Shown here one piece after another: positions 1 to 13,789 of a DNA stretch of 13,789 nucleotides. Source of the DNA: a virus. Lineage: Duplodnaviria; Heunggongvirae; Uroviricota; Caudoviricetes. Made by a program: the position numbers and the translations under genes. The notes beneath the pieces were generated by a model. That model did no database searches, had not been told where the DNA came from, and saw nothing but the letters and a program-made list of their open reading frames with translations. The DNA lies in IMG/VR virus record IMGVR_UViG_2568526722_000003, positions 1 through 13,789 of that record. One strand, written 5' to 3'. Numbering within the stretch: position 1 is the stretch's first letter; each line of letters opens with the position of its first letter.

Positions 1-161
1 TTTAACCAGGCCGTAACGCATTTGCATGCTATTGATTAGCCCGGTTGGCCCTAAACGGCGTATACTCAGGTAACGAGATACATTATCAGCAGTAAGCGAA
101 GAAGGCAGACCGCGCGCCGAGATCTCGATAAAGTCAATGTTTCCGTACAGGCATAGCGTCC

Positions 162-557
162 TCACATTTCATAGGTAATGACATAAGTCAGATCGGCTGA
201 ACTCCACAGGCCCGCATCATCGTCGCGCCGGTAGTCATAGCCGCTGGCCACCATACTGGTGATCAAATCTGACAGTGCCGGGATATCGCTCATCACCGGA
301 TAAATCCGGGACTCCATCCACGCATCCAGCTCTGAATCCGGCACCTGAGCAGGCAGGAAAACTTCGATATGCAGCTCCGCCTGCCAGGTATCGCTGTCCA
401 GCTCTTCGCCCGTGTATTCAGCGCCGGTGAGATAAACGGCAACTGCCGGAAAATCCGCCTCATCAAAAACAGCGGGGCGACCATCAAAAAACGTCGCCCC
501 GGTGTCATGCTTCTCCAGTGCATCCAGTACGGCTGCACGGAGTTCAGTATGTTTCAT
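162..557 (-). CDS. U: Minor tail protein U (lambda gpU), 131 aa
   Basis: Translation MKHTELRAAVLDALEKHDTGATFFDGRPAVFDEADFPAVAVYLTGAEYTGEELDSD... matches lambda gpU over full length as recalled; ATG start; 4-nt overlap with Z stop. Confidence 0.93.
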   Translation of the reverse strand: MKHTELRAAVLDALEKHDTGATFFDGRPAVFDEADFPAVAVYLTGAEYTGEELDSDTWQAELHIEVFLPAQVPDSELDAWMESRIYPVMSDIPALSDLITSMVASGYDYRRDDDAGLWSSADLTYVITYEM

Positions 558-1132
558 CGCTTTATTACCATCCTCAGTTGATGCTGCAGCGCATAGCCCA
601 GCTCTTTCGGAAGACGTTCACGCCGTATCCGTTCAATATTCTGTTTAAACGCCGTGGTCAGCGGCACCGCCATCGGGATTTTCACCACATCAATGGGGTA
701 ACGGTTTTTCCCGGCCACACGCTGCATAACATGCCACCGGCCGTTTTTCAGTTGCTGAATAAACGCGCCGGGAATACGACGGTTACCCACCACAAGCACA
801 CTGCCGCCACCTTTCAGGGCTGAACGCTGCCCCTTTTTACGACGCCTGCGTCGGGACAGGACAACCCGCGCGTTACCCAGCTTTATTACGGGCAAATCCC
901 CCCGGTTAACCTTGATTCTGGCCTGCGGATTTTTGACCGTGGCCCTTTTCAGCCTGGCCCTTTCCTTTACCAGTTTCCGGCGTACCTTTGTCTCACGGGC
1001 AACCTGTACCACCGACTGCGATATCGCGGATGAAGCAACGCGGTTAATGGCCATTGCGGCGGCACCGGGCACCGCCGTTCTGCTGATACGGCTGAGGTTT
1101 TCAACGGCCTGCTCAAGACCTTTTATGGCCAT
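554..1132 (-). CDS. Z: Tail completion protein Z (lambda gpZ), 192 aa
   Basis: Translation MAIKGLEQAVENLSRISRTAVPGAAAMAINRV... matches lambda gpZ as recalled; ATG at 1130-1132; lambda order FI-FII-Z-U preserved. Confidence 0.93.
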   Translation of the reverse strand: MAIKGLEQAVENLSRISRTAVPGAAAMAINRVASSAISQSVVQVARETKVRRKLVKERARLKRATVKNPQARIKVNRGDLPVIKLGNARVVLSRRRRRKKGQRSALKGGGSVLVVGNRRIPGAFIQQLKNGRWHVMQRVAGKNRYPIDVVKIPMAVPLTTAFKQNIERIRRERLPKELGYALQHQLRMVIKR

Positions 1133-1143
1133 ACATCCCCCTT

Positions 1144-1497
1144 TCAGCGGCGACGGTTAACGGCAGGCGGTACGCCCCGCCCAAGCCAGAGATGACAGCT
1201 TCCGCCATCATCCGGCGAAATCCGGTCTATCCAGAAGTTTTCCTCACCGATGGTCAGCGTGTCGCCGCGCCGCAGCTGCCGCACATCATCAGTCCGGACA
1301 AACAGGGACGGGCTGGAGCCTTCAACGCGCACGCCCTGTCCGGCATAGCTGATATTTTCAGGGTCATCAAAAACACCACGTATCACAGCACCGGACTGCT
1401 CACCGGATGTCATGGTGGCTGACGTTCCCATGTACCCGCGTATCGTTTCATCGGCGCAGGCAATGGCAGCATCGAACAGGTTATCGAAATCAGCCAC
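1144..1497 (-). CDS. FII: Head-tail joining protein FII (lambda gpFII), 117 aa
   Basis: Translation (M)ADFDNLFDAAIACADETIRGYMGTSATMTSGEQSG... matches lambda gpFII as recalled; start codon here is GTG, preceded by GGGAGG 6 nt upstream. Confidence 0.92.
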   Translation of the reverse strand: MADFDNLFDAAIACADETIRGYMGTSATMTSGEQSGAVIRGVFDDPENISYAGQGVRVEGSSPSLFVRTDDVRQLRRGDTLTIGEENFWIDRISPDDGGSCHLWLGRGVPPAVNRRR

Positions 1498-1508
1498 AGC
1501 GCCTCCCG

Positions 1509-1907
1509 TTATTGCATTCTGGCCAGGCCGCGCTCTGTCATTTCGGCTGCCACACCGGCAGAGACACGAAACGCCGTTCCCGGCAGCACAAATGCCACAG
1601 GTTCATCCCGCGTGGCGTGAAGTGCATCAGTATGCAGCTTCACCAGTGCCACGACCGTGACCAGTTCAGACGTATCCAGAATCACGGTATCCGGCTGCGC
1701 TGATCCCACCTCATTTTCATGTCCGGTCAGCACATTTTCCCGGCTGAGAGGGGTGTCCTGACCGGCAGTTTCATCCGTGTCATCAAGCTCCTCTTCCAGC
1801 TCTGCCACACGGAGCGCCAGTTCTTCTTTCGTCCCCGTCAGGCTGACATCACGGTTCAGTTGTTCACCCAGCGAGCGGAGACGGGCAATCAGTTCATCTT
1901 TCGTCAT
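1509..1907 (-). CDS. FI: DNA-packaging/head assembly protein FI (lambda gpFI), 132 aa
   Basis: The track ORF (1509..1946) contains MTKDELIARLRSLGEQLNRDVSLTGTKEELALRVAELEEELDDTDE..., the lambda gpFI sequence as recalled; real start is the ATG at 1905-1907 with GGAGGA Shine-Dalgarno; the upstream 13 codons are read-through of intergenic sequence. Confidence 0.9.
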   Translation of the reverse strand: MTKDELIARLRSLGEQLNRDVSLTGTKEELALRVAELEEELDDTDETAGQDTPLSRENVLTGHENEVGSAQPDTVILDTSELVTVVALVKLHTDALHATRDEPVAFVLPGTAFRVSAGVAAEMTERGLARMQ

Positions 1908-1948
1908 GGACTCCTCCACAGAGAAACAATGGCCCCGAAGGGCCATGA

Positions 1949-2046
1949 TTACGCCAGTTGTACGGACACGAACTCATCAGGGTCAGCCAGCAGCATCAGC
2001 GGTGCTGACTGAATCATGGTGAACTCACGCGCCGGATCCGCCAGAT
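1949..2046 (-). pseudogene. E: C-terminal remnant of major capsid gene E (last ~24 codons ...FTMIQSAPLMLLADPDEFVSVQLA*)
   Basis: Minus-strand frame just upstream of FI encodes FTMIQSAPLMLLADPDEFVSVQLA-stop, recalled as the gpE C-terminus; homology stops upstream where sequence switches to Nu1. Confidence 0.5.
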
Positions 2047-2202
2047 TTCGGCATACCATTTTATGACGGCGGCAGAGTCATAAAGCACCTCATTACCCTT
2101 GCCACCGCCTCGCAGAACGGGCATTCCCTGTTCCTGCCAGTTCTGAATGGTACGGATACTCGCACCGAAAATGTCAGCCAGCTGCTTTTTGTTGACTTCC
2201 AT
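2014..2202 (-). pseudogene. nu1: Terminase small subunit Nu1, N-terminal 52 codons only, fused to foreign tail (IWRIRRVSSP*)
   Basis: MEVNKKQLADIFGASIRTIQNWQEQGMPVLRGGGKGNEVLYDSAAVIKWYAE matches lambda Nu1 residues 1-52 as recalled; the next 10 codons are not Nu1 and run into the gene E remnant; junction around 2040-2047. Confidence 0.85.
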
Positions 2203-2379
2203 TGTTCATTCCACGGCCAAAAACAGAGAAAGGAAACGACAAAGGCCCAAAAGCTCGTTTTCAGCACCTGTCGTTTCCTTTCTTTTCAGGGGGTATTTTA
2301 AATAAAAACATTAAGTTACGACGAAGAAGAACGGAAACACCTTAAACCGGAAAATTTTCATAAATAGCAAAAACCCGCG

Positions 2380-2391
2380 AGGTCGCCGCCC
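2380..2391 (-). other. cos: cos site: 12-nt lambda cohesive end GGGCGGCGACCT (cosN core), with cosB/Nu1 leader on one side and lambda right-end sequence on the other
   Basis: Minus strand reads ...CCGGCGATCCGACAGGTTACG|GGGCGGCGACCT|CGCGGGTTTTTGCTATTTATGAAAATTTTCCGGTTTAAGG..., matching the joined lambda right and left ends as recalled; lies about 180 nt upstream of the Nu1 start. Confidence 0.85.
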
Positions 2392-2590
2392 CGTAACCTG
2401 TCGGATCGCCGGAAAGGACCCGCAAAATGATAATAATTATCATCTGCATGTCACAACGTGCATCTACGCCATCAAACCACGTCAAATAATCAATTATGAC
2501 GCAGGTATCATATTAATTGATCTGCATCAACTTAACGTAAAAACAACTTCAGACAATACAAATCAGCGACACTGAATACGGGACAACCTC

Positions 2591-2824
2591 ATGTCAACGA
2601 AGAACAGAACCCGCAGAACAACAACCCGCAACATCCGCTTTCCTAACCAAATGATTGAACAAATTAACATCGCTCTTGATCAAAAAGGGTCTGGGAACTT
2701 CTCAGCCTGGGTCATTGAAGCCTGCCGCCGAAGACTGTGCTCAGAAAAAAGAGTTTCGCCTGAAGCAAACAAAGAAAAGAGTGACATTACTGAATTGCTC
2801 AGAAAGCAGGTCAGACCAGATTGA
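2591..2824 (+). CDS. Small ribbon-helix-helix-like DNA-binding protein (77 aa), possibly YlcI/DUF3950-like
   Basis: ATG ORF; basic N-terminal tail (KNRTRRTTTR), then predicted beta-strand NIRFP and two helices (NQMIEQINIALDQ / FSAWVIEACRRRL), typical RHH topology; AT-rich; the family name is from memory and unverified. Confidence 0.55.
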   Translation: MSTKNRTRRTTTRNIRFPNQMIEQINIALDQKGSGNFSAWVIEACRRRLCSEKRVSPEANKEKSDITELLRKQVRPD

Positions 2825-2881
2825 AGCAATTTAGATAATCGTGCAGACTAGGTACCCTCATATCACATGGAAGGTACTACA

Positions 2882-3292
2882 ATGGCTCAGGTTGCCATTT
2901 TTAAACAAATATTCGATAAAGTGCGAAATAATTTAAACTATCACTGGTTTTATTCTGAACTAAAACGTCACAATGTCTCACATTACATTTACTATTTAGC
3001 CACAGAGAATATTCATCTTGTTCTTGAAAACGATAATACGGTTTTAATAAAAGGACAGGGTAAGGTTGTAAATGTAAGATTTTCAAAAAATAAATGCCTT
3101 ATAGAAGCCACATTAAAAGGATTCAAATCAGGAGAGTTATCATTTTACGAATACAGGAAAAATCTTGCTACAGCAGGGGTTTTCAGATGGATTACAAATA
3201 TCCACGAAAACAAAAGGTATTACTATACCTTTGATAATTCATTACTCTTTACTGAGAACATTCAGAACACTACACAAATATTTCCGCACTAA
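2882..3292 (+). CDS. AT-rich hypothetical protein (~137 aa), possibly DUF1398/YbcV-like moron
   Basis: Uninterrupted ORF; ATG at 2882 has a GGAAGG Shine-Dalgarno 7 nt upstream (the track start at 2867 has none); strongly AT-rich codon usage unlike the flanking phage genes; the family assignment is a recollection. Confidence 0.55.
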
Positions 3293-3337
3293 ATCATAAC
3301 GTCCGGTTTCTTCCGTGCCAGAACCGGACTCGCTGGC

Positions 3338-3502
3338 ATGATGAAATATGTGTACCCGGTAACCCCGGTGTGCATCGTTTTTGATTATTCCCGCACACTC
3401 GCGCAGAAGGAGTTCCCCGTCGGGCTACGGTCTCTGTTAATACGGGAATACGGCGACGATACAGCGCATGATGTGTCAGGCTTGAATACCTTTATCCTTT
3501 AA
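3338..3502 (+). CDS. Possible small ORF, 54 aa (MMKYVYPVTPVCIVFDYSRTLAQKEFPVGLRSLLIREYGDDTAHDVSGLNTFIL)
   Basis: ATG-initiated ORF just under the 60-aa track cutoff; sits between a stem-loop (3301-3329) and hairpin element A; no clear Shine-Dalgarno. Confidence 0.2.
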   Translation: MMKYVYPVTPVCIVFDYSRTLAQKEFPVGLRSLLIREYGDDTAHDVSGLNTFIL

Positions 3503-3970
3503 AAGGGATATCAGTTAAGTTATCCCGTGTAGGGTATAAGCCATTATCAAAGCCACTCTGTAGGGAATGGCTTTTGTGATGGCATCACTTACTCTTTACG
3601 CTGCTATCCCACTCATCCCGGAATTTTGATGGGTTATTGAAACCTTCTGCTGACATAACAACTCCTTCAATGTTTGGCTGAAATTAGGATGTCTTTCCAT
3701 CAGTCCGCCACCACAAAGAATCTTTTTTGCCATAAGGCAGGAGGTTCATCTTTCAGTGGCTGCCGGTGTTATTTCCCCACTTACTGGCTTGGGTTGTTTC
3801 GTGGTACTGCCGTTAACTGGTGGCGCACAGATTTAGTTAAATCCGTTCTCGCCTGAACTATCTTTTACATACCCGGATTGTGGGGATGTAAATCACGGTT
3901 TCATTATCAAGCCCACCAGTAGATGGGCTTTGTAATGAAGAGTTGTTATGAAAATTGCTCTAAACAAGCA

Positions 3971-4459
3971 TTAATAGCCATCAGAAGTAATCGCTACAGA
4001 TTTCAATCCCTCAATGTCATCCTTGGACAGGGCGAACCATTCACCGTGCTTTCTCTTTGCGGCAAATTTGCGATGAAGCATGTTTTCAGTTTCTCTTCCA
4101 CCAGGGATCAGGCACTCAAGCTTCAAGCAGTCTGGTCCAGAGTTGCCAAGCGATTTGATGCGTTGTGGAATGTTGGATGAATACCCAATTTTGGTTAGCC
4201 CAGTTTTCTTCGATGACAAAACGTATACCTGAGGAGGTTCTTTTCTCTGGTCTTCCATTACACGTCTCATTGTTGCCATAAGTCCGCCGTGCATCAGCAT
4301 TTCAACAAAGAACGCTGACCGAACACCTGACGACTTAAGCATGCCAGAAAATTCACTTGCCAATTCCATTAACTCTGCGATGTTTTCAGGAACTTTTTGG
4401 CAGTTATCTTCCTTGTATAAGGAAATCATTCTTTGAAGCTTTTCTTCTAATTGGTTCAT
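3971..4459 (-). CDS. T5orf172 / GIY-YIG-like domain protein (~162 aa) with an unrecognised N-terminal region
   Basis: C-terminal half (VYVLSSKKTGLTKIGYSSNIPQRIKSLGNSGPDCLKLECLIPGGRETENMLHRKFAAKRKHGEWFALSKDDIEGL) fits the T5orf172/MUG113 pattern (YVYxL...KIG.T.N..RR...L...E..LH..F...R..GEWF); the track start at 4495 is GTG, the first ATG is at 4457-4459 (MNQLEEK...). Confidence 0.6.
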   Translation of the reverse strand: MNQLEEKLQRMISLYKEDNCQKVPENIAELMELASEFSGMLKSSGVRSAFFVEMLMHGGLMATMRRVMEDQRKEPPQVYVLSSKKTGLTKIGYSSNIPQRIKSLGNSGPDCLKLECLIPGGRETENMLHRKFAAKRKHGEWFALSKDDIEGLKSVAITSDGY

Positions 4460-4608
4460 AGCGTCTTTACCTTTTAGAAAGTGAGCCTGTCTCACAGAAA
4501 AGCCGCCCCGAGATGGTCGCCACCATATACGGCAGTTCTCAGGCTCAACTTTCTGAAAGGCTCGGGTGATGTAATATGCGCGTGAGATGCGCTGTGAAAT
4601 TCAGATGT

Positions 4609-4632
4609 AAAAAAAGCCCCGCATCGCGAGGC
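4609..4632 (-). terminator. Rho-independent terminator downstream of Rz/Rz1
   Basis: Minus strand GCCTCGCGATGCGGGGC (7-bp GC-rich stem with one G-U pair, 3-nt loop) followed by TTTTTTT, about 30 nt after the Rz stop. Confidence 0.6.
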
Positions 4633-4664
4633 TCATTAAATGGACTTTGTGATTTGCAAAAAAA

Positions 4665-5123
4665 TTATTTCAGGCATTGCGTCCTGATGTATTCCTGCAG
4701 GTAGTTAACCTGCGCGGTTATCTTGTCGATTCCACTTCGGAGACGGTAATAATTGAGTTCAGCATCTGCTGTAAGTCCTGGGCTTTCTCCATCGCCCATG
4801 CCGCTGGCTCCGGTCGTTGACTTTGCACAGGTGGCGGCGACTTGCAGGCGCTTACGCCCAGCAGAAACATCAGCACGGAGACTTTCGATAGTCGCGTTAG
4901 CATCAGCAAGCTCCTTTGTGTATCTTGCGTCGAGTTCTGCTACATCACGTTGACGCTTCCGCATGTCAGCGATGGTGGCGTTCGCCTTCTCCAGTTCACT
5001 GGCCTTGTTATCGCGCTGCTCTTTGTAGGCGATTGCGTTATCACGGTAATGATTAACAGCCCATGACAGGCAGACGATGATGCAGATACCCGGCACTACC
5101 TGCTGAGGTGCCATAGGCGACAC
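4665..5123 (-). CDS. Rz: Spanin inner-membrane subunit Rz (i-spanin), N-terminus chimeric
   Basis: From [19 protein letters not shown]...KELADA... onward resembles lambda Rz as recalled; the first ~12 codons (from a GTG start) are encoded within the holin stub in another frame. Confidence 0.7.
4718..4903 (-). CDS. Rz1: Spanin outer-membrane lipoprotein Rz1 (o-spanin), embedded in Rz in the +1 frame
   Basis: [36 protein letters not shown]...: signal peptide with lipobox (LGVSAC) followed by a proline-rich region, wholly inside Rz as in lambda Rz/Rz1; ATG at 4901-4903. Confidence 0.7.
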
Positions 5124-5151
5124 CCGTTGTTAACTTATCCATGGATTTCAT
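5059..5151 (-). pseudogene. Holin remnant: first ~22 codons of a phage-21/DLP12 EssD-type holin ([22 protein letters not shown]), then out-of-frame read into Rz and stop
   Basis: ATG at 5149-5151 with GAGGTG Shine-Dalgarno; N-terminus matches S21/EssD as recalled; after ~22 codons the sequence continues as Rz in another frame; no endolysin ORF lies between holin and Rz. Confidence 0.65.
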
Positions 5152-5260
5152 AACCCCACCTCGCAGACAAAGCGGGTGTAAATTGAGGGAATACTACGAA
5201 ACGTAACAGACTCGGAGTCAGTGAATAACTCAGGTATTGGGTTATCAGCTAATATCGAGA

Positions 5261-5296
5261 CTCAAAAAATGGAAAAACCCACTCGACGGCGGGTTT
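5261..5296 (-). terminator. Candidate intrinsic terminator on the late-operon strand upstream of the holin stub
   Basis: Minus strand AAACCC-gccgtcgagt-GGGTTT followed by TTCCATTTTTTGAG. Confidence 0.3.
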
Positions 5297-5724
5297 AAGC
5301 TGTGTGACGAAGTAACCACTCTTAACAGCATAACCAATTTTTTACGTACGTAAACCACTAAATGATATTTGCGAGAATGCTACCGAGTATTGAAAACACC
5401 ACTACAAATACATAAGCAAATCTCAACAAATAACCAACAAATAATTCCCAGTGTTATTTTTAGCCGATTTAAATTGAACCTTCAAATCATAGAGCACTTA
5501 TAAATAACAACCGTTAATATAAATTGGCTAATAGATTTATTTTTATTCAGCCAAGAGCCATGAATAGGATTCGATAGAAAAAAGTTCAGATAAAAATAGA
5601 GATCTACTTCACAAATCAAACGAGAAACCAAAACTTACATCTTGAAATAATCATATTGATTAGATGAATATTTATCGCGCAGTGACATCATTTTTTAATA
5701 ATAGTTCAAAAAAAAGGGCTCACG

Positions 5725-6822
5725 ATGAAAAAATTAACAGTGGCAATTTCTGCTGTAGCTGCATCAGTACTGATGGCGATGTCTGCTCAGGCAGCTGAAA
5801 TTTATAATAAAGACAGTAACAAGCTGGATCTGTACGGGAAAGTTAATGCTAAGCACTACTTCTCCTCTAATGATGCAGATGATGGTGATACTACTTATGC
5901 CCGTCTTGGCTTCAAAGGTGAAACCCAAATCAACGATCAACTGACTGGTTTCGGTCAGTGGGAATATGAATTCAAAGGCAACCGCGCTGAATCTCAAGGT
6001 TCCTCCAAAGATAAAACCCGTCTTGCCTTCGCTGGCCTGAAATTCGGTGACTACGGCTCCATCGATTACGGCCGTAACTACGGTGTAGCATACGACATCG
6101 GTGCGTGGACTGACGTTCTGCCAGAATTCGGTGGCGATACCTGGACCCAAACAGATGTGTTCATGACTGGTCGCACCACTGGTGTTGCAACCTATCGTAA
6201 CAACGACTTCTTTGGTCTGGTTGATGGTCTGAACTTTGCTGCTCAGTACCAAGGCAAAAACGATCGTAGCGATTTCGATAACTACACCGAAGGTAACGGT
6301 GATGGCTTCGGTTTCTCTGCTACCTATGAATACGAAGGATTCGGTATCGGTGCAACTTATGCGAAATCTGATCGTACCGACACTCAAGTTAATGCAGGGA
6401 AAGTTCTTCCTGAAGTATTTGCTTCCGGTAAAAATGCAGAAGTTTGGGCCGCAGGTCTGAAATATGACGCTAACAACATTTACCTGGCCACTACCTATTC
6501 TGAAACCCAGAATATGACTGTATTTGCTGATCACTTCGTTGCTAATAAAGCTCAAAACTTCGAAGCTGTTGCACAATATCAGTTCGATTTCGGTCTGCGT
6601 CCGTCCGTTGCTTACCTGCAATCTAAAGGTAAGGATCTTGGAGTATGGGGCGATCAGGACTTAGTCAAATATGTTGATGTAGGTGCAACCTATTACTTCA
6701 ACAAAAATATGTCTACTTTCGTTGATTACAAAATCAACCTGCTTGACAAAAATGACTTCACTAAAGCACTCGGTGTAAGCACTGATGACATCGTTGCTGT
6801 AGGTCTGGTTTACCAGTTCTAA
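5725..6822 (+). CDS. nmpC: OmpC-family outer-membrane porin (NmpC / phage Lc type), 365 aa, intact
   Basis: Signal peptide [23 protein letters not shown]|AEIYNKD, porin motifs and C-terminal ...VAVGLVYQF; full-length and uninterrupted; opposite orientation to Q and the lysis genes, as for DLP12 nmpC and PA-2 lc. Confidence 0.9.
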
Positions 6823-6830
6823 TCTGATTA

Positions 6831-6872
6831 CGAAAAAGATATGTTGCGGGAGGCTTTGCCTCCCCAACATAT
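6831..6872 (-). terminator. Candidate late terminator (tR'-like) downstream of Q on the minus strand
   Basis: Minus strand ATATGTTGGGGAGGC-aaag-GCCTCCCGCAACATAT (about 15-bp stem) followed by CTTTTTCG; about 140 nt downstream of the Q stop. Confidence 0.45.
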
Positions 6873-6960
6873 AAGTGGCTCCCTCAAGCCACTTCCTTTA
6901 GGAGCACAACCTTGCTTCTAACTATATAAACCTTCTGTTATATATTACCCTTTATTTTTG

Positions 6961-6990
6961 GGGGCGTTGCAACGCCCCATTTTTAATAAT
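6961..6990 (+). terminator. Rho-independent terminator for the porin gene; perfect 18-bp palindrome
   Basis: GGGGCGTTGCAACGCCCC followed by ATTTTTAATAATTTTT on the plus strand. Confidence 0.5.
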
Positions 6991-7011
6991 TTTTAGTAAA
7001 CAACTGGCATA

Positions 7012-7395
7012 TTAATTAGAGTTATTAACAACGATATCCATCTCTAACCGGATATCTAATGCCATTAACATCCCTTCAATTATGCCCTCAGCCTTCTGTA
7101 ACCTTTTCCCGATATAACCATCAGAGCAGCAATGCTTACCTGCCAGTGACATGAATGTCATACCGACTACATAATAATCTACTAATAAATCGTGCAAATC
7201 GCTGTTGTTCTTTTTCAGACGGGCCATGCACCCGCAAATAATCATCGCGTCATCGTCACAACATTGCGGGCGAGATTTTACTTTTGAAGTAATTAATCCC
7301 TTAAAACCGGCGGCAATGGACGACCAGGTCACATCTTCATGATTATTAGCCGCCCACGCTCCCCAACGCTCAAGAACCATCTGAATATCACGCAT
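7012..7395 (-). CDS. Q: Late-gene antiterminator Q, phage 21/82 (DLP12 QuuD) type, 127 aa
   Basis: [34 protein letters not shown]...[16 protein letters not shown]... matches DLP12-type Q as recalled; ATG at 7393-7395 (the track start at 7410 is TTG). Confidence 0.85.
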
Positions 7396-7480
7396 CAACT
7401 TACTCCACAAAAATCAGGCCAGAACGCCAATTACAAGCAAAAATCAACAAAACAGTATTAGTTGATTGTTATCTCTGACT

Positions 7481-7621
7481 TCATACTCCTGCTCCTGTCA
7501 GGGTTTTGGCGTAATTCTTCAGTATTCGGTAATCGGTCAAAACAGAACCGGGGGAACGATATAAGCGCAGACGCCCCCAGCGGTGGCGAAGAAGTTCTGC
7601 CATATTAAACTCAAACATCAT
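7481..7621 (-). CDS. ylcG: Small protein YlcG-like (46 aa)
   Basis: Hand-translated [49 protein letters not shown]; its ATG overlaps the rusA stop (ATGA); matches DLP12 YlcG as recalled; below the track size cutoff. Confidence 0.6.
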
Positions 7622-7980
7622 TCATTCCCCATTTCGGTGATGGTCAGTTCCAGCCTCCCACCTTTGGTAACAGGCATCTTCACAACGCGGTAATCAACGA
7701 CCTGAGCATCATCCAGCCAGAAACCTGCTTTAGTGAGTGCGTCAAAAGCGGCTTTTTGCAGATTATCCAGGTCACGGCGACGGCGATCCGGCATGTGGCA
7801 CTCAATGCGGATTTTCACAGGCATAGCCAGGCCGATATCCAGCATTGCGTTTTTAATGATTCGGGCGACGTTATCGCGGTATGCCTGCCCCTCTGCGCTG
7901 ACGTGCGTGCGCCCTCGATTATGGCGGTAGTAGCGGTTATTGCTCGGCGGCCAGGGTAGTGTGATGTGGTAAGTATTCAC
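7618..7980 (-). CDS. rusA: Holliday-junction resolvase RusA, 120 aa
   Basis: (M)[37 protein letters not shown]...[28 protein letters not shown]... matches RusA as recalled; GTG start overlapping the upstream stop (GTGA). Confidence 0.93.
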
Positions 7981-8066
7981 GCCTTAATTACCCCCTCTTT
8001 CAGCCAGATAACCTGCGTTCTCGCCATACCTTCCAGCGCGCATTCTTTTGCATATGCAGCATCGAC
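7977..8066 (-). pseudogene. ybcO: C-terminal remnant of a YbcO-like (DUF1364) gene, about 29 codons
   Basis: Frame ending ...[29 protein letters not shown] with the stop overlapping the rusA start; matches the YbcO C-terminus as recalled; further upstream the frame hits a stop and no N-terminal YbcO-like sequence appears in any frame. Confidence 0.4.
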
Positions 8067-8186
8067 TTGCTTGGCATGCCCTTTACCGGCAATCTTCTGT
8101 ATGCGCTAAACCTAGATAGAATCCACTCTGTGCACATTGAAGCCCGCTCTATGCTTCCTTTCAGGTATTGAAGGGATTGAGATGGG

Positions 8187-8534
8187 CTAAGCATTATTGG
8201 CCTCCTGCATCAGGAGAAAGACAATCATGGCGGCGCGGAGAGGTCTGGTATCAAATATTGGGCTTACGCCTTTTGCATCCACACACCATTCAGTTAACTG
8301 GTCTAAGATAGAAATCCTGTATTTCTCAATAATCGGCCATGAAGCGCTCGGATCATTGCAGTAGTCAGGCAAATGATTTAATGGCTCAAAAGTTGTATCA
8401 GCATTTCCGTAATACCATTTGTTGGTGTTATTCCCTGATGTTTCCGGTTTACTTGCCCAAAGGCCTTTAAAAATTATGTCTCCTACCATTCTGTTAATTT
8501 CAAAATCACTTAACTGTGAATAATCCATTGTCAT
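8187..8534 (-). CDS. Hypothetical nin-region protein (~115 aa)
   Basis: [92 protein letters not shown]...; ATG overlaps the ninE stop (ATGA); GAGGAA nearby; family not recognised. Confidence 0.5.
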
Positions 8535-8707
8535 TTCCTCGCACGATATCTTAGCCACCGGATATCCCACAGGTGAGCTGTGTAATTGAAGGTTTTTACG
8601 TCAGATTCTTTTGGGATTGGCTTGCGTTTATTTCTGGAGCGTTTCGTTGGAAGGTATTTGCAGTTTTCGCAGATGATGTCGGTGAAACTTCGTCGCTGTC
8701 GCCTCAT
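8531..8707 (-). CDS. ninE: NinE, 58 aa
   Basis: [58 protein letters not shown] matches lambda NinE as recalled; ATG overlaps the methyltransferase stop. Confidence 0.75.
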
Positions 8708-9231
8708 GCCGCCCTCCTGACGCCCTGCCCGAACGCCATCAATGCCGCTTTGGATACGGTAGTAAACATCCGTCGAGGACTGATGAACGGTCGCCAAATC
8801 AGCAGCATGGAGCCTTTGCTGTTTCCCTTCTTCTCCAGCCCTGTCGATGGTTCGATAAAATTAATCCGTCCATCAGTGATAATGCGAACTTCGTCGACAC
8901 TCTCCAGAGCCTTGCTGAACCATCCGACTGACATATCCTCTGGCACAAGCATAACTACCGTCTGTCGCTGTTGTATGCACTGCTCAGCGGCTTTTTCCAC
9001 CCACGGCCTGATATTGCTGTACGGTGGGTTATTCCAGATTGCACCGTGGCTTACCCACTCAGAATTGAGCGCGTCGTCGGCCTCAGTTAGCCAGTGAGCA
9101 CACAGAGCATTTTTGTCGCTCGCTGCCGAATCCAGCCAGAATCCAAACTCAATATCCAGTGCATCAAAAAGCCAAAGCGGCGTTTGCCAGCAGTCCTTGT
9201 CGTGTGCTGGCGTATTTGATTTGATAGTCAT
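8704..9231 (-). CDS. Phage Dam-like DNA N6-adenine methyltransferase (~175 aa)
   Basis: [50 protein letters not shown]...[16 protein letters not shown]...: NPPY catalytic motif and DxxA...WxTP pattern of the small phage N6-A methyltransferase family; ATG at 9229-9231 with GGGGAGA upstream; overlaps the ninB stop. Confidence 0.75.
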
Positions 9232-9737
9232 GCAGCTCGATCTCCCCATCTCGCTTTCCACTCCAGAGCCAGTCTCGCTTCGTCTGACCACTTAACGCCA
9301 CGCTCTGTACCGAATGCCTGTATAAGCTCTAATAGCTCCGCAAATTCGTTTACACGCATCCTGCTGGTTGACTGGCCTATTACCACAAAGCCATTCCCGG
9401 CAAGGTTAGGAACAACATCCTGCTGCTTTAATGCTGCGGTAAACACACACTTCCAGCTTTCTGCATCCAGCCAGCGACCATGCCATTCAACCTGACGAGA
9501 GACGTCACCAAGGCAAGCCCAAAGCTTTCGATTCTGGTCTAAGCTGCGGTTGCGTTCCTGAATGGTTACTACGATTGGTTTGGTTGGGTCTGGAAGAATT
9601 TGCTGTAACCGCCCTATTCTCTCGCTGAATCGCAAACCGAAATCACGAGTAGAAAGCGCACTGAATCCGATAGACCTTACGGTGCTGGCTGAATACCACG
9701 AACAGATTGAAAGCAACCTGCAACGTATTGAGCGCAA
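9228..9737 (-). CDS. ninB: Recombination protein NinB (Orf), C-terminal ~125 aa lambda-like, N-terminal ~44 codons atypical with no canonical start
   Basis: From QQILPDPTKPIVVTIQERNRSLDQNRKLWACLGDVSRQVEWHGRWLDAESWKCVFTAALKQQ... to the stop matches lambda NinB as recalled; the preceding 44 codons do not, and the track start is a TTG. Confidence 0.65.
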   Translation of the reverse strand: MRSIRCRLLSICSWYSASTVRSIGFSALSTRDFGLRFSERIGRLQQILPDPTKPIVVTIQERNRSLDQNRKLWACLGDVSRQVEWHGRWLDAESWKCVFTAALKQQDVVPNLAGNGFVVIGQSTSRMRVNEFAELLELIQAFGTERGVKWSDEARLALEWKARWGDRAA

Positions 9738-9839
9738 GAATCATCGAGTTTGGTATAGCAAGCCAAGTGAGTTCGGTATAACTTGTCAAGGAAGACAAAA
9801 GGTTAAAGGGAAATCCATTCCATTGGCATGAGGTACGTA

Positions 9840-10169
9840 ATGAAGAAAATTGATTACAAGTCCATACCAAAACCAATAGACTCAGCATCAGAGCGAAAAA
9901 AACACAAAAAAGAGGCTGAAAAATTAGCAAATTATATCAGTTTTATTAGAAACAATGCTCACGGCGATGGCGACAGGAAGTTGCTTTCAGATGCCCGGAC
10001 CCAAGCGTTCAGTATACTTCGTAAGCAGATGCAATATCGTCTTCATCCAGGCTACATAATTGAAATTCGCCCGACTGAAAGACAATTGTTCTTATTAAAC
10101 TCTGTCTTTGACTTTGTAAACGTAGTTGGAGATCTTATCGACAGGTCTGTAGATAAGGCTCCTGGGTGA
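9840..10169 (+). CDS. AT-rich hypothetical protein, 3' end cut by IS1 (stop supplied by the IS1 left end)
   Basis: ORF MKKIDYKSIPKPIDSASERKKHKKEAEKLANYISFIRNNAHGDGDRKLLSDARTQAFSILRKQMQYRLHPGYIIEIRPTERQLFLLNSVFDFVNVVGDLIDRSVDKAPG*; ATG at 9840 with GAGG 8 nt upstream; low GC; the last codons and stop (GG TGA) are IS1 sequence; no family recognised. Confidence 0.45.
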   Translation: MKKIDYKSIPKPIDSASERKKHKKEAEKLANYISFIRNNAHGDGDRKLLSDARTQAFSILRKQMQYRLHPGYIIEIRPTERQLFLLNSVFDFVNVVGDLIDRSVDKAPG

Positions 10170-10219
10170 TGCTGCCAACTTACTGATTTAGTGTATGATG
10201 GTGTTTTTGAGGTGCTCCA

Positions 10220-10495
10220 GTGGCTTCTGTTTCTATCAGCTGTCCCTCCTGTTCAGCTACTGACGGGGTGGTGCGTAACGGCAAAAGCACCGCCGGACAT
10301 CAGCGCTATCTCTGCTCTCACTGCCGTAAAACATGGCAACTGCAGTTCACTTACACCGCTTCTCAACCCGGTACGCACCAGAAAATCATTGATATGGCCA
10401 TGAATGGCGTTGGATGCCGGGCAACTGCCCGCATTATGGGCGTTGGCCTCAACACGATTTTACGTCACTTAAAAAACTCAGGCCGCAGTCGGTAA
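10220..10495 (+). CDS. insA: IS1 InsA (transposition inhibitor / transposase N-terminal part), 91 aa
   Basis: [43 protein letters not shown]... matches IS1 InsA. Confidence 0.95.
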
Positions 10496-10917
10496 CCTCG
10501 CGCATACAGCCGGGCAGTGACGTCATCGTCTGCGCGGAAATGGACGAACAGTGGGGCTATGTCGGGGCTAAATCGCGCCAGCGCTGGCTGTTTTACGCGT
10601 ATGACAGTCTCCGGAAGACGGTTGTTGCGCACGTATTCGGTGAGCGCACTATGGCGACGCTGGGGCGTCTTATGAGCCTGCTGTCACCCTTTGACGTGGT
10701 GATATGGATGACGGATGGCTGGCCGCTGTATGAATCCCGCCTGAAGGGAAAGCTGCACGTAATCAGCAAGCGATATACGCAGCGAATTGAGCGGCATAAC
10801 CTGAATCTGAGGCAGCACCTGGCACGGCTGGGACGGAAGTCGCTGTCGTTCTCAAAATCGGTGGAGCTGCATGACAAAGTCATCGGGCATTATCTGAACA
10901 TAAAACACTATCAATAA
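10414..10917 (+). CDS. insB: IS1 InsB' frame (transposase catalytic part, expressed as InsAB' by -1 frameshift)
   Basis: ...[72 protein letters not shown]... matches IS1 InsB. Confidence 0.93.
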
Positions 10918-11042
10918 GTTGGAGTCATTACCAGAAAGCAGGTCTTTCTCTCGTGTAGAGATAAGCGAGTCAGAGTTATGGGGTATATCAAATAATCCTG
11001 TAAACCACGCTCACCAACGAAATCCAAACAAAAAGTGGTCAT

Positions 11043-11067
11043 AACCCGCTCAGGCGGGTTTCATTTT
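11043..11067 (+). terminator. Candidate intrinsic terminator upstream of ea10 (possibly tL2-like)
   Basis: AACCCGC-tcag-GCGGGTT followed by TCATTTTCA. Confidence 0.4.
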
Positions 11068-11231
11068 CACGCAAACAAAAGAATAAACACTGCACTGTGT
11101 ATTCATTCCAACGAGTGAATACACGGAGCAATGTCGCTCGTAACTAAACAGGAGCCGACTTGTTCTGATTATTGGAAATCTTCTTTGACCTCTAATGTGA
11201 GGGCGATTTTTTTCTGTGAGGATATGAACAG

Positions 11232-11600
11232 ATGTCAAACATCAAAAAATACATCATTGATTACGACTGGAAAGCATCAATAGAAATTGAAATCGACCAT
11301 GACTTAATGACAGAGGAAAAACTTCACAAGATTAATAATTTCTGGTCAGACTCTGAATACCGACTCAATAAACACGGCTCTGTATTAAATGCTGTATTAA
11401 TCATGCTGGCGCAACATGCTCTGCTTATAGCAATTTCAAGCGACTTAAATGCATATGGTGTTGTGTGTGAGTTCGACTGGAATGATGGAAATGGTCAGGA
11501 AGGATGGCCTACAATGGATGGTAGCGAAGGAATAAGAATTACCGATATCGATACATCAGGAATATTTGATTCAGATGATATGACTATCAAAGCCGCCTGA
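11232..11600 (+). CDS. ea10: Ea10 (lambda early protein, ssDNA-binding), 122 aa
   Basis: MSNIKKYIIDYDWKASIEIEIDHDLMTEEKLHKINNFWSDSEYRLNKHG...; size and position immediately upstream of cIII match lambda ea10 as recalled. Confidence 0.75.
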   Translation: MSNIKKYIIDYDWKASIEIEIDHDLMTEEKLHKINNFWSDSEYRLNKHGSVLNAVLIMLAQHALLIAISSDLNAYGVVCEFDWNDGNGQEGWPTMDGSEGIRITDIDTSGIFDSDDMTIKAA

Positions 11601-11672
11601 GCGCGGCGTTACCGCATACCAATAACGCTTCACTCGAGGCGTTTTTCGTTATGTATAAATAAGGAGCACACC

Positions 11673-11837
11673 ATGCAATATGCCATTGCAGGGTGGCCTG
11701 TTGCTGGCTGCCCTTCCGAATCTTTACTTGAACGAATCACCCGTAAATTACGTGACGGATGGAAACGCCTTATCGACATACTTAATCAGCCAGGAGTCCC
11801 AAAAAATGGATCAAACACTTATGGCTATCCAGACTAA
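11673..11837 (+). CDS. cIII: CIII (FtsH/HflB protease inhibitor), 54 aa
   Basis: Hand-translated [54 protein letters not shown] matches lambda CIII; AAGGAG Shine-Dalgarno upstream; the track merged it with kil. Confidence 0.9.
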   Translation: MQYAIAGWPVAGCPSESLLERITRKLRDGWKRLIDILNQPGVPKNGSNTYGYPD

Positions 11838-11949
11838 ATTCACTATCGCCACTTTTATTGGCGATGAAAAGATGTTTCGTGAAGCCGTCGACGCTTATAA
11901 AAAATGTATATTAATGCTGAAACTGAGATCAAGCAAAAGCATTCACTAA
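11806..11949 (+). CDS. kil: Kil (host FtsZ/cell-division inhibitor), 47 aa
   Basis: [47 protein letters not shown] matches lambda Kil as recalled; overlaps the cIII 3' end as in lambda. Confidence 0.85.
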
Positions 11950-12024
11950 CCCCCTTTCCTGTTTTCCTAATCAGCCTGGCATTTCGCGGGCGCTATTTTC
12001 ACAGCCATTTTCAGGAGTTCAGCC

Positions 12025-12321
12025 ATGAACGCTTATTACATTCAGGATCGTCTTGAGGCTCAGAGCTGGGCGCGTCACTACCAGCAGATCGCCCGTGAAG
12101 AGAAAGAGGCAGAACTGGCAGACGACATGGAAAAAGGCCTGCCCCAGCACCTGTTTGAATCGCTATGCATCGATCATTTGCAACGCCACGGGGCCAGCAA
12201 AAAAGCCATTACCCGTGCGTTTGATGACGATGTTGAGTTTCAGGAGCGCATGGCAGAACACATCCGGTACATGGTTGAAACCATTGCTCACCACCAAGTT
12301 GATATTGATTCAGAGGTATAA
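12025..12321 (+). CDS. gam: Gam (RecBCD inhibitor), GamS form, 98 aa
   Basis: [98 protein letters not shown] matches lambda Gam. Confidence 0.93.
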
Positions 12322-12326
12322 AACGG

Positions 12327-13112
12327 ATGAGTACAGCACTCGCAACGCTGGCAGGGAAGCTGGCTGAACGTGTCGGCATGGATTCTGTCGACCCACAGGA
12401 ACTGATCACCACTCTTCGCCAGACGGCATTTAAAGGTGATGCCAGCGATGCGCAGTTCATCGCATTGTTGATCGTCGCCAACCAGTACGGCCTTAATCCG
12501 TGGACGAAAGAAATTTACGCCTTCCCTGATAAGCAGAACGGCATCGTTCCGGTGGTGGGCGTTGATGGCTGGTCCCGCATCATCAATGAAAACCAGCAGT
12601 TTGATGGCATGGACTTTGAGCAGGACAATGAATCCTGTACATGCCGGATTTACCGCAAGGACCGTAATCATCCGATCTGCGTTACCGAATGGATGGATGA
12701 ATGCCGCCGCGAACCATTCAAAACTCGCGAAGGCAGAGAAATCACGGGGCCGTGGCAGTCGCATCCCAAACGGATGTTACGGCATAAAGCCATGATTCAG
12801 TGTGCCCGTCTGGCCTTCGGATTTGCTGGTATCTATGACAAGGATGAAGCCGAGCGCATTGTCGAAAATACTGCATACACTGCAGAACGTCAGCCAGAAC
12901 GCGACATCACTCCGGTTAACGATGAAACCATGCAGGAGATTAACACTCTGCTGATCGCCCTGGATAAAACATGGGATGACGACTTATTGCCGCTCTGTTC
13001 CCAGATATTTCGCCGCGACATTCGCGCATCGTCAGAACTGACACAGGCCGAAGCAGTGAAAGCTCTTGGATTCCTGAAACAGAAAGCCACTGAGCAGAAG
13101 GTGGCAGCATGA
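12327..13112 (+). CDS. bet: Bet (Red-beta single-strand annealing recombinase), 261 aa
   Basis: Full-length match to lambda Bet ([44 protein letters not shown]...). Confidence 0.96.
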
Positions 13113-13789
13113 TACCGGACATTATCCTGCAGCGTACCGGGATCGACGTGAGAGCTGTCGAACAGGGGGATGATGCATGGCACAAATTACGGCTCGGCGT
13201 CATCACCGCTTCAGAAGTTCACAACGTGATAGCAAAGCCCCGCTCAGGAAAGAAGTGGCCTGACATGAAAATGTCCTACTTCCACACCCTGCTGGCTGAG
13301 GTTTGCACCGGTGTGGCTCCGGAAGTTAATGCTAAGGCGCTGGCCTGGGGAAAACAGTACGAGAACGACGCCAGAACCCTGTTTGAATTCACTTCCGGCG
13401 TGAATGTTACTGAATCCCCGATCATCTATCGCGACGAAAATATGCGCACTGCCTGCTCTCCCGATGGTTTATGCAGTGACGGCAACGGCCTTGAACTGAA
13501 ATGCCCGTTTACCTCCCGGGATTTCATGAAATTCCGGCTCGGTGGTTTCGAGGCAATAAAATCGGCTTACATGGCCCAGGTGCAGTACAGCATGTGGGTG
13601 ACGCGAAAAGATGCCTGGTACTTTGCCAACTATGACCCGCGCATGAAGCGTGAAGGCCTGCATTATGTCGTGATTGAGCGGAATGAAAAGTACATGGCGA
13701 GTTTTGACGAGATGGTGCCGGAGTTCATCGAAAAAATGGACGAGGCACTGGCTGAAATTGGTTTTGTATTTGGGGAGCAATGGCGATGA
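13109..13789 (+). CDS. exo: Exo (Red-alpha 5'-3' exonuclease), 226 aa
   Basis: Full-length match to lambda Exo ([40 protein letters not shown]...GFVFGEQWR*); ATGA overlap with bet; the stop codon is the last 3 nt of the window. Confidence 0.96.

Follow-up and report, generated by a model that had tools for sequence, protein, structure and literature searches.

The window analysed here, which is the whole 13,789-nt stretch of the viral record IMGVR_UViG_2568526722_000003, contains at positions 1900–2210 the two extremities of a lambda-like packaging and head module lying almost next to each other. This raises the question of how the genes normally found between them were lost, and of whether what remains is of any use to the element or its host. 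In all likelihood, what is seen here is a scar of decay in a defective lambdoid prophage of the DLP12 type, located at argU of E. coli, where the head and packaging module went through an illegitimate loss that left two junctions. The scar itself serves no function. The features considered are the following, with the basis for each assignment.

145–154, minus strand: stub of V, its first 10 nt (ATGCCTGTAC), from the alignment to lambda 8955 onward and to CUPF09
162–557, minus strand: U, intact, with 132 of 132 amino acids identical to lambda
554–1132, minus strand: Z, intact, with 189 of 193 amino acids identical to lambda
1144–1497, minus strand: FII, intact, with 113 of 118 amino acids identical to lambda
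1509–1907, minus strand: FI, intact and annotated as such, with 132 of 133 amino acids identical to lambda
1929–1946, minus strand: native hairpin of the E–FI spacer (ATGGCCCCGAAGGGCCAT), from the sequence, the predicted fold and the identity to lambda
1949–2038, minus strand: 3' remnant of the major capsid gene E, codons 313–341 and TAA, from megablast, manual register and PGAP
2014–2202, minus strand: 62-aa open reading frame left by the scar, from the ORF list, with the frame taken from the junction coordinates
2037–2047, minus strand: 11-nt island AATCTGGCGGA, corresponding to lambda E 6432–6442, from exact matches in lambda and in the E genes of other prophages
2047–2202, minus strand: stub of Nu1 (small terminase), codons 1–52, from the alignment to lambda, phmmer and the PGAP pseudogene call
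2203–2391, minus strand: right part of cos, from comparison with the circularised lambda cos region

Window positions 2202–2047 (minus strand) align with lambda 191–346, which corresponds to Nu1 codons 1–52. When one further base is included (window 2202 to 2046, lambda 191–347), the aligned stretch shown contains no mismatches, and the identity then ends abruptly. On the other side of the joint, window positions 2038 to 1949 correspond to lambda 7071–7160, that is, the last 29 codons of E followed by its stop (TAA at 1949–1951), and the flank from window position 2036 onward has no mismatches to lambda over its first 240 nt. A megablast search of positions 1400–2600 against phage records returned lambda 7068–7709 (the end of E, FI and the start of FII) at 99.4% identity and phage 434 at 99.8%. 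The stub and the remnant are 97–100% identical to lambda (NC_001416, 191–7160), and as near-identity to lambda extends over hundreds of bases on each side, a chance resemblance is excluded. The E remnant lacks a start codon and stands in a different frame from Nu1; the full-length 341-codon gpE reading frame with its own start is absent, codons 313–341 and 11 nt from the middle of the gene being what remains of it. Both pieces are labelled as pseudogenes by RefSeq PGAP, the Nu1 stub as “DNA-packaging protein, missing C-terminus” (156 nt) and the E remnant as “hypothetical protein, missing N-terminus” (90 nt).

Lambda 191–7160 spans 6,970 nt, in place of which the window has 254 nt, giving a net loss of 6,716 bp. 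The same net loss is obtained by comparison with the near-intact argU prophage of EM18-18-42, from which 6,719 nt are missing, less 3 unaligned bases. Relative to lambda, the missing part comprises Nu1 codons 53–181, A, W, B, C/Nu3, D, and E codons 1–312 with the exception of the 11-nt island. The initial annotation had Nu1 codons 1–52 joined directly to the last ~24 codons of E, with the loss of the rest of Nu1, A, B, C, Nu3, D and most of E put at about 7 kb. The 52 codons, the presence of the E 3' end and the list of lost genes all stand, but the E remnant amounts to 29 codons and a stop, the loss to 6,716 bp, and the joint is not direct, since the 11 nt from mid-E lie between the two stubs. 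Its reading of the locus as a deletion scar is backed both by the alignments to lambda and to lambdoid prophages and by the RefSeq pseudogene annotation of the two stubs. The alternative it had named, a naturally short Nu1 without E sequence downstream, does not agree with the alignments to lambda and intact lambdoid prophages.

The element carrying the scar has, on the minus strand, the order U, Z, FII, FI, E fragment, Nu1 fragment, cos, ylcI-type genes and Rz. Beyond Rz there is a porin gene on the plus strand, then quuD, rusA and nin genes, with IS1 and cIII/kil/gam/bet/exo on the plus strand. A megablast search of the whole window against 5,426 complete E. coli genomes gave 100% coverage and 99.9% identity in two O9:H10 pig isolates, in which the element sits between argU tRNA/fimZ and appY-ompT-envY. 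In strain 13P484A, argU/fimZ borders it on one side, and the near-intact relative in EM18-18-42 is found at the same argU site. The window ends short of the prophage ends; the site is taken from genomes matching at 99.9–100%. The interval from argU/fimZ to appY-ompT-envY is where the cryptic prophage DLP12 resides, and 74% of 638 strains surveyed carry a prophage there (PMC6379469).

In common with DLP12 of K-12, the element has the argU site and a late region with quuD, rusA, ylcG, a porin gene, Rz, ylcI and a Nu1 homologue, and both are defective through multiple deletions and IS insertions. DLP12 of K-12 presumably has a full-length Nu1 homologue (nohD), a fragment of A joined to tail-fibre genes and a porin gene (nmpC) disrupted by IS5. 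Here, by contrast, Nu1 ends at codon 52 and no A remains, while the lambda-like genes FI to U, the red genes (gam, bet, exo) and an intact porin reading frame survive. The defects consist of the loss of the head module, of cI-cro-O-P (at about 9606–9612), of S-R (at about 5083–5088) and of everything from V onward (at 145), together with a truncated int in the matching genomes. The features of a cos-type PICI were not found: according to the annotation names in the matching genomes, the integrase is truncated, no replication module, rpp or alpA is annotated, and only lambdoid genes are present. The sequence shows that the locus has no genes for the large terminase, W, the portal, the protease/scaffold, D or a working capsid protein, and from what is known of lambda biology the element would be unable to make proheads, cut cos or package DNA by itself.

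Read in phage sense, the junction is ...TGGTATGCCGAAA TCTGGCGG ATCCGGCGCGTGAG..., in which the middle eight bases, TCTGGCGG, agree neither with Nu1 (...GAAAGGGATG) nor with distal E, which reads ...CACCGGCGATCC in lambda, EM18-18-42 and CUPF09 and ...ACATCCGGCGATCC in LC-1302-2020 and MS 196-1. The island was discovered because the ungapped registers against lambda are offset by one base at the joint. The 11-nt AATCTGGCGGA has a single exact match in lambda 1–8000, on the sense strand and within E, where 0.01 would be expected from dinucleotide shuffles, and it is present in the E gene of all four other prophage references. The context of the mid-E match in lambda is CAGAATCTGGCGGACCCGGC, and ATCTGGCGG is found in every reference E gene, at lambda 6433. 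Bases 2045–2039 (TCTGGCG) are of mid-E origin only. In lambda positions, the structure of the scar is Nu1(191–347) / E(6432–6442) / E(7073–7160). About 0.5 (0.47) occurrences of the eight bases unique to the joint are expected by chance in 8 kb when both strands are counted, and since this 8-mer is not rare, the argument for the island rests on the 11-nt match and on its sense-strand position in E.

Each of the two junctions is accompanied by a short microhomology. At junction A, 6,086 bp were lost and the microhomology is AA (Nu1 346–347 and E 6432–6433, window 2047–2046). At junction B, 630 bp were lost and it is GA (E 6441–6442 and 7071–7072, window 2038–2037), within the imperfect direct repeat GGCGGACCCGGC / GGCG-ATCCGGC. 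The crossover of junction B can be placed exactly, since only mid-E has the G at 2038 and only distal E the T at 2036. The initial annotation had proposed looking for microhomology at 2040–2047, which turned up the AA at 2047–2046, and the GA at 2038–2037 comes in addition to it. Neither breakpoint has an IS end, an att or cos site, or a repeat longer than 12 nt. No IS terminus abuts the joint, which connects phage sequence to phage sequence, the nearest IS being the IS1 at 10165–10932, 8 kb away.

No natural allele of E was found to explain the junction bases among the matches listed out of 3,382 matching genomes, the best of which differ at three positions including a gap. Likewise, none of the intact E genes listed carries the bases next to the junction, and coverage of the junction query reaches 80% in the 11 genomes with the scar and in no others. 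Intermediates containing only junction A or only junction B were found neither in the 5,426 complete E. coli genomes, using synthetic 120-nt queries, nor in IMG/VR, using exact patterns. The sole match covering an intermediate query in full, from H154, turned out to be an intact E gene, the two halves of which had been merged by the tool.

The anatomy of the junctions points to an illegitimate deletion of the short-homology class. In such a scheme, illegitimate recombination without long homology would have taken out 6,716 bp of packaging and head genes by two breaks and joins, one removing 6,086 bp between Nu1 and mid-E and the other 630 bp inside E. These could have been two successive deletions, or a single replication event with two template switches, and the scar would then have been passed on by vertical descent within a small lineage of E. 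coli. The two further scars of the window (5083–5088 and 9606–9612) similarly have 2 nt of perfect microhomology beside imperfect matches. The same combination of 2-nt microhomology, an imperfect repeat and a short retained island is seen in the short-homology or template-switch “complex” deletions of bacteria, and nothing sets the present case apart from them.

Could the joint have been produced in a simpler way, by one deletion from Nu1 347 to E ~7064 followed by two point changes (a C to T change and an inserted G) which happen to mimic mid-E? The eight bases at the joint are by themselves not rare, as calculated above, and the intact E genes of MS 196-1 and LC-1302-2020 read GACATCCGGCG-ATCC, only three positions away from the GAAATCTGGCGGATCC of the window. 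This would however require two mutations within 8 nt, while the neighbouring 240 nt (compared with lambda) to 646 nt (compared with CUPF09) carry none, and the mutated string would by accident have to coincide with 11 nt of the very same gene, for which the expectation is the 0.01 given above. Furthermore, the CCCGGC downstream of the mid-E copy also resembles the distal TCCGGC. A one-step deletion with later point changes is possible, yet less economical than two junctions, and we regard it as quite improbable. It is somewhat easier to imagine, while still unlikely, that the joint formed between two different lambdoid genomes, for example a DLP12-type resident and either a second prophage or a phage resembling lambda/434. 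The two flanks do differ in their nearest relatives. On the left, identity is 100% to EM18-18-42 over 1,955 nt, 97.4% to lambda and 91% to CUPF09. For the right flank, there are no mismatches to CUPF09 in 646 nt and one to lambda in 578 nt, with 99.8% identity to phage 434 and 97.1% to EM18-18-42, and no single reference is identical on both flanks. However, the FII–Z part of the right flank switches relatives again, and as lambdoid genomes are mosaic in general, a mosaic boundary near the scar is not diagnostic; ordinary lambdoid mosaicism accounts for the differing relatives equally well. A joint between two genomes would in any case leave the outcome, the loss of the head module, unchanged, and the mid-E island would still demand a second junction.

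The joint also contains a BamHI site, GGATCC at 2034–2039 (context CGGATCCG), located exactly on junction B, which is what one might expect of a linker in a laboratory construct or of an artefact. The site is fully accounted for by the joining of mid-E ...GGCGGA to distal-E TCCGG..., which makes it a coincidental by-product. No vector sequence is found nearby according to the annotations of the matching genomes, and the junction occurs in natural isolates (the 11 complete genomes) and in two IMG/VR contigs. This distribution effectively refutes the idea of a construct, to which we attach next to no probability, and the presence of the same 101-nt junction in 11 independent complete genomes and two IMG/VR contigs excludes an assembly artefact.

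Among the 5,426 complete E. coli genomes, 11 carry the exact 101-nt junction, each at 100% identity. The isolates carrying it came from pigs, chicken, humans and a frog, the countries given for two of them being Hong Kong and Canada. The metagenome contigs and species-representative genomes scanned contain no exact copy. In 13P484A, the scar is accompanied by a further loss of prophage sequence next to IS1, which indicates that the scar predates that loss. A comparable case with another outcome is the prophage of E. coli MRE162, which is located at the same site, has the same ylcI-cos-Nu1 left flank and also has its head module in stubs. The stubs themselves differ (L003, 6399–8270), as they comprise 180 nt of Nu1, an 897-nt portal fragment, 123 nt of E and a truncated FI joined to a fragment of J. 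Since the breakpoints differ at the same site, decay of the head module has set in independently at least twice among argU prophages.

Besides the head scar, at least four other decay events are present in the window: the loss of S-R, the loss between ninB and N, the insertion of IS1 and the truncation of V. At 5083–5088, 676 bp are missing compared with EM18-18-42, including most of essD (holin) and rrrD (lysozyme), and the essD stub abuts an Rz-type gene (4665–5123, minus strand) with TA microhomology and imperfect ACCAG matches alongside. At 9606–9612, where ninB is joined to a truncated N, the loss amounts to 4,261 bp relative to EM18-18-42 and comprises ren, P, O, cII, cro and the repressor gene cI, i.e. 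the whole immunity and replication region. The IS1 copy at 10165–10932 (768 bp, with the insA/insB reading frames at 10220–10917) stands in place of 433 bp of EM18-18-42. An O9:H10 genome, in other respects matching the window, is 292 bp longer to the right of IS1, indicating that deletions adjacent to IS1 are ongoing in this lineage.

Other parts of the window have been preserved. The genes cIII, kil, gam, bet and exo (12025–13789) are all intact in this otherwise heavily degraded prophage, and an Rfam scan of the whole window gave a sole match, to Lambda_thermo (the cIII mRNA thermoregulator), at 11660–11718 on the plus strand (88.5 bits, full-length). An intact porin gene of the OmpC/NmpC type (365 aa) is located at 5725–6822 on the plus strand, between the lysis region and quuD. 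The 174-aa reading frame at 3971–4495 (minus strand), between cos and the lysis genes, is annotated as a member of the GIY-YIG nuclease family in matching genomes and is cargo of this type of prophage.

Downstream of the head scar in phage sense, FI, FII, Z and U are full-length, have no internal stops and are 96–100% identical to the lambda proteins, in line with the initial annotation, according to which they had been kept. The next gene, V, is reduced to its first 10 nt; past ATGCCTGTAC the sequence is unrelated, everything from V codon 4 onward is missing, and the BLAST alignment to EM18-18-42 ends at window position 145. FI to U is the 1.75-kb block remaining between two deletions, the head scar and the V scar. 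Bases 1–144 are unlike V and resemble sequence near a tail-fibre-type gene, with 100% identity in 13P484A and 92% in an O9:H10 strain. From the roles these proteins have in lambda, FI, FII, Z and U would be useless alone and have no role without their missing partners, and the fact that they are intact suggests that the deletions are evolutionarily recent.

The palindrome which had been pointed out in the E–FI spacer is indeed present at 1929–1946. In phage sense it forms a hairpin, AUGGCCC-UUCG-GGGCCAU, with a 7-bp stem and a UUCG loop, and is found in both the MFE and the centroid folds, although its 76-nt context is not more stable than shuffled sequences (z = -0.42). It is identical to the E–FI spacer of lambda itself, and was rejected as a feature of the scar.

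The remaining question is whether the stub of Nu1 could be of use where it stands. It corresponds to residues 1–52 of gpNu1, the winged-HTH domain binding cosB, and is identical to lambda. A phmmer search matched it over residues 1–52 to PDB 7LW0 (56 aa) and 1J9I (68 aa) with E-values of about 1e-31, the printed alignment to 7LW0 showing 52 of 52 identical residues. The final few residues of the solved DNA-binding domain are lacking. In lambda, gpNu1 has 181 aa and includes a central oligomerisation domain and a C-terminal domain binding TerL (PMC9026076); as the Nu1 sequence stops at codon 52, both are absent here. The 62-aa reading frame left by the scar consists of the 52 Nu1 residues and 10 out-of-frame codons (IWRIRRVSSP) running across the island and the E remnant to a stop at 2014. 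The cos region beside it is 96% identical (478 of 500 nt) to that of circularised lambda, and exactly so at cosN and its flanks, with the cohesive-end sequence GGGCGGCGACCT at 2391 to 2380. Despite the absence of the terminase genes, the cosB region (2203–2379), lying between cosN and the start of Nu1, is also nearly identical to lambda.

One could imagine from this that the scar has been kept for use, the 62-aa product acting as a stand-alone Nu1 domain which binds cosB and thereby hinders the packaging of incoming lambda-like phages, or marks the locus for a helper terminase. The stub is equal to residues 1–52 of the gpNu1 domain constructs which were crystallised or solved by NMR (56 and 68 residues), cosN and cosB are preserved, and the start region of the reading frame is the same as in lambda in the aligned stretch. 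If this were true, the stub would be a putative decoy lowering the packaging of superinfecting lambda-like phages, which we hold to be highly improbable; it is just as doubtful that, alternatively, cos could let the terminase of a helper phage start packaging the adjacent chromosome. Against a useful stub, the late operon upstream of it is broken, with S-R deleted, and the product would lack the end of the solved domain while having the 10-residue tail added. Moreover, the isolated DNA-binding domain of gpNu1 reportedly binds specific and non-specific DNA about equally (PMC9026076). The 11 genomes are all identical across the 101-nt junction query, other lineages have quite different scars, and nothing in the data points to expression or selection. 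A use of this kind therefore has very little to recommend it, and the Nu1 stub is a pseudogene fragment and no terminase subunit. The nearly complete cosB-binding domain next to an intact cos is only a mild curiosity of the locus.

Taken as the decay scar of a DLP12-type prophage, the locus is a textbook case of ordinary prophage decay, which genome annotation had already flagged. What is added here is limited to the resolution at the level of the base, namely the composite structure of the scar, the 11-nt mid-E island and the 2-nt microhomologies. The finding matters little in itself and opens no new question, while offering a clean, base-resolved example of a lambdoid prophage losing its morphogenesis genes piecewise, in which the 11-nt island reveals that an apparently single 6.7-kb deletion took two joins. 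The junction, found in 11 of 5,426 complete genomes, is a possible marker for a small lineage of E. coli, and the locus illustrates that a prophage may have apparently intact FI, FII, Z and U genes without this being a sign that they function.

Follow-up and report, generated by a model that had tools for sequence, protein, structure and literature searches.

What are the two small AT-rich genes that lie next to the cohesive-end site of this prophage, and do they form a functional pair? In the preliminary description of the window, that is, of the whole stretch of 13,789 nucleotides analysed here, they had been put forward as a possible toxin-antitoxin or small defence module, or as a regulator-effector pair. 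Our analysis favours, with a probability of about 0.6, two separate and independently mobile accessory genes in the lysis-packaging slot, with no toxin-antitoxin or other obligate coupling between them. Both genes are already known: they are catalogued as DUF3950 and DUF1398, are annotated in RefSeq, and occur in lambda and in nearly all E. coli.

Two known gene families beside cos

The features on which the argument draws are, in window coordinates:

2014-2202, minus strand: truncated remnant of Nu1, the terminase small subunit (Pfam Phage_Nu1, E 4.7e-30, profile positions 1-52 of 164)
2380-2391, no strand: cosN cohesive-end sequence AGGTCGCCGCCC, the complement of lambda GGGCGGCGACCT (sequence reading)
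2427-2443, no strand: perfect palindrome ATGATAAT-A-ATTATCAT between cos and ynfO (inverted-repeat search)
2591-2824, plus strand: ynfO/ylcI-type gene for a very basic 77-aa protein, pI 10.6 (Pfam DUF3950, RefSeq WP_001309326.1)
2627-2740, plus strand: ynfO codons 13-50, putative ribbon-helix-helix (RHH) elements (sequence and hhalign register)
2809-2817, no strand: palindrome GGTC-A-GACC (GGTCAGACC) within the final codons of ynfO, 65 nt ahead of the ydfO start codon
2869-2874, plus strand: Shine-Dalgarno sequence GGAAGG of ydfO, 7 nt before the ATG at 2882, kept in all aligned copies
2882-3292, plus strand: ydfO/ybcV-type gene for a 136-aa DUF1398 protein (PF07166, similarity to PDB 2HH8)

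Two AT-rich open reading frames thus occupy the plus strand at 2591-2824 (77 aa) and 2867/2882-3292, with a spacer of 57 nt between the stop of the first gene, which ends at 2824, and the RefSeq ATG of the second at 2882; the two genes share a reading frame as well as a strand. This layout, including the GGAAGG ahead of the second ATG, had been read correctly from the outset. In lambda-type copies, the earlier ATG (2867 here) is not in frame with the gene (upstream-region alignment), so that the second product has 136 aa rather than 141, and the size of about 137 aa given earlier needs only a small correction. The flanking genes, Nu1', FI, FII-like, Z and U to one side of the insert and Rz beyond its other end, all lie on the minus strand, confirming the claimed orientation opposite to the late operon, and the contrast in composition with the phage core is equally real, at 44.9% GC for ynfO and 31.1% for ydfO versus 56.8% for the late genes (162-1946).

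The gene pair begins 200 nt from cosN; in the record of phage DE3, a 'cos site' is annotated under the stretch homologous to the cos region of the window. Only residues 1-52 of the Nu1 remnant, which marks the packaging side of the junction, are Nu1-like, and relative to an intact relative (L001) 6.7 kb are deleted after window position 2042. The host prophage is lambda-like and now defective. The slot between its lysis cassette and packaging genes differs in content among relatives, which carry bor, ybcW, GIY-YIG, KilA-N, csp, or nothing there. With a position between core modules, variable presence among relatives and a deviating GC content, the insert is upheld as an AT-rich accessory 'moron' adjoining cos and antisense to the late operon.

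Pfam, named in the preliminary description as a check on both proteins, assigns each of them above its cut-off, and the fallback suggestion made there, conserved YlcI/YbcV-type genes of unknown function, is exactly right by Pfam, NCBIfam and RefSeq. The ynfO product matches PF13132 (DUF3950) with 74.6 bits against a cut-off of 25 (E 5.4e-21), the NCBIfam family YlcI_YnfO_N (NF041551) with 35.7 bits against a cut-off of 30, and phrog_949 with E 8e-34; the identical RefSeq protein, WP_001309326.1, already bears the name 'YlcI/YnfO family protein'. Its N-terminal 50 residues are conserved, with 34 invariant positions among the first 49 in the family alignment, and its C-terminal tail is variable. 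Compared with the copy in Stx phages, where homology begins exactly at the ATG, the N-terminal domain has a dN/dS of 0.03, indicating very strong purifying selection. The lambda record carries no annotation at the homologue, ylcI (NC_001416 48148-48303, complement).

The DUF1398 protein covers profile positions 1-119 of 119 in PF07166 with 147.1 bits against a cut-off of 22, and phmmer aligns it at E 2.9e-67 to 2HH8, the solved NMR structure of K-12 YdfO. Like YdfO, it carries an internal duplication of a helix-helix-three-strand unit. AlphaFold prediction from 19 close homologues was unusable (pLDDT 53.7), which a deeper alignment with divergent members remedied; the fold is found solely within its own family and has no informative neighbour. 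No column of the family alignment holds an invariant His, Cys, Asp or Glu, and the dN/dS of ydfO lies between 0.2 and 0.34. Given the Pfam scores, the match to 2HH8 and the dN/dS values, the two reading frames are real genes rather than chance. DUF1398 has been labelled 'head protein' and 'putative envelope protein', for which we found no support, there being no similarity to structural or virion proteins and no family match beyond DUF1398 itself.

For the N-terminal domain of YnfO, an RHH fold is plausible on sequence grounds. The putative elements are a beta-strand RNIRFP, helix A NQMIEQINIALDQ, a turn KGSGNFS and helix B AWVIEACRRRL, the strand displaying an Arc/Mnt-like N-x-R-x-P motif in the correct register. 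Arc and Mnt, the controllers of the immI region of phage P22, are likewise small phage proteins, with the strand F-N-L/F-R-W/M-P where YnfO has R-N-I-R-F-P, and in both a helix follows the strand, then a glycine turn at equal spacing and a second helix, as predicted for YnfO. In hhalign, YnfO residues 12-33 fall on Arc residues 9-30 in RHH register; however, the statistical support is weak both for this match (E 0.018) and for that to Arc and Mnt combined (E 0.035), each with a probability below 3%. The Arc and Mnt query sequences were checked against 1ARQ and 1MNT. A weak match to the HicB-like phrog_497 was also obtained (E 0.007), while YnfO matched no Pfam RHH family at E values up to 10 and no PDB sequence, PDB profile search included. 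A further difference lies in the genomic role, which for Arc and Mnt is the control of immI.

The two genes together and apart

How firmly are the two genes tied to each other in related elements? The closest counterpart is the ynfO-ydfO pair of the K-12 prophage Qin (locus L095), in which order, strand, spacing and placement beside a Nu1-type gene and cos are as in the window, as are the upstream palindrome and the Shine-Dalgarno sequence. The Qin YnfO, also of 77 aa, is 98% identical over its first 52 residues, whereas YdfO is only 76% identical; the DUF1398 allele thus diverges by 24%, and the prophage around it in the window is another lambda-like element that has decayed on its own.

In lambda and DLP12, the same two families keep the same orientation relative to cos and the late operon, and the block of cos and the ynfO N-terminal part is very close to that of the window (2046-2753, 96% identical to lambda), followed by a second block (2804-3468) of 82% identity. 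However, about 610 bp of extra sequence separate these two blocks in both elements, including ybcW (lambdap79), an opposite-strand gene of 68 aa that is absent from the window, so that the order there is ylcI - ybcW - ybcV (lambdap78, the 'putative envelope protein'). YlcI is also shorter, at 64 aa versus 77. The tight spacing in the window would then go back to an indel of some 610 bp that sets it apart from lambda and DLP12.

The palindrome at 2427-2443 goes along with cos rather than with ynfO: an imperfect copy is present at locus L007, which has the same cos and no ynfO, and where homology ends at window position 2442. The palindrome at 2809-2817 is kept upstream of every aligned phage-clade DUF1398 gene, and it corresponds to the PdhR-box-like site reported in K-12, where genomic SELEX gave PdhR peaks between ynfO and ydfO and in the ybcV/ybcW spacer, and where ybcV mRNA was down 10-fold in a pdhR mutant (PMC7660256). 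A conserved leader of about 80 nt that contains this palindrome precedes ydfO as its own (upstream-region alignment). On the plus strand, scans found no sigma-70-like promoter above threshold upstream of either gene and no terminator that passed, and there is no convincing terminator between ynfO and ydfO. A hand-picked GATAAT at 2834-2839 was rejected as a promoter element for its inconsistent spacing in lambda-type copies, and neither the spacer nor the region that follows ydfO showed significant RNA structure (z-scores -0.48 and -0.40). In the window, ynfO and ydfO may well be read on one transcript, which would be in keeping with a regulator-effector relationship between genes arranged in this way. 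In K-12, RNA-seq revealed overlapping ybcW-ylcI transcripts (PMC12288877), and ydfO mRNA is inducible (PMC4077768).

Within lambda-type cos modules, the association is frequent, as DUF3950 precedes phage-clade DUF1398 at each of the seven genuine prophage loci of Escherichia/Shigella under study. Over a wider range, each gene is commonly found alone. Among 5426 complete E. coli genomes, ydfO-like DNA is present in 5376 (8879 places) and the ynfO N-terminal segment in 4184 (9861 places). In the phage collection, 43 records contain DUF1398 and 155 contain DUF3950, more than 100 of the latter with no detectable DUF1398; in both inspected genomes of Stx-converting prophages (Pankowvirus), DUF3950 stands alone, divergent from HNH-TerS-TerL. 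DUF3950 also occurs in capsid-forming PICIs (PMC13612085), and the gene is intact in prophages devoid of terminase, portal and capsid genes as well as in the K-12 elements DLP12 and Qin. Conversely, locus L120 has ybcW and DUF1398 without DUF3950, and L007 has a divergent DUF1398 beside the same cos, again without DUF3950. Of 30 divergent chromosomal DUF1398 loci, drawn from the Escherichia ycgX clade, Kluyvera, Pseudocitrobacter, Citrobacter and S. diarizonae, none has DUF3950, Nu1 or cos within 4 kb, and in all of these, as in L007 and L120, the DUF1398 frame is uninterrupted over the matched 117-129 of 136 residues. Apparent 'Rosetta stone' fusions carrying both Pfam domains (P0010, P0014) were discarded as gene-calling artefacts whose translation runs through the 57-nt spacer with W for TGA and Y for TAG.

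Possible roles of the two proteins

What, then, could two such independent genes do? In the reading we favour, the N-terminal domain of YnfO would most likely form an Arc/Mnt-like RHH dimer and act as a DNA-binding transcription regulator, and the DUF1398 protein would most likely bind a host component rather than be an enzyme or a toxin. Since both genes are antisense to the late operon, they would be expressed from the resident prophage and be overridden by late transcription; transcripts of the K-12 copies are documented. The ybcV product of lambda, lambdap78, was found non-essential for lytic growth by CRISPRi (PMC10695390). Attempts to deduce a role for DUF1398 from its gene neighbourhood were abandoned, the chromosomal homologues being lone genes whose neighbours are unrelated (an aryl-polyene cluster, SopE, MASE4, a cold-shock protein, a PrpA-like phosphatase, an SMR pump).

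The strongest competitor, possible but clearly the less probable account, is a regulator-effector operon, in which YnfO as an RHH repressor would control its own leftward transcript together with the adjacent ydfO of the lambda-type cos module, for example from the GGTCAGACC palindrome or from a site between cos and ynfO, both genes then being one functional unit, though not a toxin-antitoxin system. The common strand and frame, the short spacer with no convincing terminator, the palindrome conserved upstream of all aligned phage-clade ydfO/ybcV genes, and the upstream position of DUF3950 in lambda as well as in the seven prophage loci speak for such an operon. However, lambda and DLP12 interpose the opposite-strand gene and its 610 bp, L120 has retained ybcW and DUF1398 without DUF3950, DUF3950 lacks a detectable partner in over a hundred phage records, and the palindrome has been reported as the site of the host factor PdhR, not of YnfO (PMC7660256).

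It is doubtful that the DUF3950 protein has a phage-directed role, binding DNA near the start of the packaging genes and thereby modulating late-operon read-through, packaging-gene expression or the use of cos, or excluding related phages or satellites, with DUF1398 as an unrelated passenger. Its constant position and antisense orientation beside modules as unrelated as lambda Nu1/A with cos and the HNH-TerS-TerL of Stx phages would fit this, as would the extreme conservation of YnfO and its presence in PICIs, which depend on helper-phage packaging (PMC13612085). Yet L007 has the same cos without DUF3950, and the persistence of an intact gene in prophages stripped of terminase, portal and capsid genes, and also in DLP12 and Qin, argues for a host-side or neutral role; the fixed position may merely reflect a slot permissive for insertion. 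With equally little confidence, one may regard DUF3950 as a dedicated RHH factor of the lambdoid lysis-to-packaging junction, and DUF1398 as a separate, host-directed binding protein with its own fold. Besides the extreme constraint and the occurrence beside two unrelated packaging modules and in satellites, that DUF3950 is always antisense to the late operon, and went without annotation in the lambda reference record, would agree with this; if true, such a factor could control the read-through or use of packaging genes, or interference between phages and satellites.

A cassette for anti-phage defence or superinfection exclusion, expressed by the prophage in the manner of other lysis-packaging morons, is very improbable. 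The slot does carry bor, an outer-membrane/serum-resistance moron, in lambda, and in the window a neighbouring GIY-YIG/T5orf172 gene with a weak PADLOC match (PDC-S57, E 8e-6), and one phage-resistant APEC mutant had lost ydfO, but as a single gene among several changes (PMC8711792). Against such a cassette, PADLOC-DB 2.0 gave no match for YnfO and for YdfO solely Csx23, which is not significant (E 0.023, 12.7 bits); nuclease, NTPase, TIR, SIR2 and membrane features are all absent from both proteins, and nearly every E. coli has the two genes, laboratory strains with full sensitivity to standard phages among them.

The type II toxin-antitoxin system, in which YnfO as an RHH antitoxin would neutralize a DUF1398 toxin through its variable C-terminal tail, fares slightly worse still. 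Its appeal lies in the layout, which resembles that of modules with RHH antitoxins (RelBE, ParDE, CcdAB, and HicAB with an RHH HicB): a small upstream gene for a probable RHH, DNA-binding protein with a conserved N-terminal domain and variable tail, followed by a gene for a protein of 100-150 aa, here 136. The weak PHROG match of YnfO to a HicB-like antitoxin family is in line with this, and ybcV is listed, together with the toxins yoeB and hokA, among the genes with a glycogen-deficient phenotype on overexpression (PMC2853380). The ASKA ybcV clone grew enough for glycogen to be scored (PMC2853380); ybcV overexpression may still have mild effects on growth. Unlike in the known modules, the downstream protein belongs to no toxin family (Pfam, NCBIfam, PADLOC, PDB) and matches no toxin fold, has none of the invariant residues looked for above, is solo in all 30 chromosomal loci and in L007 and L120, is found in more E. 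coli genomes than its supposed antitoxin, and is not contiguous with it in lambda and DLP12. The tail of YnfO is near-identical in the window and Qin, though their YdfO proteins differ by 24%, and is replaced by an unrelated one where DUF1398 is missing. The TraDIS table of low-insertion genes 'essential only by TraDIS' lists the antitoxins relB, higA and hipB and also ydfO, while ynfO is absent from the study's main text; to flag ydfO and not ynfO is the opposite of the toxin-antitoxin prediction (PMC5821084). With no obligate pairing, nothing significant in PADLOC and a fold of the family's own, the earlier toxin-antitoxin or small-defence-module reading is not supported, and the gene pair should not be counted as a candidate for either.

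Annotations and published claims

As found, the locus matters little in itself, its families being known and one structure solved; YnfO is strongly conserved. Two further outcomes are corrective. A resistance to oxidative stress raised by YdfO overexpression, as claimed in PMC4077768, finds no backing: the paper cited for it names YfdK, YfdO and YfdS of CPS-53, and ydfO appears nowhere in the main text, so that the published statement on YdfO traces to a paper naming YfdO. The second concerns the seemingly wide taxonomic spread. Matches from Staphylococcus, Bacillus, actinomycetes, a spider and others proved to lie on contigs that are about 3.5 kb or about 48.5 kb long and identical to lambda, a size pattern that fits sequencing control DNA; many apparent homologues in unrelated organisms would then be lambda control DNA, and the real taxonomic range is the Enterobacteriaceae.

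Identity and arrangement of the two genes

What are the two AT-rich genes next to cos? The window is a lambda-like E. coli prophage in decay, with the following features (coordinates, strand, description).

Features of the window
late genes, - strand: tail genes U and Z, a head-tail attachment (FII-type) gene and FI
2014-2202, - strand: Nu1 remnant
2380-2391: cosN cohesive-end sequence
2427-2443: perfect 8-1-8 palindrome ATGATAAT-A-ATTATCAT, about 35 nt past cosN on the ynfO side
2591-2824, + strand: ynfO, 77 aa
2809-2817: palindrome GGTCAGACC, within the ydfO leader
2882-3292, + strand: ydfO, 136 aa
beyond the two genes: GIY-YIG/T5orf172 gene (- strand), Rz, porin gene, Q, rusA, nin genes, IS1, cIII with thermoregulator, recT/recE
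about 10165-10932: IS1, with InsA/InsB ORFs at 10220-10917

Compared with an intact relative, L001 from NZ_CP063473, the prophage is defective and lacks three stretches: 6.7 kb reaching from codon 53 of Nu1 through A, W, B, C/Nu3 and D to the capsid gene E; 0.68 kb in the lysis cassette, where the endolysin and holin region lies; and 4.3 kb with ren, P, O, cII, cro and cI in the immunity/replication region. The blocks aligning to L001 are 145-2042, 2046-5088, 5083-9612 and 9606-10164, of which the second, containing ynfO-ydfO, is 99.97% identical.

Both ynfO and ydfO are real genes, as follows from the Pfam scores of their products (DUF3950, 74.6 bits; DUF1398, 147 bits), the match of the 136-aa protein to the NMR structure of K-12 YdfO (2HH8, E 3e-67), and dN/dS values of 0.03 for ynfO (first 47 codons, where 17 of the differences from an Stx-phage copy are synonymous and 3 non-synonymous) and 0.2-0.34 for ydfO. 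The preliminary description had correctly given the 57-nt spacer, the Shine-Dalgarno GGAAGG, the antisense orientation of both genes to the late genes, and their deviant composition. GGAAGG lies at 2869-2874, 7 nt upstream of ATG 2882, and GC is 44.9% in ynfO and 31.1% in ydfO, against 56.8% in the late genes. A 141-aa ORF from ATG 2867 was rejected as the gene: lambda-type copies have this ATG in another frame, and the RefSeq gene is 411 nt long.

The fallback of the preliminary description, a moron of the YlcI/YbcV type, was the right one: the genes are ynfO-ydfO of the K-12 prophage Qin, corresponding to ylcI and ybcV of DLP12. Nothing here is new as a discovery: the two families are catalogued, the pair has been seen before, and structure and annotation exist. 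The right end of lambda carries a ylcI homologue, lambdap79 (ybcW-like, opposite strand), lambdap78 (DUF1398) and then bor. Lambda matches window 2046-2753 (Nu1', cos and the first 54 codons of ynfO) at 96% identity; homology restarts at 2804, at 82% identity, and an indel lies between the two blocks, where lambda and DLP12 hold about 610 bp more than the window. By this alignment, the tight spacing seen here is one of two common arrangements. The final codons of the window's ynfO are the sequence that in lambda serves as the upstream leader of ybcV. Lambda's homologue of ylcI/ynfO (NC_001416 / J02459, 48148-48303, complement) corresponds to window 2591-2746, with 96% identity over 52 residues, and is under strong purifying selection; neither reference record has an annotated feature beneath it.

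Independent occurrence of ynfO and ydfO

The two genes do not form an obligate unit. A tblastn search of the phage collection gave 43 records with DUF1398 and 155 with the DUF3950 domain. In both Stx-converting prophage genomes inspected (Pankowvirus, n=2), the DUF3950 gene occurs by itself, oriented divergently to an HNH endonuclease-TerS-TerL module and with no DUF1398 found nearby; nucleotide homology of the Stx-phage copy to the window begins at the ATG and ends with codon 47. Conversely, locus L120 has ybcW and DUF1398 next to a different terminase gene, and L007, with a lambda-type cos and Nu1, fills the same slot with a highly divergent DUF1398 (~20% identity), both without DUF3950. One-genome-per-species data hold 30 loci with a DUF1398 of 53% identity or less, from the ycgX clade of Escherichia and Shigella and from Citrobacter, Kluyvera, Pseudocitrobacter, Salmonella diarizonae and unnamed Enterobacteriaceae. 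None of the 30 has DUF3950, Nu1 or cos within 4 kb, and DUF1398 is there a single gene among unrelated neighbours. Among 5426 complete E. coli genomes, ynfO-like DNA occurs in 4184 (9861 places, at most 12 in one genome) and ydfO-like DNA in 5376 (8879 places, at most 6 in one genome). DUF3950 proteins are also found in capsid-forming PICIs of Enterobacter (PMC13612085).

Lambda right-end DNA (ylcI-ybcW-ybcV) also occurs in assemblies named Pseudomonas, Kitasatospora, Brevibacillus, Flavobacterium, Staphylococcus aureus, spider and others (loci L099-L119, L121 and L130-L133, plus many 3.4-3.6-kb ENA contigs), as well as in an Arcanobacterium 'plasmid unnamed1' of 3566 bp. Because of their sizes, ~3.5 kb and ~48.5 kb, such contigs would fit sequencing control DNA. 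Lambda DNA in assemblies inflates the apparent taxonomic range of both families and has leaked into publications.

Proposed roles of YnfO and YdfO

Our preferred reading, to which we assign a probability of roughly 0.6, is that two independent accessory genes occupy a permissive slot where the lysis genes give way to the packaging genes. Running antisense to the late operon, they would act mainly in the prophage state: YnfO would be a ribbon-helix-helix (RHH) regulator and YdfO a binding protein that acts on a host process. The analyses show what the genes are, where they occur, how they are selected, the fold of YdfO, the independence of the genes and the indel; that YnfO binds DNA, when the genes are expressed and what kind of activity YdfO has are inferred.

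YnfO is very basic (pI 10.6), with residues 1-49 near-invariant and a variable tail. Its R-N-I-R-F-P, followed by helix, G-turn and helix, resembles the F-N-L-R-W-P of Arc and the F-N-F-R-M-P of Mnt (checked against 1ARQ and 1MNT). Hhalign places YnfO 12-33 on Arc 9-30 weakly (E 0.018-0.035), a HicB-like PHROG matches with E 0.007, and the Pfam RHH families gave no match. An RHH fold appears likely from these comparisons, and YnfO probably is a small DNA-binding regulator.

The model of YdfO, poor from a shallow alignment, reached pLDDT 87.4 and pTM 0.80 once divergent family members were added, and predicts two tandem copies of a unit made of two helices and three strands. The family is tiny, with 189 clusters at 50% identity in a set of 1.8 billion representatives, and limited to Enterobacteriaceae; Pfam and the precomputed domain table give DUF1398 as its sole domain. 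Only L27, N43, G99 and Y114 are invariant among divergent members, a set unlike an active site; YdfO probably works by binding rather than as an enzyme, under the control of its own conserved leader. Labels of DUF1398 as 'putative envelope protein' or 'head protein' found no support in any search made. The often quoted link of YdfO to oxidative stress (PMC4077768) looks like a gene-name mix-up: the cited paper (PMC3105296) reports resistance from overexpression of YfdK, YfdO and YfdS of prophage CPS-53, and ydfO is absent from its main text.

Could YnfO instead regulate YdfO locally? No terminator was found between the genes in the window, so that co-transcription is possible in this arrangement, and a regulator-effector relationship therefore stays a reasonable, if rather improbable, rival to the independence we favour.

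The toxin-antitoxin or defence pair of the preliminary description is not borne out, as the putative toxin is routinely solo and seemingly intact across the matched residues, the genes lie apart in lambda and DLP12, and PADLOC was negative for the pair. Knock-down of lambdap78 leaves lambda plating unaffected (PMC10695390). A TraDIS study flags relB, higA and hipB, does not name ynfO in its main text, and places K-12 ydfO in its low-insertion list ('essential only by TraDIS'; PMC5821084), where a toxin-antitoxin pair would predict the reverse. The same list holds iraM, a gene near the paralogue ycgX, along with many more acquired genes that are AT-rich, and its authors offer no reason; we suspect H-NS occlusion of AT-rich DNA, or ambiguous read mapping among paralogues. 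Speaking weakly for a toxin, ybcV overexpression is glycogen-deficient, in the same list as yoeB and hokA (PMC2853380).

A more plausible defence-type moron is the 174-aa GIY-YIG/T5orf172 (MUG113) protein encoded at 3971-4495 (- strand), in lambda's bor slot, which matches PADLOC candidate PDC-S57 weakly (E 8e-6) and phrog_4284, of unknown function, strongly. As to lambdap79 (2251-2457 of L002, - strand in that locus; absent from the window), it scores as essential by CRISPRi, though known to be dispensable. It is annotated opposite to ylcI/lambdap78, and so co-directional with the late genes; its score may therefore reflect polarity, with late transcription blocked before it reaches Nu1/A. 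It is named six times in a 2026 preprint on an NADase defence domain.

The ydfO leader and flanking elements

In an alignment of upstream regions, the ydfO leader, including GGTCAGACC, is conserved in both arrangements, as is the Shine-Dalgarno. Genomic SELEX in K-12 places PdhR sites at exactly these leader positions in both paralogues, and ybcV mRNA is down 10-fold in a pdhR mutant (PMC7660256).

The 2427-2443 palindrome seems to be part of the cos region rather than of ynfO, since L007, which has no ynfO, retains an imperfect copy, directly after which its homology to the window stops. A promoter-like match, GTGACA-16-TATCAT (- strand, 2454-2427), overlaps it.

A segment of ~110-120 bp at 3350-3470, 50 nt 3' of ydfO, recurs at 80-95% identity in 432 phage records and is thus far commoner than either domain; copies lie at L007 5498-5618, L156 3461-3592 and L002 ~3190-3327. 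Its carriers include short-tailed Stx2a phages, and most records are unannotated there. Indels interrupt its small + strand ORF (3338-3502) in lambda, so that it is probably noncoding. It has no match in Rfam, and its consensus fold has just 2-3 compensatory pairs and many broken ones; it may be a conserved junction or a regulatory element closing the lysis cassette.

Further along, an nmpC-like porin gene (5725-6822, + strand) separates the Q antiterminator from what is left of the lysis cassette, as it does in DLP12, and Rfam identifies the cIII thermoregulator Lambda_thermo (88.5 bits, 11660-11718, + strand) ahead of a cIII-like ORF at 11673-11837.

Follow-up and report, generated by a model that had tools for sequence, protein, structure and literature searches.

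The DNA analysed here (the window; 13,789 nucleotides, positions 1 to 13,789 of IMG/VR record IMGVR_UViG_2568526722_000003) is a lambdoid prophage of E. coli, and many chromosomes, that of strain 214-4 among them, are 100% identical to it over positions 3300-4100. Its minus strand encodes a Q-type antiterminator, an Rz-like lysis gene and a T5orf172/GIY-YIG-type gene, which identifies the minus strand as the sense strand of the Q-dependent late operon. A canonical terminator was located after the Rz-like gene, at 4614-4634, by a promoter/terminator scan. The plus strand carries a set of accessory genes (Table 1). The last of these, an ORF of 54 amino acids, is left unannotated by RefSeq in the identical locus of strain 214-4 and appears as a hypothetical protein in phage Chlobot; no Pfam family was found for it. 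Relative to strain 214-4, the window is missing 6.7 kb, from major capsid to terminase, and a further 0.68 kb that contains lysozyme and holin. The prophage is therefore defective and, for this reason, the hairpin element that it carries may be a relic.

The stretch from 3491 to 3940 recurs with 94-99% identity in P22-like and HK97-like phages (HK620, Sf6, HK544, IME10, HK106, HK97, P22, L and BTP1) and in prophages. Its neighbours are in all cases the lysis/accessory genes on one side and the packaging genes on the other, and its annotation is almost nil. On the late strand it contains two hairpins, A and B, that enclose a conserved untranslated core and a small ORF. The conserved flank on the 3' side of hairpin A runs on, in HK620, Sf6 and HK97, into the Shine-Dalgarno sequence and start codon of a DUF2560 gene; in the window, homology to these three phages stops near position 3491, where the plus-strand moron is joined. 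The flank includes a weak GGGAUA/UAUCCC hairpin followed by UUUU, the fold of which is not significant (z −1.0). A third and smaller hairpin is present in some variants of the module only and is missing from those with shorter linkers.

Table 1. Features of the window at and around the two hairpins.
Feature	Position	Strand	Remarks
YlcI-like ORF	2591-2824	+	Accessory gene set
DUF1398 ORF	2867-3292	+	Accessory gene set
54-aa ORF	3338-3502	+	Last ORF of the accessory set; the set runs towards hairpin A
Conserved 3' flank of hairpin A	3491-3540	−	Alignments to HK620, Sf6 and HK97
Hairpin A	3541-3582	−	Fold; covariance-model matches at 51.9 and 48.4 bits; pair counts in the family alignment
23-codon ORF	3585-3656	−	Unannotated; MSAEGFNNPSKFRDEWDSSVKSK, then stop; strong Shine-Dalgarno AAGGAG at 3662-3667 with 5-nt spacer
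Conserved untranslated core, 126 nt	3688-3813	−	Homologous to the body of P22G
Third, smaller hairpin	3864-3892	−	UUUACAU...AUGUAAA, between hairpin B and core; inverted repeat; −9.9 kcal/mol, z −2.3
Hairpin B	3901-3938	−	Fold; covariance-model matches of 55.8 and 58.6 bits
T5orf172/MUG113 domain gene	3971-4459	−	Upstream late-strand gene; GIY-YIG nuclease family in RefSeq; Pfam

Two related hairpins and their family

A sequence-only reading of the window had pointed to two paralogous hairpin elements about 360 bp apart. Both exist as quoted (CATTATCAAAGCC...GTGATG at 3542-3581 and CATTATCAAGCCC...GTAATG at 3902-3937), they are separated by 360 nt from start to start, and inverted repeats were detected at each; their location was right, while the bounds given were a few bases wider than those that fit best (Table 1). 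Folding yielded a stem/internal loop/stem for A and for B on both strands, with free energies of −19 to −24 kcal/mol, z scores of −5.1 to −6.7 and none of 200 shuffled sequences as stable. A covariance model built from relatives finds both sites with E values of about 1e-13 to 1e-15, which places A and B in one family. Across the 13.8-kb window this model matches exactly these two sites, both on the minus strand, and the next match has E > 0.2; such a result lies well outside what chance would give. The two elements had also been credited with similar upstream contexts, but a MAFFT alignment shows no extended similarity outside the hairpins, just a short CCC...GGG motif. As late-sense RNA, hairpin A reads CCAUCA-CA-AAAGCCAUUC-CCUACA-GAGUGGCUUU-GA-UAAUGG and starts 2 nt past the stop codon of the 23-codon ORF, and hairpin B reads UCAUUA-CA-AAGCCCAUC-UACU-GGUGGGCUU-GA-UAAUGA and lies 32 nt past the stop codon of the T5orf172/GIY-YIG-type gene. 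At the gathering threshold of Rfam 15, the only sequence in the window to pass is Lambda_thermo at 11660-11718, and at E ≤ 10 the region 3250-4050 gives chance matches only (mir-458, 22 bits; Proteo-phage-1, 20 bits). The family is absent from Rfam, and in the literature that was searched it is not described, save for the listing of the P22G RNA that is discussed below.

The covariance search for further copies that had been suggested as a check found additional family members in phages and prophages. About 230 loci were sampled in total, of which 124 were core-anchored (IMG/VR), 9 came from species genomes and about 100 were reached through the small ORF. The 9 loci from the core-pattern scan of genome contigs were mostly enterobacterial phage DNA in MAGs, and little diversity was gained from them. 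On the late strand the family shares a single design. Its base is the stem (Y)YAUUA/UAAUGR, above which come a 2x2 internal loop, CA/GA in all types but E (where it is CA/AU), and an inner stem, 7-10 bp long, with a sequence that is wholly different between types. The apex is usually CAUUY-loop-GRGUG, in which one U-G pair is conserved. The inner stem takes at least eight sequences (AAAGCCA, GAGRCCA, AAGCCCA, AAGCGUC, GGAUGCA, GAGCAUC, GAAGCUC and CAGCUCA) within this one design, which is kept in P22, HK97, HK620, Sf6, L and a Proteus phage. In an alignment of 25 sequences, 97.2% of cells are paired and 10 of the 16 pairs have changed on both sides; none of 500 shuffles reached the covariation score, and slid registers gave 34-53% pairing. 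Since many of the sequences are closely related, such cell counts overstate the number of independent events, and the eight distinct inner stems are the stronger argument. Hairpins A and B belong to a conserved family of RNA stem-loops, not filed until now, whose copies stand directly behind genes in the late operons of P22-, HK97- and lambda-like phages. An earlier suggestion that they serve as recognition sites is plausible for elements that are related, structured and conserved.

The hairpins had been read on the plus strand, but the variation among copies keeps the fold on the minus strand, the sense strand of the late operon. In the unbiased core-anchored sample, the non-Watson-Crick cells comprise 77 G-U pairs and 20 mismatches on the minus strand versus 12 G-U pairs and 85 mismatches on the plus strand. 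Some 10-12 independent inner-stem sites are G-U on the minus strand and, with the exception of one recombinant, none is so on the plus strand. The hairpin B variants TAGGC and TGAGC form U-G on the minus strand only, and the copy in phage L, with three minus-strand G-U pairs, would form hardly any plus-strand hairpin. In 75 of 83 variants the predicted stability favours the late-strand fold (mean −17.6 versus −12.6 kcal/mol), and across types the late-strand value stays within a narrow range, whereas that of the plus strand extends from −1.6 to −17 kcal/mol. Taken together, the G-U bias and the late-strand stability indicate that it is on the late-sense strand that the fold has been kept. The simplest reading of this fold is RNA, although strand-specific tolerance of G-T would also fit a hairpin of single-stranded DNA.

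The position of the hairpins relative to genes follows a pattern. The common order on the late strand is an upstream gene, hairpin B, a variable linker, the 126-nt core, a third version of the hairpin (A', the commonest type), a 60-nt leader and the DUF2560 gene (hkbM/orf80). In the window, HK544 and Emek, a 95-nt insert with the 23-codon ORF follows the core and type A stands in place of A'; in Sf6, gene 66 occupies the place of this insert, and here too type A comes next. In locus L024, an HNH homing-endonuclease ORF that precedes the holin gene has type D on one side and type E on the other; types F and G closely precede divergent DUF2560 genes, and in the Proteus phage the copy follows immediately on its DUF2560 gene. 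In 32 of 85 distinct contexts, exactly 2 nt separate the end of a stop codon from AUUACA. TAG appears to be over-represented among these stop codons, with at least seven different upstream genes distinguished by eye; over all contexts the counts are 27 TAG, 34 TGA and 16 TAA. On the downstream side, a DUF2560-family ORF lies within 150 nt of 129 of the 154 type A/A' hairpins. Types A, A', F and G are all upstream of a DUF2560 gene, and by direct reading the distance from hairpin to start codon is 15-65 nt for types A', F and G. Hairpins of these types thus lie in the leader of the packaging gene block. Complete genomes contain one or two copies, always at this locus (HK106; Proteus phage Brookers). 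The covariance model finds no copy in lambda or DLP12 and P22 has no hairpin B, so the hairpins are optional and any function that they have would be accessory. Two annotated coding regions at the hairpin or core were dismissed as annotation artefacts: orf25 of P22 has its start within the loop of the hairpin, and the first 42 residues of orf118 of phage L precede the DUF2560 domain, which begins at residue 43.

The interval between the hairpins

Hairpins A and B are separated by 317 nt, an interval that was suggested to encode a small RNA or a small protein. It contains a candidate for each, namely the 126-nt core, which is homologous to the body of P22G, and the conserved 23-codon ORF. The core was found with 94-99% identity in 1123 of 5426 complete E. 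coli genomes, or about a fifth, and in 163 phage records; it is not annotated in any of these, and overlaps are limited to neighbouring or over-extended ORF calls. Its fold is not significant (z −0.5 and −0.7), it has no Rfam match, and a promoter scan found no sigma-70-like promoter on either strand of 3330-4700. ORFs of 45 and 21 amino acids on the minus strand and hydrophobic ORFs of 19-26 amino acids on the plus strand were considered and rejected, as their frames are broken by indels or by the P22 sequence and their start contexts are poor. Indeed, indels in a T-run and a C-run together with a frameshift in P22 mean that no ORF is conserved in the core. Between P22 and HK620, the core diverges by 5.3% and third codon positions of the adjacent gene by 12.3%, and a divergence about half that of the neighbouring synonymous sites may be taken as weak evidence of constraint.

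P22G is a late-strand RNA of 204 nt reported from small-RNA sequencing of P22-infected Salmonella (Naaz et al. 2026, PMC13397905). It is one of ten P22 loci that account for 99.8% of the phage small-RNA reads in infected cells and vesicles, with an abundance of 374 RPM in the cytosol and 488 RPM in vesicles, and it extends from the end of rha through the whole core. It is listed as an sncRNA of unknown function, and the hairpin family is not described in that paper (PMC13397905). Nucleotides 50-186 of P22G align to window positions 3822-3688 with 92.7% identity. P22G comes from the same locus and the same strand, in a phage that here has neither hairpin B nor the 23-codon ORF. The 3' end called for P22G is inside the P22 copy of hairpin A', in the 5' arm and not at the 3' base, the ends having been called from small-RNA read coverage. 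An RNA that accumulates upstream of a stem-loop, as P22G appears to from these coverage-based ends, is what a protective or processing hairpin at the 3' side predicts, and the hairpin family thus offers a mechanistic handle on this newly reported RNA. The portion covered of the BTP1 lysogen ncRNA table (PMC7067206) has no entry here, which agrees with an origin from late transcription in the lytic cycle and not with an sRNA expressed in the lysogen. The known prophage sRNAs AgvB, AsxR, EcOnc, Pas, STnc6030 and IsrK were considered as counterparts and set aside, since they map to other loci (between Q and holin, or at the tailspike gene).

Homologues of the 23-codon ORF were sought by tblastn and with a degenerate DNA pattern. 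Full-length homologues of 23-27 amino acids were found directly upstream of three different types of small terminase, in P22-like phages of E. coli (MATQGFDNPSKFRDEWDKQAEGK, 69 loci) and in phages of Proteus and Enterobacter. Within the GF[DN]NPSKFRDEWD core of the product, the nucleotide changes are synonymous. No Pfam, PHROG or NCBIfam family includes the ORF. It is probably a real micro-protein gene, and would then be a candidate micro-protein beside the terminase genes of very well-studied genomes. A perfect long-range pairing of 11 nt (3654-3664 with 3940-3950) that would mask the start of this ORF was rejected as a conserved feature, since its two halves occur together in 9 loci only, compared with 16 and 42 loci for the individual halves.

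Exchange at the hairpin edges

Alignment of the loci reveals mosaic junctions at which sequences diverge exactly at the edges of the hairpins, in many combinations. At least six different contexts adjoin the upstream (late-strand 5') side of hairpin B and at least five the downstream (late-strand 3') side of A/A'. Natural hybrid hairpins were also found, comprising an A'/A hybrid (locus L114) and two B/A hybrids (L181 and L186) from which everything between the paralogues, including the core, has been deleted. The hybrids pair imperfectly, as products of recombination would. Hence, from the divergence at the edges and from the hybrids, the hairpins act in practice as joints between cassettes, and the interval from B to A can be lost as a unit. 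Recombination at the hairpin blocks is thereby documented, either as a side effect or as a second role. The proposal that the hairpins are the ends of a small inserted element is borne out in so far as the B/A hybrids define a removable unit; it fails for a discrete mobile element, as copies occur only at the late-operon locus and number one or two per genome.

Possible roles of the hairpins

We propose, with a probability of roughly 0.55, that A, B and their relatives are intercistronic hairpins for the stability or processing of late mRNA that double as recombination joints. The structure, strand, conservation, position and recombinants on which this proposal builds were observed directly, and from them we infer the stability or processing function and the factor involved. 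The stem-loops would form on the sense strand of the late operon, in the untranslated stretch between the lysis/accessory and packaging genes, and each would form at once as the ribosome leaves the upstream stop codon. With no U-tract they would not terminate transcription; they would act as protective or processing stem-loops at the 3' (and 5') side and so set the ends of stable segments of late mRNA. The AUUA-CA/GA-UAAU base and the CAUUY...GRGUG apex may provide the recognition surface for a nuclease or binding protein, and an RNase III-type enzyme acting at the conserved internal loop would be the leading guess for this factor. In the DNA, the conserved 40-nt blocks together with the 126-nt core would constitute islands of identity between otherwise unrelated cassettes, and homologous recombination at such islands would swap, insert and delete cassettes. 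In the window, the hairpin pair would bracket one segment of this kind, composed of the core and the 23-codon gene.

The RNase III hairpins of T7 early and late mRNA (R0.3, R1.1 and others) and lambda sib are intercistronic stem/internal loop/stem structures without a U-tract. At T7-type sites the upstream segment keeps a protective stem-loop at its end, and the sites are conserved in design while their sequence varies. The hairpin family has in common with these the intercistronic position in a long phage polycistronic mRNA and two helical segments around an internal loop (6-7 bp, the 2x2 CA/GA loop and 9-10 bp, on the late strand and directly after stop codons), as in an intercistronic site of the T7 R-site type. 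It differs from them in being unrelated in sequence, in its shorter helix (6 + 10 bp with a 2x2 loop) and in having just one or two copies per genome, at one locus. The total helix of about 18-19 bp-equivalents (16-17 bp plus the 2x2 loop) is borderline relative to about two helical turns; it is short for a classical RNase III substrate and this counts against the processing reading. REP elements, which are imperfect palindromes of roughly 35-40 nt, and the short stable hairpins of T4 are intergenic elements of operons that stabilise upstream mRNA. Compared with REP/BIME and the T4 hairpins, the present family has another consensus, is not dispersed or clustered in the chromosome and is found at one phage locus. 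To our knowledge, the hairpins bear no resemblance by eye to the REP consensus, and resemblances seen by eye to Fur, IHF and DnaA boxes and −10 hexamers did not hold.

Susskind and Botstein are said to have put forward the module hypothesis for lambdoid phages with its boundary or linker sequences, and Clark et al. 2001 reportedly described boundary sequences of HK620. Like these, the hairpin blocks are short and conserved, stand at the junctions of interchangeable modules and have unrelated flanks, and in the present case exchange is seen directly in recombinant hybrids. The old linker idea of modular phage evolution thereby gains a concrete and mutable case with natural recombinants. That the blocks are recombination linkers purely at the level of DNA, with an incidental hairpin character, would account for flanks that diverge exactly at the hairpin edges in many combinations, for the hybrids and the deletions between paralogues, and for a 126-nt core that is long enough for homologous exchange with neither fold nor ORF. 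We nevertheless consider it unlikely. A linker requires identity and not pairing, yet the inner stems are fully compensated (10 of 16 pairs changed on both sides) and the non-Watson-Crick pairs that are tolerated are specific to one strand. Such variation indicates selection for a single-stranded fold, which function by DNA identity alone does not require. Moreover, the HK620 and Sf6 records annotate boundary sequences elsewhere and none here, the Sf6 'bsq' features lying, for example, inside Rz. The same tolerance of G-T could also reflect hairpins in single-stranded DNA, either as priming or recombination signals on the displaced strand of rolling-circle replication or as the ends of an element derived from IS200/IS605 or similar to a MITE. 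Two similar subterminal hairpins do bracket a unit that can be lost whole, and genes of the homing-endonuclease type (HNH; T5orf172/GIY-YIG) adjoin several copies. This origin is highly improbable, given that the copies are never dispersed and that, across about 2 Mb of related loci, matches occurred in the late operon only, with no adjoining transposase. In addition, the orientation and spacing of the hairpins track translation stops on the late strand, which a single-stranded DNA signal would not need, and the imperfect hybrids resemble recombination products and not empty sites.

The hairpins had also been likened to weak intrinsic terminators, for which we looked for a G+C-rich stem-loop followed directly by a U-run (about 5 or more in 8 nt). 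GAUAAUG comes after the stems on the late strand, U4 is confined to hairpin A on the plus strand, types A' and D to G lack a U-run on both strands, and the scan calls neither A nor B. The lack of a U-tract in most types argues that the hairpins are not intrinsic terminators. It is accordingly quite unlikely that they are weak and possibly bidirectional terminators that end plus-strand accessory transcripts running against the late operon, even though the plus strand has UUUUGUGA after A and UUUGUAAU after B, its folds in the window are stable and A lies just downstream of the plus-strand gene set, 39 nt past the 54-aa ORF. On that strand the stem variation gives A-C mismatches and some variants are nearly unfolded (to −1.6 kcal/mol), and in HK620 and Sf6 the hairpins have no plus-strand gene nearby. 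In P22, the antisense pid transcript (476 nt) has a canonical terminator of its own and stops there, short of A' (PMC8835761), and some type A copies come immediately after a canonical late-strand terminator. The abundance of P22G and the low divergence of the core would suit an independent gene for a trans-acting sRNA with its own promoter, in which the hairpins serve as structural or terminator modules. We regard such a gene as very unlikely, as the region has no recognisable sigma-70-like promoter, the core is without significant structure, Rfam match or U-rich 3' end, and the BTP1 lysogen RNA-seq table, in the part covered, has no ncRNA here (PMC7067206). The 5' start of P22G also falls within the rha coding region, as would that of a processed piece of late mRNA.

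Beyond stability and processing, we consider it possible but doubtful that the hairpins are operators through which a dedicated RNA-binding or RNA-cleaving factor controls the packaging block (the DUF2560 gene, the 23-codon ORF and the small and large terminase) post-transcriptionally. Candidates for such a factor would be the product of the closely linked DUF2560 gene, the conserved peptide of 23 residues and a host enzyme to which the invariant AUUA-CA/GA-UAAU base and CAUUY/GRGUG apex would give a docking site. If this were true, it would add an unrecognised regulatory layer to the late operon of the textbook phages P22 and HK97, with the hairpin-bounded P22G-like RNA as a stable product. 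Lambdoid late operons are usually treated as one transcript of 20-25 kb with genes tuned mainly by translation. The covarying stem-loops at the border of lysis and packaging genes in P22, HK97, HK620, Sf6, L and many prophages point to post-transcriptional punctuation of this transcript, and the covariance model is directly usable to annotate these hairpin sites.

The conserved core and the neighbouring hairpins

The untranslated core between hairpins B and A is kept at 94–99% in 1,123 of 5,426 E. coli genomes and in 163 phage records, and is homologous to the body of 'P22G', an RNA reported from P22 (PMC13397905). In 32 of 85 contexts at the related loci, the upstream gene ends in a stop codon placed exactly 2 nt 5′ of the AUUACA at the hairpin base on the late strand. 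This stop is TAG in at least seven unrelated upstream genes, as if the hairpin element itself brought the codon with it.

DUF2560 (hkbM/orf80) genes are tightly linked to the hairpins, including highly divergent DUF2560 genes, at loci with hairpins of type A, A′, F or G (types being distinguished by the inner stem). Phages of E. coli and Salmonella have the hairpins upstream of the DUF2560 gene; in a Proteus phage (L237, 39467–39769) the hairpin follows that gene directly on its downstream side. Two gene calls overlap hairpins of this family, and both P22 orf25 and the 42-residue N-terminal part of phage L/ST64T orf118 look like annotation artefacts.

Positions of features in the window and in related loci
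Feature	Locus	Position	Strand	Remarks
Untranslated core, 126 nt	window	3688-3813	-	P22 counterpart NC_002371.2 about 40177-40307
23-codon ORF, unannotated	window	3585-3656	-	product MSAEGFNNPSKFRDEWDSSVKSK; SD 3662-3667
Canonical intrinsic terminator	window	4614-4634	-	GAGCCTCGC...GCGGGGCTT then TTTTTT
Lambda_thermo (cIII thermoregulator)	window	11660-11718	+	Rfam match, 88.5 bits
Window positions of the segments missing relative to L001		2042-2046, 5083-5088		
P22 orf25	L127	1319-1396		start codon within hairpin A′ loop
Phage L/ST64T orf118	L126	801-1157		residues 1-42 span core and hairpin; DUF2560 domain begins after
Hairpin pair around HNH ORF	L024	5006-5043, 5627-5664		ORF 5093-5611
Hairpin site of the same kind, second locus	L054	8752-8789		

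A small open reading frame with homologues before terminase genes

Many P22-like phages, from E. coli, Proteus and Enterobacter, carry a length-conserved homologue of the 23-codon ORF directly 5′ of the small-terminase gene, and variation in the central motif of these homologues is synonymous. No family in Pfam, PHROG or NCBIfam was matched by the ORF. A perfect 11-nt inverted repeat (window 3654–3664 and 3940–3950) would, in the late RNA, let the region where the ORF starts pair with bases immediately 5′ to hairpin B. The repeat is probably incidental, since its halves occur together in only 9 loci, compared with 16 and 42 loci for the individual halves.

Endonuclease genes and the state of the prophage

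At a related locus (L024), an ORF encoding an HNH homing endonuclease with NUMOD4, HNH_3 and HTH domains is located upstream of the holin gene, with a hairpin of this family on either side; the inner stems of the two hairpins differ. In the window, a T5orf172/GIY-YIG-type gene adjoins hairpin B. A link between the hairpins and endonuclease cassettes is possible. The late-strand terminator lies between the T5orf172 gene and an Rz-like gene, and a terminator is annotated at the counterpart of this site in the HK106 record.

The window prophage is defective. The prophage of strain 214-4 (L001), nearly identical elsewhere, has 6.7 kb (major capsid to small terminase) and 0.68 kb (lysozyme and part of holin) that are missing here, at window 2042–2046 and 5083–5088. 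The Lambda_thermo match puts the early genes of the pL side at the window's far end.

What the first reader, a model, noticed from the sequence alone, without database searches (positions are those of the whole stretch)
3971..4660. Standalone T5orf172/GIY-YIG-like gene between the spanin terminator and cos
A ~162-aa protein with a C-terminal T5orf172 (MUG113, GIY-YIG-like) domain and an unrecognised ~80-aa N-terminal region occupies the slot where lambda carries bor. It follows a clean terminator after Rz/Rz1 and has its own upstream region. T5orf172 domains recur in mobile elements and anti-phage loci but their function is largely uncharacterised. This is the strongest candidate here for undescribed accessory or defence biology.
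Basis: partly seen in the sequence, partly recalled or inferred. Interest (0 to 1): 0.6.

Follow-up and report, generated by a model that had tools for sequence, protein, structure and literature searches.

The report
Phage nuclease gene behind RNA gate
A small, already-catalogued phage nuclease-type gene of unknown role sits between the lysis and packaging genes of a defective lambda-like prophage. The more notable feature is the conserved RNA hairpin in front of it, which hides its ribosome-binding site and also precedes several unrelated DNA-targeting genes in about one sixth of E. coli genomes.

Summary
Window 3971-4459 (minus strand) encodes a 162-aa protein with a C-terminal T5orf172/MUG113 domain. 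A model of that domain has GIY-YIG nucleases as its top matches among solved structures. The N-terminal 75 residues form an acidic three-helix bundle with no informative match. The gene follows the Rz terminator (4614-4634) and lies upstream of cos (2380-2391).

It is not undescribed. RefSeq names it 'GIY-YIG nuclease family protein', it belongs to PHROG 4284 (unknown function), and phage HK106 gp64 is 99% identical. Primers in a published paper show that HK106 gp64 was replaced exactly, start to stop, and the phage stayed viable.

The slot is better described as the rha slot of phi80 and P22 than as lambda's bor slot. The 'own upstream region' is not a promoter. It is a ~95-nt hairpin that pairs the Shine-Dalgarno sequence with an upstream CCUUUC. 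Covariation is strong: 27 of 34 pairs show changes on both sides. The same leader precedes Rha, KilA-N, T5orf172 and HNH-AP2 genes in 929 of 5,426 E. coli genomes, and Rfam has no match.

Most likely this is a dispensable nuclease made in small amounts late in lytic growth, probably acting in conflicts between mobile elements. A defence role in the lysogen is unsupported.

The parts
3971..4459 (-). CDS for a 162-aa protein. Residues 1-75 form an acidic (pI 5.4) three-helix bundle. Residues 76-162 form a basic (pI 9.4) T5orf172/MUG113 domain with a GIY-YIG fold.
4469..4561 (-). Long unbranched leader hairpin. Its base pairs CCUUUC with the Shine-Dalgarno region (AAGG at 4473-4470). The covariance-model match spans 4454-4566.
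   Evidence: MFE -51.9 kcal/mol, z -2.9. Fourteen divergent leaders each fold the same way on their own. Covariance model R1. 93% of cells paired, 27 of 34 pairs with changes on both sides, slid controls 42-51%.
4578..4592 (-). Small hairpin GCGC-AUCUCAC-GCGC between the terminator and the long hairpin.
   Evidence: Read from the sequence. Stems of different sequence occupy the same place in eps34, L010, L051 and L007. Not tested statistically.
4614..4634 (-). Intrinsic terminator after Rz/Rz1. It is also the left boundary of the exchangeable cassette.
   Evidence: Terminator scan. Annotated as a terminator in HK106, eps34 and phi80. Homology with ev099, which carries a KilA-N cargo, resumes at 4610.
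3909..3930 (-). Hairpin AAGCCCAUCUACUGGUGGGCUU downstream of the stop codon. It is the right boundary of the cassette.
   Evidence: Sequence. Window 3902-3937 is the only stretch shared with ev099 on this side of the cargo.
4665..5123 (-). Rz (i-spanin) reading frame with Rz1 embedded at 4718-4909. The 5' end is altered by a deletion that removed the endolysin and holin genes.
   Evidence: ORFs. Annotation of the identical locus in E. coli 214-4. Deletion junction at 5083-5088.
2380..2391 (-). cos cohesive-end sequence (GGGCGGCGACCT on the minus strand).
   Evidence: Exact match.

Best explanation
The gene is one of several interchangeable cargo genes of the 'rha slot' of lambdoid phages, which runs Rz, terminator, structured leader, cargo, packaging genes.

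Shown:
- It encodes a two-domain protein whose C-terminal half is a T5orf172-type GIY-YIG fold. The residues that would form the active site (Y79, R100, E125, plus K90, H129 and E140) are invariant across the family.
- No consensus promoter was found upstream of it.
- Its Shine-Dalgarno sequence is buried in an evolutionarily conserved ~95-nt hairpin.
- The 99%-identical HK106 gene can be replaced without loss of viability, and a gene put in its place behind the same leader is functional during lytic growth.

Inferred:
- Transcription comes from Q-antiterminated late transcripts that read through the Rz terminator.
- The hairpin keeps translation low, as with the RBS-masking hairpins of T4 and Aeh1 homing endonuclease genes.
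- The product is an active, potentially self-toxic DNA endonuclease made in small amounts late in infection.
- The acidic N-terminal bundle mediates oligomerisation or partner recognition rather than sequence-specific DNA binding.
- The target is DNA of competing elements (co-resident or co-infecting phages, or satellites), not a step of the phage's own cycle.
For: Identity and fold.

Slot and cassette boundaries: the same or a 33%-identical gene lies after Rz plus terminator in HK106, eps34, g341c, and Klebsiella and other prophages. Flanks are conserved (86-96% identity) around highly divergent alleles.

Leader: it folds alike in 14 lineages. Covariation is 27 of 34 pairs, with 0 of 500 shuffles reaching the observed values. 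It also precedes Rha, KilA-N and HNH_3+AP2 genes.

No sigma-70 consensus promoter was found between the terminator and the ATG.

Precedents: T5orf172 nucleases act as homing-type or anti-satellite nucleases (PMC10448857; PMC8263062). A related GIY-YIG nuclease domain is toxic when untethered (PMC13190303). RBS-sequestering hairpins regulate T-even homing endonuclease genes (PMC2988022).

Dispensability and expression of the slot: HK106 gp64 was replaced by atiEcA (PMC11364771). The primers were mapped to the exact ORF borders.

Selection: 67 nt differences but only 23 aa differences against L052.
Against: No nuclease activity, target or phenotype is known for this protein.

The second Tyr of the GIY-YIG motif is Lys, and canonical PF01541 scores only E 0.18. 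The mapping of E125 to the catalytic Glu of I-TevI rests on position in the fold, because the profile alignment failed.

Most cargoes behind the same leader are non-nuclease DNA-binding proteins (Rha, KilA-N), so the leader does not by itself imply a nuclease.

How the hairpin is opened is unknown.

Q-dependent read-through is inferred from lambdoid biology and from phi80 data in PMC11364771. It was not measured for this gene.

The prophage in the window is defective, lacking holin, endolysin, large terminase and head genes, so a late programme may never run here.
Confidence: 0.5

Rival explanations
1. It is a classical free-standing homing endonuclease gene. The protein would cut a specific site in lambdoid genomes that lack it, at or near the Rz-cos slot, and spread by recombinational repair.
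For: T5orf172 genes are abundant putative homing endonuclease genes, most often found next to terminase genes (PMC10448857). The gene has a patchy distribution: 82 of 5,426 E. coli genomes, all at 99% identity or more. It occurs on lambda-like, HK97-like and P22-like backbones at one fixed site with sharp boundaries. The same leader precedes HNH_3+AP2 genes, an architecture described for homing endonucleases. The RBS-masking hairpin resembles those of T4 and Aeh1 homing endonuclease genes.
Against: No recognisable sequence-specific DNA-binding module is present. The N-terminal half is an acidic three-helix bundle, whereas 87% of surveyed T5orf172 homing endonucleases carry Zn-finger domains. 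The slot is more often filled by Rha or KilA-N genes, so cassette exchange is explained by ordinary recombination between the conserved flanks. Alleles only 33-50% identical sit in near-identical flanks, which suggests long residence rather than recent invasion.
Confidence: 0.2
2. It is a prophage-encoded anti-phage defence or superinfection-exclusion nuclease that is expressed in the lysogen.
For: The region upstream of the packaging module is a documented hotspot for immunity genes, such as phi80 taiEcA. T5orf172-type GIY-YIG domains act in defence in SNIPE/PD-lambda-1. There is a weak PADLOC PDC-S57 match at E 7e-6. The gene is intact in a degraded prophage.
Against: The gene runs with the late operon directly behind a strong terminator. 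It has no consensus promoter and its ribosome-binding site is sequestered. This contrasts with taiEcA and bor, which are on the opposite strand and are expressed in the lysogen. The protein has neither the transmembrane segment nor the DUF4041 domain of SNIPE. The PADLOC match covers only the nuclease domain.
Confidence: 0.12
3. It is a catalytically silent DNA-binding regulator, comparable to the domesticated T5orf172 repressor CapR, and functionally interchangeable with Rha and KilA-N cargo.
For: The alternative cargoes of the same slot are DNA-binding proteins. T5orf172 relatives have been domesticated as repressors. One 90%-identity cluster representative has E140G.
Against: Y79, R100, E125, H129 and E140 are invariant or nearly so across clusters down to ~25% identity. 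That pattern is expected for an active site rather than for a DNA-binding surface alone.
Confidence: 0.13
4. It is a decaying passenger gene with no function.
For: It is dispensable in HK106. Nonsense alleles (E25*) occur in 2 of 45 loci.
Against: The full length is conserved across E. coli, Salmonella, Klebsiella and metagenomes. Synonymous changes far outnumber non-synonymous ones. Both domains are conserved.
Confidence: 0.05

Closest known systems
HK106 gp64 (YP_007151734), Chlobot CDS0088 and RefSeq WP_016245257.1 'GIY-YIG nuclease family protein'; PHROG 4284
   Same: These are 99-100% identical proteins in the same slot behind the same leader.
   Different: Nothing differs. This is the same gene. 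Its function is unknown in all records.
phi80 rha / P22 orf201 slot (the Rha phenotype: inhibitory to phage growth in IHF-deficient hosts)
   Same: The position is the same (Rz, terminator, leader, cargo, packaging genes), the leader RNA is homologous, and the cargo ATG is the same conserved one.
   Different: The cargo protein is unrelated: a Rha winged-helix protein rather than T5orf172. The IHF link is known to me only from a secondary citation (PMC4936722) and from the phi80 record's note. The original paper could not be read.
T5orf172 nucleases of vibriophage ICP1 (putative homing endonucleases; Odn/Gp88)
   Same: They share the Pfam domain and a conserved Arg and Glu. They are phage-encoded and are often near terminase genes.
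   Different: The ICP1 proteins carry Zn-finger (CapR, DUF723, DUF4397) or RepA_N DNA-binding domains. This protein has an acidic three-helix bundle instead.
SNIPE / PD-lambda-1
   Same: It has a C-terminal GIY-YIG-type nuclease domain that is toxic if unrestrained.
   Different: SNIPE has a transmembrane anchor and DUF4041 and acts in the uninfected cell at DNA entry. Neither feature is present here.
RBS-sequestering hairpins of T-even homing endonuclease genes (I-TevI, segB, mobE)
   Same: A stable hairpin masks the Shine-Dalgarno sequence of a nuclease gene embedded in a long polycistronic transcript.
   Different: In T4 a late promoter inside the hairpin relieves the block. No conserved internal promoter is seen here. 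This leader is far longer, is homologous across many phages, and serves several unrelated cargo genes.
lambda bor
   Same: It lies in the same intergenic neighbourhood between Rz and cos.
   Different: bor is on the opposite strand, encodes a lipoprotein, is expressed in the lysogen and has no leader match.

Membership tests
Pfam T5orf172 (PF10544) / MUG113 (PF13455) | Profile HMM score above the curated gathering threshold | tested here: met
   MUG113 scores 55.7 bits against a cut-off of 22.3. T5orf172 scores 40.8 bits against a cut-off of 20.
GIY-YIG nuclease superfamily | Beta-beta-alpha-beta-alpha core fold | tested here: met
GIY-YIG nuclease superfamily | Canonical GIY...YIG tyrosines | tested here: not met
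   The first Tyr is present (V-Y79-V). The second motif reads K90-I-G, with Lys in place of Tyr. PF01541 reaches only E 0.18. By my own recollection, this K-I-G variant is the usual form of the motif in T5orf172 proteins.
GIY-YIG nuclease superfamily | Conserved catalytic Arg and Glu | tested here: inconclusive
   R100 and E125 are invariant in 18 sequences down to ~25% identity and lie where the fold predicts. Residue-by-residue alignment to I-TevI failed.
GIY-YIG nuclease superfamily | Metal-dependent DNA cleavage | not testable with these tools
   This needs biochemistry.
Free-standing homing endonuclease gene | Nuclease domain fused to a sequence-specific DNA-binding module | tested here: not met
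   No Pfam or NCBIfam hit falls in residues 1-75. The model shows an acidic three-helix bundle with only generic helical matches.
Free-standing homing endonuclease gene | Presence/absence polymorphism at one site between otherwise homologous genomes | tested here: inconclusive
   The site is fixed with sharp boundaries, but it is filled by alternative genes rather than left empty.
Free-standing homing endonuclease gene | Cleavage of the allele lacking the gene, followed by gene conversion | not testable with these tools
   This needs in vitro cleavage assays and mixed infections.
SNIPE / PD-lambda-1 | Transmembrane anchor plus DUF4041 upstream of the nuclease | tested here: not met
   Pfam finds no DUF4041. 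The N-terminal helices are acidic and soluble-like.
PADLOC candidate PDC-S57 | Full-length match to the system's protein model | tested here: not met
   E 7e-6, covering profile positions 3-83 of 212, which is the nuclease domain only.
rha-slot cassette of lambdoid phages | Position after the Rz terminator and before the packaging genes, behind the conserved leader RNA | tested here: met
Rha family (PF09669) | Rha DNA-binding domain | tested here: not met
   Pfam gives no such hit. There is no similarity to a Rha cargo protein.

The most novel reading that the evidence does not exclude
The ~110-nt leader would be an undescribed class of cis-regulatory RNA, absent from Rfam, that gates translation of a family of interchangeable and potentially self-toxic DNA-targeting genes (Rha, KilA-N, T5orf172, HNH-AP2) in the late operons of lambdoid and P22-like phages. 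It may work as a two-state switch, through an alternative pairing of a repeated GAGCC segment or through a coupled upstream reading frame, or as a processing site. It could be the element behind the old observation that rha becomes harmful to the phage in IHF-deficient hosts. The T5orf172 cargo would be a nuclease used against rival phages or satellites.
Probability: 0.25. Interest if true: 0.65.

Novelty: new member of a known kind. Interest (0 to 1): 0.42.

Why it matters
The gene adds little by itself. It is a small member of a large, poorly characterised phage nuclease family, it is already in the databases, and it is dispensable in the laboratory.

What matters is the context. The Rz-to-packaging slot of lambdoid phages holds interchangeable DNA-targeting genes behind one conserved, strongly covarying RNA hairpin that masks the ribosome-binding site. 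That leader occurs in about 17% of complete E. coli genomes, including Stx phages and laboratory phi80 derivatives. It gives a concrete, testable handle on how phages keep dangerous accessory genes quiet, and possibly on the unexplained Rha/IHF phenotype. It is also a ready-made expression slot, as the published HK106 replacement shows.

Tried and rejected
- Sequence search of the PDB with the family profile gave nothing meaningful.
- NCBIfam gave no hit.
- Two Rfam scans of the leader region found only sub-threshold noise.
- RNAalifold on a plain MAFFT alignment mis-registered the arms and picked the alternative helix. I replaced it with a covariance-model alignment.
- The promoter scan found no site upstream of the gene. 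A weak TTCACA-16-TATTAC candidate read by eye is not conserved in eps34 or HK106, so I rejected it.
- An IHF consensus scan of the leader DNA gave one 1-mismatch site overlapping the ATG. It is not conserved, so I rejected it.
- Upstream reading frames ending at AGGTAA or ATGA exist in most leaders, but their start codons are not conserved, so this stays inconclusive.
- No similarity was found between this protein and the KilA-N or Rha cargo proteins.
- Henthorn & Friedman 1995 could not be read.

Full report
**1. The observation**

- The minus strand carries an ORF at 3971-4459 (ATG, 162 aa). A GTG-extended form reaches 4495.
- Pfam gives MUG113 (E 7.4e-15) and T5orf172 (E 3.3e-10), both above threshold. 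Canonical GIY-YIG PF01541 reaches only E 0.18.
- NCBIfam has no model for it. PHROGs places the whole protein in phrog_4284, function unknown (E 9e-88).
- An intrinsic terminator at 4634-4614 follows Rz (4665-5123) with Rz1 embedded in it.
- The cos cohesive-end sequence is at 2380-2391.
- The described feature is therefore present at the stated coordinates.

**2. What the window is**

- It is a lambdoid prophage read on the minus strand. The identical 1 kb occurs in about 80 complete E. coli genomes, where RefSeq annotates 'GIY-YIG nuclease family protein' (WP_016245257.1) next to 'lysis protein'.
- Compared with E. coli 214-4, the window has two deletions. One removes most of the endolysin and holin genes (junction 5083-5088). 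The other removes everything from within nohD to gpFI (junction 2042-2046). The prophage is defective.

**3. The protein**

- Close relatives are few and all ~160-165 aa, so it is not a fragment. An exhaustive profile search found about 14 further 50%-identity clusters that share both halves, and about 38,000 proteins that share only the T5orf172 domain.
- AlphaFold (pLDDT 87) gives three helices (3-20, 23-43, 49-71), then b77-83, b89-94, a97-105, b112-119, a122-131, b136-138, a146-155.
- The N-terminal half is acidic (pI 5.4) and has no Cys/His cluster. The C-terminal half is basic (pI 9.4).
- Across 18 family members down to ~25% identity, the invariant residues are Y79, K90-I91-G92, R100, E125, L128, H129 and E140-W141-F142.
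- By position in the fold, Y79 corresponds to the GIY Tyr, K-I-G to YIG, R100 to the catalytic Arg, and E125 (first helix after strand 3, motif E-T-E-N) to the catalytic Glu. This mapping is inference, because a profile alignment to I-TevI failed.
- Close alleles are nearly identical. An allele with 86% amino-acid identity differs at 67 nt but only 23 aa, which points to purifying selection. Two loci carry E25*.

**4. The slot**

- The same gene is HK106 gp64 (99.4% identical) and is present in phage Chlobot. A 33%-identical homologue is eps34 gp68 / g341c gp64. In each annotated case it follows Rz and a rho-independent terminator and precedes the packaging genes.
- Homologues at 50% and 76% identity, the latter from Klebsiella, occupy the same place. 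One 35%-identical relative lies among tail genes.
- Pairwise DNA comparison defines a cassette. Against phage ev099, which carries an unrelated KilA-N gene in the same orientation, homology stops at the Rz terminator (4610) and at a downstream hairpin (3902-3937).
- Against eps34, the leader (4455-4633, 86% identity) and a downstream block (3688-3822, 96%) are conserved, while the coding sequences share only 33% of residues.
- Lambda carries bor here, but on the opposite strand.

**5. The upstream region is a structured RNA, not a promoter**

- No sigma-70 consensus site lies between the terminator and the ATG.
- The transcript folds into a long unbranched hairpin (MFE -51.9 kcal/mol, z -2.9). 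Its base pairs CCUUUC with the CUAAAAGG that contains the Shine-Dalgarno sequence.
- Fourteen leaders from divergent alleles fold into the same shape independently.
- A covariance model built from seven close sequences finds every family member, including the most divergent (38-61 bits).
- On the resulting alignment of 29 distinct sequences, 93% of cells are paired against 42-51% when partners are slid. In 27 of 34 pairs both sides change. The covariation score is 0.44 against 0.105 or less. None of 500 shuffles reaches the observed values. The alignment was fitted to the model, which favours the structure, but the number of pairs changed on both sides is large.
- Rfam has no match.

**6. The leader is shared by unrelated cargo**

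- The model also hits upstream of the ev099 KilA-N gene (47.9 bits). It hits upstream of HNH_3+AP2 genes that lie between Q and the holin gene in two viral contigs.
- BLAST of the leader finds 153 phage records (73 Stx2a phages, P22-like phages, HK620, phi80, and Klebsiella and Enterobacter phages) and 1,056 places in 929 of 5,426 E. coli genomes.
- The gene at the leader's ATG is usually 'Rha family transcriptional regulator', sometimes GIY-YIG or KilA-N. The T5orf172 coding sequence itself is in 82 genomes.
- In phi80 the order is Rz, terminator, leader, rha (note in the record: 'DNA synthesis inhibition in IHF- hosts'), taiEcA (opposite strand), atiEcA.
- The slot is thus the rha slot. Homology between cassettes ends a few bases after a shared ATGAA.

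**7. Experimental evidence in the literature**

- He et al. 2024 (PMC11364771) show that the region upstream of the packaging module is a hotspot for immunity genes. They show that phi80 late genes, including atiEcA, depend on Q.
- Their primers end exactly at the gp64 ATG and begin exactly after its stop codon. Both junction sequences are also exact matches in the window, at 4457-4483 and 3945-3970.
- The gp64-less phage formed plaques, and the inserted gene was functional. The T5orf172 gene is therefore dispensable under laboratory conditions, and the leader permits some translation during lytic growth.

**8. Mechanism**

- Most likely the gene is transcribed only by Q-modified polymerase reading through the Rz terminator, is translated at a low level because of the hairpin, and encodes a DNA endonuclease that would be harmful if over-produced.
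- Three precedents support this. T5orf172 proteins of ICP1 are putative homing endonucleases, and Odn is an anti-satellite nuclease that depends on a conserved Glu. The SNIPE nuclease domain is toxic when untethered. T4 and Aeh1 homing endonuclease genes are held down by RBS-masking hairpins.
- A strict homing endonuclease is less likely, because no sequence-specific DNA-binding module is present and the slot is usually filled by non-nucleases.
- Defence in the lysogen is unlikely given the orientation, the terminator, the missing promoter and the masked RBS.
- How the hairpin is opened is unknown. An alternative pairing of a repeated GAGCC segment has some support (86.5% of cells paired, 4 of 6 pairs with changes on both sides). 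Upstream reading frames that end at AGGTAA or ATGA are frequent but have no conserved start. RNase III processing of the ~25-bp stem is my own suggestion and is untested.

**9. Verdict**

- The gene is real and correctly described, but it is already catalogued and is so far phenotypically silent. It is a new member of a known kind.
- The conserved leader RNA and the modular rha slot are the more interesting result.

Noticed in passing
window 4454-4566 (minus); also L005 1770-1882, L029 438-545, L040 405-514, L091 2001-2108: A conserved leader hairpin of about 110 nt masks the Shine-Dalgarno sequence. It shows strong covariation and has no Rfam match. It is shared by Rha, KilA-N, T5orf172 and HNH_3+AP2 genes, and occurs in 929 of 5,426 E. 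coli genomes and 153 phage records.
   Followed up: yes
window 4558-4563 (GAGCCU) and 4535-4542 (UGAGCCUG) against 4482-4489 (CAGGCUCA), minus strand: Two repeated 5' segments can each pair with the same 3' segment. The alternative helix is 86.5% paired, with 4 of 6 pairs showing changes on both sides (L007 has GAACC/GGUUC). This may be a two-state switch that frees the ribosome-binding site.
   Followed up: partly
window 4466-4525 (minus); other leaders in alignment A9: Most leaders contain a short upstream reading frame of 13-29 codons. It starts in the upper hairpin and stops either at the UAA of AGGUAA or at the UGA of the conserved AUGA start. The start codons are not conserved, so translational coupling is neither shown nor excluded.
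   Followed up: partly
window 4578-4592 (minus): A small hairpin GCGC-AUCUCAC-GCGC lies between the Rz terminator and the long hairpin. Stems of different sequence occupy the same place in eps34, Klebsiella and other leaders.
   Followed up: no
window 5083-5088 and 2042-2046: There are two deletions relative to the intact prophage of E. coli 214-4. Most of the endolysin (rrrD) and holin (essD) genes are missing, as is everything from within nohD through terminase, portal and capsid genes to gpFI. The prophage is defective, and the Rz reading frame has a foreign 5' end.
   Followed up: partly
L029 540-1052 and L040 507-998: HNH_3+AP2 endonuclease genes, an architecture seen in homing endonucleases, sit between Q and the holin gene. 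They lie behind a second copy of the same leader in phages that also carry the T5orf172 gene.
   Followed up: partly
L010 4001-5187 (Klebsiella variicola prophage): The 76%-identical homologue has a GTG start. Its stop overlaps the start of a 232-aa DNA/RNA non-specific endonuclease gene (PF01223), which suggests a two-nuclease operon in that lineage.
   Followed up: no
L091 2068-2622 (phi80 rha, JX871397): The annotated rha start lies 35 nt upstream of the conserved ATG, inside the leader hairpin. The conserved ATG is the one used in the deletion primer of PMC11364771, so the database start is probably too long. The 174-aa and 224-aa gene calls for the T5orf172 protein (P0003, P0001) look over-extended in the same way.
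   Followed up: partly
L046 (and one more locus); P0002: A nonsense allele E25* of the T5orf172 gene occurs in two viral contigs. The representative of a 114-member protein cluster carries E140G and D110Y.
   Followed up: no
window 2591-3292 (plus strand): Two genes on the opposite strand lie between the T5orf172 gene and cos: YlcI/YnfO family (2591-2824) and DUF1398 (2867-3292). They are conserved in lambda, ev099 and Chlobot. phi80 carries the immunity gene taiEcA in the corresponding neighbourhood.
   Followed up: no
window 5725-6822 (plus strand): An intact porin gene (nmpC-like, 365 aa) lies between the Q antiterminator region and the lysis-gene remnant, on the strand opposite to the late operon.
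   Followed up: no
window 3923-4180 (plus strand): An 85-aa ORF runs antisense to the T5orf172 gene. It has no support from homology and is probably spurious.
   Followed up: no

Follow-up and report, generated by a model that had tools for sequence, protein, structure and literature searches.

The window, by which we mean the whole 13,789-nucleotide stretch of DNA that was analysed, holds a decayed lambda-like (lambdoid) prophage of the DLP12 type from Escherichia coli, with its lysis features on the minus strand. Two related loci served for comparison: that of strain HKUOPY1 (L001), which provides the intact reference for the lysis genes (essD, 71 aa; rrrD, 165 aa; Rz, 152 aa), and the 25-kb element of strain EM18-18-42 (L003), the most complete relative, on which we mapped the whole window and found four lesions. 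The features on which the following account depends are these:

junction 2042/2046: head/terminase deletion, with about 6.7 kb gone from the major capsid gene to nohD
3971-4495, minus strand: ORF with a GIY-YIG / T5orf172 (MUG113) domain, directly 3' of the lysis operon
4614..4634, minus strand: terminator-like hairpin and T-run (consensus scan only) just 3' of the Rz stop, marking the end of the lysis operon
4665..5087, minus strand: Rz (i-spanin) codons 13-152 and stop codon; PF03245
4718..4903, minus strand: intact Rz1 (o-spanin lipoprotein), 61 codons in the +1 frame of Rz; PF06085
5053..5087, minus strand: out-of-frame tail of the holin stub ORF, 10 residues by translation, being Rz DNA read in the holin frame, with the stop TAA at 5055..5053
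5088/5087: junction of the lysis deletion, at which 681 bp (L001 6315..6995) are absent, with a 2-bp TA microhomology
5088..5151, minus strand: essD remnant, codons 1-22 with the Met1/Met4 dual-start motif, 100% identical to L001; partial PF04971
5725..6822, plus strand: intact porin of the OmpC family, an NmpC-type moron of 365 aa
7012..7410, minus strand: intact late antiterminator Q (quuD); PF06530; PGAP quuD WP_001204791.1
about 9606-9612: immunity/replication deletion, with about 4.26 kb gone from ninB to N
10165-10932: IS1, with 433 bp of the right flank absent relative to L003

The porin had been called intact in the initial annotation and it is indeed complete, matching positions 1-337 of the 337 in Porin_1 and scoring 526 bits against the NCBIfam OmpC subfamily model (cutoff 484). 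It is flanked by Q and the lysis cassette, lies on the strand opposite to both, and is thus crossed in antisense by any late transcript. A second terminator-like hairpin with a T-run (5275-5296, minus strand; consensus scan only) lies some 125 bp 5' of the holin start, and could represent a tR'-like element or the rear end of a moron. On the other side of the lysis genes, the GIY-YIG protein gave a weak match to the candidate defence model PDC-S57 (E 8e-6) when PADLOC was run on the neighbouring small genes. The Red module (Kil, Gam, Bet and exonuclease; 11680-13789, plus strand) is intact, and the repressor and early promoters have been lost from the remnant.

Because the flanks of the element are outside the window, its integration site was read in genomes with the identical scar and in the intact relative. 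In these relatives the element lies next to a tRNA-Arg gene, between fimZ/sfm and appY/ompT, with cus genes replacing the appY-side neighbours in some relatives after flanking deletions. Judged from these flanks, the element has a DLP12-type integration (argU) and its position is that of DLP12. The order Q (quuD), antisense porin and essD at a lambdoid tRNA-Arg locus is likewise that of DLP12 in K-12 (essD-rrrD/ybcS-rzpD/rzoD), and over the upstream region and the first 22 essD codons K-12 and the window share 99.4% identity. The two elements differ in that all four lysis genes are intact in K-12, the window having lost most of essD, all of rrrD and the start of Rz, that the K-12 porin is interrupted by IS5, and that K-12 rzpD has only 81% DNA identity to the Rz allele of the window. 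In addition, K-12 DLP12 and lambda carry bor where the window has the GIY-YIG gene.

The break in the lysis genes was defined by a megablast search of positions 4500-5400 against 5,426 complete E. coli genomes, in which contiguous matches were distinguished from matches in two pieces that span 1,582 bp rather than 901 bp. Compared base by base with HKUOPY1, the window has 314 identical bp on the holin side and 589 identical bp on the Rz side, separated by a gap of 681 bp. This gap corresponds to EssD codons 23-71, all 165 RrrD codons, and the Shine-Dalgarno sequence, start and codons 1-12 of Rz (MSRVTAIISALV). The initial annotation had proposed that a holin stub abuts Rz directly, in another frame, from ICIIVCLSW onward, and that the rest of the holin, the entire endolysin gene and approximately 12 Rz codons were deleted. 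The junction at 5088/5087 supports this proposal in full, and the Rz count of 12 proved exact. The same breakpoint was recovered against EM18-18-42, a near full-length relative, and against K-12 DLP12, where the loss of 12 Rz codons was again found. The similarity of the stub and of Rz to lysis genes is not due to chance, since both flanks have 100% DNA identity to intact cassettes. The genes essD and Rz are in different frames already in the intact operon, and because 681 is a multiple of 3 they are still out of frame across the scar.

The TA at 5088-5087 forms the last two bases of the essD remnant and is common to Rz, and this 2-bp shared end points to illegitimate recombination as the source of the deletion. 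Slippage between direct repeats was also considered, as a CTGGTT motif is present at either end of the lost sequence; this candidate was rejected because both copies have been lost and only TA is shared.

The stub ORF has 32 codons (5151..5053, with its ATG at 5151), the first 22 of which encode residues that exactly match the EssD of HKUOPY1 and of K-12, the EssD sequences of these two strains being the same. Descent from essD is clear from the 314 bp, upstream sequence included, that are identical to HKUOPY1. Compared with a full-length holin (about 68-71 aa, with PF04971 above threshold), the stub falls short on both counts, as it matches only positions 1-19 of the 64 in PF04971 (Phage_holin_2_1; E 1.4e-5, 25.4 bits vs a cutoff of 26), whereas the EssD of the intact relative scores 121 bits (E 2e-35). 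Nor does it have two transmembrane helices and a charged tail, the main hydrophobic peak (residues ~31-55) and the KIKEDKRKAARGE tail having been deleted. At an identical locus PGAP labels the gene "essD, incomplete, missing C-terminus", and it is a RefSeq pseudogene. NCBIfam gave no model match for the stub, Rz or Rz1, and likewise none for the intact EssD. With 22 of the 71 residues kept and no complete transmembrane helix, the stub cannot make a holin, and from its sequence we infer that its function has been lost.

The remnant of Rz is much longer. Its residues 13-152 are 100% identical to those of the intact protein (tblastn over 140 aa, E 1e-93) and match positions 1-125 of the 126 in PF03245 (E 2e-39), so that the periplasmic coiled coil is retained. 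The frame is open from GTG 5123 or ATG 5114, both of which are inside the essD stub, to the stop at 4665, and the C-terminus reads RTQCLK. From ATG 5114 the chimeric N-terminus MAPQQVVPG- consists of nine codons of out-of-frame essD DNA ahead of Rz residues 13-152, and this is the start used by PGAP, which calls the 149-aa "lysis protein" (WP_023281832.1) intact. The native GGGGGA Shine-Dalgarno sequence is gone, and the new start is within a translated ORF and has only a weak GGGTG upstream. The protein has neither an anchor of about 20 residues nor a start coupled to the end of an endolysin gene: its hydrophobic run is reduced from 20 to 15 residues containing a Pro-Gly, the Kyte-Doolittle maximum falls from 2.63 to 1.6, and Arg3 is lost. 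The 15-residue stretch might still anchor Rz; nevertheless, these changes indicate that the chimeric Rz is a probable pseudogene. Rz1, which the initial annotation took to be intact inside Rz, is full length in PF06085 (positions 1-41 of 41, E 2.4e-20) and identical in DNA to the intact cassette, and has a signal peptide, a V-S-A-C lipobox, a proline-rich mature part and its own AAGGAG Shine-Dalgarno sequence.

The intact relative has its endolysin beside the holin, RrrD being a PF00959 Phage_lysozyme (GH24; E 3e-45), and no such gene accompanies the stub. A tblastn search of the window with RrrD found nothing better than E about 1, and a Pfam search of 30 window ORFs, shadow ORFs in the larger gaps included, identified no muralytic (lysozyme or amidase) domain. 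The domains identified in these ORFs were tail, head-tail, FI, DUF3950, DUF1398, GIY-YIG, porin, Q, RusA, NinX, NinE, Dam, NinB, IS1, DUF2528, Kil, Gam, RecT/Bet and exonuclease. The PGAP annotation of the identical locus also has no lysozyme entry. These searches bear out the earlier statement that the window is without an endolysin.

With the missing segment restored, the reconstructed ancestor has the gene order and families of the S-R-Rz/Rz1 cassette of phage 21 (PF04971, PF00959, PF03245, PF06085), and the same cassette type is present at 91-95% DNA identity to the ancestor in viable phages (ev099, PhiR49_1 and Stx phages). The window, unlike phage 21, keeps only a remnant of that cassette, with no functional holin or any endolysin. 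Phage 21 uses its holin to depolarise the inner membrane and its lysozyme to degrade peptidoglycan, after which Rz and Rz1 fuse the inner and outer membranes; spanins are inert, and no membrane fusion takes place, across intact peptidoglycan. On this basis we propose that one 681-bp deletion, made by end-joining at the 2-bp TA, eliminated the lysozyme gene entirely, together with holin codons 23-71 and the ribosome binding site, start and first 12 codons of Rz. Its products would be a 32-codon stub that has no holin function, an Rz frame with a shortened anchor and no native start, and an intact Rz1. With holin and endolysin absent, peptidoglycan would stay intact and the spanins could not fuse the membranes. 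The leftover Rz/Rz1 would be harmless, because spanins are inert while peptidoglycan is intact, and this is enough to explain why it would simply persist.

To determine how widespread the scar is, an 80-bp probe centred on its junction was searched against the same 5,426 complete E. coli genomes, and the junction was contiguous in eight of them. The sources of these genomes were diverse (pigs in Canada and Norway; people in China, Mozambique and Malawi; chicken in the USA; a bullfrog), yet they differ from the window by only about 0-7 substitutions over roughly 8 kb, with one genome having 17 over 10.9 kb. Moreover, all eight carry the identical head-deletion junction. Recurrence is implausible since the microhomology is only 2 bp, and the sequence comparisons lead us to regard the deletion as one event in the ancestor of a single closely related, globally spread E. 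coli lineage. In another E. coli genome (NZ_AP043614.1) the Rz half of the probe adjoins recT ("lysis protein | recT"), an arrangement that hints at an independent rearrangement of an Rz gene.

The lysis deletion is one of the four lesions relative to EM18-18-42. The head/terminase deletion has fused what is left of the major capsid gene to a small terminase (nohD/Nu1) remnant, with the loss of capsid, decoration protein, protease, portal, W and large terminase; its junction occurs in 11 of the 5,426 genomes. In the immunity/replication deletion a truncated ninB is joined to an N gene that has no 5' end, and ren, P, O, cII, cro and cI are lost; this junction was found in only three of the 5,426. 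The fourth lesion is the IS1 at 10165-10932, which has no target duplication in the window. IS1-adjacent deletions have at least four distinct end points across the 11 related genomes.

The nested counts of 11, 8 and 3 would suggest that the head deletion came first, then the lysis deletion and then the immunity deletion. We rejected this order after inspection of all 11 loci, as overlapping larger deletions have erased the informative junctions. The five scar genomes that do not have the ninB-N junction have larger overlapping deletions (four with an exo'-methyltransferase' fusion and one that is IS1-adjacent and reaches ninX), and in the three genomes with the head deletion and no scar an IS1-adjacent deletion of window positions 3715-10164 took the scar region together with the porin, Q and nin genes. 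None of the genomes inspected combined the scar with a complete immunity region, and nothing therefore points to an inducible prophage at the time of the deletion.

The prophage is dead for several independent reasons. Q and late transcription are undriven, because the early promoters were lost with cI, cro, O, P and the 5' end region of N, and its gene content indicates that the remnant could neither replicate nor package DNA. The initial annotation had concluded that the prophage cannot lyse its host, and this holds for the cassette examined here; however, as an account of the element it is redundant given that cI, cro, O, P, the 5' end of N and the head and terminase genes have gone as well. 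EM18-18-42 itself has a frameshifted portal gene (L003 6025-7625) and a frameshifted quuD (L003 15761-16143), and is probably also defective despite its intact lysis cassette.

We are highly confident that the ancestor was a standard phage-21/DLP12-type cassette (EssD, RrrD, Rz/Rz1) in a lambdoid prophage at tRNA-Arg (argU), and that it later became a dead lysis module through one 681-bp deletion. The deletion would then be a single step of a prophage erosion that still continues. The loss was presumably neutral; plain erosion fits the data at least as well as does selection against lethality. The scar is an instance of routine pseudogenisation, or ordinary prophage decay, of a kind already known and flagged in public annotation. 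The Rac rzpR pseudogene is another remnant of a lysis gene in a cryptic E. coli prophage. Similarly, loss of the DLP12 lysis module in Shigella is a case of lysis-gene decay in a defective lambdoid prophage (PMC7918800), although the scar in the window differs from it in being a specific 681-bp allele of one E. coli lineage.

The initial annotation had favoured an adaptive explanation, in which useful cargo was kept and lethal functions were lost. In its full form, this holds that selection disarmed the lethal module in a prophage that could still be induced, with the porin retained as useful. We consider this unlikely. It is true that the deletion removes exactly the two genes that suffice for lysis, that the porin, Q and the Red genes are intact in the window, and that Shigella is argued to have lost its DLP12 lysis module as a pathoadaptive change (PMC7918800). 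However, the megablast search found both flanks in 165 genomes, of which only eight have the contiguous junction; in the other 157 the flanks are in separated pieces, consistent with an intact cassette, and among the matches listed all 17 of the 17 two-piece genomes span the full 1,582 bp with a complete cassette. Most relatives thus appear to keep the supposedly lethal module, and the supposedly useful porin has been lost by the IS1-adjacent deletion in 3 of the 11 members of the lineage. The expectation of an inducible prophage at the time of disarming is not borne out either, as no genome was found that combines the scar with an intact immunity region. Furthermore, the K-12 operon is reported as conserved and transcribed, with a domesticated role in cell-wall maintenance and a benefit to the host (PMC7918800).

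A second alternative concerns what is left rather than what was removed. The chimeric Rz and Rz1 could constitute a working spanin that either serves another prophage in trans or acts on the envelope or on vesicle production. The Rz frame that is open from ATG 5114, the periplasmic domain and Rz1, both 100% intact, and the strong Shine-Dalgarno sequence of Rz1 would permit this, and genotypes of the K-12 lysis operon are known to change the output of outer membrane vesicles (OMVs) (PMC7918800). Yet Rz has lost its native start and Shine-Dalgarno sequence and depends on a start in a translated ORF behind a weak GGGTG, its anchor is shortened with the N-terminal Arg gone, and there are no early promoters to drive Q. 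In addition, a constructed delta-SR double mutant of K-12 had near wild-type vesicle output, its OMV levels being like those of the wild type (PMC7918800). We regard a residual spanin as quite improbable, more so than domestication. Slightly less probable again is the proposal that the scar is a selected, natural delta-S delta-R allele, by which a commensal/livestock lineage disarmed the operon as proposed for Shigella, with Rz1 and the re-started chimeric Rz still acting on the envelope (e.g., in vesiculation or outer-membrane tethering). Finally, an artefact of assembly or sequencing can be dismissed as virtually impossible. It is already refuted by the identical junction in eight complete assemblies, which are independent and differ in laboratory, host and country of origin, and by the occurrence of the exact chimeric Rz protein on 330 contigs in a large protein collection.

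We found no paper in the literature that describes this specific 681-bp allele, which is confined to one E. coli lineage, and its significance extends little beyond annotation. For annotation the consequence is direct: WP_023281832.1 in RefSeq is a deletion chimera and should be treated as a probable pseudogene. The lineage is also a natural holin/endolysin null at the DLP12 locus, and offers material for testing the host roles claimed for these genes (biofilm, peptidoglycan turnover, vesicles). Taken with their relatives that have lost the same region, the scar genomes belong to a set of 11 that forms a small, clean series of stepwise prophage erosion, several IS1-adjacent deletions included.

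Follow-up and report, generated by a model that had tools for sequence, protein, structure and literature searches.

The closest described relatives of the porin gene considered here are lc of the lambdoid phage PA-2 and nmpC of the Escherichia coli K-12 prophage DLP12. PA-2 lysogens reportedly make the Lc porin as a major protein, and papers from the Schnaitman laboratory are said to describe adsorption of PA-2 to OmpC as its receptor. Castillo-Keller 2006 and papers of the Schnaitman laboratory reportedly delimit ipeX by the stop codon of nmpC on one side and the nmpC terminator on the other, and the 3' UTR of PA-2 lc is said to lower OmpC. In DLP12, ipeX is a 167-nt RNA that arises from the phage porin promoter within the porin transcript and controls OmpC (PMC12197685), and regulation of OmpF by IpeX has also been described (PMC7177473). 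The promoter, PnmpC, has been characterised in K-12, where deletion of positions -199 to -1 abolishes nmpC-driven transcription and where a transcription start site was located in the same interval by 5' RACE; the promoter is described as activated by CRP and repressed by OmpR, IHF and MprA (PMC11677980). The gene, its promoter, its small RNA and its presence in wild strains have all been described already.

Here, a window of 13,789 nucleotides, this being the whole stretch of DNA that was analysed, was compared with these systems. E. coli chromosomes that match the window do so at 99.9-100% identity, and in them the locus lies between ompT/appY and argU/fimZ/sfm, which is the DLP12 site of K-12. 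Its matches and flanking genes identify the window as the remnant of a prophage at the DLP12 position (argU) in an E. coli other than K-12. The reading that is favoured here, with a probability of roughly 90%, is that this remnant carries an intact Lc/NmpC porin cassette, complete with PnmpC and an IpeX 3' UTR, which would serve as an extra general porin and bring about a porin swap.

The porin coding sequence (nmpC/lc) occupies positions 5725-6822 on the forward strand and runs from ATG to TAA, encoding a protein of 365 aa, the same length as that encoded by PA-2 lc. The predicted protein shares 363 of 365 residues with PA-2 Lc (protein 2; GenBank J02580) and, after removal of IS5B from the K-12 gene, the same number with K-12 NmpC (DLP12/qsr', b0553). 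Both of these porins, to each of which it is 99.5% identical, have been reported as functional. At the nucleotide level, K-12 nmpC minus IS5B is 1098 nt long, equal to the window ORF, and differs from it by 16 nt and 2 aa. Because of the common 1098-nt length and the 2-aa distance to each of NmpC and Lc, the ORF is assigned to nmpC (= lc), which encodes the lysogenic-conversion porin of lambdoid phages of the PA-2/DLP12 type, and represents an intact allele. The differing residues are confined to four positions. K-12 NmpC has Q149/A151 in L3, where the window porin has G149/T151, like PA-2 Lc, whereas the Lc record has H99/F154 against R99/V154 in the window porin. The window residues G149 and V154 are those of OmpF, R99 is common to OmpC and OmpF, and T151 matches PA-2 Lc. 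Since R99 aligns with the OmpF constriction arginine, R82, and V154 is as in OmpF, the window porin has the canonical residues. The L3 polymorphism, which lies beside a constriction arginine, might mark functionally distinct pore variants.

The window and K-12 DLP12 are also alike in arrangement, both being integrated at argU and having the porin gene flanked by quuD and essD, which lie on the other strand. However, the K-12 gene is interrupted by IS5 after codon 346, whereas the window gene is free of IS5, and DLP12 keeps essD-rrrD-rzpD with other regions gone, whereas the window has lost the holin and endolysin genes while bet/exo/gam and some tail genes remain. The first-pass annotation had described a full-length OmpC-family porin with an intact signal peptide, lying between Q and dead lysis genes as the intact counterpart of the IS5-disrupted DLP12 gene, and had proposed comparison with the Lc and NmpC sequences; that comparison, together with the shared argU/fimZ...appY/ompT locus and the features set out below, bears out the description in each of these respects.

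Features of the encoded protein are those of a complete precursor. The signal peptide (5725-5793), the mature porin (5794-6819) and the stop codon (6820-6822) follow one another on the forward strand. As judged by sequence rules, the signal peptide comprises 23 aa, with an MKK start, a hydrophobic core and an AXA-type end (AQA, followed by AE), and leads into a mature protein beginning AEIYNK, just as in the annotated 23-aa sig_peptide of PA-2 lc. In a profile search, residues 29-365 cover positions 1-337 of the 337 in Pfam PF00267 Porin_1 (E=1e-156); the NCBIfam OmpC-subfamily score is 526.5 bits against a cut-off of 484, and residues 24-365 match solved OmpC and OmpK36 structures with E=1e-135. 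K-12 OmpC and OmpF are 65% and 62% identical to the window porin, respectively, with the constriction, latching-loop and C-terminal residues all kept. PhoE of E. coli and OmpD of Salmonella belong to the same Pfam family. Alignment with these two proteins places the PEFGGD motif of the L3 constriction loop at P133-D138, and shows retention of the L2 glutamate E89 and of the basic cluster K39/R60/R99/R150 opposite the acidic L3 residues D130/E134; in OmpF numbering the cluster corresponds to K16, R42, R82 and R132. The C-terminus, GLVYQF, ends in an aromatic residue as in OmpC and OmpF. Inactivating substitutions in the barrel, which the first-pass annotation had named as potentially telling against its proposal, were looked for in the alignment with OmpC and OmpF and none was found, all known key residues being present. 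The ORF is thus best described, on its predicted features, as a complete OmpC/OmpF-class general-diffusion porin precursor that is real and probably functional, and the 62-65% full-length identity to solved OmpC/OmpF would imply a 16-stranded beta-barrel trimer with channel activity.

The genes on either side of the porin were examined next to it on the map. Downstream and convergent with the porin lies an intact quuD gene (7012-7395, reverse strand), encoding a Q antiterminator that matches the full Pfam Phage_antitermQ model and is identical to K-12 QuuD. On the other side lies a lysis remnant (4665-5151, reverse strand), such that the porin is on the strand opposite to both Q and the lysis genes. 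The essD (holin) remnant (5086-5151, reverse strand) comprises, by comparison with K-12 EssD, the first 22 codons followed by out-of-frame sequence, and is annotated as a RefSeq pseudogene in identical genomes. A 1.4-kb deletion, with its junction at 5083-5088, has fused codon 22 of essD to codon 13 of Rz, the two sides overlapping by 6 bp. The Rz gene (i-spanin; 4665-5123, reverse strand; Pfam Phage_lysis) has consequently had its first 12 residues replaced: J31 Rz has the N-terminus VSRVAAIIYALV, and the window Rz has 12 other residues there. Nested within Rz is an intact Rz1 (o-spanin) ORF (4718-4909, reverse strand). A scan also revealed a terminator-like hairpin with a T-run (5275-5296, reverse strand), 124 nt upstream of the essD start, which, by analogy with the lambda-like pR'-tR'-S geometry, is possibly the late-operon tR'. 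Published work on DLP12 has employed a lysis-operon regulatory fragment extending from -121 to +650; this fragment and the hairpin at 5296-5275 (reverse strand) together suggest that pR' lies between the porin and essD, and thus is divergent from PnmpC. A Q-controlled switch operating via antisense pR' transcription through the porin was considered, and was set aside given this apparent position of pR'.

The extent of decay across the remnant was defined with BLAST by aligning the window to a prophage of strain J31 (L004) that appears to be complete; in this comparison window positions 2046-5088 correspond to 11618-14660 of the complete prophage, and 5083-9612 to 16066-20592. Three large deletions were evident. 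A 6.7-kb deletion at 2042/2046 has removed part of the capsid gene, the decoration protein, protease, portal and large terminase genes and part of nohD; the 1.4-kb deletion at 5083-5088 has removed most of essD, two small ORFs, the endolysin gene and the first 35 nt of Rz; and a 6.3-kb deletion or replacement at 9612-10163 has removed ren, P, O, cII, cro and cI. An IS1 element occupies 10163-10932. The DNA that is kept is 95.6-99.4% identical to the complete prophage, with values of 98-99% around the porin. Of the ORFs that the deletions missed, most are intact (Q, rusA, the ninB-ninX genes, bet, exo, gam, kil, cIII, tail U/Z and a GIY-YIG gene), and the other surviving genes are free of frameshifts. 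The remnant has decayed by three large deletions and one IS1 insertion, not by point mutations. The claims in the first-pass annotation that the lysis genes are dead and that the phage functions surrounding the porin are broken are therefore correct, in that holin, endolysin, head, replication and immunity functions have been lost, although most ORFs elsewhere in the remnant have survived whole.

A porin cassette of this kind is also carried by phages, in keeping with the earlier proposal that the gene is cargo of a lambdoid prophage. The promoter-porin-ipeX cassette was found beside a holin gene in 45 phage records, namely PA-2, mEp332, Kati, several ECOR-derived phages and a 434B recombinant among others, and a QuuD-type Q (at least 97% identity) was found in 47, adjoining the cassette in the records listed for both searches. 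No phage with a QuuD-type Q but lacking the porin was identified among the phage records, and the cassette therefore behaves like a fixed part of a late-region module. The Q-porin-holin order, with the porin on the opposite strand, is seen also in K-12, J31, PA-2 and 434B; the 434B copy retains IS5 after codon 346, which indicates that it was picked up from K-12. The viable phage PA-2 differs from the window in that its lysis cassette is intact, whereas that of the window is broken. With a promoter region and a terminator of its own, and on the strand opposite to the phage operons, the porin cassette is self-contained and in these respects resembles a moron.

A further-reduced relative is found at another chromosomal site, in the yedK-fliE island of uropathogenic strain 536 (UPEC 536), beside emrE, ybcL and ybcM. 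The porin of this island (WP_000737290.1; 360 aa), which is probably the same as CFT073 c2348, is 92% identical to the window porin at the amino acid level, with differences in the L4-L6 surface loops. Homology between island and window, at 86% nucleotide identity, begins 340 bp upstream of the porin, extends through ipeX and reaches into the final 100 nt of Q, beyond which the match switches to the DLP12 ybcM region. All phage genes have gone from the island, and the promoter, porin and ipeX have been kept. The continuity of homology from upstream of the porin into this part of Q indicates that the island is a further-reduced DLP12-like remnant in which only the cargo is left.

Whether the porin in the window has been kept by selection, as the first-pass annotation supposed when it described the gene as selected cargo, was considered at two levels. 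At the level of the family, the dN/dS ratio between porin alleles is 0.07-0.09, and the porin family is under purifying selection. At the level of the window remnant, a case can be made that the porin is a neutral passenger, intact since the remnant is young and its few large deletions happened to miss the gene, with no selective upkeep in the host; this explanation has something close to an even chance of being correct, though slightly below it. In its favour, the decay consists of three deletions (about 6.7, 1.4 and 6.3 kb) and one IS1, and the other survivors are as free of frameshifts as the porin. Moreover, the exact lysis-deletion junction is confined to 8 of the 5426 complete E. coli genomes, and in all 8 the 2-kb junction-porin-ipeX stretch aligns as a single piece with a reported identity of 100.0%. 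These two observations indicate that the remnant is young, and in a young remnant an intact porin ORF is expected with or without selection; since the 8 genomes look clonal, counting them has no power to test retention. The cassette has also been lost or damaged elsewhere. IS5 has knocked out nmpC in K-12 and the gene is truncated in B strains through IS elements, and an IS1 insertion in nmpC has been described (bioRxiv 10.64898/2026.08.19.745717); the porin has been deleted, with 41 bp left, in about 11 of 60 sampled genomes, and the island copy in other strains is deleted from nt 42 through ipeX. It has been argued, in addition, that NmpC is useless or harmful, as it increases sensitivity to colicins and phages (PMC11677980).

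Conversely, several observations sit poorly with neutrality. Beyond the low dN/dS ratio, the cassette has outlasted all of the phage genes in the yedK-fliE island. Full-length nmpC-type copies account for about 11 of the 60 evenly sampled hits, and a full-length 1083-nt relative of the island type for about 25, and full-length porin genes adjoin other rearrangements of the lysis cassette, for example in NZ_CP062889.1. The last of these observations, along with the restriction of the island to the promoter, porin, ipeX, emrE and ybcLM, hints that the porin-ipeX cassette could be a domesticated host porin-switch, actively retained while the phage killing functions were purged. This idea is tentative, its probability lying at around a third, and if true it would extend a long-presumed notion as opposed to revealing a new kind of system. 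Selection on the porin thus has real support at the family level, whereas the argument for the window remnant is weak; that selection has kept the cassette in this particular remnant is plausible, and the earlier description of the porin as selected cargo is plausible for the family (on the dN/dS ratio and the yedK-fliE island) but is undermined for the window by the youth of the remnant and by the IS-mediated and deletional losses elsewhere.

The reading of the locus as an intact Lc/NmpC cassette supposes also that the porin can be expressed. The PnmpC promoter region (-199 to -1) maps to 5526-5724 on the forward strand, with an RBS, AAGGG, at 5714-5718. The 190-199 nt preceding the porin ATG are identical to PA-2, the -199 to -1 interval differs from K-12 at 2 positions, and the 573-bp spacer from the porin to essD is near-identical to those of K-12 and PA-2. 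A proximal CRP site is located at 5596-5616 (forward strand) by alignment with PA-2 GenBank feature 1363-1383, and a sequence scan found AGAGATCTACTTCACA at 5598, with 2 mismatches from the CRP core. A distal CRP site with the core TGTGACGAAGTAACCA is located at 5300-5320 (forward strand) by alignment with PA-2 GenBank feature 1067-1087, the sequence of which is identical. At the sequence level, the window porin has its own CRP-dependent promoter, PnmpC.

An alternative is that the ORF is intact but the gene quiescent, as a result of H-NS silencing or of repression by OmpR, IHF or MprA, such that it contributes little to the outer membrane; this is considered unlikely. The 300 bp upstream of the porin are 27-33% GC, and H-NS silences AT-rich DNA of this kind. 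Scans for a sigma-70 consensus upstream of the porin found no convincing -35/-10 elements, and a relaxed scan returned several weak candidates, e.g. an extended -10, TGaAATAAT, at 5643-5651; CRP-dependent promoters usually lack a strong sigma-70 consensus. Repressors of PnmpC are listed in PMC11677980, and nmpC is termed a 'quiescent' porin gene in the title of Prilipov 1998. Against silence, however, the window and PA-2 have identical promoter regions, and among the 11 IS5 copies of K-12 a read-through transcript was detected only from PnmpC (PMC11677980). In an evolution experiment, loss of IS1 from nmpC was alone enough to switch on nmpC mRNA and to raise permeability to cefotaxime (bioRxiv 10.64898/2026.08.19.745717). 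Strong mRNA and protein signals, preferentially at 37 C, have been described for nmpC-type porins in CFT073 (PMC12890032), and one of the outer-membrane protein spots of AIEC strains has been assigned to NmpC (PMC9409007). The AT-rich upstream region and the listed repressors nevertheless leave room for condition-dependent silencing.

Immediately downstream of the porin, positions 6823-6989 (forward strand) cover the 167 nt that follow the stop codon, up to where a terminator T-run ends, and correspond to the 3' UTR of the porin mRNA. The region contains four hairpins followed by an intrinsic terminator, with a stem at 6961-6978 and a T-run, and folds with an MFE of -62.4 kcal/mol (z=-7.9 versus shuffles). 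It is 4 nt apart from the K-12, PA-2 and J31 sequences; the changes at 6855 and 6968-6969 fall in hairpin loops, and that at 6902 turns an A-U pair into a G-U pair. Following what is reported from Castillo-Keller 2006, ipeX is placed directly after the porin stop codon, and the fact that exactly 167 nt separate this codon from the far end of the T-run supports the placement. An Rfam scan of the whole window returned no family for the porin 3' UTR, its sole match being the lambda cIII thermoregulator; in view of the lack of an Rfam model, ipeX was assigned from sequence identity to K-12 and PA-2 and from the literature. On that basis, the 3' UTR is identified as the IpeX RNA, the predicted repressor of OmpC and OmpF. 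Neither this RNA nor the opposite-strand orientation of the porin was mentioned in the first-pass annotation.

Extrapolating from the K-12 and PA-2 literature, the intact cassette probably operates as follows. Host RNA polymerase would transcribe the porin in the lysogen, phage induction not being needed, with cAMP-CRP turning transcription on, OmpR, IHF and MprA turning it off, and growth at 37 C being favoured. The porin would be exported and would form trimers in the outer membrane, constituting an extra general porin, and the co-transcribed IpeX would lower the synthesis of OmpC and OmpF. Since an extra porin would be combined with lowered OmpC and OmpF, the cassette would swap the porin set of the cell. 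The swap would be expected to change permeability, for example to beta-lactams, and to alter which phages and colicins are able to adsorb; altered permeability and an altered phage-receptor profile, as put forward in the first-pass annotation, are indeed the textbook role of Lc/NmpC. The window porin would differ in these respects from general porins of the OmpC/OmpF/PhoE type, which are chiefly under EnvZ-OmpR control, in that it is phage-borne and CRP-activated, and in that the 3' UTR of its gene harbours a porin-repressing sRNA. A strain that has an intact copy may carry both an extra general porin and a repressor of OmpC and OmpF, which can shift beta-lactam permeability and phage and colicin sensitivity relative to K-12 and B laboratory strains, in which the gene has been knocked out by IS elements.

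The assignment also has a bearing on annotation. The identical porin protein is present on at least 1000 public contigs, under database names that include 'outer membrane porin protein LC', 'putative outer membrane porin protein NmpC' and, often, 'porin OmpC'; NZ_CP062853.1 is one genome that carries this allele. Although this last label and a score above the NCBIfam OmpC-subfamily cut-off might suggest that the gene is the ompC of the host itself, or was recently copied from it, such an origin can be dismissed, given only 65% identity to K-12 OmpC, 99.5% identity to Lc and NmpC, and a position that, in phage genomes and prophages alike, is flanked by Q and the holin gene. The appropriate name for the gene is nmpC/lc, not ompC, and that for its 3' UTR is ipeX.

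The amino acid differences between the porin and NmpC of K-12 flank the constriction arginine, R150, on both sides within loop L3 (codons 149-151, window 6169-6177). The window porin has G-R-T at these codons, as does the Lc porin of the lambdoid phage PA-2, whereas both K-12 and J31, the strain with the complete prophage, have Q-R-A. This difference around R150 could feasibly tune the properties of the pore. In the sequenced stock of phage 434B (OL657227.1, 2822-5118), nmpC is interrupted by IS5 after codon 346, and the nmpC-IS5 segment sits inside a block annotated as a 'region of 434 nonhomology'. Phage 434B has gained the Q-nmpC-lysis segment of K-12 DLP12 via recombination with its laboratory host.

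The 189-bp spacer that separates the convergent porin and Q genes (window 6823-7011) is densely structured on both strands. The plus strand reads ipeX within this interval, while the minus strand includes a hairpin with one bulge (about 6839-6872), followed by CTTTTTCG, which could serve as a candidate terminator for transcripts leaving Q. On the other side of the porin, a terminator-like hairpin with a T-run is located on the minus strand at 5275-5296, 124 nt upstream of essD, and a weak promoter-like site (TTGAAG-18-AAAAAT, about 5450-5490, minus strand) lies ∼180 nt further upstream, with a spacing similar to that of lambda pR'-tR'. If real, the promoter-like site would constitute a late promoter divergent from PnmpC, the porin's own promoter, with both located in the same 573-bp spacer between the porin and essD.

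The two flanks of the lysis-cassette deletion overlap by 6 bp (window 5083-5088), suggesting that the deletion was microhomology-mediated. Rz is joined by the deletion to out-of-frame holin sequence, which results in a new 12-residue N-terminus. For ∼22 other genomes the match fell into two pieces, covering essD, the lysozyme gene and rzpD over a span of roughly 530-770 bp, which points to lysis-cassette arrangements unlike that of the window; a full-length porin is present in at least one of these genomes (NZ_CP062889.1). Just downstream of Rz is a GIY-YIG/T5orf172 nuclease-like gene (3971-4459, minus strand; Pfam MUG113 and T5orf172), whereas in K-12 DLP12 and 434B this position is occupied by bor (borD).

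A second nmpC-type porin, of 360 amino acids and with 92% amino acid identity, is encoded in the yedK-fliE island of UPEC 536 (L007, 3663-7520), where it is accompanied by emrE, ybcL and ybcM, phage genes being absent. The promoter region of the porin persists there, as do ipeX and the final ∼100 nt of Q, so the island is a DLP12-like remnant that has been reduced much further and sits elsewhere in the chromosome. The island porin was found in approximately 25 of the 60 genomes sampled, with the match limited to 41 nt in ∼11 of the 60. In strain 503025 (L008, 3667-4166) a clean deletion has removed the island porin and ipeX; what remains is the promoter region, 41 nt of porin coding sequence and the Q stub.

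A full-model match to Rfam RF01804, the cIII thermoregulator RNA element of lambda, scores 88.5 bits (11660-11718, plus strand) and extends into the beginning of the cIII ORF (11673-11837); the early-left operon is intact in this part. The replication and immunity genes have been lost through a 6.3-kb deletion/replacement, at the edge of which lies an IS1A copy (10163-10932). Beside IS1A, an additional 292 bp that the window lacks are present in the closest genome (L003).

Follow-up and report, generated by a model that had tools for sequence, protein, structure and literature searches.

In the window, the whole 13,789-nucleotide stretch of DNA that was analysed, segment 9606–11600 holds two fragments of one phage early gene separated by an IS1 element, with a remnant of the antiterminator gene N before them and a terminator and ea10 after them (Table 1). 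Beyond ea10, the genes cIII, kil, gam, bet and exo lie in that order at 11673–13789, with a cIII thermoregulator RNA found by Rfam at 11660–11718; the + strand of the window corresponds to the leftward (pL) direction of lambda. On the left, the place corresponding to the truncated ninB is annotated by PGAP as 'recombination protein NinB' in NZ_CP062853. The position of the tL1-like hairpin carries a 'terminator' annotation in phages 434 and HK75.

Table 1. Features of the window in and beside segment 9606–11600.
Feature	Position	Strand	Basis or remark
ninB lacking about its first 22 codons	9228..9605	-	right side of the deletion joint; translation is NinB from ...QQILPDPTKPIVV on
Antiterminator gene N, 3′ two-thirds (about codon 34 to stop)	9606..9831	+	5′ end, nutL and pL deleted
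Shine-Dalgarno GAGG	9830..9833	+	overlaps the N stop codon, 6 nt before ATG 9840; RBS annotated at this place in phage 434
5′ fragment of the 289-codon Nun-tailed gene, codons 1–108 plus 1 nt	9840..10164	+	orthologue of phage 434 CPT_434B_48
IS1 (IS1A-like), 768 bp	10165..10932	+	inverted repeats, InsA and InsB′ ORFs, PGAP
3′ fragment of the Nun-tailed gene: last base of codon 253, codons 254–289 (ESRSFSRVEISESELWGISNNPVNHAHQRNPNKKWS), TAA stop	10933..11044	+	blastn against phage 434
Intrinsic terminator overlapping the stop codon, at the tL1 position	11043..11069	+	terminator scan: AACCCGCTCAGGCGGGTT, then T run
ea10 (DUF2528), next gene of the pL operon	11232..11600	+	Pfam PF10800, E = 4e-46; PHROG 646; collinear with phage 434

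A preliminary description of this DNA had read 9606–10169 as one AT-rich gene of uncharacterised function, running against the nin genes and cut by IS1. The low GC content was confirmed (0.40–0.43 over 9600–10200, against ~0.50–0.53 in the flanks), and so was the ORF, which extends on the + strand from 9828 (or from the ATG at 9840) to 10169. This ORF is genuine and not a chance reading frame: it matched PHROG 12139 with E = 2e-69 over profile positions 1–108 of 289, and it is 97% identical in amino acids and 98.4% in DNA to a phage 434 gene, which also identifies it as the remnant of an uncharacterised phage accessory gene. Its own Shine-Dalgarno sequence is likewise real, an RBS being annotated alike in phage 434. 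The segment is not a single gene, however, as 9606–9831 belongs to N. This part is 98.4% identical in DNA to positions 3767–3992 of the phage 434 locus (L001), matches PHROG 271 ('anti-termination protein N-like', E = 5e-11), bears the PGAP label 'antitermination protein N, incomplete, missing N-terminus' and translates as ...NRPILSLNRKPKSRVESALNPIDLTVLAEYHEQIESNLQRIERKN..., the C-terminal two-thirds of N. The promoter that had been proposed for the ORF, TAGCAA-N15-TATAAC, does exist as a motif at 9756–9782, but it lies within the N coding sequence, matches the −35 hexamer at 3/6 positions with a 15-nt spacer, and fails a sigma-70 scan. In that scan, promoter-like sites were no more numerous in the region than chance would give (2 found, 2.6 expected).

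That the ORF is cut by IS1 was borne out by the imperfect inverted repeats of 23 nt (10165–10187 and 10910–10932) and by insA/insB′ on the + strand; in a near-identical genome the element is labelled by PGAP as 'IS1-like element IS1A family transposase, programmed frameshift'. Native sequence extends to 10164; beyond it, the end of IS1 completes the Gly-109 codon with two bases and provides the TGA stop (10167–10169). A simple IS1 insertion leaves a target-site duplication of ~9 bp. At this site the 9-bp flanks are unlike each other (AGGCTCCTG vs AGAAAGCAG) and there is no target-site duplication, because a 433-bp deletion adjoins the element. The blastn blocks delimit it: window 9606–10164 aligned with 3767–4325 of the phage 434 locus and window 10933–12400 with 4759–6226, and the 433 bp missing beside IS1 comprise codons 109–253. 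The native C-terminus and any partner genes had been taken as lost to IS1. What is missing is internal, however, and directly past IS1, at 10934–11044, the gene's final 36 codons with their stop codon are still present; the downstream genes from ea10 through exo keep the phage 434 order, and no loss of partner genes is apparent. By tblastn the 5′ fragment is 97.2% identical in amino acids to the phage 434 gene, and at 35/35 positions the 3′ fragment agrees with phage 434 residues 255–289. The window copy differs from phage 434 by the substitutions K46R, G58S and D107A, all as in the E. coli allele P0002.

The closest complete genome, that of E. coli O9:H10 Res13-Lact-PEB20-37-A, shares both the N::ninB joint and the left IS1 joint, with a deletion of only 141 bp; this smaller sister deletion is consistent with an IS1-adjacent deletion that grew stepwise. 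There the locus is part of a cryptic prophage of the DLP12 type, with argU and fimZ next to it. At 9605/9606 of the window the N remnant and the 5′-truncated ninB meet head-to-head, so that one deletion took the 5′ end of N, nutL, pL/OL, cI, cro, cII, O, P and ren, and it is solely because of this N::ninB deletion that the ORF runs opposite to the nin genes. Having lost pL and being doubly broken, the window copy is, judged from these alignments, a pseudogene without a promoter and with an internal deletion, and the DLP12-type cryptic prophage that holds it is decayed. The window itself yields a clear negative answer: what had seemed an "unknown gene" is a dead fragment whose odd orientation is explained by IS1 activity and a prophage-decay deletion.

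The intact gene is found in phage 434 as CPT_434B_48 (UMO75388.1, 289 aa; PHROG 12139, cluster P0001), named 'Nun C-terminal peptide-containing protein'. Apart from the IS1 split, the lack of codons 109–253 and the loss of pL and of the 5′ part of N, the window copy is the same gene (97% and 100% amino-acid identity for the 5′ and 3′ fragments), with N upstream and the terminator, ea10, cIII, kil, gam, bet and exo downstream. The search for intact homologues in other prophages, proposed in the preliminary description, found the gene in 84–93 of 5426 complete E. coli genomes (~1.6%), always annotated 'hypothetical protein', in addition to phage 434. Close relatives form only a small family, in which a cluster of 1042 member sequences is identical to phage 434 and the others are 68, 57, 47, 42 and 36% identical to it; lengths range from 288 to 290 aa. 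Phage records with the gene number only two. All neighbours of close members on record are lambdoid-phage genes, and six of seven members stand at the head of the pL early operon. The distance from N to the start of the gene is 8 bp in phage 434 and L006 and 1 bp in L015 and L016; in L004 it directly follows a cI-like repressor gene with no N gene called, which is the position of nun in HK022. An intrinsic terminator lies 3′ of the stop codon in 5/5 members compared at the DNA level, with compensatory GC/CG changes in its stem pairs. From this arrangement we infer that the gene and N share the immediate-early pL transcript. The non-coding DNA further downstream is generic to ea10-carrying phages, being common to 327 phages, most of which lack the gene. 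Neither the fragment nor the full-length protein nor distant relatives had a match in PADLOC, Pfam or NCBIfam, and a comparison with known exclusion/defence families of the SieB/RexAB type likewise found no PADLOC, Pfam or NCBIfam similarity.

The C-terminus of the intact protein is that of HK022 Nun. A phmmer search against PDB sequences found HK022 Nun (6alg_N, E = 9e-4), and the last 14 residues, VNHAHQRNPNKKWS, are identical at 14/14 positions to Nun 96–109 in the window remnant and in phage 434 alike; the last 13 residues equal Nun N97–S109. In the structure of the Nun-elongation complex, residues 87–109 are the only ordered part of Nun and hold all known arrest determinants, and the N97–S109 segment wedges into the RNA polymerase cleft (PMC5386594). 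Nun is impaired by mutation of H98, R102, K106/K107 and W108, N97 and H100 complete the contacts to RNA, the template strand and the β′ rudder in the structure, and Nun lacking its 13 C-terminal residues does not bind RNA polymerase (PMC5386594). N97, H98, H100, R102, K106, K107 and W108 (Nun numbering) are invariant in six family members that are 36–68% identical overall, and in P0003–P0007 the tail determinants are invariant save for the terminal serine (S109). Substitutions in the tail are confined to Q101, N103, P104 and N105, and synonymous DNA differences are present. The seven invariant arrest residues together with the synonymous changes therefore indicate that the tail is under selection in the family.

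The remainder of the protein was examined by structure prediction. A HMMER family-profile scan of 1.84 billion representatives added distant relatives of 210–330 aa with the core in common. With three aligned sequences the AF2 model was unusable (pLDDT 43); an alignment of 24 sequences gave a model with pLDDT 82.3 and pTM 0.71 and a confidently folded region of ~210 residues. The model comprises helices at 16–38 and 43–65, which together form a helical hairpin (residues 16–65), a strand at 72–77, helices within 80–145, a β-sheet at 152–217, C-terminal helices at 221–228 and 232–259, and a disordered tail at 260–289. The intact protein is basic (pI 9.5) and contains two cysteines in total. In Foldseek against PDB, the top twelve matches were all of Cas12 type, with weak E-values (0.04–0.4), and in BFVD three of the six best matches were giant-virus proteins named 'Transposase' (probabilities 0.75–0.90). 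TnpB has the arrangement WED-REC-WED. The modelled core follows the same order, with one strand, then a helical bundle, then the remaining sheet. By prediction and structural comparison, residues ~70–220 are thus modelled to fold like the WED and REC lobes of TnpB/Cas12, its N-terminal lobes.

This likeness to TnpB is one of fold alone. Among 24 family members searched against Pfam at E ≤ 10, only unrelated singletons were found and no OrfB_IS605-type model, and the family profile searched against PDB sequences at E ≤ 10 retrieved no TnpB or Cas12 sequence. With only ~65 residues after the WED sheet and two cysteines in all, the protein has neither a RuvC domain nor a zinc finger; the phage 434-type protein thus differs from TnpB/Cas12, TldR and dCas12f in lacking RuvC altogether, not merely in having it inactivated, and in lacking the zinc-finger/TNB insertion. 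Unlike TnpB/Cas12, the family is also set among lambdoid-phage genes and not in an IS200/IS605 or CRISPR context, and neither an omega-RNA nor sequence-profile similarity was detected for it. RNAalifold on five loci found the terminator hairpin as the only conserved RNA structure in or after the 3′ end, and Rfam returned nothing except the cIII thermoregulator; a guide RNA encoded in trans is conceivable. The distant core relatives, from Betaproteobacteria genomes and metagenomes, end in another tail, ...GGLPSLGKRR, and therefore the core does not need the Nun peptide. The GGLPSLGKRR tail had no match among PDB sequences, a second large homology search gave no names and no Pfam domains, and the genomic contexts of these relatives in Dechloromonas, Burkholderia, Crenobacter and Neisseria were uninformative. 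This sister clade might deliver a different effector peptide.

HK022 Nun (P18683; PDB 6ALG chain N) resembles the phage 434-type protein beyond the tail itself: an acidic stretch precedes the tail in both, both genes open the pL operon beside cI/N, and the terminator DNA downstream is shared. The two proteins differ in build. Nun has 109 aa and no folded core, whereas the phage 434-type protein has 289 aa and the predicted TnpB-like core; Nun carries at its N-terminus an arginine-rich motif (ARM) that binds lambda boxB RNA, whereas the phage 434-type family has no conserved ARM. The upstream-DNA contacts H93 and R94 of Nun are N and N in phage 434 and the window and variable in other members. 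Phage 434 has N, whereas HK022 has none. The N-terminal lysine-rich helix was considered as a Nun/N-type ARM; residues 17–32 (SERKKHKKEAEKLANY) are ARM-like only in spacing, and this reading was rejected, as the Tyr is replaced by Cys or His in P0003–P0006 and AF2 packs the helix in the hairpin. The 45-aa 'Nun-like' mini-ORF of Stx phages, PA28 gp26, also lies directly downstream of N and has the same C-terminal peptide, but it consists only of the last 45 residues of Nun itself and lacks a core domain.

Taken together, we consider it probable that the window holds an IS1-broken, deleted pseudogene of a phage 434-like gene whose intact form is a Nun-type arrest factor with a WED/REC-like core. 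By analogy with Nun, we infer an arrest/exclusion function for the intact protein. In the mechanism we propose as the most economical, the gene would be transcribed with N from pL as an immediate-early gene, or through cI read-through. Through its WED/REC-like core the protein would dock on one specific nucleic acid, be it nascent RNA or DNA close to the elongation complex, and this might belong to a competing phage. The core would thereby tether the protein in place of the boxB-binding ARM of Nun, and the tail would block RNA polymerase translocation. The target could not be a lambda-type boxB/nut site, the kind that Nun recognises, because phage 434 itself uses a lambda-type N.

Other readings of the intact gene make different use of the same observations. 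If the protein acted on the phage's own transcription, as a cofactor or antagonist of N that times the early genes (e.g. by stopping at tL1-type sites) or as a substitute for N, the tight coupling to N (1–8 bp) and the fact that the gene always ends at the first pL terminator would be readily accommodated, as would L004, where no N gene is called and this gene stands in the place of N directly after cI. The conserved tail consists, however, of arrest-peptide residues and not of an N C-terminus, and most lambdoid phages with the same N type do without the gene, to judge from its two phage records and ~1.6% of E. coli genomes. The position in L004 has moreover a counterpart that argues the other way: HK022, which likewise lacks N, has nun in that place, and the phages on which Nun acts are nonetheless others (PMC5386594). 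We regard an own-transcription role as unlikely. A TnpB-derived, RNA-guided factor resembling TldR or dCas12, which a phage guide RNA would lead to a DNA target where the Nun tail halts polymerase, would agree with the WED and REC fold. Nuclease-dead TnpB derivatives that regulate transcription exist, some of them phage-encoded, and set a precedent for such a factor. Against it stand the missing RuvC domain and zinc finger, with ~65 residues after the WED fold and two cysteines, and the genomic surroundings: the terminator is the sole conserved RNA structure in or after the 3′ end, the non-coding DNA downstream occurs in 327 phages, most without the gene, and the upstream neighbour is N, 1–8 bp away. 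RNA guidance is a quite improbable reading.

A further reading concerns the tail. The DNA of phage 434 and HK022 is near-identical from 14 codons before the stop to ~100 bp past it, a typical mosaic joint, and phage 434 itself could have acquired its tail recently through mosaic exchange; with the different tail of the distant core relatives, this would fit a functionless recombination scar from exchange with a nun phage, all activity lying in the core. Against this, P0004, P0005 and P0006, which are 36–47% identical to phage 434, retain VNHAH.R..(K/R)KKW. Their tail DNA has diverged and shows synonymous changes (~67–83% identity among members with the tails in register), and the only substituted positions are Q101, N103, P104 and N105, none of them implicated in arrest. 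We hold the scar explanation to be very unlikely. The reading with which the preliminary description started, a self-contained rex/sieB-type accessory or defence gene with its own promoter, set against the nin genes and robbed of its C-terminus and partners by IS1, had in its favour the low GC, the good Shine-Dalgarno sequence and a location in the accessory region on the pL side, which in lambda contains sieB and ral. Alignment to phage 434 largely refutes it. Rather than forming an independent cassette, the gene comes second in the pL early operon, 8 bp downstream of N, and its full-length homologues of 288–290 aa lie 1–8 bp behind N in the same operon; the candidate promoter is inside N and fails the scan, PADLOC, Pfam and NCBIfam had no match, the C-terminal codons are present, the downstream genes are collinear with phage 434, and the orientation results from the deletion. 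As an account of the locus it is hardly tenable, and what survives of it is that an exclusion or defence role for the intact gene is plausible. The preferred reading remains a Nun-type arrest factor encoded in the pL operon.

The Nun peptide had already been noted in the phage 434 GenBank record, and the gene goes unmentioned in the announcement of the phage 434 genome. The literature searched contained no experiment on the phage 434 protein, no link between TnpB and Nun and no description of 'Nun-like' lambdoid proteins; the TnpB-like core of the Nun-tailed family appears to be previously unreported. Phage 434 and ~90 complete E. coli genomes thus carry an unstudied early protein that joins the exact Nun peptide to a predicted TnpB/Cas12-like nucleic-acid-binding half. 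Tentatively, and as a speculation on which we would not insist, a TnpB/Cas12 WED and REC module may have undergone a hitherto unrecognised exaptation, losing its nuclease and gaining the Nun arrest peptide. A recognition lobe derived from a transposon would then direct the RNA polymerase 'wedge' to particular elongation complexes, and the protein would be a sequence-specific or programmable transcription-arrest exclusion factor. If this is true, Nun-type arrest would be modular, with one arrest peptide used with interchangeable targeting domains, and a RuvC-less, nuclease-free branch would join the domesticated relatives of TnpB.

The N and ninB genes of the window abut at a deletion joint, and pL, nutL, the entire immunity region, O, P and ren were lost through this one deletion at 9605/9606. 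Res13-Lact-PEB20-37-A and PEB21-38-A, both O9:H10 strains of E. coli, have the same joint, and the NinB ORF called by PGAP in them reaches into N-derived sequence. Elsewhere, the cIII thermoregulator RNA element 5' of cIII is intact, and the DNA 5' of the porin gene is very AT-rich (GC 0.28–0.33 at 5250–5700); together, quuD, this stretch, the porin gene and the lysis remnants (5250–6822) match the nmpC-like arrangement of DLP12. The patchwork of prophage remnants on the minus strand at 1–5150 confirms that the element is heavily decayed.

Positions of features in the window and in the compared loci
Feature	Sequence	Position	Strand	Remark
Tail U, a tail protein	window	1–5150	-	prophage remnants
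Head-tail joining protein, FI	window	1–5150	-	prophage remnants
Packaging-gene fragments	window	1–5150	-	prophage remnants
Lysis protein gene and essD fragment	window	1–5150		within remnant patchwork
DUF1398	window	2882–3292	+	
GIY-YIG nuclease gene	window	3971–4459	-	
Porin gene, 365 aa	window	5725–6822	+	between quuD (Q-type antiterminator) and lysis-gene remnants
N::ninB joint	window	9590–9620 (junction 9605/9606)	head-to-head	N and ninB both 5'-truncated
IS1	window	10165–10932		corresponds to L013 4766–5533 (sister genome)
Lambda cIII thermoregulator RNA element	window	11660–11718	+	Rfam RF01804, 88.5 bits
45-codon ORF	L003 (phage PA28)	1450–1587		immediately 3' of N
Region of the gp48 homologue, 290 aa	L004 (P22-like metagenomic phage)	2801–3983		directly after cI-like repressor gene
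Region of the homologue P0006	L017	3836–5873		divergent from ninG/Q/lysis genes

Homologues of gp48, the phage 434 protein with a C-terminal Nun-type arrest peptide, were found in other phage contexts. In L004, the gene for the homologue comes directly behind that for the repressor, preceded by a leader of 310 bp, and N is absent; nun is arranged in this way in HK022. At L017, P0006 (36% identical) lies ~530 bp from the divergent genes, and this locus may be another prophage that, like the window, lacks the immunity and replication region. The ORF behind N in phage PA28, also present in 11 Stx1a phages, encodes only the C-terminal 45 residues of Nun, arrest peptide included, and may be either a remnant or a mini-protein.

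A sister clade (P0010–P0027 and P0029–P0032; loci L009–L012) comprises proteins of 200–330 aa from four Betaproteobacteria genomes (Dechloromonas, Burkholderia, Crenobacter and Neisseria) and metagenome contigs, for which no database supplied a name or a domain. It shares with the gp48 family the predicted WED/REC-like core and an S-x-S-Y-S/A-R-V-D-F segment, and has a conserved ...GGLPSLGKRR C-terminus where the gp48 family has the Nun peptide. In the Neisseria MAG, the gene stands alone between trpE-like and purK genes.

Within the gp48 gene itself, the left IS1 joint is the same in the sister genome and the window, whereas the adjoining deletion spans 141 bp in the former and 433 bp in the latter. 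The window has lost the additional 292 bp next to the right-hand IS1 end, a difference consistent with successive IS1-adjacent deletions. Public databases hold further broken forms of the gene, P0008 and P0009: one is a Bet(1-23)::gp48(217-289) fusion, and the other, of 107 aa, combines an unrelated N-terminus with a '...DKAPG' end that derives from IS1 and is identical to that of the window copy. These broken forms suggest that the gp48 locus has been rearranged repeatedly.

Follow-up and report, generated by a model that had tools for sequence, protein, structure and literature searches.

The classical adjacent deletions made by IS1 are those of the gal region. The element itself is 768 bp long and duplicates 8-9 bp of its target (PMC12428005), its replicative deletions have been described (Turlan and Chandler, 1995, as cited in PMC12428005), and the absence of a duplication usually reflects adjacent deletion or IS-IS recombination (PMC11708052). 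Here we describe an IS1 copy that lacks a duplication in a 13,789-bp stretch of DNA (IMG/VR record IMGVR_UViG_2568526722_000003; called the window throughout, meaning the whole stretch that was analysed), the remnant of the early region of a cryptic lambdoid prophage that occupies the argU (DLP12) site and whose pL arm is of the phage 434 type. We consider it quite likely that the remnant has suffered two separate lesions 558 bp apart, one an IS-free deletion of the immunity region and the other an IS1 insertion, followed by an adjacent deletion of 442 bp from the right terminal repeat (IRR) of the element.

The closest described prophage systems are DLP12 and phage 434. Like DLP12 of E. coli K-12, the remnant belongs to the argU site, a tRNA-Arg gene beside fimZ/sfm with an integrase fragment, and the two have in common the late-regulatory block made up of quuD, ylcG, rusA, ninE, an nmpC-like porin gene and essD. 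In contrast to DLP12, the remnant keeps a 434-type pL arm (ea10, cIII, kil, gam, bet, exo) together with some tail and head genes, and it has deletion scars of its own and IS1, as opposed to the IS3/IS5 of the K-12 prophage. Phage 434 (OL657226; locus L013) shares with the remnant the succession of N, a gene with a Nun-like tail (the Nun-tail gene), a terminator (in the remnant, a terminator-like hairpin), ea10, cIII, kil, gam, bet and exo at ~98% nucleotide identity, as well as ninB and a methyltransferase gene on the other side at 96.7%. Compared with phage 434, the remnant is missing 4,268 bp (ninB codon ~21 to N codon ~34) and 433 bp of the Nun-tail gene, and it has gained IS1. The nearest complete genome is that of E. 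coli O9:H10 Res13-Lact-PEB20-37-A (L001), which is 99.84% identical over window positions 1-10932 and 100% identical over positions 10933-13789 (2,857 bp), and in which PGAP annotates, in order, ninB, an N pseudogene, a 109-codon ORF, IS1, ea10, cIII, kil, gam, bet and exo. The argU tRNA-Arg site with its integrase remnant beside fimZ/sfm is not part of the window itself but was seen in its syntenic loci L001, L003, L005 and L009-L012. RefSeq or GenBank already has annotations for all of the prophage genes. Of the 17 positions at which the window differs from L001, 13 are packed into 67 bp (window 22-88) at the far left end of the window, downstream of tail gene U; such clustering points to a recombination boundary, or to a divergent tail module that lies beyond the window.

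The element at 10165-10932 (+ strand) is a complete IS1A-type IS1 of exactly 768 bp. Its 23-nt terminal inverted repeats, IRL (10165-10187) and IRR (10910-10932, intact to the last base, …CATTACC), read GGTGATGCTGCCAACTTACTGAT / GGTAATGACTCCAACTTATTGAT, start with GGT and have arms that are 78% complementary; they account for both matches to the IS1-end consensus in the window, where 0 would be expected. The transposase frames are insA (10220-10495, +; Pfam Zn_ribbon_InsA and HTH_Tnp_IS1) and insB' (10414-10917, +; Pfam DDE_Tnp_IS1, E=6e-78), the accessions behind these domain calls being PF03811, PF12759 and PF03400. The two frames overlap, and an A6C -1 frameshift motif is found at 10471-10477 within TTAAAAAACTC (10469-10479). 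PGAP labels the identical copy in L001 'IS1A family transposase, programmed frameshift', and the window copy is also 100% identical to the same-site IS1 in L003, L005 and L009.

The 9-mers that touch this IS1, AGGCTCCTG on the left (10156-10164) and AGAAAGCAG on the right (10933-10941), agree at four of nine positions. The sequence-only reading, which had reported a complete IS1 with these differing 9-mers at these positions and without a duplication, was borne out. It had also named an 8-9 bp duplication found on closer alignment as a possible refutation, and no 8- or 9-bp repeat abuts both IS1 ends in the window. The same script recovered the duplications of IS1 copies in unrelated prophages used as controls (9 bp, GGGAGATTC, in L004; 8 bp, GCACTGTG, in L006), and AGGCTCCTG occurs once in the window and once in the IS1-free gene. 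A 7-mer, caggtct, present at 10142-10148 and 10939-10945, was considered as a duplication and set aside as a chance match, its left copy lying 16 nt off the left end of the element. That a duplication was once present across the current flanks and has since decayed by point mutation is vanishingly improbable: the four matching positions are all that speaks for such decay, while in relatives without IS1 the two flanks are separated by 433 bp, and sister strains retain the true duplicate copy.

Both flanks derive from one 289-codon accessory gene downstream of N, in the same orientation and collinear. On the left, an ORF at 9840-10169 (+) is the 5′ part of a gene for a 'Nun C-terminal peptide-containing protein'; it has 108 native codons, reads into IS1 and stops at a TGA inside IRL (PGAP lists it in L001 as a 109-codon hypothetical gene), and tblastn with the 289-aa protein of strain H6 matches the window left of IS1 at 100% identity over residues 1-108. 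On the right, the 3′ remnant of the same gene (10934-11044, +) comprises 36 codons and a stop with a Nun-like tail, …NHAHQRNPNKKWS, matches residues 249-289 of the H6 protein by tblastn, and corresponds at residues 270-289 to PHROG 5632 ('Nun-like', E=4e-5). The H6 protein is 96.9% identical to CPT_434_48 of phage 434, annotated 'Nun C-terminal peptide-containing protein', which lies directly between N and ea10. In the prophage of strain H6 (L002), which has no IS1, the gene is intact (L002 12235-13104), window 9606-10164 corresponds to L002 12001-12559, and window 10933 onward corresponds to L002 from 12993. Comparison with IS1-free relatives had been proposed as a check, and in both H6 and phage 434 the two flanks do lie 433 bp apart in a single gene. 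Searches of Pfam and PADLOC with the 289-aa protein gave no match, and the PHROGs and the phage 434 record identify its Nun-like tail only. In its last ~20 residues the protein is similar to the arrest peptide at the C terminus of Nun, the exclusion factor of HK022. The disrupted gene is followed by a terminator-like hairpin (11043-11060, +; consensus scan), and the phage 434 record annotates a terminator in the interval from the Nun-tail gene to ea10. The first intact gene rightward is ea10 (11232-11600, +; Pfam DUF2528, E=4e-46; PGAP of L001), after which come cIII, kil, gam, bet and exo. The left flank is thus the Nun-tail gene after N and not nin, so IS1 does not lie between the nin genes and ea10.

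The relatives of the remnant indicate how the duplication disappeared. At 10156-10164 (+) the window retains AGGCTCCTG as the left copy, and its left junction (…AGGCTCCTG followed directly by GGTGATG…) is identical to those of L001 and of L007 and L008, two metagenome contigs that end inside IS1. Seven complete genomes with the same argU locus and IS1 orientation read …CATTACC, then AGGCTCCTG, then ATACAAATAG…, and continue into an intact 3′ part of the gene; in L003, L009, L010, L011 and L012 the right IS1 end is immediately followed by AGGCTCCTG. Given that AGGCTCCTG stands on the left in the window and L001 and on the right in L003 and L009-L012, the comparison establishes an ancestor that carried a simple IS1 insertion with AGGCTCCTG as its 9-bp duplication. 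No genome with both duplicate copies was found among those searched; the left junction occurs in only two genomes, both of which have already lost 150 bp on the right. The sequence-only reading had favored adjacent deletion or recombination over simple insertion, of which the IS1-anchored deletion stands, while the relatives show that the ancestor was a simple insertion after all.

The deletion junction proper is at 10932/10933, where 442 bp are missing, namely 433 bp of the gene and the right 9-bp duplicate. The intact IRR terminus is precisely where the deletion begins, and it is joined there to gene position +433. The missing DNA is represented by L003 8769-9210 (442 bp), which directly follows IRR there and then continues into the right flank of the window, and by positions 12560-12992 of the H6 locus and 9326-9758 of the phage 434 locus. 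The right junction of the window has no contiguous match in 5,426 complete E. coli genomes, in GTDB species-representative genomes or in JGI metagenome contigs; it is therefore known from one assembly, and the 442-bp allele, absent from all collections searched, is new at the allele level only. A misjoin across the multicopy IS1 could produce a false junction of this kind, as could be suspected from its uniqueness to the window and from short-read contigs of the locus, which do break inside IS1. Misjoins normally link distant loci, however, and here the right flank comes from 433 bp further down the same gene, with its orientation kept, the 2,857 bp beyond the junction match the syntenic L001 without a difference, and sister genomes have analogous real deletions, so that an assembly artefact seems very improbable.

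The immunity and replication genes were lost at another place. A deletion scar at 9606/9607, located by blastn breakpoints against L004, L002 and phage 434 and by a three-way alignment, joins ninB codon ~21 to N codon ~34. Homology on the ninB side (L004, phage 434) ends at 9607 and homology on the N side (L002, phage 434) begins at 9606, with a 2-bp overlap, TA; the junction lies 558 bp left of IS1, and no IS sequence is present at 9606/9607. Measured on phage 434, the gap spans 4,268 bp, and with it went orf26, ren, P, O with ori, oop, cII, nutR, cro, OR, cI, hex, OL, pL, nutL and the 5′ third of N. The truncated ninB (9228-9635, -; PGAP of L001) lacks ~20 N-terminal codons, its frame now starting inside antisense N, and matches only positions 19-131 of the Pfam NinB profile and residues 18-146 by tblastn. 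N is reduced to a pseudogene of its C-terminal 75 codons (9604-9831, +; PGAP 'antitermination protein N, missing N-terminus'; PHROG 271, E=4e-11; no Pfam match), having lost ~33 codons that include the whole N36 arginine-rich peptide, which Pfam N36 detects over residues 2-36 of intact N.

These breakpoints contradict the earlier claim that IS1 marks the deletion of the immunity and replication region, since the scar carries no IS and the IS1 flanks are one pL-arm gene. It is extremely improbable that all DNA from nin to ea10 was lost in one step through IS1, either by deletion or by recombination of two IS1 copies, and breakpoint mapping has already refuted this reading. It would fit the absence of the immunity and replication genes and an IS1 without a duplication, but an N fragment and 108 codons of the next gene stand between ninB and IS1, the nin-side breakpoint is 558 bp away and has no IS sequence, and the relatives are proof that IS1 had simply inserted into the Nun-tail gene and duplicated its target there. 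As for the genes reported absent, tblastn (E<=1e-3) found no homologues of ren, P, O, cII, cro, cI or ral in the window, in agreement with the sequence-only reading; N had been listed with them, which holds for its function only, as its 75 C-terminal codons remain. Counting rex, sieB and ral among the expected losses was mistaken, as these are lambda-specific and the pL arm here is of the phage 434 type (N, Nun-tail gene, ea10). The same reading was right that the remnant has no repressor, replication genes or functional N (tblastn, Pfam, PGAP).

The ninB-N scar occurs in 3 of the 5,426 complete E. coli genomes and in two metagenome contigs, always in the same remnant, and it therefore predates the diversification of the deletions at the IS1 flanks. 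It accompanies the left IS1 junction in L001, L007 and L008, and in strain ES2 (L005) it accompanies the same IS1 copy with the left junction lost; all retrieved sequences that keep the scar also have this IS1 copy. An identical 9-mer, TTGGTTGGG, is present in both parents of the scar in exact register, 17 nt left of the TA crossover (window 9580-9607). Its copies at the phage 434 locus (L013 4473-4481 and 8741-8749) are spaced 4,268 bp apart, the length of the deletion, and a 9-mer in register within +-30 nt would arise by chance with a probability of roughly 2e-4; a primer that slipped while held by the 9-mer may lie behind this. PGAP annotation of the identical L001 region lists other truncated genes, including DNA-packaging fragments abutting FI (window ~1949-2202), an essD stub without a lysozyme gene (5086-5151) and a DUF1364 stub (7977-8066), so that the remnant has several further IS-free deletion scars in addition to the ninB-N one.

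Among 12 related genomes and the window, the shared IS1 copy has 8 distinct flank states, all one-sided, with each endpoint at an intact IS1 terminus, and at least 9 independent deletion endpoints, 3 from IRR and 6 from IRL. The left flank is intact in the window, which lacks 442 bp on the right, and in L001 and its sister CP062851, which lack 150 bp on the right; the nearest genome, CP062853, has the same left junction as the window and 292 bp more on the right. ES2 has lost 332 bp on the left (331 if an ambiguous junction G is counted as flank) and 895 bp on the right, into ea10. The right flank is intact in the others: strain 300081 (L010) has lost 1,706 bp on the left, 13P484A, EC190486 and CH4784 (the L003 type) have lost 6,450 bp (window 3715-10164), and in S1-INA-02-B, H2 (L012) and KMi012 (L011) the left IS1 end abuts a point that differs from strain to strain, 168-789 bp past cusS. 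Endpoints that all coincide with an intact IS1 terminus are the signature of IS-mediated adjacent deletion, and the aligned junctions clearly indicate deletions at this copy that are one-sided and nested.

Some of the copies in this series have variant bodies. The IS1 of KMi012 (L011 6303-7070) has 7 differences from that of the window, at positions 127-480, and the IS1 of H2 (L012 7001-7769) is frameshifted and has 26, at positions 127-522, while both copies share the final ~250 bp and the right junction with the window. These bodies look like chimeras from IS1 x IS1 recombination or gene conversion that accompanied the deletions to the cusS region, and IS1 x IS1 exchange therefore also acts at this copy, at least for very large deletions. 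Genomes of these lineages each have at least 39-40 IS1 places, against a median of 10-11. IS1-linked deletions are apparently common in this IS1-rich lineage, whose genomes are small (4.53-4.72 Mb). A second IS1 in ES2 (L005 20128-20895), between an sfmD remnant and folD, has no duplication (TGAAATTTC / TAATTTCAT), and sfmA and sfmC are missing there. In the same remnant of strain 300081, quuD (a Q-type antiterminator gene) is split by IS3 (L010 4549-5711), another independent IS hit. We think it unlikely, though conceivable, that the shared IS1 copy is a recurrent deletion generator by which the prophage is being taken apart, through unusual activity or through selection against its neighbors (the Nun-tail gene, kil, the late region) as opposed to neutral decay. 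Independent IS1 insertions were found in two unrelated prophages at the lambda attachment site beside ybhC, one upstream of N (L004 6001-6768) and the other just upstream of ea10 (L006 9003-9770), and the A+T-rich interval from N to ea10 may be a preferred IS1 target. A match in the wild boar isolate J31 was rejected as a relative of the shared copy, since IS1 there had inserted independently, into another prophage that sits at the lambda attachment site.

The history of the remnant can be proposed as follows. An old, illegitimate, IS-free deletion would have joined ninB to N at 9606/9607 and removed the immunity and replication region, and IS1 would independently have transposed into the gene after N, duplicating the 9 bp AGGCTCCTG. 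Later, in the lineage of the window, IRR would have attacked a site 433 bp downstream on the same molecule (intramolecular transposition, or adjacent deletion), taking the right duplicate and 433 bp with it and leaving IS1 and the left flank unchanged. The mapped coordinates and the separate scar place the two lesions apart; the order of the immunity deletion and the IS1 insertion is one that we infer. The 442-bp loss was probably made by transposase action and not by recombination with a second, transient IS1. The latter route, RecA-dependent recombination between the resident IS1 and a second copy in direct orientation 433 bp downstream, would give the same end product and the same final sequence, and both the number of IS1 places in these genomes and the chimeric-looking bodies in L011 and L012, as signs of IS1-IS1 exchange at this copy, lend it some plausibility. 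It would, however, require two extra events (a second insertion and the recombination) within 433 bp, and a contiguous IS1 end abutting AGAAAGCAG occurs in no genome searched. The 100% identity of the window IS1 to the ancestral-site copy might also seem to count against recombination but is uninformative, other copies being identical too. We regard recombination as distinctly unlikely, and favor intramolecular transposition for its parsimony and because no second-copy intermediate at AGAAAGCAG is seen in the genomes searched.

As it stands, the remnant would be unable to repress, replicate or antiterminate. The Red genes and quuD are left without their native promoters because pL, pR, nutL and nutR are gone and N is headless; the sequence-only reading was correct in stating that Q and the Red genes lack their normal regulation. 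IS1 is strongly polar, and the Red genes and quuD sit behind both IS1 and the hairpin at 11043-11060. For the Red genes and Q, silence would be the likeliest outcome, and not deregulated expression.

IS1 adjacent deletion is a textbook process and the present case is one of ordinary prophage decay, which leaves knowledge of IS1, of lambdoid prophages and of their regulation unchanged. It does illustrate that an IS without a duplication near a large gap in gene order need not be the cause of that gap. As in the known IS1 adjacent deletions, the element here is intact, the deletions start exactly at one terminal repeat with the other flank unchanged, the product has no duplication, and several nested endpoints arise from one copy. 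No difference of mechanism is visible; the classical deletions came from selection experiments, whereas this series, with a presumed role of transposase, comes from natural isolates. Set beside them, the sister genomes provide a clean natural example in which one IS1 copy trims a cryptic prophage from both ends in IS1-rich lineages, an allelic series that can serve teaching or help to calibrate IS-deletion callers.

What the first reader, a model, noticed from the sequence alone, without database searches (positions are those of the whole stretch)
11232..13789. Complete Red recombination/host-takeover block preserved in an otherwise dead prophage
ea10, cIII, kil, gam, bet and exo are all full length with intact overlaps and start signals, while the structural, lysis, immunity and replication genes show at least six separate deletion junctions. 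Kil is toxic and is normally repressed by cI, which is missing here, so expression of this block must be limited by loss of pL/N or by the upstream terminator. The pattern points to selective retention of Red, the porin and rusA.
Basis: inference. Interest (0 to 1): 0.45.

Follow-up and report, generated by a model that had tools for sequence, protein, structure and literature searches.

The report
Orphaned lambda Red operon remnant
This is the left-operon recombination block (ea10, cIII, kil, gam, bet, exo) of a decayed lambda/434-like prophage at the E. coli argU (DLP12) site, intact on paper but cut off from its promoter; sister strains show it is being lost and mutated like neutral DNA, so it is an ordinary prophage remnant.

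Summary
All six ORFs are full length, 98% identical in DNA to phages 434 and lambda, with the same overlaps and ribosome-binding sites. The cIII thermoregulator RNA is also intact.

A 4.26-kb deletion removed cI, pL, nutL and the first 33 codons of N. An IS1 sits 300 bp upstream of ea10. Two hairpin terminators remain, and no promoter-like site lies between IS1 and ea10.

"Selective retention" is not supported:
- The remnant is young: 3 differences in 2,857 bp from a near-complete prophage at the same site. Intact ORFs are therefore expected.
- Among 18 complete genomes of the same remnant lineage, 4 have deleted ea10 through bet and 1 carries bet Q32*.
- Point changes run about 5 non-synonymous to 3 synonymous, close to neutral.
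- Most members have lost the porin and rusA.

Two caveats:
- Kil carries W34C at a tryptophan invariant in intact Kil homologues. The change is found only in this lineage and in no phage record, so Kil may be disarmed.
- IS1-adjacent deletions on the Red side all stop before cIII. This is weak evidence, confounded by IS1's AT-rich target preference and by argU 3.7 kb away.

The parts
9604..9831 (+). N' : C-terminal 75 codons of a 434-type antiterminator N. It has no start codon and lacks the arginine-rich RNA-binding motif.
   Evidence: Annotated as N, missing N-terminus, in L001. Aligns to 434 N from residue 33 on.
9606..9612 (.). Deletion junction ninB'/'N. It removes 4.26 kb: the ninB 5' end, ren, P, O, cII, cro, cI, hex, oL/pL, nutL and the N 5' end. 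The junction shows short, imperfect microhomology.
   Evidence: Window 9612 maps to L004 28859 and window 9606 to L004 33121. Sequences shown. 434 annotation of the lost interval.
9840..10164 (+). 5' part of the 434-type gene between N and ea10 (annotated 'Nun C-terminal peptide-containing protein'), cut by IS1.
   Evidence: 100% identical to L004 33121-33679. No Pfam hit.
10165..10932 (+). IS1 (768 bp), with insA/insB reading towards ea10. Originally a simple insertion with 9-bp target duplication AGGCTCCTG. In the window the right-hand copy and 442 bp of flank have been lost to an adjacent deletion.
   Evidence: L024 and L032 keep both flanks. L023 has the window's exact state.
10933..11044 (+). 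3' remnant of the Nun-like gene (last 37 codons and stop).
11043..11060 (+). Intrinsic-terminator-like hairpin (7 bp, 5 G-C) followed by UUUCAUUUUC.
   Evidence: Folding energy -11.8 kcal/mol, z = -3.06.
11232..11600 (+). ea10 (DUF2528), 122 aa, full length. V25L, Q33K and P94T relative to lambda; identical to the L004 allele.
11624..11643 (+). Intrinsic-terminator-like hairpin (8 bp) followed by UUUUUCGUU, between ea10 and cIII. Every lineage member examined keeps it.
   Evidence: Folding energy -13.8 kcal/mol, z = -3.45. Right-flank deletion endpoints.
11660..11718 (+). Lambda cIII thermoregulator RNA element (Rfam RF01804), full length.
   Evidence: 88.5 bits against a gathering score of 50.
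11673..11837 (+). cIII, 54 aa, identical to lambda CIII.
11806..11949 (+). kil, 47 aa, full length, with W34C (lineage-specific) and I37M (shared with L004).
11905..11907 (+). Kil codon 34, TGT (Cys) instead of TGG (Trp). The residue is invariant in intact Kil homologues.
12025..12321 (+). gam, 98-aa form, full length. The upstream 138-aa frame is broken by an extra T at 12009-12012, as in L004.
12327..13112 (+). bet, 261 aa, identical to 434 Bet.
13109..13789 (+). exo, 226 aa, full length, keeping D119/E129/K131. Identical to the L004 allele. The next deletion junction lies 26 nt past the stop, outside the window.

Best explanation
The block is the distal half of the pL operon of a 434-immunity lambdoid prophage integrated at argU, the DLP12 site.

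**Silencing (inferred).** The block has been disconnected from everything that transcribes it in a phage. One deletion removed cI, pL, nutL and the RNA-binding end of N. IS1 then landed between the N remnant and ea10. Two intrinsic terminators that N-modified polymerase would normally read through remain in front of ea10 and cIII. The genes are therefore predicted to be silent or nearly so, which is why kil and gam are tolerated without a repressor.

**Why the ORFs are still intact (shown from the data).** Two ordinary reasons account for it.
- The remnant is young, at 0.1% divergence from a near-complete relative.
- The block lies in a 3.7-kb pocket between IS1 and argU, so large IS1-mediated deletions survive only on the other side.

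**Course of decay (shown).** In the population the block behaves like neutral DNA: it is deleted in one sub-clade, carries a nonsense mutation in one genome, is nibbled from the ea10 end in several members, and is overwritten by recombination with other lambdoid prophages in two.

**Kil.** Kil W34C, at an invariant helix-2 tryptophan, probably weakens the toxin. Whether it was selected or is simply the first neutral hit cannot be decided here.
For: **Shown: origin and position.**
- Identity and synteny with 434 and lambda.
- Location next to argU-fimZ.
- A near-complete relative at the same site differs at only 3 positions over the block.

**Shown: disconnection from transcription signals.**
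- Loss of cI, pL, nutL and the N 5' end.
- IS1 with a reconstructed 9-bp target duplication.
- Terminator hairpins.
- No promoter-like site between IS1 and ea10.

**Shown: population behaviour.**
- The exo/int junction marks 18 complete genomes of the lineage.
- Four of them (W21, GPEC206-621, BKQ37E, LR881940) join dam' directly to the last 510 nt of exo.
- S1-INA-02-B has bet Q32*.
- Changes seen within the lineage are exo P71S, exo S161R, ea10 M117I and Kil W34C, against synonymous bet G72G, exo H59H and gam Q91Q.
- A count of 5 non-synonymous to 3 synonymous is compatible with the neutral 79% non-synonymous expectation (p = 0.38). Window versus lambda is 13:30 (p = 1e-11).
- NT1F25 (49 differences) and CH4784 (17 differences) carry foreign Red alleles.
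- At least 11 distinct left-side IS1 deletions of 0.3 to more than 30 kb remove the porin, rusA and even host genes up to cusS/cusF.
- Other remnants at the same site keep different subsets: K-12 keeps exo' only, PKF8 bet plus exo, CFSAN061772 ea10 to bet'.

**From established knowledge.**
- Lambda early-left genes depend on pL and N antitermination.
- IS1 insertions are polar.
- The 3' end of DLP12 int overlaps argU (Lindsey et al. 1989, listed in PMC6379469).
- argU is the only tRNA reading AGA.
Against: - Six distinct IS1-adjacent deletions on the Red side (150, 442, 814, 895, 1003 and 1058 bp) all stop inside or before ea10; none enters cIII-exo.
- In the census that does not depend on kil, 4 distinct endpoints all fall in the first 1,058 of 3,216 detectable bp. 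That gives p about 0.012 under uniform endpoints, which could mean the core is protected.
- The deletion at the other end stops 26 nt after the exo stop codon.
- Silence is inferred from sequence only. Weak read-through from IS1 or an unrecognised promoter is not excluded.
- The counts of substitutions are small.
Confidence: 0.7

Rival explanations
1. Domestication: the host keeps cIII-exo because low-level Red, Gam or CIII activity is useful, for example for recombination, repair or defence against incoming phages. Selection would then remove deletions or mutations that destroy it.
For: - Thirteen of 18 complete genomes of the lineage still have every Red ORF open.
- All six right-side IS1 deletions stop before cIII. 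The uniform-endpoint p is about 0.012 for the 4 found in the unbiased census.
- In several strains everything else of the prophage is gone and only IS1 plus this block remains.
- Translation signals and the cIII RNA element are intact.
Against: - No promoter, two terminators, and no N or nutL.
- One clade of four genomes from four countries lacks the block.
- bet Q32* occurs in one genome.
- The non-synonymous to synonymous count of 5:3 is near neutral.
- The endpoint pattern has neutral explanations. The ea10 side is 36% GC against 50.5% for cIII-exo, and five of six endpoints sit in DNA of 32-35% local GC, which matches IS1's known liking for AT-rich targets. The kil-based samples also cannot see deeper deletions.
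- K-12 and other strains lost Red at this locus.
Confidence: 0.12
2. Toxicity-shaped retention: the block persists not because it is useful but because many ways of losing it are harmful. Deletions that remove the terminators would place cIII-kil-gam directly behind IS1 read-through and would express toxic Kil and Gam. Such deletions would be counter-selected. Kil W34C would be a selected disarming mutation.
For: - Every right-side deletion keeps the ea10-cIII terminator at 11624-11643; the deepest ends 124 nt before cIII.
- W34C is confined to this lineage: 13 of 435 genomes carrying this kil segment and 0 of 74 phage records. All 10 further contexts are the same remnant.
- W34 is invariant in intact Kil homologues of both the lambda type and the HK629 type.
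- W34 lies in helix 2 of the helix-turn-helix core needed for activity (PMC11762379).
Against: - The idea does not explain the absence of endpoints inside bet or exo, where kil and gam would be removed altogether.
- One substitution on the stem of a lineage can be a neutral hitch-hiker.
- No experimental data exist on W34C.
- IS1 outward transcription is weak (established knowledge, not tested here).
Confidence: 0.1
3. Reservoir for phages: the remnant matters mainly as homologous DNA that incoming lambdoid phages or other resident prophages recombine with. It would persist through repeated gene conversion rather than through host benefit.
For: - NT1F25 and CH4784 have the lineage's junctions but foreign ea10, kil, gam, bet and exo alleles.
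- 300081 shares an Exo allele with NT1F25.
[quoted passage not shown] 2014, as cited in PMC6379469).
Against: - Conversion explains mosaicism, not retention.
- Most members are identical to the window over the block.
Confidence: 0.05

Closest known systems
Phage lambda / phage 434 pL operon, distal part (ea10-cIII-kil-gam-bet-exo; the Red system)
   Same: Same genes, order, overlaps, ribosome-binding sites and cIII RNA element. DNA identity is 98%.
   Different: pL/oL, nutL, functional N and the cI repressor are all missing. IS1 is inserted upstream. Kil carries W34C. Downstream, orf60a through the int 5' end is deleted.
DLP12 cryptic prophage of E. coli K-12 (argU site)
   Same: Same integration site between argU/fimZ and the ompT/appY side. 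Same kind of late-region remnant: quuD, porin (nmpC-like), rusA, ylcG, nohD'.
   Different: K-12 keeps an intact intD but only a 279-nt exo fragment fused to a P fragment. The window keeps the whole ea10-exo block but only the last 405 nt of int.
Rac prophage recET (silent recombination genes of a cryptic prophage, switched on by sbcA mutations)
   Same: An exonuclease/annealase pair sits intact in a defective lambdoid prophage and is predicted not to be expressed for lack of an active promoter (analogy from established knowledge).
   Different: Different protein families for the exonuclease. Rac keeps its repressor and promoter region. No activating mutation or phenotype is known for the present block.
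Engineered recombineering prophages (lambda cI857 delta(cro-bioA) strains such as DY380, and the defective prophage used to study kil in PMC3961180)
   Same: A chromosome-borne lambda remnant reduced to the pL operon, carrying gam-bet-exo and kil.
   Different: The engineered versions deliberately keep cI857, pL, N and nutL so that the block can be induced. The natural remnant lacks all four.
IS1-mediated adjacent deletions
   Same: IS1 stays in place while one flank and one copy of the 9-bp duplication are lost. Nested endpoints occur on both sides in sister strains. The general mechanism is described in PMC11708052.
   Different: Nothing unusual. The only notable point is the asymmetry: 0.15-1.06 kb on the argU side against 0.3 to more than 30 kb on the other.

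Membership tests
Lambda Red recombination system (Exo, Bet, Gam) | Exo: YqaJ/lambda-exonuclease fold protein of 226 aa with catalytic D119, E129, K131 | tested here: met
   PF09588 at 104.9 bits. Five substitutions relative to lambda, none catalytic; D/E/K present.
Lambda Red recombination system (Exo, Bet, Gam) | Bet: RecT-family single-strand annealing protein, translationally coupled to exo | tested here: met
   PF03837 at 115.6 bits. Identical to 434 Bet. ATGA overlap at 13109-13112.
Lambda Red recombination system (Exo, Bet, Gam) | Gam: 98-aa RecBCD inhibitor | tested here: met
   PF06064 at 216.8 bits over 1-98. One to two substitutions.
Lambda Red recombination system (Exo, Bet, Gam) | Transcription from pL with N/nutL antitermination, under cI control | tested here: not met
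   The interval holding cI, oL/pL, nutL and N codons 1-33 is deleted. IS1 and two terminators lie upstream.
Lambda Red recombination system (Exo, Bet, Gam) | Recombination activity in vivo | not testable with these tools
   Needs a recombineering assay in a carrier strain.
Lambda Kil (FtsZ/ZipA-dependent division inhibitor) | 47-aa peptide matching PF06301, overlapping cIII | tested here: met
   72.4 bits over residues 2-32. 32-nt overlap with cIII.
Lambda Kil (FtsZ/ZipA-dependent division inhibitor) | Conserved helix-2 core including W34 | tested here: not met
   The window has C34. W is present in 67 of the 76 cluster representatives that cover the column. Most other exceptions are visibly frameshifted or C-terminally divergent sequences, plus the window's own cluster (P0001) and one 32-aa variant with Cys (P0068). 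Helix 2 spans residues 21-38 (PMC11762379).
Lambda Kil (FtsZ/ZipA-dependent division inhibitor) | Toxicity on expression | not testable with these tools
   Needs inducible expression of the W34C allele.
Lambda CIII with its RNA thermoregulator | PF02061 protein plus the RF01804 RNA element spanning the start codon | tested here: met
   Protein at 105.4 bits, identical to lambda. RNA at 88.5 bits, full length.
DLP12-type cryptic prophage at argU | Lies between argU/fimZ and the ompT-appY side, with the int 3' end abutting argU | tested here: met
   Identical sequence in NZ_CP062853 and others lies 15 nt from tRNA-Arg, with fimZ beyond it.
Domesticated prophage genes (kept by purifying selection in the host) | Excess of synonymous over non-synonymous change, and no loss-of-function alleles, within the host lineage | tested here: not met
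   About 5 non-synonymous (one of them a stop) against 3 synonymous. Block deleted in 4 of 18 genomes. Numbers are small, so this is weak evidence of absence rather than proof.
IS1 adjacent-deletion products | IS1 retained at the junction, target duplication lost on the deleted side, ancestral state with both 9-bp copies found in relatives | tested here: met
   AGGCTCCTG on both sides in L024 and L032. In the window the right copy and 442 bp are missing.

The most novel reading that the evidence does not exclude
The cIII-exo core is actively protected in this E. coli lineage. This would be either because a low level of Red, Gam or CIII is useful, or because a disarmed Kil (W34C) turned a lethal orphan operon into a harmless, activatable recombination cassette. 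That would explain why a dozen independent IS1 deletions stripped away everything else, even host genes, while six on the Red side all halted before cIII.
Probability: 0.12. Interest if true: 0.45.

Novelty: already known. Interest (0 to 1): 0.2.

Why it matters
As it stands this is a well-understood object: lambda Red genes in a cryptic prophage, already annotated as such in RefSeq. It offers two modest things.

- **A natural deletion series.** An IS1-anchored nested series across dozens of sequenced strains shows how a prophage is whittled down. It also shows how an essential neighbour (argU) and IS target preference can make a module look 'preserved'.
- **A testable Kil allele.** W34C lies at an invariant residue and could inform structure-function work on this FtsZ inhibitor.

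If the block proved to be expressed, wild E. coli of this lineage would be naturally recombineering-proficient. That would be of practical interest, but the sequence evidence argues against it.

Tried and rejected
- **Promoter search in 10880-11235, + strand.** The tool scan found nothing there. My looser scan found nothing above 8/12 matches and no extended -10. An IS1-end hybrid promoter (TTGGAG at 10919-24) has no -10 at the right spacing (read).
- **Rfam on the whole window.** Only the cIII thermoregulator was found, with no other RNA.
- **The 434-annotated terminator position (window about 11185-11214).** It does not fold better than shuffles (z = -0.43), so I do not count it.
- **Literature on W34.** Neither Kil paper mentions this residue, so the functional effect of W34C remains inferred.
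- **The ninB/N junction as a lineage marker.** Only 3 complete genomes share it, because most relatives have since deleted it. The exo/int junction and the head junction proved better markers.
- **Endpoint clustering in the kil-selected samples.** Not significant once the ascertainment limit is applied (p = 0.27-0.42).
- **The 138-aa Gam frame break as a sign of decay.** Rejected, because the near-complete relative has the same extra T.
- **An engineered recombineering strain as the source of the window.** Considered and rejected: the immunity type is 434, there is no cI857, and the context is the natural argU site.
Full report
**What is there**

The window is a decayed lambdoid prophage. Positions 11232-13789 carry, on the + strand:
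- ea10 (11232-11600)
- cIII (11673-11837)
- kil (11806-11949)
- gam (12025-12321, the 98-aa form)
- bet (12327-13112)
- exo (13109-13789)

The window ends on the exo stop codon. Over 11000-13789 the DNA is 98.3% identical to phage 434, and a few points lower to lambda.

Every gene has the length it has in lambda and 434. cIII equals lambda cIII and Bet equals 434 Bet. Gam, Ea10 and Exo differ by 1-5 residues, and Exo keeps D119/E129/K131. All six pass their Pfam cut-offs.

The cIII/kil overlap, the bet/exo ATGA overlap and a Shine-Dalgarno motif before each start are present. The cIII thermoregulator RNA (RF01804) is full length at 11660-11718.

**Where it sits and what it came from**

The same sequence occurs in complete E. 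coli chromosomes next to tRNA-Arg (argU) and fimZ. This is the DLP12 site of K-12.

Strain EM18-18-42 carries a near-complete prophage with 434-type immunity at the same site (L004). Against it the window shows the following:
- a junction near 145, where tail genes are lost;
- 2042/2046, where 6.7 kb of head and terminase genes are lost;
- 5083-5088, where 0.68 kb of lysis genes is lost;
- 9606-9612, where 4.26 kb is lost;
- IS1 at 10165-10932, replacing 433 bp of a 434-type 'Nun-like' gene;
- just outside the window, a junction 26 nt after the exo stop that joins it to the last 405 nt of int.

The count of 'at least six junctions' is thus about right.

**Why the block should be silent**

The 4.26-kb deletion fuses ninB' on the opposite strand to codon 33 of N. 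It removes ren, P, O, cII, cro, cI, hex, oL/pL and nutL. The surviving N fragment has no start codon and lacks the arginine-rich motif.

IS1 was then inserted between the N remnant and ea10. Relatives L024 and L032 still show the simple insertion with the 9-bp duplication AGGCTCCTG.

Downstream of IS1 there is a good hairpin plus U tract at 11043-11060 (-11.8 kcal/mol, z = -3.1). Another lies at 11624-11643 (-13.8 kcal/mol, z = -3.5). No sigma-70-like site better than 8 of 12 lies between IS1 and ea10.

In lambda these genes are transcribed only from pL by N-modified polymerase, and IS1 insertions are polar. Both statements rest on established knowledge. The prediction that the block is silent is an inference; it has not been measured.

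**Is the integrity more than chance?**

No. Over 10933-13789 the window differs from the near-complete relative at three positions only: 11907, 12297 and 12828. At that divergence, disabling point mutations in 2.5 kb are not expected.

From the retained segments, I estimate that a specified 2.56-kb block had roughly a 9% prior chance of escaping the deletions. The chance that some recognisable module survives is far higher.

**What sister strains show**

I used junctions as lineage markers in 5,426 complete genomes. The exo/int junction is shared by 18 genomes of this lineage.
- Thirteen of these carry the window's kil allele.
- NT1F25 carries a foreign kil allele.
- Four (W21, GPEC206-621, BKQ37E, LR881940; from China, USA, Malawi and Norway) share the head and lysis junctions. 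In them, dam' joins directly to the last 510 nt of exo, so N', IS1, ea10, cIII, kil, gam and bet are gone.
- S1-INA-02-B has bet Q32*.

Other changes within the lineage are:
- non-synonymous: exo P71S, exo S161R, ea10 M117I and the basal Kil W34C;
- synonymous: bet G72G, exo H59H and gam Q91Q.

Five non-synonymous to three synonymous fits the neutral expectation of 79% non-synonymous (p = 0.38). The phage-era comparison, window versus lambda, is 13:30 (p = 1e-11). The two ratios differ at p about 0.1. The numbers are small but point to relaxed constraint.

NT1F25 (49 differences) and CH4784 (17 differences) carry foreign Red alleles inside the same junctions, which indicates recombination with other lambdoid prophages.

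At the same locus, other strains keep other subsets: K-12 keeps exo' only, PKF8 keeps bet and exo, and CFSAN061772 keeps ea10 to a truncated bet.

**The porin and rusA**

IS1 has produced at least 11 distinct deletions on its other side, from 332 bp to more than 30 kb. These run through the nin region, rusA, quuD, the porin, the lysis and head remnants, and in several strains on into host DNA up to cusS or cusF. Most Red-carrying members therefore lack the porin and rusA. The idea that these are co-retained is not supported.

**What could still speak for protection**

On the Red side, IS1-adjacent deletions of 150 bp (Res13), 442 bp (the window and L023), 814, 895, 1003 and 1058 bp are seen. 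All end before the ea10 stop codon and none reaches cIII, which starts at 1183 bp.

In the census that does not depend on kil, four distinct endpoints all lie within the first 1,058 of 3,216 detectable bp. That gives p about 0.012 under a uniform model.

Three neutral factors weaken this:
- The ea10 side is 36% GC against 50.5% for cIII-exo, and five of six endpoints sit in DNA of 32-35% local GC. This suits IS1's preference for AT-rich targets (established knowledge).
- The kil-selected samples cannot detect deeper deletions.
- argU lies 3.7 kb from IS1. It is the sole AGA-reading tRNA, and its 3' end is supplied by the prophage (Lindsey et al. 1989, cited in PMC6379469). Deletions of the size seen on the other side would therefore be lethal here.

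I treat the pattern as a lead, not as evidence of selection.

**Kil**

The one non-synonymous change that separates the window from the near-complete relative is Kil W34C (TGG>TGT at 11905-11907).
- The exact allele is in 13 of 435 complete genomes that carry this kil segment and in none of 74 phage records.
- Ten further genomic contexts of the exact protein are all this same remnant.
- W34 is present in 67 of the 76 cluster representatives that cover the column, in both the 47-aa lambda type and the 37-aa HK629 type. Most other exceptions are visibly frameshifted or C-terminally divergent sequences, plus the window's own cluster (P0001) and one 32-aa variant with Cys (P0068).
- The residue lies in helix 2 (residues 21-38) of the helix-turn-helix core that is required for activity (PMC11762379).
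- No paper I could read tests this residue.

It is plausible that this Kil is weakened. Whether that was selected when repression was lost, or is simply the first neutral hit, cannot be told from sequence.

**Verdict**

This is an ordinary, recently decayed prophage remnant. The Red block is intact because it is young and lies in a sheltered position. It is most likely silent because its promoter, antiterminator and nut site are gone.

The silencing explanation is supported by sequence. The selective-retention explanation is not supported by the population data, although a weak endpoint pattern and the Kil substitution keep a small door open.

Noticed in passing
window 10165-10932 and flanks; loci L001, L005, L006, L011-L020, L023-L032: One ancestral IS1 insertion (9-bp duplication AGGCTCCTG) has generated a nested series of adjacent deletions on both sides in sister strains. 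There are at least 11 endpoints on the nin/late-gene side (0.3 to more than 30 kb, reaching cusS/cusF) and 6 on the ea10 side (150-1058 bp). ES2 and L028 share the 895-bp right endpoint but differ on the left.
   Followed up: yes
window 12009-12012: An extra T relative to lambda and 434 breaks the 138-aa 'long Gam' reading frame annotated in lambda, while the 98-aa Gam stays intact. The near-complete prophage L004 has the same T, so functional-looking relatives lack the long form.
   Followed up: yes
window 9840-10164 and 10933-11044; L003 5176-6045; L004 33355-34224: 434-type phages carry an 870-nt gene between N and ea10, annotated 'Nun C-terminal peptide-containing protein'. It has no Pfam match for its N-terminal part. 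It is the gene IS1 hit, and it ends ...NPNKKWS just before a strong terminator.
   Followed up: partly
L020 (NT1F25) 4526-7082; L017 (CH4784) 6149-7913: These loci have the same IS1 and exo/int junctions as the window but foreign alleles of ea10, kil (54 aa), gam, bet and exo. This indicates gene conversion of the remnant by another lambdoid prophage.
   Followed up: partly
L007-L010 (W21, GPEC206-621, BKQ37E, LR881940), e.g. L007 20815-21671: A sub-clade joins a truncated dam methylase gene directly to the last 510 nt of exo. It also has a different left boundary in three members, where an Rhs/VgrG region abuts the tail gene remnant.
   Followed up: partly
L004 16525-18125, 26261-26643, 38446-39609: The 'near-complete' relative is itself defective. 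Portal and quuD are frameshifted and intD has an internal stop, so decay at this site starts with point lesions before the large deletions.
   Followed up: no
window 11053: G in the window, Res13 and L004, but A in many relatives. The position lies in the loop of the 11043-11060 terminator hairpin and is a convenient sub-lineage marker. 11133 G>A marks L024 and L032.
   Followed up: partly
window 5725-6822, 7012-7410, 7618-7980, 3971-4495: An intact 365-aa porin (nmpC/ompC-like), quuD, rusA and a GIY-YIG nuclease gene survive in the window. In sister strains they are variously interrupted (IS3 in quuD of 300081; ISEc52 in the nuclease region of BKQ37E) or deleted.
   Followed up: partly
L021 (PKF8) 5596-7483; L022 (CFSAN061772) 5322-7412; L033 (K-12) 2345-3906: Independent remnants at the argU site keep different pieces of the Red block next to an int fragment or gene: bet plus exo; ea10 to a truncated bet; or only 279 nt of exo fused to a P fragment.
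   Followed up: partly
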